Positions 1-64,000 are shown, counted from the stretch's first letter. The stretch: DNA of 64,000 nt from Octopus vulgaris (GCA_951406725.2 OX597819.1:32922001-32986000); one strand, 5' to 3'. Notes: generated by a model from the letters alone, not told the origin. Translations and numbers: made by a program.

Positions 1-1170
<1,170 letters not shown>

Positions 1171-1324
1171 AGAAAAAGCAGTGGAACATTTTTTAAGGTG
1201 GCAGCTGATATGTAAACAGCAAACAGCTTTCGTGATATGTGATTACACGAGCTACGAAGCGATTAATATGTAAACCTATGTCTGCACTGAGACTCTCCTG
1301 TCGGTTGTTGAAAAACTACCAAAC

Positions 1325-2195
1325 AGAGAATCACCTGGGGAAGACATGTTAATGGGTTATTGGTAGAGAGAGCTCATATTCTACCCTTGTTAACTTGTCC
1401 GAGAGGACGCTGAACACTGCTCTTGACGTATCAGATCAGTTGGTAGTTGTGCGTACAACACTAATTGCGGATCTTTTCGGTTTGAACGGCAGTTTTTAAC
1501 ATAATTTCTAGGTAACTAAAAAAACTTCGTATACTGGTAGAATGTGTTTATAAAACATCTTTTTCTCTTGGCTTTATTGAGAAATTTTATAGTTTGTAAG
1601 ATATTTGTTGTTTTTTTTTCTTCAATTTCTACAATTTCAACCAATCACTGACGTCCATTGAGGTAAAAAAACATTTCTGTGCCGTATGAATATGTCCCTC
1701 GTTTAAGAAACAGATCGGGTTTATTTACATTTGTGAAGAAAAAAGATACCCTCCTTCCACCCCTAACCCTAACCCTAACTAACCCTAACGCTAAAACAGA
1801 TTGAAATGCAATAGATCGATACTAGGGTCATAATTATGGGTGACAATTTCATATGACACCGCTAGAAAAAACTGCCGTTCAAACCAAAAGATCCCTAATA
1901 GCTCAGGGGACACGTGTGGCGGAACACTACAAGTCAACAGCGTGATTGAAAGACATGTATGAGTTACACAAAGGCTGTTTGAATGTTTTCTTCCAGGATC
2001 ATCGTTAAATATACACTGTAGTGACCAATGAGCAAGTAGGAGGGGAGGGGAAAAAAGGTGCCTGAAACGGTGATAAGCAGCCCCTGATCAACAATGCTGT
2101 CGTTAAGGGACAAAACAGCACGGCCGAAATCTACTGACTGTGTGGGCCAACTATAAGAAGGCATTTGACTTTTGTCCTTGGTTCATTGTAGAGTC
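1325..2195 (+). pseudogene. Degenerate reverse-transcriptase fragment of an RLE-type (R4/Dong-like) non-LTR retrotransposon, split by a MITE
   Basis: Manual translation across the MITE gives SPGEDMLMGYW, then VVVRTTLIA..EHYKSTA*LKDMYEL, then EQVG..DKQPLINNAV, then WANYKKAFD. This matches the APG.D..YW / GRT.LI / NYRPI.CL..YK / EQ.G..DQLLID / WIDYKKAFDSV motif series. Stops and frameshifts are present. Confidence 0.65.
1469..1894 (+). mobile_element. Merlin-like MITE copy 1 with internal (TAACCC)n
   Basis: TIR GGATCTTTTCGGTTTGAACGGCAGTTTTT at both ends. 8-bp TSD ctaattgc/ctaatagc (1 mismatch). Telomere-like repeats at about 1761-1795. Confidence 0.9.
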
Positions 2196-2230
2196 ACCAC
2201 TAACCTGGTATGGTTTTTATGGCTATAATC

Positions 2231-2478
2231 CAGTGGTTCTCAATCGGGATCCATGTTGCCCTTGGGCGTCCAGAAAAGCATTTGTTATTCAAATTTATTG
2301 GCAATAGATTGCTTATACTTTGACATTACACAAATTTTTTTTTTTTTACAATTCCTAATGATATTTAATTGTCAGAATGCAGTAGGATTTTTTTGATATA
2401 CACAATGAATGGTTATGGTGGCCCAGTAGAGTAAAACTGAAATAAGGGTCCATAGCAAAAACTGGTTGAGAACCACTG
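2231..2478. mobile_element. hAT (Charlie-like) MITE
   Basis: TIR CAGTGGTTCTCAA / TTGAGAACCACTG. Decayed 8-bp flanks ctataatc/ctgtggtc. Confidence 0.7.
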
Positions 2479-2899
2479 CTGTGGTCATTACCATTAAGAG
2501 ACTGACAACAACATAGTTGACAGAGCTAATAATAAGGACTGAAGAAACTATTATAATTTCTAGGCTACCAACAGGAACATTCTGGAGTGACAGCTTATCT
2601 GGAATGCTCCCTGTCCTGGCAGTGAACCCCTTGTTAGCCATGTTAAAGAAATGCAAACGTTACAGGTAACTAACCAATTTCTGAGAAACTCAAGAAGAGC
2701 AAAGTGAACATGACTTGAAAAGTCTTCTCCAACTCATAAGAAGTGAAGTAACTCAAAGGGAAAACACTGCAAAGACGGACAGTATAAAATCACAAGAAGA
2801 AATATTTATAACAGCAGCAAGACTGGTAAATCAAAGATGGTTGGAACACACCAAGAAATTGTATGAAAGTACTCGAACAGTCGTTGTGATTGGGCATGG

Positions 2900-4390
2900 G
2901 ATAGAACCTGGACCACTAAAGAGTGAGGTAGAGAGAGTTCTGGAAAAAATGTAAAAAAACAAGAAAAGTACCAGGTCTTAATGCAGTGTCGACTGAACTG
3001 ATCAAAAGTGCAGGAAAGAGTTCCATAACGATACTTCTATAACCTCTACTGTAAGATCTGGAGAGTGGAAGAGTGACAGTCAGATTGGTGCACAATAGAA
3101 TACGCATCCATTCACAAAAGAGGAGGCTTGCTTATGTGTGATAATCATCGAACAATCATACGGATACTACATGCAAGTAAAATACTTTTGGTCATCATCC
3201 TAGGAGTTTTGAAGCTATTTTCCGAACAAGAAATAGTTAGAGAACAGACTGGATTTAGAAGTGGACGTGGCACAAGATATCATCTGCAAAATATCCACGC
3301 AATTTAGAAAACAACTTGCAGCCTTACACAACCTTACAACTTTCCTAGAGAAAGGCTTTTTGACAGTGTAAACCATATCAACATGTGGCGCGTTACGTCA
3401 AATCACGGCATTCCGAGACACATCCTTAGGTTCACCAAACAGCTTTACATTCAGTAAGAGTCCTGCATTCGTGTAAATAATGATGACAGAAAAGTTCAAA
3501 AATGGAAATGGAGTTCCTCAGGTTTGTATTCATTTTTCATGCTTCTTCAGCATCTACGTTGAGTGGATAATGCGAGATACAATACAAGAATATGGCATTA
3601 CAATACACGGTTTGCATATTTCTAATCTAAAGTATGCAGATTATACTGCATACATTTGATTGGAAATGATAAATAGAGTCGAGAAGTTATCACATACGCA
3701 TAGTTTCTATTTCAACCATAAGAAAGCAAAAGTCATGGTAATAAGAAAAGGGAAAGTAAATGTTACCATCAAACTGCGCAAAAAGAGATTCGAACAGGCT
3801 GAATTGTATGAATACCTTGGAGCCGAAATCTTTGATGAAGATACATGTAAGAAAGAGATTAGGACATGGCTAGCCAAGGCAAAAACGTCCATAGAAAGCT
3901 TAATAACATCTGGAGTAGCAAAAGTGTCCCAACTAATTTAAAAACAAGGTTAGTCCGTGCACTCATTTGACAGTTAGGCATTTGTAGTTCTGCAGCGTGA
4001 ACTTTGAACATTATGGAAGAGAATATAATGAATGCATTTGAAATGAGAATGTTATGAGCCTCTTACAAGGGCCATCAAACAAATGGATGTTGTTGCAACA
4101 TGTAACACCATCAAAATAAGGGTCATCAAACAAATGGATGGGTGTTACAACATGTAGGTGAAATGCCACGCCTTAACATTGTGTAAAAACGAAAGCTCTT
4201 CTATGATAGCTATATTCGAAGAGGTAGAGGTCCAAAAAACATTATCATGGAGTAAGAGTAGAGGGTAGTAGAACAAGAAACAGGCAGAGAACGCAATGGA
4301 TGGACATTATCACAAGCTGGTTAGACGAAAGTGGAAAGGCAGCTGAAGAACTTGCGTTTTATCGGCGTAGAATACATGACGACAAGATAT
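2900..4390 (+). pseudogene. Degenerate RTE-clade LINE ORF2 (RT and C-terminal region)
   Basis: Motif remnants in order: KVPG..ELIKSAG (~2965), IHKRG..CDNHRTI (~3110), EQTGFRSGRGT (~3242), KAFDSVNH-like (~3350), GVPQ (~3510), NLKYADY (~3623, YADD site), YEYLG (ORF 3660..3941), RTRNRQRTQWMD (~4270). Many stops. Confidence 0.8.
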
Positions 4391-4735
4391 GACCAACAGA
4401 AAAGATAAAAATTTATGTTACCCGCACTCCTTTTCTTAATTTCCTATGTCTGTATTCAAGTGATATGAACGGCACCAAGAACTAAGTACATTTCTGTGAG
4501 ACATAGGAACAGAGTTCTGTCAAAATAAGAATTCATATTTGCTAATTTCAAACGAGGATTGTCGACCAGACAAGAAACATAGATACGGATGACTTGTTCA
4601 TCTATTCTTTCTCCGGTAATGAATGTTGTGAATACCTCAGAATCAATGAGAATATTGCTTACGCTAAGGCTATGCGAAACGTTACTAGACTTCAGATAGA
4701 ATGAAAGCCAGAGCAGTCTCCATTCAATAAAACTA

Positions 4736-5626
4736 CGAGGTGATGTCAAAGCGTTTCAGGACTAGTACTGTAGCACACTAGCAGATGGCAGCACACGTTT
4801 ACGTGCGCTGTGAGAGCTAGCGGTGACCTTCGTGATGCAGTGTGCAGTGTTTACTTCGCAAGTTGAAAATTTTGTGTCTTGTGATCACGTGTATGTTGTA
4901 GTCTGCGATTTTTGTCATGGACAGGAAGTTAGGAAAAAAGGACCAGCGTGAGTGAAATGCTGCGTTAAACTTGGGAAGTCTACAACAGAGACATTGAGCA
5001 TGCTTCGGCAAGCTTAGGGCGACGAGACAATAGGCCATACACGCAATATTTCAAGTGGCACAGGCGCACCATAGAGCCGCAGCTCATTCAAGAACAAATT
5101 ATTCGTTGTTTTTGGCATCCGCAAGATTGTGCATCGAGAATTTGTCCCTCGGGGCTAGATCGCCAATCGCGAATTCTATTGCGACGTTTTGAAGCGTTTG
5201 AGGAAGGACATTCGGCGAAAGCGACCGGATCTGTGGAGTTGGATTCTTCATGATGACAATGCACCATGTCACGAACTCTCTTCACTCGTGAGTTTCTCGC
5301 CAAAAGCAACATGGTATCGCTTCCGCACCCGCTCTATTCACAAAGTTCAGCATCCGTGGTTTTCCATCTCATTTCCAAGATTAAACTGCAGCTCAAAGGT
5401 CGCTGTTTTAACACCATTGTCAAAATCAAGAGCGAATCACAGGAAGTTCTCGACTTGCTTACGGGAAACGACTTCCAGGCCGGATTCCAAAAGTGGCAGG
5501 AACGCTGGAGCCAGCCAGTGTATTCTTGCGCAAGATGACTATTTCGAAGGAGATTATATTAAAAATTAGGTAAGTTATTTTTTTAATTAAGCATAACTAG
5601 TCCGGGAACCTTTTGATACCACCTCG
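4736..5626 (+). mobile_element. Internally deleted mariner (DD34D-type) transposon
   Basis: TA-flanked imperfect TIRs CGAGGTGATGTCAAAGCGTTTCAGGACTAG / CTAGTCCGGGAACCTTTTGATACCACCTCG. Transposase remnants IRRKRPDLW..ILHDDNAPCH and LPHPLYS..FQKWQERW (ORFs 5189..5569, 5266..5538). Confidence 0.9.
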
Positions 5627-5639
5627 TATATCCCATAAG

Positions 5640-6590
5640 GCTTTCACAGTACCAGTGCTAGTTTCAATATACATGTTAATAGGCTGGACACTTAGAGAAA
5701 TTCGCAACTTGCACATTAGGACCTTCCAAGAAGAAAACAAAACAAAAGAGCAACCTGGTGTAAGCACAATGTGCTTGATATTGTATGGAATAGGGAGCGT
5801 AAGCCATGTGTTGCAGTAGAGATCAGTTTCCAACTGGATATGAATGTTTCGGCAAAAACTGAAAAACAAAGAACACCCATGGATAATGGCGTGATATAAC
5901 ACATCTCCGATTTGTAGACAAGATTGTGCTCATGGCAGAAAACCTCAGATCAACTGCAGAAAATATTGATAGGGCTGGACACAGAGTTTTATAGAACACC
6001 TCAAGATAAATCACATAAAAAGAAAATGTAAACATAACACAAAGCCGTATTGTGGTTGGAAGTGATGAAATTGAGGAGGTGAAGAACATCTACATGGGAC
6101 AGACAGTAAGTATAAATCGAGATGTGAATGTTGAAATCCCGGGCAGATTAACTGAAGAGTGAAAAGCGTTGCTTTAATTAAAGTTGTGTTCAAATTGCAG
6201 CTGCACATAACACTGTGTGCCAATATCTTCAATAGACTTGTCCGACTTCTGCTTTATATGCAAGTGAGATGTGGACTACTATGATGAAACTAGATACGAC
6301 ACAGAGAGCCATGAAAAGCTGAATTCCAGGAACATCATTGCGGAACATATGCGAAATTAGATAATTTAAAAACGAGGTAGAACGAACGATTTGTCCGCCG
6401 AATACCAAATGCAATAACTTCGTAGAGCTGCAATATGGGTCCATTTGCAGACAAGAAATGGACCAATATTGTTGCCAAGTTGTATACAAGAGATCAGAAG
6501 AAGCCATATGGGAGACTTCCAAGACAATGGCAAAACGACATAGTCAAAACGATGGAACCTAAATGAAAGAGCATTGTACATGTTGCTTTC
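5640..6590 (+). pseudogene. Second, highly degenerate RTE-like LINE fragment
   Basis: Remnants KEQPG (~5745), EIEEVKNIYMG (~6065), LLYASEMWT (~6250) and GRLPRQW (~6510). Confidence 0.55.
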
Positions 6591-6780
6591 GTCTACTTAA
6601 CTGAATATTAGGCACAAGCTGACTACTGTAGCAGTTCCCTCTCCTAACTGTTATATTCGCGATGTCCCACTGCACTTAGGGTGAAAAGGCAGAAAGGGTA
6701 TCTACCTCTGCTCAAGACTTCATTGGTGGCTAAAACCAATGACGAAAGGATACTGTTTATTACCAAATAATACTCACTTT

Positions 6781-7234
6781 GGATCTTTTCGGTTTGAACG
6801 GCAGTTTTTTCTAGCGGTGTCATATGAAATTGCCACCCATAATTATGACCCTAGTATCGATCTATTGCATTTCAATCTGTTTTAGGGTTAGGGTTAGTTA
6901 GGGTTAGTTAGGGTTAGAGTTAGGGTTAGGGTTAGGGGTGGGAGGAGGGTATCTTTTTCTCTTCACAAATGTAAATAAACCCAATCTGTTTCTTAAACGA
7001 GGGACATATTCATACGGCACAGAATGTTATTTACCTCAATAGACGTCAGTGATTGGTTAAAATTGCAGAAATTGAAGGAAAAAAACAACAAATATCTTAC
7101 AAACTATAGAATTTTCTTAATAAAGCCAAGAGAAAAAGATGTTTTATAAACACATTCTACCAGTATACGAAGTTTAAAATTTTTTAGTTACCTAGAAATT
7201 ACGTTAAAAACTGCCGTTCAAATCGAAAAGATCC
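6781..7234 (-). mobile_element. Merlin-like MITE copy 2, with the longest (TTAGGG)n-like tract
   Basis: Same TIRs. Perfect 8-bp TSD ctcacttt. About 9 TTAGGG/TTAG/TTAGAG units at 6882-6938. Confidence 0.93.
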
Positions 7235-8315
7235 CTCACTTTAGAGACGGTTACACTCATTATGTGTGAATGTGTGTGTTTGTGTGTGCGTGCGTATGTG
7301 CGCGTGTGTGCGTGTGTATGCCTGTTTGAATTTATACACATAAAACTCTTAGTGATCCTGAAACTAGTTTGTAAAAGGTTAAACATATCTTGATGTTGTG
7401 CATGATATCGATGTCATTCATTAATGATTGCAGAGGAAGTGATCGTAAACTTTAGATTTTAAACTAGGTTTGAACCTACATTGCAATACACGCTACAAGA
7501 TCTAAGTGGATAGATTTTTATCAGACGAACACGTAAATAAGAAAATATTTCGTGTTGCATTGTGTCTGGCATACATTTTGCTTGTTAAGTTAAATGAATC
7601 TCATATAATGAGAAAAAAGAAGAGCGTGAAAAAGAGGAAAGTATTGAGACGTGGACACAAATAGATAGAAAACTAAAGAGAGAGAGTCAGAGAGAGGGGG
7701 AGAGTAAGTCAGAGAGAGAAATAAAATGAATGTAATCAGGGAGATAGATGAGAGAAAGAAGGGAGAAAGAAAGAATATTACATGAAGATTAATCGAATCG
7801 CTAATCTTTGAATGTGGTTCGTGAGTTTTATCGATGTGTACGTATATAGATATATAGATAGATAGATATGTGTGTGTGTGTAGAATTGAAAGAGAAACCG
7901 AGATGCTGCGAGACGACGGTGGGGGCAAGATGGTGCTTGGTTCATTGAAATGATGAAGGTGGATAGTGGTGATGTTGAGGGCGGGGGTGGGGTGGATAAG
8001 ATGGATGTGGTGCTAGGTTGAATAGTAGATACATCCAACACTATTATGAACATTTCCTTTTAAGTCTGTAAAACTAATGAAGTATTTATTTTTTTTCTTC
8101 GTTGCTATTCTTGTTGTTGTTGTCGTCGCTGATGATATTTTATTAATTCATTTGTTAGTTTGTTTTTTTTTATTGTTTTTTTTTTTTGTTTTGGCACCTT
8201 TTAATAACTTATTAATGACTTACAAATATAGAAATTTGGCTTTAACTCCTATAAGACGAGAGGAAGTTCATTAAATTCTTTACATCAACGAACCATGTAC
8301 ATTAACAAGTTCAAA

Positions 8316-8510
8316 GCGACGAGCTGGCAGAAATTTTAACCTGCCGAACACAATACTAAGCCTTAGGTTGCTTCGAGTCATTGTTGCTTCGAGTTCGACT
8401 TTGTATTTCATCCTTTCAGGGTCGATAAATAAATTACCACTCAAATACTTGAGTCGTTGAAATCGACTAACTCTCTCTCCGCCAAAATTTCAAGCCTTTT
8501 GCTTGTAACA
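8316..8510 (+). mobile_element. Degenerate tRNA-derived Nin-core SINE
   Basis: GAGCTGGCAGAA head and TTTCATCCTTTCAGGGTCGATAAA core. Confidence 0.7.
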
Positions 8511-8788
8511 GTTACCAACTTCAAGTTTTCGGTGTTTTGTTGTTTTTTCTTTTTATCAAGTATATCAGGTAGCGATTATTCTCAATTTCATTTCCTTGTA
8601 TATGTGTGTGAGTTTACATGTATACGTGTGCTTGTATGTGTTTACTTGTGTGTTTTGCAGTGATTGTCTCGTATTTTATCGTGATAACAGCGGGGAATCT
8701 TTTATCTTTTATATTTTACTTCCTTCAGTCATTGGACTGCGGCCATGCTAGGGTATAACCTGGAAGGTTGTACCCTACTTACTATTTT

Positions 8789-9227
8789 GGATCTTTTCGG
8801 TTTGAACGGCAGGTTTTAACATAATTTCTAGGTAACTAAAAAATTTTAAACTTCGTATACTGGTAGAATGTGTTTACAAAACATCTTTTTCTTTTGGCTT
8901 TATTGAGAAAATTCTATAGTTTGTAAGATATTTGTTATTTTTTTCTTCAATTTCTGCAATTTCAACCAATCAATGATGTCCATTGAGGTAAAAAAAACAT
9001 TCTGTGCCGTATGAATATGTCCCTCGTTTAAGAAACAGATTGGGTTTATTTACATTTGTGAACAAAAAAAGATACCCTTCCCCCCACCCCTATCCCTAAC
9101 CCTAACCCTAACTAGCCCTAACTCTAAAACAGATTGAAATGCAATAGATCGATACTAGGGTCATAATTATGGGTGACAATTTCATATGACACCGCTAGAA
9201 AAACTGCCGTTCAAACCGAAAAGATCC
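8789..9227 (+). mobile_element. Merlin-like MITE copy 3
   Basis: Same TIRs. Perfect TSD actatttt. (TAACCC)n-like tract at about 9088-9128. Lies next to a SINE 3' tail fragment (8700-8788). Confidence 0.93.
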
Positions 9228-10069
9228 ACTATTTTTAACAATAGACTAGGTAGCATTATAGCACAAAAAATACTATTGCAGAGAAAGTATTATGATGCAG
9301 AAAGTACTATTGTGCAGCCAGTATTATGGGACAGAAGATAATATAGCTCAGGAAATATTCTAAAGTAGAAAATGTTATTGTGTAGTAAGCACTAAAGCGT
9401 TACGACTCAGTTGTTCAATAAGAAAATAGTTATGCAATAATTAACTCCACACGTCTGTCTTTTAAACAATTTCCTGTCTCTATGGTTTAGAGAAACCCAA
9501 TCAAATACTTTCAAGTAACAATGATATGCCGCTCCATAAACCGTGTTAATCAGGTAACATAGTATTACTCTTTCAAACTGCCGGTTGTTGTTGTTATTGT
9601 TGTTTGCTCCCATGATAGAACAGAAAATTATTACAATCTGCAAATACGCATAATTTTTTCAGACTAAAATCACTTTTAAAGAAAGTAAGGTGAGATTTGA
9701 TCGTGATTTGGTTACTATTTGTAGGAGCATCATCATTGGTTATCGAGTGTTGTTTGAAAGACAATAGGACGTGATTTGAGTGACATAAGCCACTGTTTCC
9801 AAATAGTCAATCACTGTGTAATGAGATCAATTTCTATTATGGCACATCGAAGGCGATCAGCCTTTTATAGGCTCAGCGCATTAAGCTGTAATGATTGGCT
9901 GTCTTACCTAACACGTGAGCTTGGAACATTGATTGAGTTCTGTTCTTTGATTGGACGAGTACTGCGCGGGATATGGATCGAAGTTCCAGTCACGTTGCGC
10001 GTAATAAATCTTCAAACACTAATCTGAATGCGGGATGGAGCGTACCCTCCTTCTATAGACAGATCTAAG

Positions 10070-11160
10070 AAATCATCTATGAGCGGAGGGATGAGCGATT
10101 TTCATGAAGGCGAGTCATGTTATTTTCCTGCCGTTATTCAGCTGAACAAAATTCATATAACGGAACACATATAACCAACGACAGACCAAGCTGAATTATC
10201 GAATCGATGGATGAACTATACAACCACCGGAATTCGTAATGTGTTCAGTTTGTCCCCTGAACTATTTAAGTGAGGAATAAAGTCTTGATGTCATTTTTAA
10301 AGTTTGTTTGTTGTATTATTCCCACGAGTGAACATGCAACATACATTATATAATATATGAAAAATTCTGAAGTAAAACTATATTCAGATATATATTAAAA
10401 CTATATTCAGACATTTAAAATAACAATAGAATGGCTATAACTCTATGTAGAACAATATTCCAAGGTGTTTCATTTGAAAAGCTCATTTTAGATCTTCTGT
10501 TAAGCAGATTTTACTAATTTTGATTGGATTCGGAATCTTTTTATCCTATGTTACTGACGAGAGGAAGTTCTAGCTAACCTTCACATTGTTTCTGTTGAAT
10601 ATTCTGTAATACTGCCACCCCCCTTTTTATTGTAGTCGAACTGAATGTCTGGAACACATGACCTTTCTGATCCTATTTCTGTGAGATCTCCTCAGATTAT
10701 TTTCAGTGCTCACACAATGGATTTGTTCTGAGAATCAACTTCCTTTCAGGGCATCGTTGTTGTTAAGGTGAAGCTACATTGAAGGCCGCCTTAACTACTG
10801 AAAATAAAGTAATATATTCATCTAAACTATAAACTATATTCTAGAAATTTCTAGATAGGTGGTTGCGATTTCATTAGAATTTCGGTAGGATATAAAACTG
10901 CTAGTTTCTACACTTAAAATGATATCTAAGACGTGGACATCACTTAAGTTCGTATCAATAAGATTCTTCCTTAGAATATTTAACTCAAGACTGTTTCTAT
11001 TACAGATACCAATAAGCCCATCATCCCTATATATTCTCATTCACTTAAGCTAGGGATTCTTTATTCAAATAATCCAGAATATAAGCTTCTAGGTGGTATG
11101 GTATACTTAATACACTTACAATAACCTCTAAATACAATATACTAACTACATTATATTGAA
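10070..11160 (-). pseudogene. Penelope-like element RT remnant
   Basis: ORF 10834..11040 reads IYRDDGLIG...VLDIILS..T.SFISYR. The YRDDGL catalytic motif plus the LD..L...F..YRK motif is typical of some Penelope-like RTs. The downstream region is too decayed to confirm a GIY-YIG domain. Confidence 0.6.
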
Positions 11161-11204
11161 GGACTTCGATTATCTGAAATTACCCATGAAAATAATCTTT
11201 ACTA

Positions 11205-11582
11205 CTCTAGGCACAAGGCCCGAAATTTTTGTGAAGGGGGAAGTCGATTGGATCGACCTCAGTATGCTACTGGTACTTAATTTATCGTCTCCGAAAGGAT
11301 GAAAAGCAAAGTCAATCTCGGCGGAATTTGAAATCAGAACGTAAAGACAGACGAAATACCTATTTTTTTACTACCCACAAGGGGCTAAACACAGAGAGGA
11401 CAAACGAGGACAGGCAAACGGATTAAGTCGATTATATCGACCCCACTGCGTAACTGGTACTTATTTAATCGACCTCGAAAGGATGAAAGGCAAAGTCGAC
11501 CTCGACGGAATTTGAACTCAGAACATAGCGGCAGACGAAATGCTCCTAAGCATTTCGCCCGGCATGCTAACGTTTCTGCCAA
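11205..11582 (-). mobile_element. Tandem dimer of Nin-core SINE
   Basis: Two cores (GAAAGGATGAAAGGCAAAGTCGACCTCG) joined at 11360/11361 by the GACGAAATACC|TATTT junction. Confidence 0.88.
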
Positions 11583-11849
11583 TGATATAGGCCAATCGAA
11601 TTTTCTTGAAATTAAAATCACTGCAGTAGCTTTAAAAGCAATCAGTAACAACAATGGACATATTAAGGATTTATTAAAGGATATCTCTCTCTTAAGTGCC
11701 GAGCTGAAAGAATCGTAAGTGCGTCGGAGAAAACGCATAGCGTTATTTTTTCGACTCTTTACGTTCTGAGTTTAAATCCTGCTGCGGCTATAATTGCCGT
11801 TGAGCCTTTCGTCATCGATAAAATGACGTACAAGTGAAACTAGAGCATG

Positions 11850-12105
11850 ATGTGCGGCTTAGTGTTTTGGATGTCGGACTCATGATCGAATGATAGTGAT
11901 TTCAAATCGTGCACTGGGTGGCGCGTTGTGTTCTTGAGCGAAACACTTAATTTCACCTTGCTCCAGCGCACTCAACTACAGAAAAGGAAGGTTGAATAAC
12001 CCTACGACGGACCGGTGTCCTGTCCAGGTGTGGGGTGGAATATATGTGCCACGCAAGCCAGAAAACCGACTCTAGGAGTCTACGTGACTCGAGAAGAATC
12101 TTTGT
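11850..12105 (+). mobile_element. Older tRNA-derived SINE with CORE-like and V/Meta-like central segments
   Basis: A/B box remnants, TTGTGTTCTTGAGCGAAACACTT, and AACCCTACGACGGACCGGTGTCCTGTCCAGG. Confidence 0.6.
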
Positions 12106-12217
12106 CTTTATTCAATTTTATTAATAAAATCAAATAAATGAATAACAAGACTAATGGACAACAGAAGGACGGACGTGCACAAGGAATGTACTAGCTTCAC
12201 GCTCGGCGAAGAGTGAG

Positions 12218-12250
12218 TTTGGCGTTTCGAACATTGCTCTTCGTCGGAAA
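12218..12250 (-). ncRNA. Degenerate minimal hammerhead-ribozyme-like motif
   Basis: Minus strand reads TTT CCGACGA A GAGC-AAT-GTTC GAAAC GC C AAA. U4 is C and the cleavage triplet is mutated. Confidence 0.5.
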
Positions 12251-12295
12251 GGGGGTAAGAAAAAGGAAGAGAAATCGCCAACTGCAATGTGTAAC

Positions 12296-12361
<66 letters not shown>

Positions 12362-13091
12362 TTCTCCAATACCGCCTTGACAATCGGATTGGTTTACTCT
12401 TTACGTTCCGTAACTTAGTTCATCGACGAACGAGACCGACGGAACACACACACAAAACCCCCCCACAAAAATGTCAATTTGTCCGACTAAACCTTTCAAG
12501 GCGGTGCTCCAGCATGGCAACATTCTAATGATTGAAACAAATTAAAAATAAAAGATACAAGATACCCCTTTAATGAAGAATATTGCTATCAGTTGGCATT
12601 GCGTTGGCGTGATTCAATATCTACAGAAACAGAGAGAATCCAGTGACGTTGATTAAGAATATTATGGGACTTATCTTCTTTACTTGTTGGTTTAATCATT
12701 CAAACTATAGTACTGAGGGATTTCATCGCATAATTGCATTGATAATATCAGTTAATCCAGGTTTTTGAAATCTCCTTATTACATATGTCAAACTACTACC
12801 GTAGGCTTATCGTATATGCATGGCCTTTTCTGTCTTTTTGTTGCAGATTATGTGTTTGGTGAGTGGGTTGAGGGCTCCGTTGTAATAGTTCTGGTGGTTT
12901 ATGAACGATTGTCCTTTAAAGGGGTTGTCAGAACTTTGGGATTTAGTCCCAGTTTTGTATCCTATTCTCTGAGATATTGCATTTTTATTTCAACTTCTGT
13001 TCATCATCAACGTCATGTTGATCCTCTTCCTTCAAACCATCATCATCATCATCATCATCATTGTTGTCGCCGTCGTCGTCGTCATCATCAT

Positions 13092-13127
<36 letters not shown>

Positions 13128-13493
13128 TATCAAAAACTATTACCGCTATTAACATCGTTCTCGCCGGCTTCGTCATCATCATTAGCATGATCATTATCAT
13201 CAACATCATCACCAGCAGCAGCAGCAGCATCAAAATCCTCAATATCGACATCAGAGTCATCAGAGTCCCGGAATTACATATGCATGCCTCTGACGTTCAA
13301 GGTAAGCAGACGAATATTCTTTTATTTGATATGAATTTATAAATCTATTTCATTCTGTGTTGTTTCCTTTAAGTTCAAATTGGGTTCAAAGGTTTCTCAG
13401 ATTTGCATAAAATCGATTATGCCGTCATTTCATATATATGAATATATAGGGAGCGTGACAACTTGGGGAAGTGTCTTCTACTATAGCTTCGTG

Positions 13494-13583
<90 letters not shown>

Positions 13584-13786
13584 CGTGCGTGTGTCTGTGT
13601 GTGTGTGTTTGTGTTTGGTGTGTTTGTGTGTCTGTGTTTGGCTCCCCCAACATCACCTGACAACCGATGCTGGTGTGTTTACATCCCCGTAACTTAGCGG
13701 CTCCGCATAAGTGACCGATAGATAATAGAGCAGGGACCGTGGTATATATATGTATGTATATATATCTATATATATATATATATATA

Positions 13787-14113
13787 TAAGTAATACTAAG
13801 CAATTAAGGGTTTAGCAACGAATTGCCTTACCACACACCGAATTTAGAAATAGCAGTCAAAGAGATTATAGCTATTTCTTCTACTAAAAGGGAGATCACA
13901 GTAAAGACACAGCATTTGAAAGGCAAACACAAACAGGTACGAGAGAATGAATTAACGGCAATCTATCATTTGTGTTTGCCTTTCAAATGCTGTCTTTACT
14001 GTGATCTCCCTTTTAGTAGAAGAAATAGCTATAATCTCTTTGACTGCTATTTCTAAATTCGGTGTGTGGTAAGGCAATTCGTTGCTAAACCCTTAATTGC
14101 TTAGTATTACTTA
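13787..14113. repeat. Near-perfect long inverted repeat (arms about 145 bp) in a (TA)n-flanked module
   Basis: TAAGTAATACTAAGCAATTAAGGGTTTAGC...GGCAAACACAAA, a ~35-nt loop, then TTTGTGTTTGCC...GCTAAACCCTTAATTGCTTAGTATTACTTA. Confidence 0.95.
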
Positions 14114-14201
14114 AATTTTCCTCGAATGAGGCTTTTACATGCCGAAGACTACTTGGTGTAATTGATAATTATTCCAAATTAATTAATTTCACCCTTCATT
14201 G

Positions 14202-14235
<34 letters not shown>

Positions 14236-14546
14236 CACACACACACACAGAGACATTCTCTGCTGACAGCACAGGGTAACAGTGATGCTATGTCAGTATT
14301 GTCTGTGACAATAAGCTTACTTTCTCGCCACACCTGATGCCGTTTCAGACACAGTCGGATTCCACTTCCAGCTCCTGCTTTATTTTGATGTTTAGTGAGC
14401 AGAGGCATAAGTAGCTCAGTACAATCTGGACTGTGGTTTACAGTTCACCATATAATAGCGACACACGAACTGCCGGCCCTATTTTTTTTTCAAAAACAAT
14501 ACATTACATTGTAAAGCAGTACATTATTTGTGATAAGTTGTGTTAG

Positions 14547-14748
14547 GAGGCGATTTGGCAGAATGGTTACTACACCGGGCAAAAGGAACAACAACATCTC
14601 ATCCGTCTATACGTCGGGGTTGACTTTGCCTTTCATCCTTTCGAGGTCTATAAAATAAGTATCATTGAGCACTGGGGTCGATGCAATTGACTAGTTTCGT
14701 CTCCCCAAACATCAGGCCTTGTGCCTACAGTAGAAAGGATTATTATTA
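14547..14748 (+). mobile_element. Nin-core SINE (alternative tail type)
   Basis: GGCGATTTGGCAGAATGG head, GACTTTGCCTTTCATCCTTTCGAGG core, and CAGGCCTTGTGCCTACAGTAGAAAGGATTATT tail. Confidence 0.8.
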
Positions 14749-14925
14749 AGTAATATAATATACATTATTATTATTTTATATGATTTGTTAATTTTCAATT
14801 TTCTTCTACTCGCTTTGTATATACAATTTATGACTTAATCAAAATATAATCCTTATATATTGTTGATTAGTCTATGATATCTTTGAGTTGAATTATATAT
14901 GTTTTAAAAGTATAGTTTTCCTATA

Positions 14926-15491
14926 TTGGGTTGTCCGGAAAGTTCGTGCCGATTTATAGTAGCTTACCTTTCGACTTATATTAGAACATGGTTGAGTCCA
15001 TGAAATAGGATTTGACTACACCTCCATTTAGAGTACAATTTAAGCTATCTTTTCGAGGAAGAAGATTTATATTCCTATAACCTGTGTTAATTCTGTAATC
15101 CTTTAAAATGGAAGATAAGAAAGTTCATTTTCGGCACTTGATGCTTTGGGAATCAGACAAAAATTGCTGCAGCTCGGCAGGGATGTGTTACCCCAACCTC
15201 CATATTCACCAGATATTGCTCCTTCGGATTTCCACTTATTCAGGTCTCTGCAGAATAGTCTTAATGGTAAAAATTTCAATTCCTTGGATGACGTAAAAAG
15301 ATACATTGATGAATTCTTTGCCATGAAACCACCTCAATTCTGGGAAGAGGGTAGTTTCAAGTTAAAGGAAAGATGGAGACGCATTGTGCAACAAAATAGT
15401 TCGTATTTGGTTGGTTAAAAATGTAATGGCAAGTATTTATTGACCTTTTTCTTTCCTTTAAAAATCGGCACAAATTTTCCGGACAACCCAA
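14926..15491 (+). mobile_element. Internally deleted mariner transposon (second family)
   Basis: TA TSD. TIR TTGGGTTGTCCGGAAAGTTCGTGCCGATTT. N-terminus MEDKKVHFRHLML is fused to the C-terminus PQPPYSPDIAPSDFHLFRSLQN (YSPD(L/I)APSD mariner motif). Confidence 0.93.
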
Positions 15492-16249
15492 TATATATGT
15501 TCATTTGTGGAGCGAGTATTTAAAAAAAATTTTTTGTATATTCCCCAACATTGTTTACTCCTTTTCTGTAGTTGTTTTGCATCCACGGAAGTAGAGTTCT
15601 TGCCCTTGGGTGCTGAAATCACGATGGGATCCATTAGGCAGCTGATGAGAGAAATGCTCGGGTTATGCTGAATTGAATTTCCTTCTGCCGTTATATCTGT
15701 GTTTTATTAACGTCGGGTAGTTTTGTTTTTTTTTGTGTTTTCTGTGTTTGTTTTGCTTTAAAGGCATTATACAAATTATTGGAGCATTAATATTGTAGGT
15801 TGACTTAGTTACAGTGTTAAATATTTCTTTATTCATGCAGTCCGTAAATAATTATAGGATATCATGTTCAAATTGCGATTATAAAGCAAATATTAAATGT
15901 ACACATAAGAGTGAGCTTTGAGCATATGTGACCTGTGCGTGCGTGCGTGCGTGTGTGCACGCGCGCGCATGTGTTTACGTGTTTACGGCTATTCTGCGTT
16001 TAGAATTAGCTACTAGTCCTATGAAGGTTAGTTCCCGAAAATTCGTATTCAATGTTAATCATTTCCAGGCAAATATAAGATATATATATATGTTACTCAA
16101 TTGAAAGCTATTGAGTAATATTTCCATTTGATGTTTGTTGTTATACATGATTATACATGATTATACATGAAGGGAAACTTTTATATAAGTGTGCGCGCGG
16201 ACTTACATACATGACTATACATATAAACAAACATATATACACATACATA

Positions 16250-16336
<87 letters not shown>

Positions 16337-16341
<5 letters not shown>

Positions 16342-16482
16342 TCACTGACTGGAATTGAACTCGGAATCTTGGGGGTTAGTAGCCCACGCTCTTAGCCACT
16401 TTGCCATATGCCCGTGGCGTAGTGGTTAAGAATGTGTGCTACTAACCTCAAGATTCCGAGTTCGATTCCAGGCAGTGACCTA
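16337..16482. mobile_element. Back-to-back palindrome of two tRNA-like heads, flanked by (ATT)n and (AAT)n
   Basis: The right half GTGGCGTAGTGGTTAAG...GAGTTCGATTCC has an A box and a B box. The left half is its reverse complement. Confidence 0.8.
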
Positions 16483-16541
<59 letters not shown>

Positions 16542-16566
16542 TAATAATAATAATAAATTCAAAAAT

Positions 16567-16610
16567 ACACCTGATGAAAACTGGAAGGTATATTAGGCCA
16601 AACGTTGTGT
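16567..16610 (+). ncRNA. Minimal hammerhead-like motif (decayed) in composite element copy 1
   Basis: ACAC CTGATGA ...CTGG...TAGGCC AAAC GT T GTGT. Stem I is ACAC/GTGT with palindromic ACGT. G12 is lost and stem II is damaged. Confidence 0.55.
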
Positions 16611-17084
16611 TAACAACAAACAAGATGAGGACAAGTATCCGTCAAATGTAAATAACGTACATAATTCCTCATCTCTTAAATGTAATATTTAATACATACA
16701 CTTACATATTAATATTATACAGGTGCATATCTATAATATACACATCACTTTGGTTTCCATGATGTGTTGTCTAGGTGTATATGCAACTATTACTATTAGC
16801 CTTAACATAACTGTAAGGCATGAGCACTGCGAAAAGGTTGTTCCTGAATACTAAAGGTACAGTCTATCCAACGTGCTTTCCACATAGTTTACGTTTAACC
16901 AATTTCAGATACAAGGCTAAGGTCGGACGAAGTTGTGGTGTCTTGCTCAAGATATTGCGCAAGTGGGGATGAATCTCAATTCTCAAGATAATGAAAGAGA
17001 CTTTTCAGCTACTCGGCTGAGCTGGCATCTATATACCTATATATATATATATTTTATTTTTATATATATATATATCTATATATA

Positions 17085-17125
<41 letters not shown>

Positions 17126-17176
17126 TTTATTTATATATATATACTTTATTTAAAACCAGCAGAAATATAACAAAAT

Positions 17177-17214
17177 CTGTTACTCAGAGTTTCACGTTCC
17201 CGTTCGTCGGACAG
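17177..17214 (-). ncRNA. Type I hammerhead ribozyme motif at the apex of a long hairpin
   Basis: Minus strand reads CTGT CCGACGA ACG-GGAA-CGT GAA ACTC-T-GAGT A ACAG. All three stems pair, the triplet is GUA, and U4C is the only core deviation. Confidence 0.75.
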
Positions 17215-17321
17215 TTTTTTTTGTGTTATATTTCTGCTGCTTTTAAATAAAGCATATTACTCTACCTCTGGTATTTGAGTACTCTTTTTTCTACCTTGTT
17301 TCACGTCTATGTTCTTACTCC

Positions 17322-17364
<43 letters not shown>

Positions 17365-17566
17365 ATGTGTGTGTATACATATACACATGCTCTCGCTCTC
17401 GCTCTCGCCTTTGATATATATATATACATATGTATATATATATGCGTGTATATATATATATGTATATACATATATATATATATAGACACACATAAATATG
17501 GTATATAGATACGCACACACACACACACACACACATATATGTATGTCATGTATATTCAGATACGTC

Positions 17567-17622
<56 letters not shown>

Positions 17623-17932
17623 GCGGATATGAATGCGTGTGCGCATGCCCACGTTTGTGTATATAACAATGTGCTTAGTTGGGAGTAATACTTCAAAGAC
17701 TTCGTCCACAGCGAAGCTCGTCAATCATGTAGAAAGACGATATTATAACTGTTCATTATTGTTGCTATTAATGTTGTCCCCGGTGTTACCGTTGTTATTG
17801 CTGTTGTTGTTATTGGTGGTGGTATGGTGGGGGTGGTATGGTGGGGTGGTGGTAGATGGTGTTGGTTTGGCTGTTGCTGCTATTGTTGTTGTTGGTGATG
17901 GTGTTATTTTTGTTGTTGTTGTAGATGACGAA

Positions 17933-17992
<60 letters not shown>

Positions 17993-18700
17993 AATGATAT
18001 GATGATGATGATGATAATAATATCCATCGTGATGTGATGTTCATATGGTTATCATGGTGATCCTGGTTATAATAATCAACCTAATTATGACGACGACGAC
18101 GATGACGATGATGATGGTGATGATGATGATCATCATGATGATAACGATAGTGATGGCGGCGATGCTGTTCTGGCAGTCGCCATCTTTGGTTGTTTATTTA
18201 TTCGTTTATTTATTTATTTTTTACTGTGTTTGTTGGGCAATAATCCTTACATTTGTTGCTGATTCCGCTTCCAATAGGACTTAGATCGATAACAGTGCCA
18301 GCTCTAGTTTACAACCAATCCTCCTCTACCTACCGCCATAATGCCATTTTCATCCGTTCTCTCTTCTTCCAGCGACCTATAACTCTCCTTTCTTATCTTC
18401 CCCCACCCCCCTCCTATTTCCCTCCCTCTTCGTTTTGCTTTTTCTATTTCTGTCTTTTCTGTCTTTTCACTGCAATTTTTTTTTTTATTTCGTTTTCTTT
18501 CTTTCTCTCCATCTCTCTGTTCTGCTTACTCTCCATCTCTCTGTTCTGCTTACTCTCCTTACACTTTTCCCATTAATCCACAGACTTTATCCATTTTCCT
18601 CCATCATGTTGCCGCCAATAACTCTTCTTTACTCGGCTTCTCTCCTTTCCCCCTTCTCTCTCTCTTACTCCCTCCATGTGCGCGCGCGCGTAGTGTGTAC

Positions 18701-18731
<31 letters not shown>

Positions 18732-19024
18732 TGTGCGTATTAATCACAACATTTCCTGCATCACACTTTATCGGTTGCTATTGAAAGCCACCATTATTAA
18801 CATTTCAACGGTGTACTGTGATGAGAAGACAACTTTTCTCACAAGCTGAACGTCGTAGAGTCACTTTGTACCTTGGATGACTATCACCAATCTGATTCAT
18901 TGTTTTGGTGGCGAATTCTTTTGATATATATACGTAATTATGAACGTACTCTTATATAATTTCGTATACGAAAATATGATTATGTATGTTTGTATATGTA
19001 TGTATGTTTGTATATATATATATA

Positions 19025-19278
19025 ACCGTGATCACCGTGACCGACCAGGCTATCAAATGTTGCTACACATCGCTGGTCGCCTTATATTAGCCTTCAAATG
19101 ACGCCACCCAGCTGGAAGATAGAGTGAGAGAAAGTTGTGGCGAAGGAATACAGCCGGGATCGCCGGAGCCTCGTGGAGCTTTCGCTCAATAAACACTCAT
19201 AACGCCCGGTCTGGGAATCGAAACCGCGATTCTACGACCGCAAGTCCGCTGCCCTAACCACTGGGCCATTGCGCCTCC
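19025..19278 (-). mobile_element. tRNA-derived SINE (family 2), internally deleted
   Basis: Reverse complement of the copy at 40859. Head GGAGGCGCAATGGCCCAGTGGTTAGGGCAGCGG..GGTTTCGATTCCC, tail GGTCACGGTGATCACGG. Inserted in (TA)n. Confidence 0.85.
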
Positions 19279-19279
19279 T

Positions 19280-19956
<677 letters not shown>

Positions 19957-20032
19957 GATCGCCATGTTGATTCGTTAGCTACTGCACGCATTTTTTTCTC
20001 TCCTTCTTTCTGTGTTTTTCTCTCTCTGTGTA

Positions 20033-20070
20033 TCTTTCTGTTGAAGAGCGTAGGCTCGAAACGTTAAAGA
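20033..20070 (+). ncRNA. Minimal hammerhead-like motif with CUGUUGA core, in a ~210-bp (TA)n-flanked module
   Basis: TCTTT CTGTTGA A GAGC-GTAG-GCTC GAAAC GT T AAAGA. Stems I and II are perfect, stem III is palindromic ACGT, and A6 is U. Confidence 0.65.
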
Positions 20071-20167
20071 CTTGTTTTATTTATATTTCCTGAGCGCCAT
20101 ACTAATACAATTGTTCGTTTGTTTTCCACCTGCCTTCGTCTTTTGTTTATTTTCATAAAGCTTCCCG

Positions 20168-20240
<73 letters not shown>

Positions 20241-21099
20241 CGGAGACAATCAAACAGATAAACAAACAAATAGGCAGACACACAGACAAATTTATCGATA
20301 CATAGGTAGATTGACATTTAGTTTTTCGTGAACACTTCTAGACCTCTATTTTTAAAAAAAATCCAAATTTCCCTTATAAACTTTAATTGAAGAGAAAGGA
20401 GCTAAATAATGAATAAAAAAAAAACTACTACTAGATGTGGATGTAAGGTTATTAAGGGTAAAATTGTGTATGTGAAAAAGATGTCAAAAGAAGAAGGTTC
20501 GGAATTAAACTATAAAGAAATTGAGAGTATGTGTATATGTGTGTGCGTATGCATGCGTGCGTTTTTAGTAGAAAGTGGTGTCGGTGCGGAATTCAGGGTA
20601 TTAAGGGTATTAGTCATTACAGGAGTTGAAATCAATTACAAAATGATTGCATTCATTCATTTATGAATATGATTAATAAATTGAGCTCTTTATAGCCATT
20701 TTAATAATCTTTGTATTTATTTAAAGTGGATGTCTCGTTTAGTTTTAGATATAATCTTTTGCTTGTTTTAGGTATTAAACTGCTGCCATGCTGGGGCACT
20801 GCCTTGAAGGGTTTTAATCAAACTAATAGAACACTACCATTTTTTTCTGGGAGACTATATCCGTTGGATGTGCGACTCCGCAATGTATAATACATAAAGC
20901 ATTATGTAATACATAATGTTTTGGAGAAAGTTCCTCGTGTTACGGTTTAAAGTATCTATGCTTGCCAAAACAAGACTAATACAAAGCTATAGTTTTATAG
21001 CTGCTACTCGAATAACAATTATTAATTATTGTTTTTGATTTTGACAACTACACATTATAGTTGGGTCAGTTAGGCACCATCTCTGAGAAAAACAATACC

Positions 21100-21725
21100 A
21101 TGACGCGATTCACACTGCCAGAAATTTCGAATCGATATGCTGTACAGCTTAGCATTCGCGCTGTAATCTCCAATACGAACATTTCAGAGTGTTTGGGTGT
21201 CAGAATGAGGGCAGTGCAGAGAACTCGGAAAGAGTTTGATTAGTATAATGGTGATTAAAAATGAACGGTAGCTCGAAAAACTCACTCTGATTGTTCTGAT
21301 GAGAAAAGAACTCCTGAATTTGTAGGAGAGATACAGGCCATGATTGACAATCATCCCTCCAAGTCAATCAAGTCCATCGCCAGGGATATGGGAGTGTCTG
21401 TTTCTTATCAAGCAAGTAGTACATGAAGGCATTCGATATTCCTCATATAAGATGGAAAAGGGACAATTTTTTTATCCCAAACAATCAAGGATAAGAGGAA
21501 AGACCACACTACGAACCTTTTGAACAAACTCCAGCATCCCCTCCAACCGATTATGCTTTCAATTTTCTCAGACGAGAAAAATTTCTACCAGGATCAGATG
21601 GTGAACGTACAGAACAATCGTTGGCTTCTCGTGTCCCCAAAACATGTACCGAGAGTGATAAAAGTCAAACATCCAGTCAACATCCTGGTATTTGGATTGA
21701 TCACAAGTGATAGCAACGTTATTCA
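21100..21725 (+). pseudogene. Tc1/mariner-superfamily transposase fragment (maT/DD37D-like)
   Basis: IFSDEKNF...NVQNNRW...KHPVNILVFGLITSD (ORF 21520..21747). Upstream HTH-like PSKSIKSIARDMGVS. Truncated before the second D, so the subfamily is tentative. Confidence 0.7.
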
Positions 21726-22174
21726 AATTGCTGATTGGTTTATATAGATTAGGAAAGGTACAAAAGCAAAATATGTTTCAATTACAGATATGAATAAGAT
21801 TCTGATTAAGTCTATTTCACAAGAAAATTCTTTAACCGATGTCAATATATGACAATAAGATATTTCTTTGAATTTTATACGGGAGGCTTGGGTAAATATT
21901 TGCTTCGGTTTGTAATACTTGGAATCTGACAAAATATTTTAGTGCTTCGTGTAAAGTTAACGGCTATTACTTCTTGATGCGTTTGTTTAGCACATACAAT
22001 CCACCACTTTAAATTGCTTGGTCGTCTATCAGCACAAAAAGGAACAGATATATACCATATTTTAAACCCTACGAGAAGCTTACGCATATTAATATTCTTT
22101 AAGATCACTCGCTCTTAGAAGTAACATTACTAGAAGAGTAGCTAAACTTTTATCGATTAAGATAATCATTGACA

Positions 22175-22950
22175 CTAGCAGGACCCGTGAATATTTCACG
22201 GAATAGTAAACTTATTGGGTTATTCCTGAAAATTTACCCCAAAAGCCTTAAAGTGTAGCCTGTGCTGTGTATATATCATCTGCTATTCATTGAAAAGTGA
22301 AGGAAATACGATGAATTCTTAATACACTTTATATATATGATTTATATACAATTTCATAAACTTAATACACAATTTCATAGACTTAATACACAGCACTCAT
22401 AAAATATGCACAATTTCATAGACTTAATACACAACACTCATAAAATAAACATTCACTCTTATTTTCCCATTTCCCCCATATACAGAAAAATTACAATTTA
22501 AAATTAACATGGTCTCAATTTCATATCTAGAAAACAGAAATTTTATAATAAAAACATCATTTTATATGTAAAATATACGGATCACGATTTCACGGGGGTG
22601 AAATTTAATGCATAATAGCATACTCTGAAAACCACATCGTTGGTAACTTATAAGCCAAAGAGATGGGTCAGAGCCAATACAAATTTCAGTTTGTGTACAC
22701 CTTGCAATCCAATACTTCTTTGCAAACTACGTTCTTCGTATAATTTCTCCCTTTTCTTTTCCTTTCTTTGTTGGTGTTGATAACTTTAACTCTCACATAA
22801 GATAATTTGCGAGCCTTTCAAAATGCAACATATAGCTGACCATGGTCCCACTTTATCAGATGTCTACCCCTGTGATTTATTGATAGTCGTTGGATATCGC
22901 AGGAGAACGGGAAACTGGTTTCCTTCTAAAGTGAATGGCAAGTTTGTCAC
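22175..22950 (-). mobile_element. Helitron 3' end with PIF1 helicase C-terminal remnant
   Basis: The minus strand encodes NLPFTLEGNQFPVLLRYPTTINKSQG, HGQLYVAF* and NVVCKEVL. It ends with the hairpin CCGTGAA-ATA-TTCACGG followed by CTAG and then T, a canonical Helitron 3' terminus. Confidence 0.88.
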
Positions 22951-23794
22951 TATGCACTCACCACCACCACTATAAAACCATTATTCCATGCAAATTTAAT
23001 TAATTTTTGTAAAGCTCCTTTTAGTTTGTAAGATAGAAATTTGAATGTAATAAAATGCTTTAAAAAAAATTTTAAGTACCTACGTGATAACTGTAAGCCT
23101 ACTTTTGGACCAACCTTTATATTAGAAAACTGTTCTCTTTTCAGAAGCGGTTTTAGAAATGGTTGGAAAATATTTCCTTTGTGACATTTACTGTAAATAC
23201 TTCGAGACCTCTGTCTTGGCAACTAATTCGACACCAAGGAATTAAAACCCATCACGTTTGGGATTATTGATGATTTATATTATATTAGTCACTCCTTTTT
23301 CCTCCCCTTTGGTGAATATAAGATTTTTTGGTATATTTTACTAGGATGCATAGGGTTTCCTATAATTTCCTCCTATTTCTACATTTATCTAACAATCGAT
23401 AACGCATGGAGTGTGTCTTACAATACCTTATTAACATCTAAATAAAAGCAAAAGAAAAATTAGCAATGATAAAAAAAATCAATAGAAACAATCACCTTTC
23501 TATAAATTACTCAATGTCGCCATATTTTAATCACGGACAGCGTCAGGTAACGGTGGGGGCTAAAGTCATTTGATTTCATTTGTATTTTCTTTCCCCTTAT
23601 CGTTTTGATACTCGCATAAATCATATGATTTTATGGTTTTCATCCATCTCTCGCAGTTTCTTAAGCTCTATTACCATTCATCACGCACGCGAACACATGC
23701 ACTCACACACACACGCGCCCACACGCATATATGTATATGTATATATACATACATACATATATATACATATATATACATATATATACATATATAT

Positions 23795-23835
<41 letters not shown>

Positions 23836-23928
23836 AATGTATATATATATATATATATTATATGTATGTATGTATCTATGTATGTATTTGGGGAGGGGGT
23901 GTACATATTGATTGATAGATAGATAGGC

Positions 23929-24002
<74 letters not shown>

Positions 24003-25439
24003 ATAGAAATATATCAAGTTTGTGTGTGAATGTGTGACTAAATGTATGCGTATTATTTGTGTATGTGTGCGTATGTATGTATGCGTATGTGTGTGTATGT
24101 GTTTTGTGTGTATGTTTGTGTGCGTATATGTGTTAAGATGAGTCACCAAATCACTTTCAAATCTTCACAACTGATATTTTAATTTCAATTTAGTTCAACT
24201 AATTTTTTAAACTGAATTTTAGTTGCTGTCACCAAATTAAAAAGAAAAAAGAAGAGCGATGTATAATTTAGACACAATTTCGAAAAAATAAAATAAAAAT
24301 TACAAGCAAAAACTGTCATTTTAACCAAATATTTCCTCGTGTTCCCTTACAGTTTTTTCCCCCATAAATTATTGTTAAAAATGTTTTTGAAATTACTTTT
24401 GTTGTCGATATTCCCAGTAAAATTGCGAAATATGACTCGGAGTTTGCTGTAATTATGGCAAAAACAGACCAAGACAATAAAAGGGATGTCATGTCTGTGT
24501 TACATAATAACAAAGTCGACGTTGTCAGAGGACAGTGACCGTATCAAAGACGTTCTCTTACAGCTCTTGCTCCTTTCACACGTGTCTCCTTTTCTCTTAC
24601 TATTACTTTCCCAATCTCTCCCTTTAAAAGACTTTCCTTTTTTATCATGTTCCTTAATTTCAGCTTTCTCTACACACATTTTTTTTCATTCTTTTTTTCC
24701 GCCTGACTCCTCTATTCTTATTATACTTCCTCTCGAAAAAACAATGGGTGACAGAATCGATCGCAGCGGATAAAATACTGTAGTATTTAGTCACATATTT
24801 TAATGTTTCAAATCATAATCCCATCGAGCTCAACGTAGCGTTTTATCTTCCCAGTGCTAATAATGTCTCTACATCGCCTTGTCCACATTGTGGCACTTCA
24901 TGGTTGCGGTGCTCATAACGACTATACACTGCTTTGTCCACTACACATTATTTCTCTCCATAGCCCGTAGATAGAAGAAAGCTGCCTGTCTGTCATGGTT
25001 AAAGGAAGAACGTGTGGTATCTTAACGATGTAACATGATAACTCGATTCGTACTATACGAGACAATCGACATTTGACATAGCTCCAAGACTTCCCAGCTC
25101 TTCTTGCGTCAAAGTATGACTGACATTTGAAAAGATGTCGAAAGGCTGCTGTATAAAGAAACCAAAATTGCATATCCCAGCTGATGCTATCTAGTACACG
25201 ACTATTTTCTAAATATCCAAACTATTTCCTGTCCGTAAAGATCTTCAGATCCGAATCTGTGCGTGTTCTTACCGGTTATGATAATGAAGATAATAATAAC
25301 GCCCTGTTAATTTTACCACAAGGCTATCGATTTTAGAGGGATGGGTAATTTAATTCCATCACCTCAAGTACTGGACTGGTATTTGATTGTTTCTGGTGCC
25401 CTATTGGTGCCCTATTGGTGATAGCATTGGTGAAGCTAT

Positions 25440-26595
25440 GACCAGTTTAAATCAGTTGAAAACATCAGATATGATCGAGCGTACTTGTTTGACAATTGTG
25501 TTGAAAGTGGTCGATTTTGCCTTGTGTTTAGGGGCTGGATTGCTGCAATGCACCGCAGCATCTGCTCGGTTGTCACCTCTCAGAACTGTTTCGCTGTTCG
25601 GACCTTCAAGAGGTTCTTTTCGTGTCTACTGTGGAAGCTGAAACTGTTGACATCCTTTTAGAGGTAGGAGATTGAGGGTTGTGCTGACATATGCGGAGGA
25701 TGTCAGAGTCATAGTGTTTCATATCACCTGAGTGGAGGTGGTCGGCACCACTTGGAAGGTAAACGAATCTGTGGCAAGAGCAAACACGAACTTGGACAAG
25801 TCGGTGGTTTCACAAGCTTCGTAACTGGAGCAACAACTCGACACTGACGACACTAGATTGGACCGACAGACTGATTAAATTGCTCAGTTTCTGGTAAACA
25901 CCGACCACCAGGTGGACCGGAACAAAACCGAAGGGACGAAGAGGGCGGTAAATCTTACCTTGAAATGAGATAAGAGGAAGTTGTCCCTGAAAGTTCGAAT
26001 GAAGGTGGCGAACGCTTACATCACCTCCATCATAAACTACATTTTAACCGTTGTACTTTGGTCCATTTAGCACCTAATCTAATTGGAAAGTCTGTTCTTC
26101 GAATTCTAGTGGTAGAGACGCATTTCACTGGTCTAGCTTTCTATCTGCTGTCTATACACTGAGTACTGTAGACTGAGCATTACGCCTTTGTTGAGGCACA
26201 CTTCAGCTTCGTCGCTTTGAGAAATTCCTGGGCAGTGTTCGGGAGGCAAATCTTTCTGTAGCTCATCTCTGAAATGGTTGCTTTCTTGGATGAAGCAAAG
26301 ATCGAAACTGGGCACCTGACATCAAGAATGTTTTCAGCATGCGTCCAATAGATCGGTAGACATTCCAATCCCGCAATCTATAGAGGGAAAGAGAGACGAT
26401 ATCCTCAGCAATCACTGAACGTCGATGAAAACGAACTGGTTGGTCGGTCTGGGAGTACTTTTGGATCGTTCAATAATTTCTTGGTGTCTTTGGCCTGGCA
26501 GTGCAATGAAGTGCGTTACTGGTTCGAGATAAACTCTGCAAGCACGGAATTTCCGTCGGACGGGACTGTCCAATATGTATGCAACGATGAAATTG
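25440..26595 (+). pseudogene. Old Tx1-like LINE ORF2 fragment (RT core to zinc finger)
   Basis: Remnants GCHLS (~25568, CPLS site), LTYAEDV (~25685, YADD site), NLDKS (~25790), ALLVRDKL (~26513) and CPIC..DE (~26568). Colinear with the element at 31584. Confidence 0.65.
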
Positions 26596-26642
26596 TACAT
26601 TATTTACATTTAAAGGATATCTCCTCGTCTTGTTTATTGTTA

Positions 26643-26686
26643 ACCCAACGTTTCGGCTGATGTACTCTCCAGCATTCATCAGTTGC
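26643..26686 (-). ncRNA. Minimal hammerhead motif with intact core in composite element copy 2
   Basis: Minus strand reads GCAA CTGATGA AT GCTG-GAGAGTACAT-CAGC C GAAAC GT T GGGT. The core is canonical but stem I is mutated. Confidence 0.6.
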
Positions 26687-26752
26687 CCTGGAAAATTTCG
26701 AACCTGGGGGTCTCATTCCTAAGGTATTTTTCGATGATATTATGATGATGAT

Positions 26753-26795
<43 letters not shown>

Positions 26796-26815
26796 GCAGC
26801 AGCAGCAGCAGCAGC

Positions 26816-26923
<108 letters not shown>

Positions 26924-26932
26924 TATTATTAT

Positions 26933-27080
26933 TCAGATCACTGCCTCGAATCGAACTCGGAATCTTGGGGTTAGTAGCCCGCGCTCTTAACCACTACGCT
27001 ATATGCCCATGGGCGTAGTGGTTCAGAGCACGGACTACTAATCCCAAGGTTCCGACTTCGATTTCAAGCAGTGACCTGAA
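26933..27080. mobile_element. Second back-to-back tRNA-like palindrome
   Basis: Homologous to 16337..16482, with centre CCACTACGCTATATGCCCATGGGCGTAGTGG. Confidence 0.8.
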
Positions 27081-27098
27081 TAATAATAATAAAGTGCT

Positions 27099-27149
<51 letters not shown>

Positions 27150-27155
<6 letters not shown>

Positions 27156-27362
27156 CCTTTCTTCTATAGGCACTAGGCCTGGAATTTGTGGGGAGGGTAT
27201 AGTCAATTACATCGATCCCAGCAGCCAGCTTGTACTTATTGTATCTGAAAGAACGGAAAACAATGTCGACCTCGGTGGAATTTAAAATCAGAACATCAAG
27301 ACGGACGAAATGCCGCTAAGCACTTTGTCTGGCGTGCTAACGATTCTGCTAGCTCACCTCCT
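27150..27362 (-). mobile_element. Nin-core SINE
   Basis: Reverse-strand head, core and tail ending in (ATT)n. Confidence 0.75.
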
Positions 27363-28817
27363 TCGTATCTGTGTTACAGGGGCATAAACAATTAGGACAA
27401 TCGTAGTAGATTCGCCCAATCAGTAGAGCTCGGAAAAAAAAAACGCTTTGTTTAGCTCATCAGTTAGCCTTAATATGGTGCATAGCTAGGCAATTCACCT
27501 GATTGATTTAGTCATCAACACATTGTAATCATTGGCTTGCAGTCTAACTGTTTCATCTTTATACCTCATACTTCGCTGCCTCAATAAATTCCGTTCCTTT
27601 GAACTACCAACACCAAACCTACGTGAATAACTACTTCAGTAATATTTTTGCCTGCAAATTTCGGACAATCTTTCTACAAAACGTTATACTGCTTGTGTTC
27701 GGCCACGATGAAATGCGCTCTGATCTTATCATCTTGTTCTTCTTTCTAGGCACATTATCCAAACCTGCTATGTCTCGTAATATGGAACTATAACGTAGAG
27801 GATCGTCACATTTTTTCTCTCTTATAAGATCAACTAAAATATATTTAAACAATACCTCAATCTCCTGGGTAACCTTACAAAAGATAAAAATCCTGACACT
27901 TCTGGCTTTCATAGAATATAAAACAGAATTCATTCCTTTATATATTTTAAGTCCAGATTCGACCACGGTCCCACTTGCCCGTTCATTGCTTCACGTCTCG
28001 TCAATTGAGAACTAATTATAAAGGCTGATTAAGTGAACAGCTTTTCTCAAGTTTGTCATTCAAGTTACGAATCTATATTATTTGATTCATATTTAAATTT
28101 TTTGTTTATAATTTTATCTCGTTTGTTTATATTTCTGTCTCCTTTTTGTGTGCGTCTCTCCTCTTTCCTTTTTCTCTCTTTTCTCTTTCTCTTTCTCTCT
28201 CTCTCTGTCTCTGTCTCCCTCTCCCGCTTTCTCTTTCTCTCTCTATATATATGTGTCAATCGAACATTCACTTTGTGTATCACTTTCTTGTCTCTCCTGC
28301 TCTTTGCTATTATTTTCTTCCTTTAAAAACTACCTACAGCCTCTCCTCTTCTTCCTCCTCCTCCTCCTCCTCCTCCTCCTCCTCCTCCTCCTATCCTTCT
28401 ATGTTTTCTAGTCCAGCAATTTTATTATTCTTTTTTTTTTCCACTGATCTTGCTTATTTCACTTCTTTTGCTCGTGCTTGTTGTTCTTCCACCACCACCA
28501 CCACGACTACTACTACTACTACCACCACCACCACCACCACCACCATCATCATCATGAAAAAGAACATCAACAACAATCGACAACAATAACAGCTTAGTCC
28601 TCGTCAGCATCGTCTGCTGCGGTGACTTCTACAGTTTTCTCTTATCTAATTCATTCATAAGACGCTTTTTTTTCTCTCTCTTATCTATAAGTATCCTTCT
28701 TGCAGTCTTCATTTTTTTTTTTACTTCTATCTCTATCTCATACATTGTCTCTCTTTCTGTCCCTTTTTCCGATTACATAAATACTCTCTCTCTCTCTCAC
28801 GCTCTCTCTCTCTCCCG

Positions 28818-28855
<38 letters not shown>

Positions 28856-29539
28856 ATCACATAACACACATATGAAGAAAGAAAGAAAGAAAGAAAGAGC
28901 GAACGAAAGAAGGAGAGAAAAGTGGATAGGCAGGCATTATCCACAGCTAAATTTCAGTGAGTCGTCGGAACGTCTTTGAAGGTTTGTGAATTATGCATAG
29001 ATGAAAGCTTGTAGATTAATGCTTCCTTCTGTAAGCAGCCAGTAGATAGATGCCTACATTAATTCAACACAAAATCATTCAAAAATGCCGTCAATAATCA
29101 TCTGCTTCAAACAACCGTGCATTATTGAGTTCATCTTATACAGAAGAAAAGTTTTCAATCATTTCCGGCTGCTTGTTGCATATAAAATATTTTCAAAGAC
29201 GTCTTCCTTATGAATACACCACATCGAAAAATTGAACACTTGGATAGAAAATTACATAAATTGAAGGGAAAATAAATCAAACAAAAATGAGGCACTGTTG
29301 AAAGTGATTTAGCTACAGTAAATAAATCCTACATGTATGACATAACGGGTCTCTATCTCACCAACAAATCTAATAAAGATATAGACCGAGAAATCAAACC
29401 CAAATGGTTTTAGTAGAAATAATGGCTATGTAATAAATATAAGAAAAATCCCGCCTTTCCTCTGAACGTAAATATGTATCTACGCATTTATACATATACA
29501 TATATATATACATATATACATCACACACACACTCATATG

Positions 29540-29582
<43 letters not shown>

Positions 29583-29608
29583 GCATTCAAATATATGCAT
29601 ATGTATAT

Positions 29609-29657
<49 letters not shown>

Positions 29658-29683
29658 CATATATATATATATACATATATATA

Positions 29684-29755
<72 letters not shown>

Positions 29756-29962
29756 TATACATATGCACGCAGGCATAAACACAAGCAGACTGAGTCAGAG
29801 AGGCATTACTTAAAGTTTCGCTGGAGTCAGAAGGCAACACTTAATCATCCGTATGTTCGTTTCTGAGTTTTCTCACAGCCGCGACGCTTTATGCATGCTT
29901 TAACATTGTAATGCTTAATACAGAAAACCTCTACGAAACGTGTTGAGTGAACTTTTATTCTC

Positions 29963-30088
<126 letters not shown>

Positions 30089-30137
30089 TCATTTTTTGTT
30101 AGGTTCCTTCCTCTGTTTGGCTCCCTTTCTTTTTCTT

Positions 30138-30194
<57 letters not shown>

Positions 30195-30299
30195 TATCAA
30201 TAAGGGAAATGGAATTTAATTAAATTTAAAATATTCAATCAAAATTTACATTTCCAGTGGTCTAACGTGCAAAAATTTGTCAAAAAGACTATATAATTA

Positions 30300-30469
30300 A
30301 TTATACACATAAGGAATCTACACCTAGGGTGAAGATTCAGCGCATTAGAGAGCCACAAAACAATAGATAAGATTCGACAGGAACAAAAATTTCAAATCTT
30401 ATCCATTATTTTTGTGGCACTCTAATGCGCTGAATCTTCACCCTAGGTGTAGATTGCTTATGTGTATAA
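30300..30469. repeat. Long inverted repeat in a (TA)n-flanked module
   Basis: TTATACACATAAGGAATCTACACCTAGGGTGAAGATTCAGCGCATTAGAGAGCCACAAAA ... TTTTGTGGCACTCTAATGCGCTGAATCTTCACCCTAGGTGTAGATTGCTTATGTGTATAA. Confidence 0.92.
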
Positions 30470-30559
30470 TATATATATATATATATATATATACATACAT
30501 ACATACATACATACATACATACATAGATACATACATACATACATATATATATATATCAG

Positions 30560-30842
30560 GAGGTAGTAAGTTCGATTCCCAGGCCGAGCTGTGTTCTTGA
30601 GCAATACACTTCATTTCACGTTGCTCCAGTTCACTCAGCTGTAGAAATCAGTTACGGTATCACTGATGCCAAGCTGTATTGGCCTTTGCCTTTCCCCTGG
30701 ATAACATCGGTGGCGGGGAGAGGGGAGGCTAGTATGCACGGGCGACTGCTGATGTTCCAGAAACAACCTTGCCCAGAATTGTGCCTCGGAGGGGAACTTT
30801 ATAGGTGCAATCTCATGGTCACTCATGACCGAAGGAGATCTT
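30560..30842 (+). mobile_element. 5'-truncated tRNA-derived SINE (further family)
   Basis: B box AGTTCGATTCCC and CORE-like TGTGTTCTTGAGCAATACACTT. Flanked by microsatellites. Confidence 0.6.
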
Positions 30843-31349
30843 ATACACACACATGTATGTATGTATGTATGTATGTATGTATGTATGTATGTATGTATGT
30901 ATGTATGTATGTATGTATGTATGTATGTATGTAGAGCTGACAAAATATAATACCAGTCAAGTGCTTGTTTCGATTTAGTGTTTCCGTAAAATATCCTAGA
31001 ACTTTACATTTATGAATTTGTGTTGCATGAATGGAATAAGCAGAGCAAAAGCACACACGAAGATGAAAAGTGTTGCTGAGGAGGTCACAGATGTGTGACG
31101 AAAGATTTCCGGACAATGGACATGAGTTAGAATAAGAACAATAATAAATGAGCGGTGGACGAATATATAATGCGTGTGTTTATTTAACAAAACAAACCAA
31201 AAGAAAAATGACCATTCCGAAATACAACAATATCCTAGAATTATTATTCTGGAATTATAACTTCAGACACAAGACTTGAGCAGGCCAAACCGTTGTCCAC
31301 GGCATGTAATTTCTGTATAACTCACACGAGGTAGTATATTATTTGATGA

Positions 31350-31510
31350 AGACTCTTGGCTTATTTTGCTGGGTATGATGGAAAGTATCCACTGTCCACA
31401 ACCAGCAGACTACTGTGGCACTTGTTTACTGGTCATGTTTCAAGGTCCCTGCGAAGAATTCTTGCCGTTCCAAGCAATGCTGACTTTTATAGGTGTTCTA
31501 TCTTTACATT
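31350..31510 (-). pseudogene. 3' end of an RLE-type (R4/Dong-like) retrotransposon
   Basis: The minus strand encodes L*KSALLGTARILRRDLET*, the conserved QK..LLGTA.ILR C-terminus. Confidence 0.6.
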
Positions 31511-31583
31511 TGTACAAATCTTTCTTAGGGGTAAAATTTTCGTTTGAAATATTGACTTTTTTTAAATTACATTCACATACATA

Positions 31584-33020
31584 TTGAAAAGATGTCGAAG
31601 AGAACAGTTGGCTGTTCCCTTCTTCGAACACCCCCCCCCCCCCCGACACAAGAAAAAAATTGATTTGAACATTTCTCCAAACCGCCCATTTCGTGCCTTA
31701 AAAGGCAAACAAAATGTTTCGATGGAACGTGTCAGCACGTTCAACGTTCTAAATGAAAATGAAAACGAAAGTGTCACTTTTGACGTCATCGAAGATTTCC
31801 CTCCTCTTCTCTCCACCAGTGCTCCAGTACCGGGGAAGGACGGAAGAAAGAGCGTTGCAAAGAAAAGCGACAACGATGGCGTCACCTTTGACGTCAACGA
31901 AGATTTGCCTTCTCTTCCTTCCACCAGTGCTCCAGTACCGGAGAAAGAAGCAAAGAAAATGACCAGCAGCCACACCGACACCACCACCAGCAAACAACAC
32001 AACAAGCCATCGTAGCAATTTTGCCTCCGCTGCAAAAGAAAACTCGGAGGAAGTAAAAGTTACGATGGACCAAATAAAAAGCGCAAAGGAGTTGTTGAGA
32101 ACATAGGGAAACAGTGTTTTCCTCAATACACCTCAACAACTCATACATGACACAAACAAGAAGACGATATTTTACAAGGTTTTCGACAAGAAAAACAAAA
32201 GATTAATCAACGCAACACTCCAACAATTGGAAATAGTTCTGAAGCCCATATGGGGCAAAAAGAGCTATGTCACCAGAGGGAAGCGTTTCGGAACTGTGGA
32301 GGTTCGCTTCCCAACAGAGGAGGATGCAAGGGCGCATGCCATTTCGCCCTTGCAAAATGAAAATCTGTTCCTTGTTCCAACATACCTCGGGCGGAGGGTC
32401 CAAAAAATAAAAATCGACACAGTACCCCCCGATCTAAATATATCATGGCTGGTGGCGGCTGTCCTCTATGACATAGAGGACACTGCCACTATTCTAGATG
32501 TACGAAGAGTGAGGGAAAAAAACTGGTCAGGTATGGGAGTTCAACTGCTGGGAAAAATCCAGCAGGAAAACATTAATGCCATACCTGACTCGGTAAATTT
32601 GCCGGACGGAACCAGGCTGCACGTTGCTGTGGAGGGGTGAAAGCCAAAATGTTACCTCTGCAGCAGCGAAAGCCACCTAAAGTGGGACTGTCCCATTTAC
32701 AAAAAAAGAATGGAGGCAGAATGCAAGAAGCTGCAGCAGCAACAACAACATCAACAACAACAACAACAGAAACAACAACAGTAAGAAACACCAAAGGCTG
32801 CCACACCACCAACACCATTACCACCACCACGACGAACGACAACACCTCCAACCACCAAACCAACACCAACCCCAGCACCAAGAAAAACAACAACAACAAA
32901 AAAAGGAAGAAGAAGAATCACCGACACCGTCACCATCACCAACAGATACAGCAACACCACCGCTACCAGCAGAACCAACAATTTTTCGCCCTGCTGCTGA
33001 AGCGGACCCGACAGCCATCC
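31584..33020 (+). pseudogene. Tx1-like LINE ORF1 remnant (RRM-like region plus CCHC zinc knuckle)
   Basis: ORFs 31584..32015 and 32227..32640. Reading through the TGA at 32638 gives KPKCYLCSSESHLKWDCP (C-X2-C-X4-H-X4-C) at 32650-32691. Confidence 0.75.
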
Positions 33021-34579
33021 CCTTTCTGGATCAGGAGAGCTGCGGTGTTTCAGCGGCACTTTGCTCAACTGTTTGGGACGAGCGGTGCAACGAACAACGG
33101 TACAGACTTCGGTGTGTACCTGGACGGCCTACCGCAACTCTCGGACAGCGAGGCAGAGTGCTGCGAGGGACCGATATCTGCCTGGGAAGTGGAGGAAGCA
33201 ATGAAGAGTTGCACGAGAGGTAGATCGCCGGGTTTGGATGGTCTGCCCTACGAGCTTTACACTTCAATGCCAGACTTGTTTGCGGGCCTGTTGGCAAACG
33301 TTTACTGCAACTGGCAGCAAAACGGGAGAATTTCTGCTTTTGTCTGTCGAGGGGTGGTGGCTTTGCTAGAAAAGGACCCAAACAAAGGGGACATTATAAG
33401 GAATTTTCGGCCCATCACTCTGCTCAATGCAGAGTTGAAGATTTTGGCCAAGGTGCTAGCCAAGAGATTGGCGCTTGTCGTGGACAATCTGATTGGCAAG
33501 AAGCAGAGATGCGCCGTACCGACCAGGTCGACACATGACAACCTCCATCTCATGCGCTACATCATAGAGAGGGTGTGTAACGACGCTGGCGCGGGTGGGG
33601 CTTTTATCAATTTAGATCAGAGTAAAGCTTTCGATAGGGTCGACCATCGGTACTTGGCAGCTGTTCTCAAGGCAGCTGCTGTCAACGACCGCTGAACGGA
33701 GGCCTTGGCATGCCGTGGTTACTGATGCACAGACATGCGCTCAGGCTGCGACATCTCAAGCGTTTCCTAGACGGTGAACAAGTGTGGTCGTCTTTTGTCA
33801 GACGCGACTTTCCGCAGCTCGTCCCTTTGACAGAGCTGCAGACCTAGATCAAACGTAGACCGAGAAAGGGCGCTTGGCACTTTGAGTGCCGTCAAGCTCT
33901 CTCCACCCTCCGCCAGGCGGGCAATGCGATCGGTGTTAGTTCCACTCTAGCGTTCTATAGAGGGTTAATGGAGGAAAAATGCGACGACGTTCTCGGGGGA
34001 ACTCTAGGCGTTGATGATAACGAACTGAGCGGTCTATTCGGAAGGACTTTCGGGCCGGGGCCAATGGATAACTTTCAGAGGTCGCTCGTCTGGCAGTGCT
34101 ACCGAGGGGCTCTGCCTGTACGGGATAAACTCAACCGGCACCGAAGTGCCATCAGCCGGGCCTGCCCGAAGTGTTGCCAGGACGACGAAACCGTTCTGCA
34201 CGCACTCGTCCAGTGCCCGAGTATTGCTGAACTATGGGTTTATGTCGAACAGCTACTGTCACGTATAGGACGGATCCGGCTATCAGCTGAATCCACAGTG
34301 AAGATTGCCCCGCCGACCTCCTTTAACAAGGAGGGCAAGGCCGTTTTCCTGTACCTAGTGGCTGTGGCGAAAGAGGTTGTATGGTGGACACGTTTGAAAG
34401 GGCTAAAGTCAGACACTTTCCTCTTTGGTCAAGGCCTCATCAACTTTTTCAAGTTTCACTTGAAAAGGAAGATGAGGTTAGAGAGGAGAGTGCTGTCTGA
34501 TAGCAAGTTTTCTAAAAGGTGGGTGAATTGTGCAAGAATGGCCAGTGTAAATGGACCAATTCTCAGGTTTCGCCTGTGA
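33020..34579 (+). pseudogene. Tx1-like LINE ORF2, internally deleted (N-half of RT plus C-terminal zinc finger)
   Basis: SPGLDGLPYELY, NFRPITLLNAELKILAKVLAKRL and LDQSKAFDRVDHRYL, then a jump to CQRPLNGGLGMP and ALPVRDKL..CPKC..ETVLHALVQCP. No APE endonuclease domain and no YADD are visible. Confidence 0.9.
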
Positions 34580-34842
34580 TTGAAAAAGGTTTTATAAAAG
34601 GAGAAATGGGCTCTCTACCCCACTTTTGACCAGGCTCCCGTTGGCTTTTATGGGTTTTTTCCACCAGGAACCTTTCGTAACGCCTCCCCCTATTGGGAGT
34701 TTTTCATTGTTATATTATTTCCTTGTTACACTGTTTTTACACGATTTTTTTCACAAACCCTTTGTAACCTTTCGTCCTGTTTTGTCCCTTTATGTTTTCT
34801 AATCATGTGTGTCAGCCCTTGTGGCCAATAAAAAAGAATTTA

Positions 34843-34916
<74 letters not shown>

Positions 34917-34955
34917 GTTATTGTTGTTGTTGTTGTTGTTATTATTATTATTATT
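34580..34955 (+). other. 3' UTR of the Tx1-like LINE with AATAAA and (ATT)n/(GTT)n tail
   Basis: AGCCCTTGTGGCCAATAAAAAAGAATT is followed directly by the trinucleotide repeat. Confidence 0.75.
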
Positions 34956-35273
34956 AACACACGCATAAACACATACACACACATTGCTGATGTAACAATT
35001 TTTATAAACTCCGAAAGAACTTGAAATAATGTTTTGTTTTCGTTTTTTCTTCTTGTTTTTCAATTGTGATTCACTAAGCAAATGATGCTATACATAACAG
35101 TGTATCAAAACTGTGTCTAAAATCCACTTTGAAAAGAAAAAAGTCGAAAGGTGGCCATGGTACTTGAAACCACACATCCTCTAAACGTGGCTTTAACCCA
35201 ATATTTATTAGTTCTAGCATTATTTGCTTCGAGATCAATTATTCCCCAAAATAGTTTTATACATATATACAAA

Positions 35274-35327
<54 letters not shown>

Positions 35328-35592
35328 ACGTATACACGTGACCGACGAGATGTTGTTACACGTCGCTAGTTACGATGCATTTTGCATCGTTTTAGCCTTC
35401 GTATGATACCACCCCGCTGGTTACGTGAGCAGACCAACACTCTCCGCTGATCGAAAGAGGGACGAGAGCAATGCAATCTACATCTATCTATCTTGCTGAG
35501 ACTGTCTCTCTGCAGTCACGCTTTACAACGTGGAGAGAGAGAGACAGAGAGAGACAGAGAGACAGAGAGACAGAGAGAGGGAGAGACAGAGA

Positions 35593-35652
<60 letters not shown>

Positions 35653-35811
35653 AAGAGTGTGTGTGTGTGTGTGTGATAGAGAGACAAAAAGTGAAATTCA
35701 GAAAGAGAGAGTTAACATAAGCCGTTCGGGATAAGTATCTTGTAACTCTCTGAAAATTACGTTAATTTTTATTAAAATTATCCAGAAATAGGCTTTTGAG
35801 GGTGCTGATTG

Positions 35812-35881
35812 TGAATAGCATTTAGAAAAATAATTGAATAGCATTTAGAAAAATAATATGAATAGCATTTAGAAAAATAAT
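35812..35881. repeat. Three copies of a ~23-bp tandem repeat TGAATAGCATTTAGAAAAATAAT
   Basis: Read directly. Confidence 0.9.
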
Positions 35882-36093
35882 TACATATATTTATTCCAAA
35901 TATACAAGTAGGAAATTTGCTTTACCTAACTATTTTTCTGTTAAAAATTACTATTCATTTTATTATTTTGTATCAGTAACAGGAAATTTGATAAAGCTTA
36001 AATTATAATTATTGTAGATATGCCATATATTCTGATATTATCCATAATGGCAAAAGTATACTTCATATAACAGGACAGAGTCTATTATAAATA

Positions 36094-36615
36094 CCGTAAA
36101 TCCTCGAGTATGGTCCGCCCTTGAATATAATACGCAGGGGATTTTTAGGGGGCTGTACCTCTGAAAAACCTAAACCTTGTGTATAATACGCACCCCCTTC
36201 TCTAACTTGAGTCAAGGAGGTCTATATAACGTCCTTGGTTTGTAAAAATGTATACGGTAACGTCCTTTATTATTATTGTACATATAACATAATGCAAACC
36301 TGTAGCGTTTTTGTGCATTTTGTTTGCAGAAAATAAAGAAATAACAGTAATAACAGTAATAACGTTTAATAAATTTTGCTTACTGCAAGTTATGGATGAT
36401 TCTTTTATGACTTCATTGCTTTCAGGCTTAGCTTAAGGTATTTTCGCACCCGACATCACAAAATGCCTCTGAATAAAAATTGCCAGACAGCAAATAGAGA
36501 CTCGGGCATTGCTTAGAAAATATTTTTCATTTTTAACCTTGTATATAGTACGCACAAGGGATTTTGACCTTTAAATTTTTTGGAAAAAAAGCGAATTATA
36601 CTCGAGGATTTACGG
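36094..36615. mobile_element. Non-autonomous Tc1/mariner/pogo-type element
   Basis: TA TSD. TIR CCGTAAATCCTCGAGTAT / ATACTCGAGGATTTACGG. Internal repeated CCTTGTRTATAATACGCA motif. Confidence 0.85.
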
Positions 36616-37643
36616 TATAATCTCTAGAAAATCCTACTTGTTCGTTCGATCGTTATACTTTAGTTAGTTAGAGAGACGGAGGTAGAGTGAGTGAGAGATG
36701 GAATAATAGTGAGAGAGAGGGCGGGGGAGGAATGTGAGCAGAAAAGAAAGAAAAGAGGAGTATAATGCATTACGTGGTTAGTTGGAGAGAGAGGCGAAGA
36801 GTGAGAGGAAAACATTGTGAGAGAAAAGAAAGAAAGAGAAGTGTTAATGACATGTTGTAAGATGAGGAGGGAAAGGTAAAGAGAAAGAGATATGTTTCGG
36901 ATACAATATTTAGAAGAGGGTGATGTTCTGGTGTTGAGGTCAAAGAAAGGTAGATAAGATAGATGGAAGAGGAGGCTGTTACATTAAGATACGATTTACT
37001 AAATGAAAACTTCTCTTATAGACGACAGAAGAAATAGAATAGAAAGTGAGACAGGAGAGAATGAACTTCAGCGCAAAAGACGCAAAGAAAATACAAAAAT
37101 AGGAAGGGAACGAGAGAAATATAAACAAAATAATTATCAAATTTAAGATGAAATCATAAATAAAGAAGTAATACATGTGAAACGTAAGTCAATATAGCAA
37201 TATATAACTATATAAAATGAAACAAATAAAAGTAACAACAGGCTCTGTAGATTGTCACAAGAAGAGCGAGGGTTATAAATTAATTGTTTCGCCTAAAATC
37301 TGAGTAAGAGCATAAAGCTCATGCTAGAGACTGGACTAAGTGGGAAATAAGTGCAATAAAAGCCAGTCAATCTTACGTGCAGATATTGACAAAAGGCGTA
37401 GATTATCATGAAACCGAATATGAAAGCATTAAAGTGTACACATGCGCAAGCATATTTATTGCTTTACTTATTCATGCGTATATGCATAAATACATGCGTG
37501 AAGACATACATACATACGTACATATATACATAAGTATATATACAAACATATATACATACATATATAAATAAATACATATACATACATATATATATACATA
37601 CGTATAATATATACATATACATATATACACATACATAAATACA

Positions 37644-37686
<43 letters not shown>

Positions 37687-37761
37687 ATATATATATATAT
37701 ATATATAAATTGCAATAAACATATATGTATATATATACATGCATACATACATACATACATG

Positions 37762-37906
<145 letters not shown>

Positions 37907-37924
37907 TTATATAAAGACATGCCT

Positions 37925-38832
37925 GGTGGTATCAAAATGTTTCTGGATTAGTTCTGTAGCGCGCCAACAGATGGTAGCACACGAGTGCTAGCAATCAGTG
38001 CTAGCAGTGACCTTCATGAAGCAGTGTGCCGAGTGATATTGCTGTGTTTACTACGCAATTGTGAAATTTGTGTTCTTGCGATCACGTGTATGCTGTAGTC
38101 TGCAATTTTGTCCTGCACAGGAAAATAGAAGAAGGAGCTCACGTGAAATTTTGCGTTAGACTTGGAATGTCTGCTACAGAGACTTTGAGCATGCTTCGGC
38201 GAGTCAATGTGTTGTACGTAATGTTCCGAGTGGCTCGGCGCCACAAAAGCTGAAGAACGTCCCTGAGAAACCGAGATATGTAAGATCTGCCACGAGCGTA
38301 ACTCCTGGAAATGTGGTACTGTGCATCGAGGACTCCTACCCCAGAGCCAGACGATCCTTACCTTTTGACCTACAGATTTAAAAAATATTTTTTTGTAACT
38401 AAACATTTTCAAACTTAGGACTACTTTAACGTGAAATTACTTCGTAGATATAATCTTTTCTCAACAACACTTAGAGTAAAAAATGTTTTATATGACACAT
38501 TCTACCAGTGTCCGAAGTTTGAAAGTGTTTAGTTACAAAAGATTATTTTTTTTAATCTGTGAATCAAAAGGTAAAGATCCGAGCCAGACCGTCAATCGAG
38601 AGATCTACTGCGACGTTTTGAAGCGTTTTAGGGAGGACATTCGGCGAAAGCGACTGGATTTGTGAAGCGCGAAGAATTCTCCTTACTCATTAGTTTCTCA
38701 CCAAAAACAAGGAACGCTGGAACCGGTGTATTGCTGCGCAAGGCGACTATTTCGAAGGAGATGATGGTAAAACGTAGGTAAATAAGTTACCTTTTACTAA
38801 ACATAACTTGTCCGGGAACCTTTTGAGACCAC
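37925..38832 (+). mobile_element. Deleted mariner, same family as 4736..5626, interrupted by a MITE
   Basis: Shares TIRs (GGTGGTATCAAAATGTTTCTGGATTAG / GTCCGGGAACCTTTTGAGACCAC) and internal sequence (YCDVLKRFREDIRRKR). Confidence 0.85.
38352..38580. mobile_element. Short sister Merlin-like MITE without telomeric repeats
   Basis: Perfect TSD gagccaga. TIR (G/C)GATCYTTACCTTTTGA. Shares CACATTCTACCAGT..CGAAGTTT with the larger MITE family. Confidence 0.85.
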
Positions 38833-38999
38833 AAATACAGTTTTAAAAAGATATACCCGAAAGATGCACACACAATTAACACATTTAAACAGGTATCGTT
38901 TCGTCCTTTCCGCCCCCACCCACCCCGTTCTTTCCCCCTTTTCTTTGTTATTTATTTCTTTCTTGACCGACTTGATAAACGTTTCACCCGTAACGTTAA

Positions 39000-40600
39000 T
39001 ACTCTGGCGAAAATGAATTTAAGACCGATGATAAAAGTTTTATTTCTTACAAAATATTTTGATACTAACACCATACAAATCATCTTTATCTTTTACACCT
39101 TATGCAGAATTTATTTCTCTTTCGAATGATGCAGACAATAACTATTTTTATACAGCTTGAAGAATTCTAATGCTAAATTTATATAAACGTTTCAAATTTA
39201 CCGGCAAAATTAGTTTAAGACCATGTAATATGTATGCAAGTTTTTTTGCCAAAATGGGTGGTCACACAACTTGCCTAGCTGCACTATATAGTATTATAAT
39301 TTAATGTTATTATACAATTGATTAATAAGGGGAAAACAACGTAACCTCAGTCCAGTCACAAGAGCAAAAATCGTACTACTCCACCAGCAAAAAGTCTCCT
39401 TTTCTAACATCAGCAAGCACCTAAAGTGCAGTAAAACGGCTTACGTGCAAGCGTGGAAGTTATACTCGGAGACTGGTCAATATAAAGATCGGGAAAGGAC
39501 TGGCGCCCCAAGAAAAACGACGGCAGAGTTGGAACATCGAATCCACCGACTTTCGGAAGGCAACCGAATGCTGACAGCCGTTGACATTTGTAAATAATTG
39601 TCCAACGAGAATGGTGTTATTTTTACACCACAAATCGTCCGCAACCGTTTGAGAGGATTTGGACTATATGGACGAATCGCTAGGAAAAAGCCAATAATAT
39701 CCAAAAGAAATCGACTCAAACGCCTTAATTTCGCAAGAAGCCACGCTCAATGGACTGCCAAAGATTGGTGCAGGGTCCTTTGGAGTGACGAGTCACATTT
39801 TTGTATATTTGGATCAGATGGTAAAACACGTCAGACGTCGCCCAACCGAGGAATTCCATCCGAAATGCGTGAATAAGACGCATTAGTAGCTTTGGTGTTG
39901 GCCCGCTAGTTAAAGTTGATGGAAAGCTAAATAGTGTAGGTTATATGAATCTACTAACGGATAGTGTTGTGCCATATTTGACTCACCAAATGCCTCTGGG
40001 AGCTATTTATCAGCAGGACAATAGTCCTGTGCACAAAACCAAAAACGTTATGGAATTTTTTGATCACCATAATATTGACGTACTCGAATGGCCTCCCCAG
40101 AGCCCGGACCTAAATCCGATCGAGAACCTGTGGAATTAGGTTTCCAAAAAAGTCCATGCTAAAAAAACCTATCTAATCTAAAACAATTATTCGATTATAT
40201 CAATGAAATATGACAAAACTTTCCCATAGAATTTTGTAATCACTTAGCGAATTCAATGCCGAGGCGTTGTTCAGCCGTTATTAAGAATAAAGTCTACGGC
40301 GCAAAGTACTAATATGTATTTCGTTCTTGTTGCTTATTTTTCCTACAGCCTTAAGCTTTGAATAAAATTATAATGATACGGTCTTAAACTAATATTGCCG
40401 GTAAATTTGAAACGTTTGTATTAATTTAGCATTAGAATTCTTCAAGTTGTATAAAAATAGTTATTGTCTGCATCATTCGAAAGAGAAATAAATTCTGCAT
40501 AAGGTGTAAAAGATAAAAAAAAATAGTATGGTGTTAGTACAAAATGTTTTGTAAGAAATAGAAATTTTAACATCGGTCTTAAATTTATTTTCACTAGTGT
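39000..40600 (+). mobile_element. Near full-length Tc1 (DD34E) transposon with ~220-bp IR/DR-type terminal repeats; transposase inactivated
   Basis: TIRs at about 39000-39222 and 40379-40600, each with outer and inner TTTAAGACC repeats. Motifs VLWSDES and QQDNSPVH...WPPQSPDLNPIENLW, with 34 residues between D and E. Stops and frameshifts are present. Confidence 0.93.
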
Positions 40601-40858
40601 GTTTCCTTAATTCTTCCATTCATCGGTCTACAATTCACTGTGCACAAAATCTGCGTTAATTTTTTGTGATTTCGTAATCTTCACGTATTATAAGGGACGT
40701 TGTATTTGTGCTATTTCATCTATATACAGGGATAAAGTTACATTTACACACACACACACACACACACATATCTACACAAATACTTTGAATACTTATGTAC
40801 ACACACACACACACACACATGTATATGTATGTATTTATGTGTGTATATATCTATGTGT

Positions 40859-41170
40859 GGAGGCACAATGGCCTAGTGGTTAGGGCAGCGGACTCGCGGT
40901 CGTAGGGTCGCGGTTTCGATTCCCAGACCAGGCGTTGTGAGTGTTTATTGAGCGAAAACACCTAAAGCTCCACGAGGCTCCGGCAGGGGGTCGTGGCGAC
41001 CCCTGCTGTACTCTTTCGCCACAACTTTCTCTCACTCTTTCTTCTGTTGGCCTGCTCGCTTAGCCAGCGGGGTGGCATCATTTGAAGGCTAAAACAATGC
41101 GAAGCGCATTGTGACCAGCGATGTGTAACAACATCTGATAGTCTGGTCGGTCACGGTGATCACGGTGATA
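40859..41170 (+). mobile_element. Full-length tRNA-derived SINE (family 2)
   Basis: A box TGGCCTAGTGG, B box GGTTTCGATTCCC, tail GGTCACGGTGATCACGGTGATA. Approximate TSD tatatctatgt. Confidence 0.88.
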
Positions 41171-41629
41171 TATCTATGTACGTATTCAACAAAAGTGCCA
41201 TGAAAAAGAATTTGTAACTAATGATATGTATGAACAACATACACAAATACAGATATTTCCAATAACGTACAGCATAAATTAATGATTTCATTAAAATTAT
41301 CTCTGCCTTAAGAGGGTGTGTCCCAGTTACCAAATAGCAGTTGGGACCAGATCCATATCAGAAGGGGAGACAATCTCAGCTATAAAAATTTCTGCAAAGC
41401 TGACATGACATTAAGGAAAAGGACGGCATCAGTGTCAATAGCATAGCAATTGTCCTACCTTATTTCCAGCAGCCTTAAGAACATAGATGCATCCAAAACG
41501 AAAGGAGAACATCCGATCAGAGGCCGAGAGAATTTGTAAAAAGGGGGGGAAGAAATTGTGCAAACAGAAGTAATTGAACATCAGAGACAAATATGTGTGT
41601 GCGCACGCGCGCGTGTATGTGTGTGTGTG

Positions 41630-41671
<42 letters not shown>

Positions 41672-41721
41672 AACATATATATATATACAAGATTAATATA
41701 TATATGCTCATGTATATATAT

Positions 41722-41759
<38 letters not shown>

Positions 41760-41799
41760 CCCTCCGACTTCCCTTCCTTGGATCTTTCCTTTTCCTATG

Positions 41800-41832
41800 T
41801 TTCTGACGGAAAGGTCCGCTCGAAACGTTAAA
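41800..41832 (+). ncRNA. Decayed minimal hammerhead-like motif in a (TA)n-flanked module
   Basis: TTT CTGACGG AAAGG-TCC-GCTC GAAAC GT T AAA. A9 is G and stem II is damaged. Confidence 0.5.
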
Positions 41833-41936
41833 TCCTCCTTTTTTCTTTCCTTTCTTGAGCGTCCAATATCACTATACTATACTTGTTCCACGTCCTCACG
41901 TTGTTGTGTTTTCTCTTTGTGCTTTCATGTTTGGAT

Positions 41937-41992
<56 letters not shown>

Positions 41993-42157
41993 CAGTTAAA
42001 ACATGAGTAGGTCTATGCAAAGCTGTATATATATTAAAAGAATTAACAGTAATGCTATGCACCTTCGTAATAACCCTTATTATTATTGTTTATATGTGTG
42101 TGTATACATGCACTAATATATTGATATTTTCAAACACTTCCACACGTCCACTTGCAT

Positions 42158-42205
<48 letters not shown>

Positions 42206-42772
42206 GTACAATCACGCCAGTTCACATGTTCTCATACACTAAGGAATATACAATGCATAAAAGCATATATACACATACTTCAAGATACGTCATTACGCTT
42301 GTTTACAGCTGAGAATACACTTCTAACACAAATTAGCAGTGAAACAAATAATATATTCATGTTCAAAACACAAAGTAGTAGATATCAAATTGCAGATGAA
42401 TAGATCGAAATCCTAAGAAAGAAAAGTATGACTGAAACAAAATAATGTTTAGTGACATTTAAACAGTTAAACGTGATCAGTCAGATAATTTAGTATAATT
42501 TTGACTAATTGATTAATTAAAGTATTATACTTGATTATGCCGTCATATGCATGATAGGCTGTGTGAATGTAGTAGTACTGAGATAAAAAAAGGATATATA
42601 ATAAAAAAAAAATCAATGAAAATTATGTCATATCTGATAAATATATACACACATTTACGCACACATATGCATACATAATTGCGTACACGCGCAGAGGCAC
42701 ACATTCACACAGACACACACACACACACACAGACACACACATATATATATATATATACCGATAGATAGATAT

Positions 42773-42846
<74 letters not shown>

Positions 42847-43377
42847 TGATAGGTGCTTACATATATAAATTTATATTTGCTGTTTTTGGCCTTTTCTGCC
42901 CAAATATTTTTTTAACTCCTAGCGTTTACATGCTCTCATTTACAATTTTATATGATTTGATAGATTAAGAAGAAAGAATTATATATAACGAGCAAAGTAA
43001 CTAATTCTAAAACCTCTGAACGAGATATAAGTAGTAACAATACTAGACGGTAGGTAACAATTTAGGTAACAGCCATGTTATAACATGGCTGTTCTATGCA
43101 GAAATTACAAGTTTTACATTTGAACTTTCGTGAAGTTGACCAGTCCCTTCAGAAAACGGTCTTTAAGTAATGCGATACATTTGGTTCCCACTTTTGTGCA
43201 GCAAATAGTAAGACTATTTTCTTTTCACATTCGCTCTCGTCTGTAGATATTTCTCAATCAATCAATCAATCAATCAATATGTATGTGTGTGTGTGTGTGT
43301 GTTCTAAATAATTGATACGGAAGAGAGAGTACGCTGGAAAGATTGAATGAAAGAAAGGAGGGAGAGTGAGTGACTGA

Positions 43378-43429
<52 letters not shown>

Positions 43430-44237
43430 AATTAAAGACCCAAGGAAATAACGAAAGAGTTTCTGTGAAACAGATTCTTGGAACAAATATTATTGAATTA
43501 TATAACAGTTAACTGACAAACTAAATTTAAATGTTGTAGTGAATCTAACGGATTTTGTGTTTCTTAAATGGCTTATAAAACCTTCCAAGCTGCAATTATT
43601 TTCGTTCCAGCACACGATCTCAGATCAGGTCACTTGCTATGCAAGTACATCTCCGTAATAGTTAATAAATTAATTATTAAACACTAGTTCGATATCCATC
43701 GCTTAGCTGATGGCGCGATGGTACAAGTTTCAATTGAAATTATTTGTCCGTTTAAAATTCTTTCTAATGTTGGTATTTCTTATTCTAGTCGTTTACATCA
43801 ACCCTAGTACTCAACTTGTACTTAATTTATTAACCTCGAAAGGATGCCACCGTTAATCTAAAACATATTCAGTTTAAATACAGAATGTCGTTGAAAATAT
43901 TAAAGTAATTAACTTTGCTTCTATTTTTATTTTCAGAAAAAATTGTTGTTGTCTGGGGCACTTTTTAATCAGGTAGATAACTGAAATTTAAGTTGTCTTT
44001 CTAAGTGAAGGCTTAGTAATTAACCTTTTCATATCGTTTAACGGAAAACGTATATTTTAATATATTTTGTGTTCATCATGAAATATATTAAAATACGTGC
44101 ACTGTATATTATTGACAAAACAACGTTCCTAGTCAAGTTTCTGTTTTCACCACAATGATGAATCTATGTGGTTGACCTGCAGGAGACTTTTATGCTATTT
44201 CTAGTTGGTTGTGAATATGTGTATATACTCTTTTATA

Positions 44238-44590
44238 CTCTTTTACTTGTTTCAGTCATTTGACTGCGGCCATGCTGGAGCACCGCCTTTAATCGAGCAA
44301 CTCGGCCCCGGGACTTATTCTTTTGGAAGCCCAGTACTTATTCTATCGGTCTCTTTTGCCGAACCGCTAAGTTACGGGGATATATGTATATATTTTATCA
44401 TTATTTTTTATTTGTTTCAGTAATTAGACTGTGGCCATGCTGGGGCACTGCCTTGAAGAAGTTTTAGTTGAATGAATCGACTCCAGTACTTAAAAAAAAT
44501 TTAAGCTTGGTACTTGTCAAACTGCTAAGTTTTGCCAAGCCGCTAAGTTACGAGGGCGCAAATACACTAACACTGATTGTCAGACACATA
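44238..44590 (-). mobile_element. Two 3' fragments of SINE family 3
   Basis: TTTTACTTGTTTCAGTCATTTGACTGCGGCCATGCTGGAGCACCGCC tail, as in 50160..50585. Confidence 0.8.
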
Positions 44591-44650
44591 AATACATACA
44601 TACAAATACATACATACATACATACATACATACATACATACATACATACA

Positions 44651-44687
<37 letters not shown>

Positions 44688-45196
44688 GATGGTTTTGGAC
44701 AGAGAAGAGAAACAGTTGTGGAAATCAGCTGCCCAGTGGATGTTAACTTAAAGCAAAAGATCAGCGGAAAAAGAAAATACCTACGCTGCCACGTTAAACT
44801 AACGAGAAATCTACAAATACTTTACCTAGATTACAAGTTCAGGTTTATACCTGACAACCGGTGTTGGTGTGTTTATGTCTCGTAAACTAGCGGCTCATAA
44901 AATAAGTATCATTCGACTAAAAATTCTTCAAGGCGATACCCCAGCAGGGCCGCAGTCTAATGACTGAAACAAGTTAAAGGTAAAAGATAGAAGATATAGC
45001 ATGAAATACCCAGAATGCATCATCGTGTATAGTGTAGAAAGAGAAATACCTAATACACTACAGGCTATATATAAATATGATTGAATTAACAGCATAAAAG
45101 AAACCTTTTCCACCATTGCTATTAACAAGTTTTCGAGTTGACGTATATTGTAAAATTGGTTTAAATGCTTATTTCAAAACTTGTGAAACTTAAATA

Positions 45197-45607
45197 GGAT
45201 CTTTTGGGTTTGAAAGGCAGTTTTTTCTAGCGGTGTCATATGAAATTGTCACCCATAATTATGACCCTAGTATCGATCTATTGCATTTGAATCTGTTTTA
45301 GCGTTAGGTTTAGGGGGGGGATATCTTTTTTCTTCACAAATGTAAATAAACTCAATCTGTTTCTTAAACGAGGGACATATTCATACGACACAGAATGTTT
45401 TTTTTACCTCAATAGGCGTCAGTGATTGGTTGAAATTGCAGAAATTGAAGAAAAAAAACAACAAATATCATACAAACTATAGAATTTTCTCAATAAAGTC
45501 AAGAGAAAAAGATGTTTTATAAACACATTTCTACCAGTATACGAAGTTTAAAATTTTTAGTTACCTAGAATTTATGTTAAAAACTGCCGTTCAAACCTAA
45601 AAGATCC
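45197..45607 (-). mobile_element. Merlin-like MITE copy 4, with telomeric tract collapsed
   Basis: Perfect TSD cttaaata. Internal TTAGCGTTAGGTTTAGGGGGGGG. Confidence 0.92.
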
Positions 45608-45853
45608 CTTAAATATATCACAAATATAGCAGATATTATGCACAGTAAAGTATTTAAAAGAATTTATTTTGTTTCATATATTTAGCTACATACGATAACA
45701 CATTTCTACCTTTGGTGGTCCTATATTGACCAGTCAATAAACGAAAGTTATCACAGTCGAAAAGGAAAGTAATTCTTTTTTAATATTTAGCATTTTAGAA
45801 AATTTTCTTGGCATAATGATATTAATTTTATTTCAGAAAAAATAAAAGGAGAA

Positions 45854-45928
<75 letters not shown>

Positions 45929-46352
45929 CAAAGTTTAAGAAAAATAAATTGCAAAAAGAAATTTTTTCGAGGGAACTGTTTTATATTCCTTTGATTTTGC
46001 TGTCTATATTAATATAATTCATTCTCTCTGTCTGTCTCTTTCACTCTCTTTGAATTTTCCCCAGAGCTTTAATATGTTTCACTTTCTGGCCGAAAACTAA
46101 TAAAATTGAAAATCATTGGAAAACAATGAGAATAGATTAAAAATAAAAACCACAAAGAAATTTATTGAACTTTAATATTTCCCTAATTTTTGTATTATTT
46201 TCTTGTATATGTATTTTTATCTTTGTAATTTTCCCATTTATCCTGTAGATGAATTTCCTTCATATTCTTTCGTCTTACTTCCATTCAGTATTGAAAGCGA
46301 GCGTTTCACGGATGAATGTTAAAAAAACATCAGCAAATGCACAGATTTTTAA

Positions 46353-46476
<124 letters not shown>

Positions 46477-47056
46477 TGTAAGTGTTATAAATCTTGAGCA
46501 ACAAAGCAAAAGCCAAAAGGAATAAAAAGGTATTAAAAAAAAATAAAAAGACATTAAAAACAAAATATATTGAGCAACAAAGCAAATAAAAGAATCAAAC
46601 AAAACAAAACAACAACGTAAAACGAAATCTAAAATAATTTTTAATCTTTGTATTGTTCACTTATTATTGTAAACATCAATCTATTTAAGAAATGATTTTT
46701 TGGGCTTATTTCGCCACAAACAAAACTGATGTGGTAGGAATATTATGAAAGTTGAAGTACACCCTACAATTACAGCATCCCTTAAACTTCTAGACTTGCA
46801 ATTGCCTGCTGTCAACGATGGGATGGGATTATTTACCAATGCGGAGTATTATTACAACAACTTCAGCAACAGCAGCAGCAGCGGTAGCAGCAGCAGCAGC
46901 GGCAGAAGCGGCAGCAGCAGTAGCAGCAGCGGCAGCAGCAGCAGCAGCAAAGTAATTACCTTCAACATCAACGTCTACAGCACACCCTATATTACAATAA
47001 CAGTGTCACAATTCTTATACCCTAATAACATGTAAATGCTTATAGAAAACGCCACC

Positions 47057-47858
47057 AAGGTGGCGAGCTGGCAGAAACGTTAGCACACCGGGCGAAATGC
47101 GTAGCCGTATTTCGTCTGCCGTTACGTTCTGAGTTCAAATTCTGCCGAGGTCGACTTTGCCTTTCATCCTTTCGGGGTCGATAAATTAAGTACCAGTTAC
47201 GCACTGGGATCGATATAATCGACTTAATCAGTTTGTCTGTCCTTGTTTGTCCTCTCTGTGTTTAGCCCCTTGTGGGTAGTAAAGAAATAGGTATTTCGTC
47301 TGTCGTTACGTTCTGAGTTCAAATTCCGCCGAGGTCGACTTTGCCTTTCATCCTTTCGGGGTCGATAAATTAAGTACCAGTTATGCACTAGGATCGATAT
47401 AATCGACTTAATCAGTTTGTCTGTTCTTGTTTGTCCTCTCTGTGTTTGGCCCCTTGTGGGTAGTAAAGAAATAGGTATTTCGTCTGTCGCTACGTTCTGA
47501 GTTCAAATTCCGCCGAGGTCGACTTTGCCTTTCATCCTTTCGGGGTCGATAAATTAAGTACCAATTACGTACTGGGGTCGATGTAATCGATTTAATCCCT
47601 TTGTCTGTCCTTCTTTGTTCCCTCTATGTTAAGCCCCTTGTGGGCAATAAAGAAATAAGAATCATTAGCACGCCGGACGAAATGCTTAGCAGCTTTTCGT
47701 CCGTCTTTACATTCTGAATTCAAATCCCGCCGAGGTTGAGTTTGCCTTTTATTCTCTCGGGGTCGACAAAATAAGTACCTGTAGAGCACTGGGGTAGATG
47801 TAAACAATTTAACCTCACCCTTCAAATTGCTCGCATTGTGCCAAAATTTGAAATCAAT
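47057..47858 (+). mobile_element. Tandem array of Nin-core SINE units (184-bp period) followed by an older-tail copy
   Basis: Tails AAAGAAATA end at 47289, 47473 and 47657. The first two are followed by GGTATTTCGTCTG. Confidence 0.92.
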
Positions 47859-48399
47859 ACATCTGAAAGTCAGCTTTCCACCTGAAGGCAATCAAAAAGA
47901 CCGGACTTACAAAAAGAAATCCTACGCCTTCGTACTTAGTCTCCGGCATTGATTCCCGTTCTTCACAAAAACTAGAAAGACAATAGGGAAATAAGATTCT
48001 CTTTCGTCTTTTACTTGTTTCTGTCATTAGATTACGGCAATGCTGGGGCACGACCTTGAAGATTTCAAAGTCACAAACGCACATCTAAAAACATCAATAG
48101 TCTAAAACATGCATTAGACGTGGTGGTGGTGGTGGTGGTGATAATAGTAGTAGCGGTCGTTGTTTTTGTTGTAGTTGTAGTAGTAGTGGTTATCGTTTTT
48201 GCTTCTGTAGCGAAGTACTTAAAAATGAAAGAAACGGACGAGTTGATCAAGTGAAAGATGTCAACCCGTCTCCTCTGCTAACGTCTTTTTACGTTGTTTA
48301 CTGGTCTTAGTAAACAGAGACCACAGCACCGCTCTATCTCCACCATCGACAGGTTTTCTACATTAAGGCTACTTGAAGTTATTTACTCGTACTTCTAAC

Positions 48400-48502
48400 A
48401 TTACTACTACTACTACTACTACTACTACTAATAATAATAATAATAATAATAATTACAATAATAATAATAATAATAATAATACCACCACCACCATCATCAC
48501 TT

Positions 48503-48561
<59 letters not shown>

Positions 48562-48661
48562 GCCACTACCACTATCACCACTGCTGCTGTTGCTACTAAT
48601 GCTACTGCTACTGTTGCTGTTGCGACTACTACTATCACTGCTGCTTATACTACTACTGCAG

Positions 48662-48699
<38 letters not shown>

Positions 48700-48709
48700 G
48701 CTGCTGCTT

Positions 48710-48749
<40 letters not shown>

Positions 48750-48895
48750 AAGTACCACTACTACTACTACCACTATCACCACTGCTGCTGCTGCTACTAA
48801 TACTACTACTACTACTGTTGCTGTTGCGACTACTACTATCACTGCTGCTTATACTACTACTGCAGCTACTACTATTACTACTACTGCTGCTGCTT

Positions 48896-48950
<55 letters not shown>

Positions 48951-48965
48951 CACTGCTACTATTAC
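48400..48965. repeat. Compound (ACT)n/(AAT)n microsatellite with a ~200-bp higher-order duplication
   Basis: The block CTGTTGCTGTTGCGACTACTACTATCACTGCTGCTTATACTACTACTGCAGC occurs at about 48611 and 48815. Confidence 0.9.
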
Positions 48966-49593
48966 ATGGTTTATGAGGCCACCATCACCACCAGCACCGC
49001 CACACCATCTTCCCTGCTATTTCTTAATAGGATAGCTAGCAAGCAGAATGTAAAAAGAAGGTTGGTGGCGGCAGCAGTGGCGGCGGCAGCAGTGGCGGCG
49101 GCAGCGTAAACGACAACAGCAGAAACAGCAACAACAACAACAACAACACCAACAAAAGCAACAACGACCAACCACTACGATGACGACGGCTTTATAATTA
49201 TCATTATTCTCTATGCAATTTAAGTTCAGCTTCAAACACTTTGCTGTAAAGTAGTATTTCAGACGATCTCAGTTCTTTCTTTTCAGACATTTACATCTTT
49301 CTTACTTTCTTTATCCCACTCCACCTTGCCTTCCGTCTCTTTTCTTCCACTTTTTTTATTCTGTAATTAAAAGGCAATGTCTCCCTCTCTCCCTTCATCC
49401 TCTCCTTATCTCTCTCGTCTCTCTCTCTCTCTCTCTCCCTCTCGCTTTCTTACTGGTTTCTTTCTCAGTTTTCTCTTTAGCATTGTACTATGTCTCTGTA
49501 CTTGTTGCCCAACGGCTGTGCAGAGACATGAAGACACGTCTCGCGTTCGTGCCAGTTGTTTGAGGAGGAAGAAAAAAAAAAAATATATATATA

Positions 49594-49647
<54 letters not shown>

Positions 49648-50159
49648 CATACATATATATATATATATGTATGTATGTTTGTATGTATGTTTGTATGTCT
49701 GTCTGTATGTATGTATACACATATATATATAGAGATTCATCCAACACACATACAAAAAAAAAACGGAATTAATGTCTAAAAACAAAAGAAGAACCAATGA
49801 AAATCACCAAATTAAATACAAAATACAAAAACAAAATTGACTAATTCATTTCTAACAAAACCTCCAACGTCTGAACTATTTACAACTCATAGTTATAATT
49901 CGACCATGTTCTGTGTTTTGTTTGTAAGTTAGTTACTAAGTATCTTTATTTGTAAGAAAGGTGTGTCACAACTACTTCACAAATTATCACTGTCTGTATC
50001 CTCTTGGCAAATATCCAAACAAGAAAATAACCAATGAACTGACGTATCTTCTGAGACTGTTTTTACCTTTTAGATGTAATATTTATATTTATTTTAGGCG
50101 GCGAACAGACAGAATCGTTAGCAGGCCGGGCAGAATGTTTTGCAGCATTTAGCCTGTAC

Positions 50160-50370
50160 TCTTTTACTTTGTTTCAGTCATTTGACTGCGGCCATGCTGG
50201 AGCACCGCCTTTAATCGAGCAACTCGACCCCGGGACTTATTCTTTTGTAAGCCCAGTACTTATTCTATCGGTCTCTTTTGCCGAACCGCTAAGTAACGGG
50301 GACATAGACACACCAGCATCGGTTGTCAAGCAATGCTAGGGGGACAAACACACTCACACAAACACACACA

Positions 50371-50427
<57 letters not shown>

Positions 50428-50585
50428 GACGGCCTTCTTTCAGTTTCCGTCTACCAAATCCACTCACAAGGCTTTGGTCGGCCCGAGGCTATAGTAGAAG
50501 ACACTTGCCCAAGGTGTCACGCAGTGGGAGTGAATCTGGAACCATGTGGTTGGTAAACAAGCTACTTACCACACAGTCACTTCTG
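50160..50585 (-). mobile_element. Full-length SINE family 3 (tRNA head, CORE-like CCTTGGGCAAGT, internal TA/CA microsatellite)
   Basis: Minus-strand head GTGTGGTAAGTAGCTTG..ACATGGTTCCAG and tail CCAGCATGGCCGCAGTCAAATGACTGAAAC. Nested within Nin-core SINE sequence. Confidence 0.88.
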
Positions 50586-50589
50586 TCTA

Positions 50590-51280
50590 TACTTTCTACG
50601 TTGAAATTCTGCCGAGGTCGACTTTGTCTTTCAGTATTTCGGAGTCGATAAAATGGGTACCAACTGACCACTGGAGTCAATGTGATCGGCTTATTCCCTC
50701 CCCCAAATTGCCGGCCTTGTGCCTTTAGTAGAAACCAATGTAAGGCAGCAAGCTGGCAGAATGGTTAGCACGCAGGGCTAAAAGCTTAGCAGCATTTCGC
50801 CCGTCTTTATGCTCCGAGTTCAAATTGGTCTTTATGTTCTGAGTTGAAATTCTGTCAAGGCTGACTTTCCCTTTCATCCTTTCGGAATCAATGAAAGAAA
50901 TAACAGTTGAACAGTGCGATGTAATCGATTTACCCCGCTCCCCCGAAATTACTGGCTTTGTGCTAAAATTTGAAACCATTGTTATATTTCTTTTAGGCAG
51001 CGAGCTGGAAAAATCGTTAAGCACGCCGGGAAAAATGTTTAGCGGTCGACTTTGCCTTTCATCCTTTCGGGGTCGATTAAATAAGTACCAGTTACGCATT
51101 GGGGTCGATATAATCGATTTAATCCGTTTGACCGTCCTTGTTTTTCCCCTCTCTGTGTAGCCCCTTGTGGGCAGTAAAGAAATAGGTATTTCGTCCGTCT
51201 TTATGTTCTGAAGTCAAATTCCGCCGAGGTATACTTTGCCTATCATCTTTTCGGGGTCGATAAGCTAAGTACTAACTGAG
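50590..51280 (+). mobile_element. Cluster of head-to-tail Nin-core SINE copies
   Basis: Four core motifs, with the AAAGAAATA|GGTATTTCGTC junction at 51184/51185. Confidence 0.82.
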
Positions 51281-52229
51281 CTGTATAAGCTGTATAAGCT
51301 TATACAGCAAATCCAGAAGTGTAGCCCGGTAGCACTGACAGACTTGGGAATTTTGGAAATTATCCATAAACCCCAGCCAGAAGGTCCTGCGGAAAAGACT
51401 TGCTAATTGATCTCCCCCGACGCCCAGACGTCGTCACCCTTGTCCGCCACTAATCTATTAAACTGTGGAACTTCCACCGGTCACATTGCCAGATTGGCAG
51501 AGGACTGTGAGCGTTGGCCGACACTCCGGTGCCAAGTACCCTCTGTTGGTTTGGACTTAACACCAGGCTGTGGCTCTCATAGTTTCTGATCTTAACTGAA
51601 TTGAAATATTATCATGTTTTGACTTAGTGTCAAAGATGGGCTACAGCCTTTTGTGTTCTTGAATGGTGGAATTATTCTGTTACCCGTTTTAATACTACCA
51701 CCTTGGGTGACTTCAGTGGAGTTCACTGCGATAGGCAGGCATCCGATTTTAGTATACATTCTTTCCTTTCTCCCTCCCTTCGTCCCACCAACCTTGGTTC
51801 CCATGTCACGTACTCTTCTCCGTCATGACTAAACTGTAACACACTCATGTTTCTTCTAAGTAGGTCATGCTCTGTATGACATACTTCCTGCTATATGAAG
51901 AGATAGCGAAATACAGTCATCGATTTTCATAATTAGAACACCTTTCCTTCAACATTGGTTTTGTTACTATACAAAAGGAAATCTTTGTTTATTTCCTAGT
52001 TATTTGTAAGATGAGAGATTAGTCAAAACATATTTCTGACATGTAGGAATGTTGTTTATAAAAAAAAGATAAGAGACTATAACTAGAAATTACACCGATT
52101 TCGATAGCTAGCATTCAGAGAGAATATACGACAAACTAGATTGCGGAGTAATATGTTAGAAATTATAGCTACATATCCCTCAGATTACATACTTTTGTCT
52201 TCGAGAAAAAAAGAAAGAATGAAGATAAA

Positions 52230-53272
52230 ATAATCCTCTCTACTAAAGGCACAAGGCCCGAAATTTTGTGCGAAAAGGACTAGTCGTTTACAACGATCCA
52301 GTGTTTCACTAATACTTAATTTATCGAGCCCGAAAGGATGAAAGACAAAGTCGACCGCGGTGGAATTTGAACTCAGACCGTAGCAATGGGCGAAATAAAG
52401 TTAAGCATTTCGTCCAGCGTGCTAACAATTCTGCCAGGCCACCGCCTTTAAAAACGAAGAAAAGAAGAAAAGAAAGAAGATATAATAATCCTTTCTACCA
52501 AAGGCACAAGGTCTGTAATTTTGGGTGAAGCAGCTAGACGATTACATCGACCCCAGTGTTTCACTGGTATTTCATTATCGATTCCGAGAGGATGACAGGC
52601 AAAGTCAATTCCACCGGGATTTGAAGTTGGAATGTAAGAACGGACAAAATACTGCTAAGCATTATTACCCGACGTTCTAACTATTCTTTTCTACTCTATG
52701 CACAAAGTCCTAAATTTGGTGGGTGGATGGGTGGGCCATACGATTAGATCGATCCCAGTACGCAACTGGTACTTAATTTATCGACCCCGAAAGGATGAAA
52801 GGCAAAGTCGACCTCGGAGGAATTTGAACTCAGAACGTAGCGGCAGACGAAATACCTATTTCTTTACTACCCACAAGGGGCTAAACACAGAGAGGACAAA
52901 CAAGGACAGGCAAACGGATTAAGTCGATTATATCGATCCCAGTACGCAACTGCTACTTAATTTATCACCCCGAAAGGATGAAAGGCAAAGTCGACCTCGG
53001 CGGAATTTGAACTCAGAACGTAGCGGCAGACGAAATACCTATTTCTTTACTACCCACAAGGGGCTAAATACAGAGAGAACAAACAAGGACAGACAAACGG
53101 ATTAAGTCGGTTACATCGACCCCAGTGCATAACTGGTACTTTATTTATCGACCCCGAAAGGATGAAAGGCAAAGTCGACCTCGGTGGAATTTGAACTCAG
53201 AACGTAACGGTAGACGAAATACCGCTAAGCATTTTGCCCGGCATGCTTAATGTTTCTGCCAGCTCGCCGCCC
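52230..53272 (-). mobile_element. Cluster and tandem array of Nin-core SINEs
   Basis: Five cores, with GACGAAATACC|TATTTCTTT junctions at 52856/52857 and 53039/53040. Confidence 0.9.
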
Positions 53273-53477
53273 TAGAAGGTAGAGATATAATAATGTAAAA
53301 TCTATGCAGTTAACTAAACCTTCAGAAGTATCACCGAGAATTAACTCATCAGGAGTTAGGGCTCATACTTGTTTTTGCTGCTCTAATTTCGTAACTGAAG
53401 GAAAAGCATCAACGACGTCATGGAATATGTAATGTTGCCCGCCATAAACTGTGGTCGGGAGATAAATGCTTTATATT

Positions 53478-53718
53478 TATTTCTTTACTACCCACAAGGG
53501 GGCTAAACATAGAGGGGACAAACAAGGACAGACAAACGGATTAAGTCGATTACATCGACCCCAGTGCGTAACTGGTACTTAATTTATCGACCCCGAAAGG
53601 ATGAAAGGTAAAGTCGACCTCGGCGGAATTTGAACTCAGAACGTAACGGCAGACGAAATACGGCTACGCATTTCGCCCGGCGGGCTAACGTTTCTGCCAG
53701 CTCACCGCCTTAACATAT
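53478..53718 (-). mobile_element. Young solitary Nin-core SINE
   Basis: 16-bp TSD ataaatgctttatatt (53462-53477 and 53719-53734). Confidence 0.92.
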
Positions 53719-54399
53719 ATAAATGCTTTATATTGATTTTAAAATTTGATCACCACACAATAACTATCATCATTCCAAATGGCAGGCATGCGATTTTCAA
53801 TCTGTCTTTAATTCATATTTTCTTTATCTATATATTTTATTGTATATTGATATAATTGCCATTATATGAGATAATATGAATTAATCTAAACTGTCTTATA
53901 TGTTTTTCTTTTACTTGGTTCAGTCATTCGATTGCGGTTATGGTGGTGCACAAAAAATAGTAATGGTTTCAATTTCAGGGAAGAATAATTTTTGTAATGT
54001 GTTAACAAGATTCAATAGAGTTAGTCGACATAAAGAGACAAGGTCTAACCTCTTTTTCTGCCTTGGTCAACAGAATTTAGGAATTGGCTTGCTGTGATTG
54101 TGTTTGTTATTTCCACGAATCAATATGGAAACTTTTTCTGATTGTTCCACCTTCCATACTTGGCAATCGGTCTCCGTTAAATCACAGAGTGTCCTTATAG
54201 AAAGCGAAAGGACACTTTGTATAATGACACAACTATAACACCTTTGGTAAAAGGGTTGGCTCATCCGGAATAACCTATAAGCAACAGCTTCTACTGTATT
54301 CAGCTCTAATATCTAAAGACTTGGCCGAAACGAAATAACGTTATGATTTACACTAGCAAACTACAAACGTTCTGTAGTCGAGTCATCTCTGTAAATAGG

Positions 54400-54560
54400 A
54401 GCATACGTGGCTCTGTGGTAAGAAGCTTAGTTCTCAACCTCATGGTTCTGGGTTCAGTCCCATTGCATGGCACCTTGGAAAAGTGTTTTCTACTATAGTC
54501 TCGGGACGGCCAATGCTTTGTGAGTGGATTTGATAGACGGAAACTGGTAGAAGCCTATTT
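54400..54560 (+). mobile_element. 5' half of SINE family 3
   Basis: GTGGCTCTGTGGTAAGAAGCTT...GGTTCTGGGTTCAGTCCC...GATTTGATAGACGGAAACTG. Confidence 0.8.
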
Positions 54561-54582
54561 TATACACACACACACACACGCA

Positions 54583-54628
<46 letters not shown>

Positions 54629-54629
54629 C

Positions 54630-54975
54630 ATTTAGAGAAAGATTTTTTCAAGTAGTTAAGATTAAGAAAAAGACTTTCTTAGAAAGTAGAATGGTACTAA
54701 ACTTTAGGAAAGAATTTAACAAATTGTGTGTAGGTTTTAATAAATGCGCAAGCGCTTTCCGTTCTGAAAGTTGTCAAGCACGTGATAAGGCTATCCCTTC
54801 CGCTGTATAAAATAACCATACCACGTGTTTGATAACGTTGAGAACTGAAAGCGATTGCGCATTTATTAAAGACTACACATAATTTGTGAAATTCCTTCCT
54901 AAAGGTTAGTACCATTCAACTCTCTAATAAATTTTTTTCTTAATCTTGACTTTTTGAAAAAAATGTTTCTTTAAA
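54630..54975. repeat. Imperfect foldback element (arms about 155 bp)
   Basis: GAATGGTACTAAACTTTAGGAAAGAATTT..TAATAAATGCGCAAGCGCTTTC pairs with GAAAGCGATTGCGCATTTATTA..AAATTCCTTCCTAAAGGTTAGTACCATTC. Confidence 0.88.
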
Positions 54976-55135
54976 TACAATAACTGTATCAAGTAAATAT
55001 ATATATATATTCAAAATGTGAGTGCGTGTGTCCCGTTGGCGATTTTTTTCCTCCGTCTTCCCTTCGTTCCTGAGCGTCCAATAATACTATACATGTTCCA
55101 CGACCTCGCGTTGTTGTGTTTTCTTGTTTGGATTA

Positions 55136-55239
<104 letters not shown>

Positions 55240-55240
55240 C

Positions 55241-55343
<103 letters not shown>

Positions 55344-55399
55344 CGAGTGAGTGCACAAACGAAAGAAGGGTACTCAACCAATTTATTGAGAGTTACATG

Positions 55400-56072
55400 T
55401 ATGCATCAAAACAGTTTGATTCAAATTTGATGGTACTCTTGAGTTTCAAGCATGATAATAGTCGTCAGCCATTTTGAATTTGAATCACAAAAGTTGATTG
55501 TTATTACCGTTAGGTGGGTTGCGATTGGTCGAGGAAAGTCATGTGGTGTCGTGATTTGGTGTTGGTATATGGGTAACAGTTGGAAAATACCGTATGGTCT
55601 TTCCTGTCCTCCACGTGGTCAATTTCCTGTTCGCTATGCGGTATTTTCCAGCGGCGAGCTGGCAGAAACGTTAGCACGTCGGGCGAAATGCTTAGCGGTA
55701 TTTCTTCTGAGTTACGTTGTGAGTTCAAATTCCGCCGAGGTCGACTTTGCCTTTCATCCTTTCGGGGTCGATAAATTAAGTACCAGTTACGCACTGGGGT
55801 CGATATAATCGACTTAATACCTATGTCTGTCCTTGTTTGTCCCCTCTGTGTTTAGCCCCTTGTGGGTAATTAAGAAATAGGTATTTTCCAGCTAACTGTT
55901 ACCCGTATACCAACATCATACCACGATACCGCATAACCTTCCTCGACCAATCGCAACCCACCTAAAGGTAATAACAATCAACTTTTGTGATTCAAATTCA
56001 AAATGGCTGACCACTAGCATCACGCTTGAAACCCAAGCGTACCAACGAATTTTAATCAAACTGCTTTGCTCC
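55400..56072. mobile_element. Foldback/MITE-like element (arms about 190 bp) with a SINE inserted in the right arm near the loop
   Basis: Arms at about 55405-55595 and 55880-56070 are reverse complements. The reciprocal ORFs 55452.. and 55916.. share [16 protein letters not shown]. Confidence 0.85.
55653..55879 (+). mobile_element. Young Nin-core SINE
   Basis: TSD ggtattttccagc (55640-55652 and 55880-55892). Confidence 0.92.
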
Positions 56073-57369
56073 ATATATATATATATGTATATATATATAT
56101 ACATATATATATATAATATTTTATTTTATTATATATTATATTATATATTATAGATTATATATATGTATCTATATGTATGTGTATGTGTATCTGTGTGTCT
56201 GTATTTGTCCTCCACTACCACTTGACAACCGGTGTTGGTGTGTTTTTTGTTGGAATAAAGGCGGTGGGTGTGATATATTTCAATTACAACACACAGAAAT
56301 CTGTCTGTCTTGCCGTTCTCGGTAAAAGCGTCTGTCAGACGGGACATTGGAGCTCTCACTCCCTTTATTCACTGCGGCTACAATTATTTAACCACCGAAC
56401 TGCCTCTGGGATTATTTCTTACCAACACAAACCCTCAAATCTGTATTTTACGTAAATTAATATGGATGTTCACGTCGAAATAATACAAAAAAATATCATT
56501 AATGTTTGACAGGTTTATTGTTCAACGCAGGGAAAATGGCTTTATTTAACAAATTATGGGATTAGATTGAATGTTTTTCAATAAAGAAGCATACACAGTG
56601 GCATAGTCTGAATCATTTTTACTTTATTATTACAGAAGATTTATGGCGTCAATCTGTAACTCTGTCAACAATACACCAACGTTGTTTTATTCATCATAAT
56701 ATTTTATTGAAATTTCTAAAATATATAACTCACATAAAAATTAATTTCCAATTATGACATACCATAAAAAGTAACCCAACGAAAACGACAATGAGATTCC
56801 AGCTATTCACTGTTGGTCATGTGACATGTCGACTATCTGCTTTTTTTTGTATTTGGTCATGTCATATAACGTGTCTTTATACAGTATATTGTCCAAAACA
56901 CATACATATGCCATCCACATACACTAGCGTAGATACACATACATATACATATGAGCATACGTACAGGCGTATGCACATACACTCATATATATGAATGCAT
57001 ATGTATATATATATACATATATATGCATACACGTATGCAAACACACACTCACTCCGTGCCTTTATCTTGATTCAACGATGAAAGCTCTATGTAATCTCAC
57101 GACTGGTCGATGTACTATAATTAGCAACCAAATCTCCTTCAAATGATACGTCACTGTCTTAAAAACGAAAGCCACGTTGGACAACGTAGTTACAGGGTAG
57201 ACTTTATTTATCTGAATAAAAGAAACGACGGTCACTGCTGGAACTCTTTTGATCGTATGCCTTTTCAATGAAAGTTAGCAACTTCAATATTTCAGAATCC
57301 TTTAAATAATTCCATTTTGAATTTCCTTTTTGCCTTTGCTATTCCCCAATTTCTAAACAAGCATACATT

Positions 57370-57793
57370 GGATCTTTTCGGTTTGAACGGCAGTTTTTTT
57401 CTAGCAGTGTCATATGAAATTGTCACCCATAATTATGACCCTAGTATCGATCTATTGCATTTCAATGTGTTTCAGGGTTAGGGTTATGGTTAGGGGTGGG
57501 GGAAGGGTATCTTTTTTTTCTTCACAAATGTAAATAAACCCAATCTGTTTCTTAAACGTGGGACATATTCATACGGCACAGAATGTTTTTTACCTCAATG
57601 GACGTCAGTGATTGGTTGAAATTGTAGAAATTGAAGAAAAAAAGCAACAAATATCTTACAAACTATAGAATTTTCTCAATAAAGCCAAGAGAAAAATATG
57701 TTTTATAAACACATTCTACCAGTATACGAAATTTAAAATTTTTTAGTTACCTAGAAATTATGTTAAAAACTGCCGTTCAAACCGAAAAGATCC
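57370..57793 (-). mobile_element. Merlin-like MITE copy 5
   Basis: Perfect TSD catacatt. Internal TCAGGGTTAGGGTTATGGTTAGGGG. Confidence 0.93.
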
Positions 57794-58179
57794 CATACAT
57801 TTATATCACACATACACATAAATATCAGACCTGGCCATGAACGATACACGAAAGACAGATAATACTGTAGATGAAGATGCAAACAGAAGCACTCAGAACA
57901 ACTAAATTTATGATTCTTCCAATATGTGTTTTTTTCTTTCCTTTCCTCCCCAAAACATATATGACTGATTTAGTATTCTAAGCCAGTAAAACCATTCATA
58001 AGAGTTTTGCTACCTGATTAGTAGTGAGATGTGTTGAAACAAGTCGTTCGCCTAAATAAGGAGATGACGTTAATACTGCTTGATTTCAAAGGTATAACAA
58101 ACGATGTTGTTTACATTACGTGACTAGCGCGATTTTAGTATAATTTAGCTGCAACAGAACTGAAGAAGTACTGGAGTTT

Positions 58180-58224
<45 letters not shown>

Positions 58225-58402
58225 GTATGCGGGAGCTGGGGTAAATTTCCATAGATATCTACGCACATAATACACTCATATTTACGAATGTATGACTTTA
58301 TATATGTAAATGCGAGCGGTGTTCACTATGATCATTGATTAAAAACATCTTTCCTCCTGTTGTCGGATTAAAAGTTTCGGGCCACCATCTAGTATGAATG
58401 AT

Positions 58403-58491
<89 letters not shown>

Positions 58492-58492
58492 A

Positions 58493-58575
<83 letters not shown>

Positions 58576-59247
58576 TTATCTATCTACGTATGCAATTTTT
58601 TTTAATAATCGGTAAAAGTTTCAGTGTGACTCAAGAGCCGAAAGTTTCGCGCGTTGGCACTTAACAACCTTTAGTAAGTGCATACGCACGAAACCCACGG
58701 CCTTGTAGTCGCCCTGTAGCTTCTGCTGATTTATTAATTAAACACACACACACAAATATATACACTCATATTTTGAGTTCTGATTTTCCTGTTTGCGTCA
58801 CCAAACATATGTACGTATGTATGTCATTTTTCAGTTTTAATTCAAGATTTCTTACCAATAGAGAAAGATCCGATTTCTAACCTTGATCCAAGGCTTCTTC
58901 AGTGAAATTTCAACAATATCAACAGGGTATGTATGTATGTATGTATGTATGTATGTATGTATGTATGTAGACGTACAGATTTGTATGTTTTGTTTTATCT
59001 ATGTATTCTCATGCATATACTTGCATATCTAGACAAGCTCATATACATAAATGATAAACTTCTGGAAAGTTTTACAGATTTTTACAATTCTAGTGGTGGC
59101 TTGAATCTGTTGTCTTCGAATCTGCTACTTATGTATGTATGTATGTATGTATGTATGTATGTATGTATGTATGTATGTATGATAGATCGTTAGCCACTAC
59201 ACACATTTTTTTCTCTCCTTGTTTCTCTCCTTGTTTTTTTCTGTGTC

Positions 59248-59285
59248 TCTTTCTGTAGAAGAGCGTAGGCTCGAAACGTAAAAGA
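59248..59285 (+). ncRNA. Minimal hammerhead-like motif with CUGUAGA core (same module family as 20033)
   Basis: TCTTT CTGTAGA A GAGC-GTAG-GCTC GAAAC GT A AAAGA. Confidence 0.65.
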
Positions 59286-59459
59286 CTTTTTTTCCATTCC
59301 TGAGCGTTATACTAATACATCTGTTTTTGTACACCATCTGTCTTCGTCTTTTGTTTTTTCGTAAACTCTCCCTATAAATGTATGTAATGTATGTATATAC
59401 ATATATGTGCGTATGTATGTATGTATGTATGTATGTATGTATGTATGTATGTATGTATG

Positions 59460-59490
<31 letters not shown>

Positions 59491-59819
59491 TGTATGTATG
59501 TATTATGTATGTATGTATGTGTATATGTTTGCATGTATGTTCAATGGTGAAGAAGATGCTTTAAGATTTTACACATCTGATTTAACACGAACATCTGGAT
59601 GTTAGAGTCGCGTTTAGTGTTGCTTCTGCGGTCCGTCTGTGAACTTAGCCGAGTTCACAATGTTCAAGACTTTGGACCAACCTCTTTCCACATCCGAATT
59701 TTCCACTAAGGCACTAATTTTGCAAATATCTAATCTCAACCTAGACCACTTATATCATGTCTGCTAAAGAGGTCTTACCAGTGCTTATGGAAACCGGCTT
59801 TTCTCTTTTAAATAACTTA

Positions 59820-60157
59820 TCTTTTAGTTGCTTCAGTGATTAGAGTGCGGCCATATTGGTGCACTGCCTTGAAGAATATATAATCGAAGGAATCGACCCA
59901 AATACTCTGTTTTAAAACCTGCCACATATTTTTTTGCCGAGCAGTTAAGCTACGAGAATGTAAACTCACCAACACCGGTTGTCAAGCATAGACACAAAGC
60001 ACACACACACACACACACAAAAACACAACGGGCTTCTTTCAGTTTCTGCTTGTCAACTCCACTCGCGAGGTTTTGGTCGGCCCGAGGCTATAGTAGAAGA
60101 GAGTTGCCCAAGTTGCCACGCAATGAGACTGAACCCAGAGTCATTTGGTTGGGAAGC
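59820..60157 (-). mobile_element. Older SINE family 3 copy
   Basis: Colinear with 50160..50585 but more diverged. Confidence 0.75.
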
Positions 60158-60434
60158 AACCAAACGTCTTGAAAATACATTTTATATGTCGCTGTTCTAA
60201 GTGCTAAACGTCGTCTTGATTGCCTTTGTTCTTCATTTGTCGTTGTCTATAAACTTATAACAATTTTTGAGCCAAAAATATCTGATGTTCTTGAGAAATG
60301 GTGTTGGACGTTTGACTTTCTGTGCAATTAAGCTATTTACGCTACGGTGAAGCATGAATATGTTTTCTGTTTTTTGTAGCTGTTACACAGAGTACTATGA
60401 TAGATGGAACATGAGTAACTAAGTTATTTAAAAA

Positions 60435-60602
60435 CTTTACTCTTTACTCTTTAGTCGAGAAAATCGACCCCAGGATTTAATCTTTGTTAGCCTAGTACTT
60501 ATTCTATAGGCCTCTTTTGCCGAACCGCTAAGTTACGGGGACGTAAACACACCAGCATCGGCTGTCAAGCAATGTTGCGGGGACAAATATAGACACATAA
60601 AT

Positions 60603-60651
<49 letters not shown>

Positions 60652-60820
60652 GATACGACGGGCTTCTTTCAGTTTCCGTCTGTCAAATCCACTCACAAGG
60701 CTTTGGTCGGGCCGAGGCTATAGTTGAAGACATTTGTCCAAGGTGTTACGCAGTGGGACTGAACCCAGAACCATGTGGTTGGTAAGCAAGCTACTTACCA
60801 CACAGACACTCCTGCGCCTT
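60435..60820 (-). mobile_element. SINE family 3 copy
   Basis: Minus-strand head AGGCGCAGGAGTGTCTGTGTGGTAAGTAGCTTGC with an internal (TA)n. Confidence 0.85.
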
Positions 60821-60836
60821 ATATATATATATATAT

Positions 60837-60948
60837 TGGCCTGCTCGCTTAGCCGGCGGGGTGGCGTCATTCGAAGGCTAAAACAGTGCGAACGCATTGT
60901 GACCAGCGATGTGTAGCAACATCTGATAGTCTGGTCGGTCACGTGATA
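60837..60948 (+). mobile_element. 3' fragment of SINE family 2
   Basis: Matches about 41047-41160. Confidence 0.8.
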
Positions 60949-61842
60949 TATATATATATAAAACTGTGATCAGAAACTTTTCAGTCGTGATCATCCTATC
61001 TATTCTACCCAGGCACGGTGCACAACATTGGTCGCATATGGGACAGATTCAACTGCTGTTTCTAGCAGACCTATCTACGACATAGAAGAAACTCATTCTT
61101 CACGCAGTCATATTATAAATTGAGTTACCGTTACTTTGCTATTTGGGAAACAAATAGATTTATTACCAGACTACATACTTTACAGAATTTAGTTCGGTGC
61201 CATACTGCTAAGCAATTCCAATTTTGAAGCCTAGTCACGTGCAGTATTAGTACTTTTGCTGTTTTTTTTTTTGTTGTTGTTGCCTTCGTTTTTGTTGTTG
61301 TTGTTGTTTAGCAACAGATCAGCCCTGGTTCTTCAGTCCTATGATGAAAGTAATTCCTACAAAAGCCATATCGTCTCTTTCGTTTTTCACAGGCCTAATG
61401 TATCTGGGAATACATCATACAATGCATCATACAATGCATCTTGCCCTTTTTTTAAGCTAACACAGTGTGACTTCTTTTTCCAGCAGTTCGACTGACGACT
61501 GCGTAACAGGCGGTTCTGTCGGTCGAGTTCGGAATGCACTGAAGAATACAATGTATTGTCTGAAGTGATTCCAATATCTTCATGCTTCAAGAAGATGATA
61601 GTTTATGGTCTGAAGCTGTAAATTAATCAACTGTGGTTCCAATACGTACATATCAACTTTGTGAACTGTTCTTTTCTTTCATTGAAATTTAGTCTATCCA
61701 TCTGGAAGTGTATAGAACTGGAAACAAAGCCAGACAGCAAACTACTTATTTGTGTCAATGATACGTTGTCGCTATTTCTAGCTGCTAACATTTCTTCTGT
61801 TGCTTGCGAATAACTAATTATGCTAGTGTTTCATGCGCTCCT

Positions 61843-62475
<633 letters not shown>

Positions 62476-63017
62476 TGTGTTTCAGTTGTTCCTGGTTATC
62501 GAAGGTGCATTGATTAATATCGATTATAATGTGCGTCTCTGTCTCCCCGAGTCACGGTTTTATTTTTATTTTTATTATCATTATGTAGTTTTATCATCTT
62601 CCATTCCTTTTCTATAATTTAAAGTTTTCTATCAATTTACCGACGTCTAGAATCAAACAACAACAATCCAACGCTGTCACATGCACCAAATACTAAAGGA
62701 AATGTGGAAACACAGACGTCTATTTACTATTTAGGTTTCTGTAAGTCATTCTTTTCACAAATGAAGGCACTCTTGTTTGTGTATGTGTGTGTGTGCGTAT
62801 GTTCTGTGGTTACACACACGCACACACACACGTACATACGTACACACACGTGCATACGTACACACTCAAACACATGCACACGCACACGCTACAAACACAC
62901 GGATAAATATATGTATACACATACACGCACACAAAATATACACATACACACGCACATAGGCGTGGGCATGTGGTAAAAAGCTAGCTTCCCAACTACGTGG
63001 CACTTTCAGCTTCTTTG

Positions 63018-63064
<47 letters not shown>

Positions 63065-63068
<4 letters not shown>

Positions 63069-63345
63069 GGGTTGGACAAATTAATGGAAACACCTAGCAT
63101 CATAGCATCATAATTTTGAAATATCTATAAAACCATCAAAAGCTTGTTTATTTTTATGTTTTTTTGATTTATTATTTGTGTCGCTTTATATGTTTTGCTA
63201 AAATTATTGTTTCTTTTCAGATATCATCTGAAAAACGCAAATTGTTGGTGCTCGTATGGCAGGCGCTAGCGTAACGAAAATAGCCGAAATGTTTGGTGTA
63301 TCAAGAAGTACTATCTCGAAAGTAATGACAGCCTTTGAGAAAGAG
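63065..63345 (+). mobile_element. 5' fragment of a Tc1-like transposon
   Basis: TIR-like AGGGGTTGGACAAATTAATGGAAACACC after (TA)n. Encodes QIVGARMAGASVTKIAEMFGVSRSTISKVMTAFEK (paired-like HTH). Confidence 0.75.
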
Positions 63346-63412
63346 GCCAAGAGTAATAAGGACACTATTGTTTTGCTATGCATGCTAAAATTATCACCAT
63401 ATTTGTTCCATT

Positions 63413-64000
63413 TTAGATGAAGAGTGCTTTCCCTAGTATATGTGTTGTACCCATCAAGGTTATCTTTTGTAGTTCACGAAGATTGAAGTTACCAGGGAGT
63501 TGCTTAATATACTTCTCAGCTCCCTTCTTCATCGTTTCCAACGTCTTAATCACTACTGTTATTATCGTAGTACTAACCTTACACGTTTTTGTGATTTCAA
63601 TTTGCAGATCTTTATAATGAGAAAGCTTTCTGTATTCTTTTCTTGAGATATTTTGATCTTGTGGGACTGACATATCAATTAACAGACAAGTTCTTCTGTC
63701 GTAGTTCTTGATCACAATGTCTGGTCGATTGGAGTCAATTATTTTGTCTGTTTGTATCCAAAGGATGGTGACGCCATCACCATTTACTACACCCTCTGGA
63801 TGGTGCCTGTACCACTTATGAGATTTAATTATGTAGTATTTACAAACATTCCAGTGGATGTACTGCCGTAGTCTGTCATATCTTATGAGGTACTCCTTTT
63901 CCGCGAGGATTGGGCAGTCAGAAACAACATGGTCAATTGTCTTTGTGAATTTTCCGCAAATTCCCCACGAGGGAGCAGACGCATCTTTAAGGATGTTTAC
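63413..64000 (-). pseudogene. C-terminal CCHC zinc knuckle and restriction-like endonuclease of an R4/Dong-like retrotransposon (runs off window end)
   Basis: Minus strand: GICGKFTKTIDHVVSDCPILAEKEYLIRYD, then NRPDIVIK..CLLIDMSVPQDQNISRKEYRKLSHYKDL..ELQKITLMGTTHIL (PD..D RLE motif). Confidence 0.88.

Follow-up and report, generated by a model that had tools for sequence, protein, structure and literature searches.

A tRNA-like head in the pLTR of an octopus Penelope-like element: a candidate internal Pol III promoter

Insertions of Penelope-like elements (PLEs) have been described as having an inverted arm, a tail on one side only and a target-site duplication (TSD) of about 10 bp (PMC3846280; bioRxiv 2021.04.23.441226; statements on these and the other cited sources refer to the parts of their text that were available). 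Frangieh et al. (PMC11167929) traced the tail to two start sites of reverse transcription (RT), with both strands nicked and extended. Pen2a of Adineta vaga (PMC3846280) and PAc of Anolis (PMC11167929) share with the octopus family reported here an RT with a C-terminal endonuclease, the first ORF codons within the pseudo-LTR (pLTR), a hammerhead that overlaps the ORF start, an inverted, 5'-truncated arm, a tail of 30–40 nt at one end, a TSD of about 10 bp and two RT starts; unlike them, the octopus family starts at a tRNA-like head in most of its copies and has an ORF without TTTT. Penelope/Poseidon pLTRs have been described with TATA/Inr-like (Pol II) elements, and a tRNA-like head is not mentioned in the accessible text of these descriptions. 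The minimal hammerheads of PLEs were reported by Cervera and de la Pena (2014; PMC4209133) to be weakly active, and only as multimers. The octopus motif itself is no different, since CUGANGAH, the G10.1-C11.1 pair, GAAAN, a palindromic 15.2-16.2, GUH, a short helix I and the expected need for a dimer all recur; what is unlike the hammerheads of that paper is the location of the predicted ribozyme, behind a Pol III-type head in the pLTR.

Other systems also bring together some of these parts. Sm-alpha and Sj-alpha of Schistosoma (PMC2770079, PMC6765202) are tRNA-derived, carry a hammerhead, are apparently transcribed by Pol III and reach a high copy number, but they are non-autonomous and tandem, with a canonical hammerhead (PMC4209133), whereas the octopus head lies within an autonomous PLE with head-to-head copies and a PLE tail. 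The TRIMp3 elements Helenus, Ajax and Cassandra (Kojima 2024, PMC10886601) have a small-RNA-derived Pol III promoter inside the terminal repeat, perhaps placed there by the insertion of a SINE; they differ in being non-autonomous LTR elements with PBS/PPT and TSDs of 4–5 bp, and the octopus family, with its TSD of 11–13 bp, inverted arms and PLE ORF, was not assigned to TRIMp3 (Helenus). Non-LTR retrozymes (PMC7229834; bioRxiv 10.64898/2026.07.22.740005) are also short, non-coding hammerhead repeats, thought to be derived from or dependent on PLE pLTRs, and differ in being arrayed in tandem, having canonical type I hammerheads and giving circular RNAs, whereas the octopus copies are mostly inverted pairs; neither a tRNA nor a promoter is mentioned in the accessible part of the second of these papers. 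Retrozyme membership was likewise rejected, as a second body on the same strand was seen by eye in about 4 of 86 loci and the hammerhead is minimal. With tRNA-derived SINEs, the family shares a head with A and B boxes, but it is not a separate LINE-moved family with a 3' simple-repeat or poly(A) tail, because its simple repeat is internal, its 3' end comes from the PLE itself and the sequence belongs to an autonomous element. Ohshima and Okada reportedly described, in 1994, the tRNA-derived octopus SINEs OK, OR1 and OR2, the last two from tRNA-Arg. OR2 is a CORE SINE (PMC4758252), and the short form of the present family may already have been named, for example among OK, OR1 and OR2.

The window, that is, the whole stretch of 64,000 nt of Octopus vulgaris DNA that was analysed, holds two damaged copies of the repeat. 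The palindrome of copy 1 (16336-16484) is, over 150 nt, 81% identical to its reverse complement (E 2e-35) and folds into a single hairpin (z = -19). Its left, inverted arm consists of an (AAT)n linker (16252..16337, minus strand), with the hammerhead part of the arm absent, and a complete tRNA-like head (16336..16413, minus strand; head positions 1-77, 91% identical to the family majority). At the inversion centre (16411..16419), CCC-GT is followed by a right head that lacks its first 7 nt, which is a deletion between short repeats. The right-arm head (16415..16484, plus strand; head positions 8-77) keeps its A box TGGCGTAGTGG and B box GTTCGATTC intact and leads, through an (AAT)n linker (16483..16556, plus strand), to the start of an ORF, the 5' part of which is carried in the pLTR (16559..16656, plus strand) and has lost its ATG by a 39-nt deletion. 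Within it lies a damaged minimal type I hammerhead motif (16566..16611, plus strand), with a hammerhead-like core at 16571-16606 and a predicted cut after 16606. The copy ends with the PLE "tail" extension (16657..16684, plus strand), which is found on a single arm in two-armed insertions.

Copy 2 is inverted (26596-27080), with an identity of 83% for its palindrome and 81% for its 3' part. The ORF start and pLTR body (26596..26736, minus strand; ATG 26716-26714) have a short, tail-less 3' end and include a hammerhead motif (26642..26687, minus strand) in which the CUGAUGA/GAAA core is intact while G10.1 is replaced by T and stem I is broken. These are joined by an expanded, mixed trinucleotide repeat as linker (26737..26931, minus strand) to a complete tRNA-like head (26932..27008, minus strand; 96% identical to the majority), followed by the inverted-arm head (27012..27080, plus strand; positions 9-77), whose B box is mutated, and by (AAT)n (27079..27155, plus strand), which adjoins the end of another repeat and again lacks the hammerhead part. 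In both copies, therefore, the inverted arm is a head plus (AAT)n without the hammerhead part, and in both there is a central deletion of 7–8 nt, on opposite arms. A target duplication was not seen by eye at either copy. The feature is read as a decayed inverted pair of Penelope/Poseidon-type fragments, and it is almost certain that these are PLE pLTR sequence.

The sequence-only reading had listed a palindrome, heads, (AAT)n, a hammerhead motif, a tail and an inverted second copy, and all of these are present in the window. The hammerhead of copy 1 stands only as a motif: its core is broken by a G12>C change at 16599, which turns GAAA into CAAA, and with the G10.1-C11.1 pair gone, stem II is broken too. 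Rfam scans of the window called neither a tRNA nor a hammerhead, and ARAGORN called no tRNA in the window or for the head; the motifs are too decayed or too minimal for these programs. The extent proposed for the unit was also too small, for the repeat is much longer and reaches 5' into an RT-endonuclease ORF.

One 25-mer taken from the unit's body has 8,832 exact matches in the source genome (G000, 2.8 Gb), compared with 0 for the reversed control, so the repeat is far beyond chance. The same 25-mer is exact in 20 of 61 independently picked arms and, among 42 two-armed loci, in both arms of 11; from the match count and the exact-match fraction among arms, the family is estimated at roughly 27,000–34,000 arms in about 20,000 loci. 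Divergence from the majority at non-CpG positions is 3.7% in the body (180 arms) and 4.5% in the head (98 arms), figures that are probably biased low by the way the loci were picked. The sample for the statistics consists of 86 loci, representing 97 of the first 100 listed matches of the body 25-mer, all on contig C1, and two of these loci, L197 and L198, form a 96% identical pair that is counted separately. The monomer comprises one 77-nt head, (AAT)n and a body of about 175 nt, and the order of the unit is the ORF stop, a 30-nt leader, the head, (AAT)n, the ORF start with the minimal hammerhead, and the tail. Across the 86 loci, a body on the same strand comes after 72 of 79 heads, which bears out, for co-occurrence and orientation, the earlier proposal of one mobile unit with the hammerhead part behind the head. 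An independent SINE with the same head was considered and rejected, since 27 of 29 loci picked by the head contain the body too. Family sequence is present in sequencing runs of five organisms, and none of the runs listed is recorded as RNA.

The leader and the coding sequence before some heads translate to a PLE RT with a C-terminal endonuclease. The head lies directly behind this ORF, on the same strand, in 22 of 29 loci picked by the RT DNA (query locus excluded) and in 24 of 30 loci found with a protein of other origin that is 59% identical, all 30 of these loci belonging to the family; the ORF-picked loci without a head in that place are truncated or deleted at the junction. On the other side, the stretch from the body ATG to the tail is an open frame continuous with the ORF (82 junction matches), and the pLTR body thus constitutes the first 53 or so codons of the PLE ORF. 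The majority ORF stays open for 783 further codons (at a depth of 4–60 copies), which makes a majority unit of about 2.7 kb with an ORF of about 830 codons; no intact PLE copy of the family was seen. One locus, L326, reads endonuclease, head, (AAT)n, body, ORF, head and body, and represents a partial tandem in which each pLTR has the head; a partial-tandem structure with the ORF start in the pLTR is also found at L261/L331. The suggestion of a Penelope-like RT as the mobiliser is upheld by the head adjoining the PLE ORF at most ORF-picked loci; the description of the unit as a non-autonomous retroelement is contradicted by the same loci and by L326, which show it to be the pLTR of an autonomous PLE.

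The RT gave RVT_1 matches at E 7e-5 and 2e-6, under the Pfam cut-off, and is 26% identical to the RT of a Neptune-like PLE (E 6e-33); a sequence search of the PDB returned weak RT matches only. A Pfam search of the family endonuclease gave no match. Its top clusters in the ESM Atlas scored 0.96, with GIY-YIG on 15–32% of their members, and the motif VYSIPCSCG..YKGET is present, so the C-terminal domain is put forward, with moderate support at the level of sequence, as a putative GIY-YIG endonuclease; an AlphaFold model of it was set aside (pLDDT 38). A Zn-finger within the linker that joins RT to endonuclease marks Neptune/Nematis, unlike Penelope/Poseidon (bioRxiv 2021.04.23.441226). The linker of the octopus family, compared by eye with the Cys-bearing Neptune-like linker of L091, has no Cys cluster, and the PLE was therefore provisionally assigned, by its linker, to the Penelope/Poseidon type.

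In that Neptune-like family, L091:406-4087 and similar copies in G000 represent a young PLE with many intact RT/GIY-YIG frames of 781 aa, an upstream frame of 359 aa, a pLTR dense in TGACGT/ATTGG words and an (AT)n end. These young PLEs, which were found by a Pfam GIY-YIG search of G000, were rejected as the partner of the present repeat, as the pLTR is not common to both. Relatives 59–69% identical across the endonuclease region are P0001-P0004, P0011, P0018 and P0021; relatives in viral or prokaryote contigs were not found. The called start of P0018 resembles the reverse strand of the hammerhead, hinting that it may have the same inverted-arm structure.

Bodies on both strands are found in 48 of the 86 loci, and every one of these two-armed loci is head-to-head. 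One of the arms terminates in (GTAAATAAT)n repeats, near body position 137-150, and its partner extends 27–36 nt further. The two-armed loci comprise 42 with a long and a short arm, 3 with two short arms, 1 with two long arms and 2 that are unclassified (42 of 46 classifiable, P 3e-9). A target duplication, defined as a direct repeat with at least 9 matching bases and mostly of 11–13, surrounds both arms in 28 of 44 loci compared with 1.7% of 1,892 mismatched pairs. The junctions between arms are spread all along the unit, are locus-specific and often show microhomology (67 junction matches genome-wide); no clear excess at the predicted cut site was visible by eye, and the junctions give no genomic evidence of cleavage. 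Among 43 loci, it is the tail-less arm that extends further 5' in 23, an outcome that plain snap-back copying would not yield, and the tailed arm in 14, with 6 ties; the arm biases are not significant (23:14, P 0.19; 8:2, P 0.11). The palindrome is thus very probably an integration product with the insertion pattern of PLEs. Because a tailed arm cannot be copied from a tail-less arm, twin priming is favoured over snap-back, unless later deletions are common. At one locus, L207, both arms stop at an identical base, after which a near-identical flank is inverted, and this is likely to be a snap-back product in which second-strand synthesis copied into the target. Family copies carry 1–5 repeats of the 9-nt unit GTAAATAAT at their 3' end (e.g., window 16648-16665), and tail-less arms end in varied phases of it; this variation in copy and phase suggests slippage on the template at the initiation of RT. 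A side observation concerns L017, L018 and L025, where an unrelated repeat of about 550 nt, itself ending in (AAT)n, is inserted within the (AAT)n linker, which suggests an element that targets AAT repeats.

The head majority has a perfect A box at position 8 and a perfect B box at 53. Against a profile built from G000 tRNAs it reaches 18.6 bits, with none of 500 shuffles exceeding 4.0, so that the earlier description of a tRNA-like head with Pol III boxes holds for the family. Its best match is tRNA-Arg among the 6 isotypes sampled. When the same profile was applied to the 3' regions of PLEs, none of 37 distant metagenomic regions was positive, compared with 4 of 4 of the family's own loci. 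The stops of 134 arms were found in the body (36), the linker (27), the head (22) and the head start (39), with 10 arms continuing; 39 of the 49 arms that reach the head start end there, a rate of 0.12 per nt compared with 0.004–0.005 elsewhere. This 5' boundary is sharp and lies 2–6 nt ahead of the head. A start 9–13 nt ahead of the A box fits transcription by Pol III. An endonuclease 25-mer about 110 nt upstream of the head has 539 matches in G000 compared with 8,832 for the body, and short copies outnumber endonuclease-bearing ones by about 16 to 1. In 73 leader-less junctions that are not fold-backs, the native leader is kept to -2..-4 and background is reached by -5, with AC/AT kept in 37 of the 73 (P 2e-11). 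Another cause of the stop could be a 5-bp hairpin of -5.4 kcal/mol that coincides with the boundary, and fold-back sequence is found at the native GCCC-AC-GGGC mini-palindrome in 31 of 104 leader-less full heads. L326 continues upstream of its own 5' head, from which it follows that some templates started further upstream. On this sequence evidence, a Pol III start at the head would be likely.

Pol III transcription of the whole element would be affected by runs of T, and the majority ORF, leader, head and body contain no TTTT at all. Compared with synonymous shuffles, the absence of T4 from the majority has P = 0.04, while that of T5 is not significant; G4 runs are absent too, again not significantly. 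Among single copies of the family of at least 1 kb, 29 of 48 are free of T4 (median 0 per kb), compared with 0 of 47 ORF stretches of other, metagenomic PLEs (median 3.5 per kb); a rank test overstates this contrast because the members of each group are related, and the comparison stretches, many of them from few metagenomes, are not independent. The 26 metagenomic stretches with at most 24% T have a median of 2.3 T4 per kb, and the Neptune-like ORF of 2.3 kb has 9 T4 runs. As for the tRNA genes of G000, a T run lies within 45 nt in 25 of 30 and is exactly T4 in 10 of those 25. A side observation at L162, L166, L169, L170, L155, L144 and L159 is that tRNA genes or pseudogenes are followed, past the T run, by the end of a GCGGTGCCCCAGCATGGCC-like repeat, which suggests an element that inserts beside tRNA genes.

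RNA-seq data came from 3 runs of one study on a related species (organism B), with 6% of each run read. Over L216:640-1300 there were 6,700–9,700 reads, with equal depth on both strands, and the depth over the body was about 5–6 times that over the endonuclease, similar to the genomic ratio. Neither read starts nor read ends piled up at the head or the cut site in these three fragmented runs. The RNA-seq neither supports nor refutes Pol III or cleavage.

The reading that we prefer, and consider somewhat more probable than all others together, is that of a PLE pLTR in which the tRNA-like head acts as an internal promoter from which Pol III transcribes the short copies as well as the full-length element. 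Whether Pol III would transcribe the whole ORF is, from the sequence, close to evenly balanced and slightly on the doubtful side; the full proposal, in which an autonomous protein-coding retrotransposon is run by Pol III after capturing a tRNA head and purging TTTT, and became the parent of its own SINE, is more tentative still. The proposal would begin with a tRNA(Arg)-like sequence that carried an (AAT)n tail and was captured behind one unit's stop codon, ahead of the start codon of the following unit, and the head might have arrived as an inserted tRNA-derived repeat, by analogy with what the accessible text says of TRIMp3 (PMC10886601). Pol III would initiate just upstream of the head and, in the absence of a terminator, read through the pLTR and the ORF. 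The PLE protein would bind the region of the ORF start in the RNA and nick the two target strands 11–13 nt apart, and reverse transcription would be primed at two sites 27–36 nt apart. The two cDNAs would then reach the 5' end of the RNA and be joined, through the self-complementary GCCC-AC-GGGC end or through microhomologies, to form the palindrome. The abundant short copies that resemble SINEs could stem from transcripts of the 3' pLTR. Cleavage by the hammerhead would require a dimer or the help of a protein, and the motif would be dead in the window copies.

The main competitor is a conventional PLE transcribed by Pol II, with a tRNA-like insert carried as a passenger in the pLTR, a reading that we consider unlikely, albeit the least unlikely of the alternatives. 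The excess of short copies would then reflect RT that halted or folded back on meeting the GCCC-AC-GGGC hairpin or the tRNA-like fold, and the absence of TTTT would reflect codon bias. The hairpin does sit at the boundary, the fold-backs in 31 of 104 leader-less full heads are as expected from it, and L207 resembles a true snap-back; yet a similar hairpin in the body (-3.5 kcal/mol) has no boundary, and a leader preserved as far as -2..-4 and down to background by -5 is what the end of an RNA would give. In its favour are also two words upstream of the head, one TATAA-like (36 nt away) and one initiator-like, TCACT (21 nt away); TCACT is the initiator-like word named for Adineta Pen2a (PMC3846280). 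The synonymous-shuffle P of just 0.04 leaves room for codon bias, but none of the 47 other PLE stretches is free of T4, and the majority A and B boxes are perfect.

Two further alternatives keep Pol III and shift the unit that propagates. The short copies could be a separate non-autonomous, SINE-like family made of head, linker and PLE 3' end, with its own Pol III-driven masters mobilised in trans, and the ORF-linked heads would be secondary chimaeras. The ratio of about 16 to 1 over endonuclease-bearing copies speaks for this, as does the retention of both boxes in short copies, which could act as masters. In most ORF-picked loci, however, the head stands behind the ORF with one and the same junction, both pLTRs of L326 contain it, and short and long copies have a common leader end and similar divergence, so this reading is very unlikely, although secondary short-copy masters are possible. 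The sequence-only reading had proposed that the back-to-back heads may be a bidirectional promoter. A two-headed palindrome as the propagating unit, with a functional bidirectional Pol III promoter, would account for both window copies being two-headed with a similar central deletion of 7–8 nt, and in the 16 of 86 loci that have heads on both strands, the heads face into their own arms and divergent transcription is possible. But the second head is absent from the other 70 loci, the junctions vary by locus and lie all along the unit (the 67 genome-wide matches), the window deletions are on opposite arms and the TSD surrounds both arms, all of which largely refutes this idea and makes it the least probable of those considered, with hardly any chance of being right. 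The pLTR with an internal promoter, carried by an autonomous PLE, remains the preferred reading.

The hammerhead of the family majority has a stem I of 5 bp, CUGAUGA with one extra A, and a stem II of 5 bp closed by G10.1-C11.1, and continues with GAAAC, GU and U17. The majority motif agrees with the published consensus of minimal hammerheads whereas copy 1 of the window does not; the identification of a minimal PLE-type hammerhead, with CUGAUGA/GAAA and stem pairing, was thus correct at the level of the family. All 11 core bases are kept in 108 of 180 arms, and the core is no better conserved than its neighbours (0.964 vs 0.959); no compensatory stem changes occur among 15 aligned family copies. 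Such a pattern is expected for the dead copies of one burst. The same hammerhead layout with different stem sequences is found in 7 of 37 distant PLE 3' regions. The two motifs of a palindromic copy occupy opposite strands and so cannot form a dimer in cis, for which a tandem copy is required; tandem copies with motifs on the same strand exist among a set of 30 loci. A second, vestigial hammerhead upstream (a GAACC/GGTTC hairpin then GAAA) was rejected because it lacks the CUGA core. At L323, L303 and L309, internally deleted tandems have two hammerheads each on the same strand, while L311:880-1737 consists of three head-to-tail units of about 215 nt (the hammerhead body plus 81 nt of ORF) that are headless; this array is retrozyme-like and derived from the family PLE.

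The pLTRs of PLEs, minimal hammerheads and inverted insertions were already known, and what appears to be new is a tRNA-type head in the pLTR of an autonomous PLE together with a T4-free ORF. Among the titles and abstract openings searched, and in the accessible text of the cited papers, no PLE with a tRNA-type head was described; Repbase, Dfam or SINEBase may already contain this family. The word "ribozyme" is absent from the main text of a 2026 paper on O. vulgaris repeats, so far as this text was accessible. About 20,000 loci with a tailed and a tail-less arm inside one TSD give genomic support to the two RT starts seen in vitro with the anole PLE. Annotation is likely to list the copies of this family among SINEs, MITEs or tRNA pseudogenes even though they are PLE ends. 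The R2 element is co-transcribed by Pol I. If the present proposal is true, the octopus family would be a Pol III counterpart of R2 and a genome-scale record of twin priming by a PLE RT. If Pol III is indeed responsible, a tRNA promoter can drive a long retrotransposon ORF, which would be new for a protein-coding retrotransposon, and a question would be how an uncapped RNA with a ribozyme in its start region gets translated. It would also offer a route for the birth of SINEs, in which an autonomous element gains a tRNA head in its terminal repeat and the 3' repeat then spreads on its own.

Several other repeats occur in the window. Head-to-tail trimers of a SINE-like unit of about 184 nt, 93% alike, lie at 47107-47657 and 52741-53223, and a copy that appears related by eye (~27157-27345) adjoins the inverted arm of copy 2. 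A broken LINE on the plus strand (32107-34579), with an RVT_1 match at E 2e-12, presumably resembles L1/Tx1, and a frame at 5159-5569 (plus strand) is taken to be like a fragment of a mariner transposase. Short interstitial runs of TTAGGG/CCCTAA are found at 6882-6937, 1763-1794 and 9096-9127.
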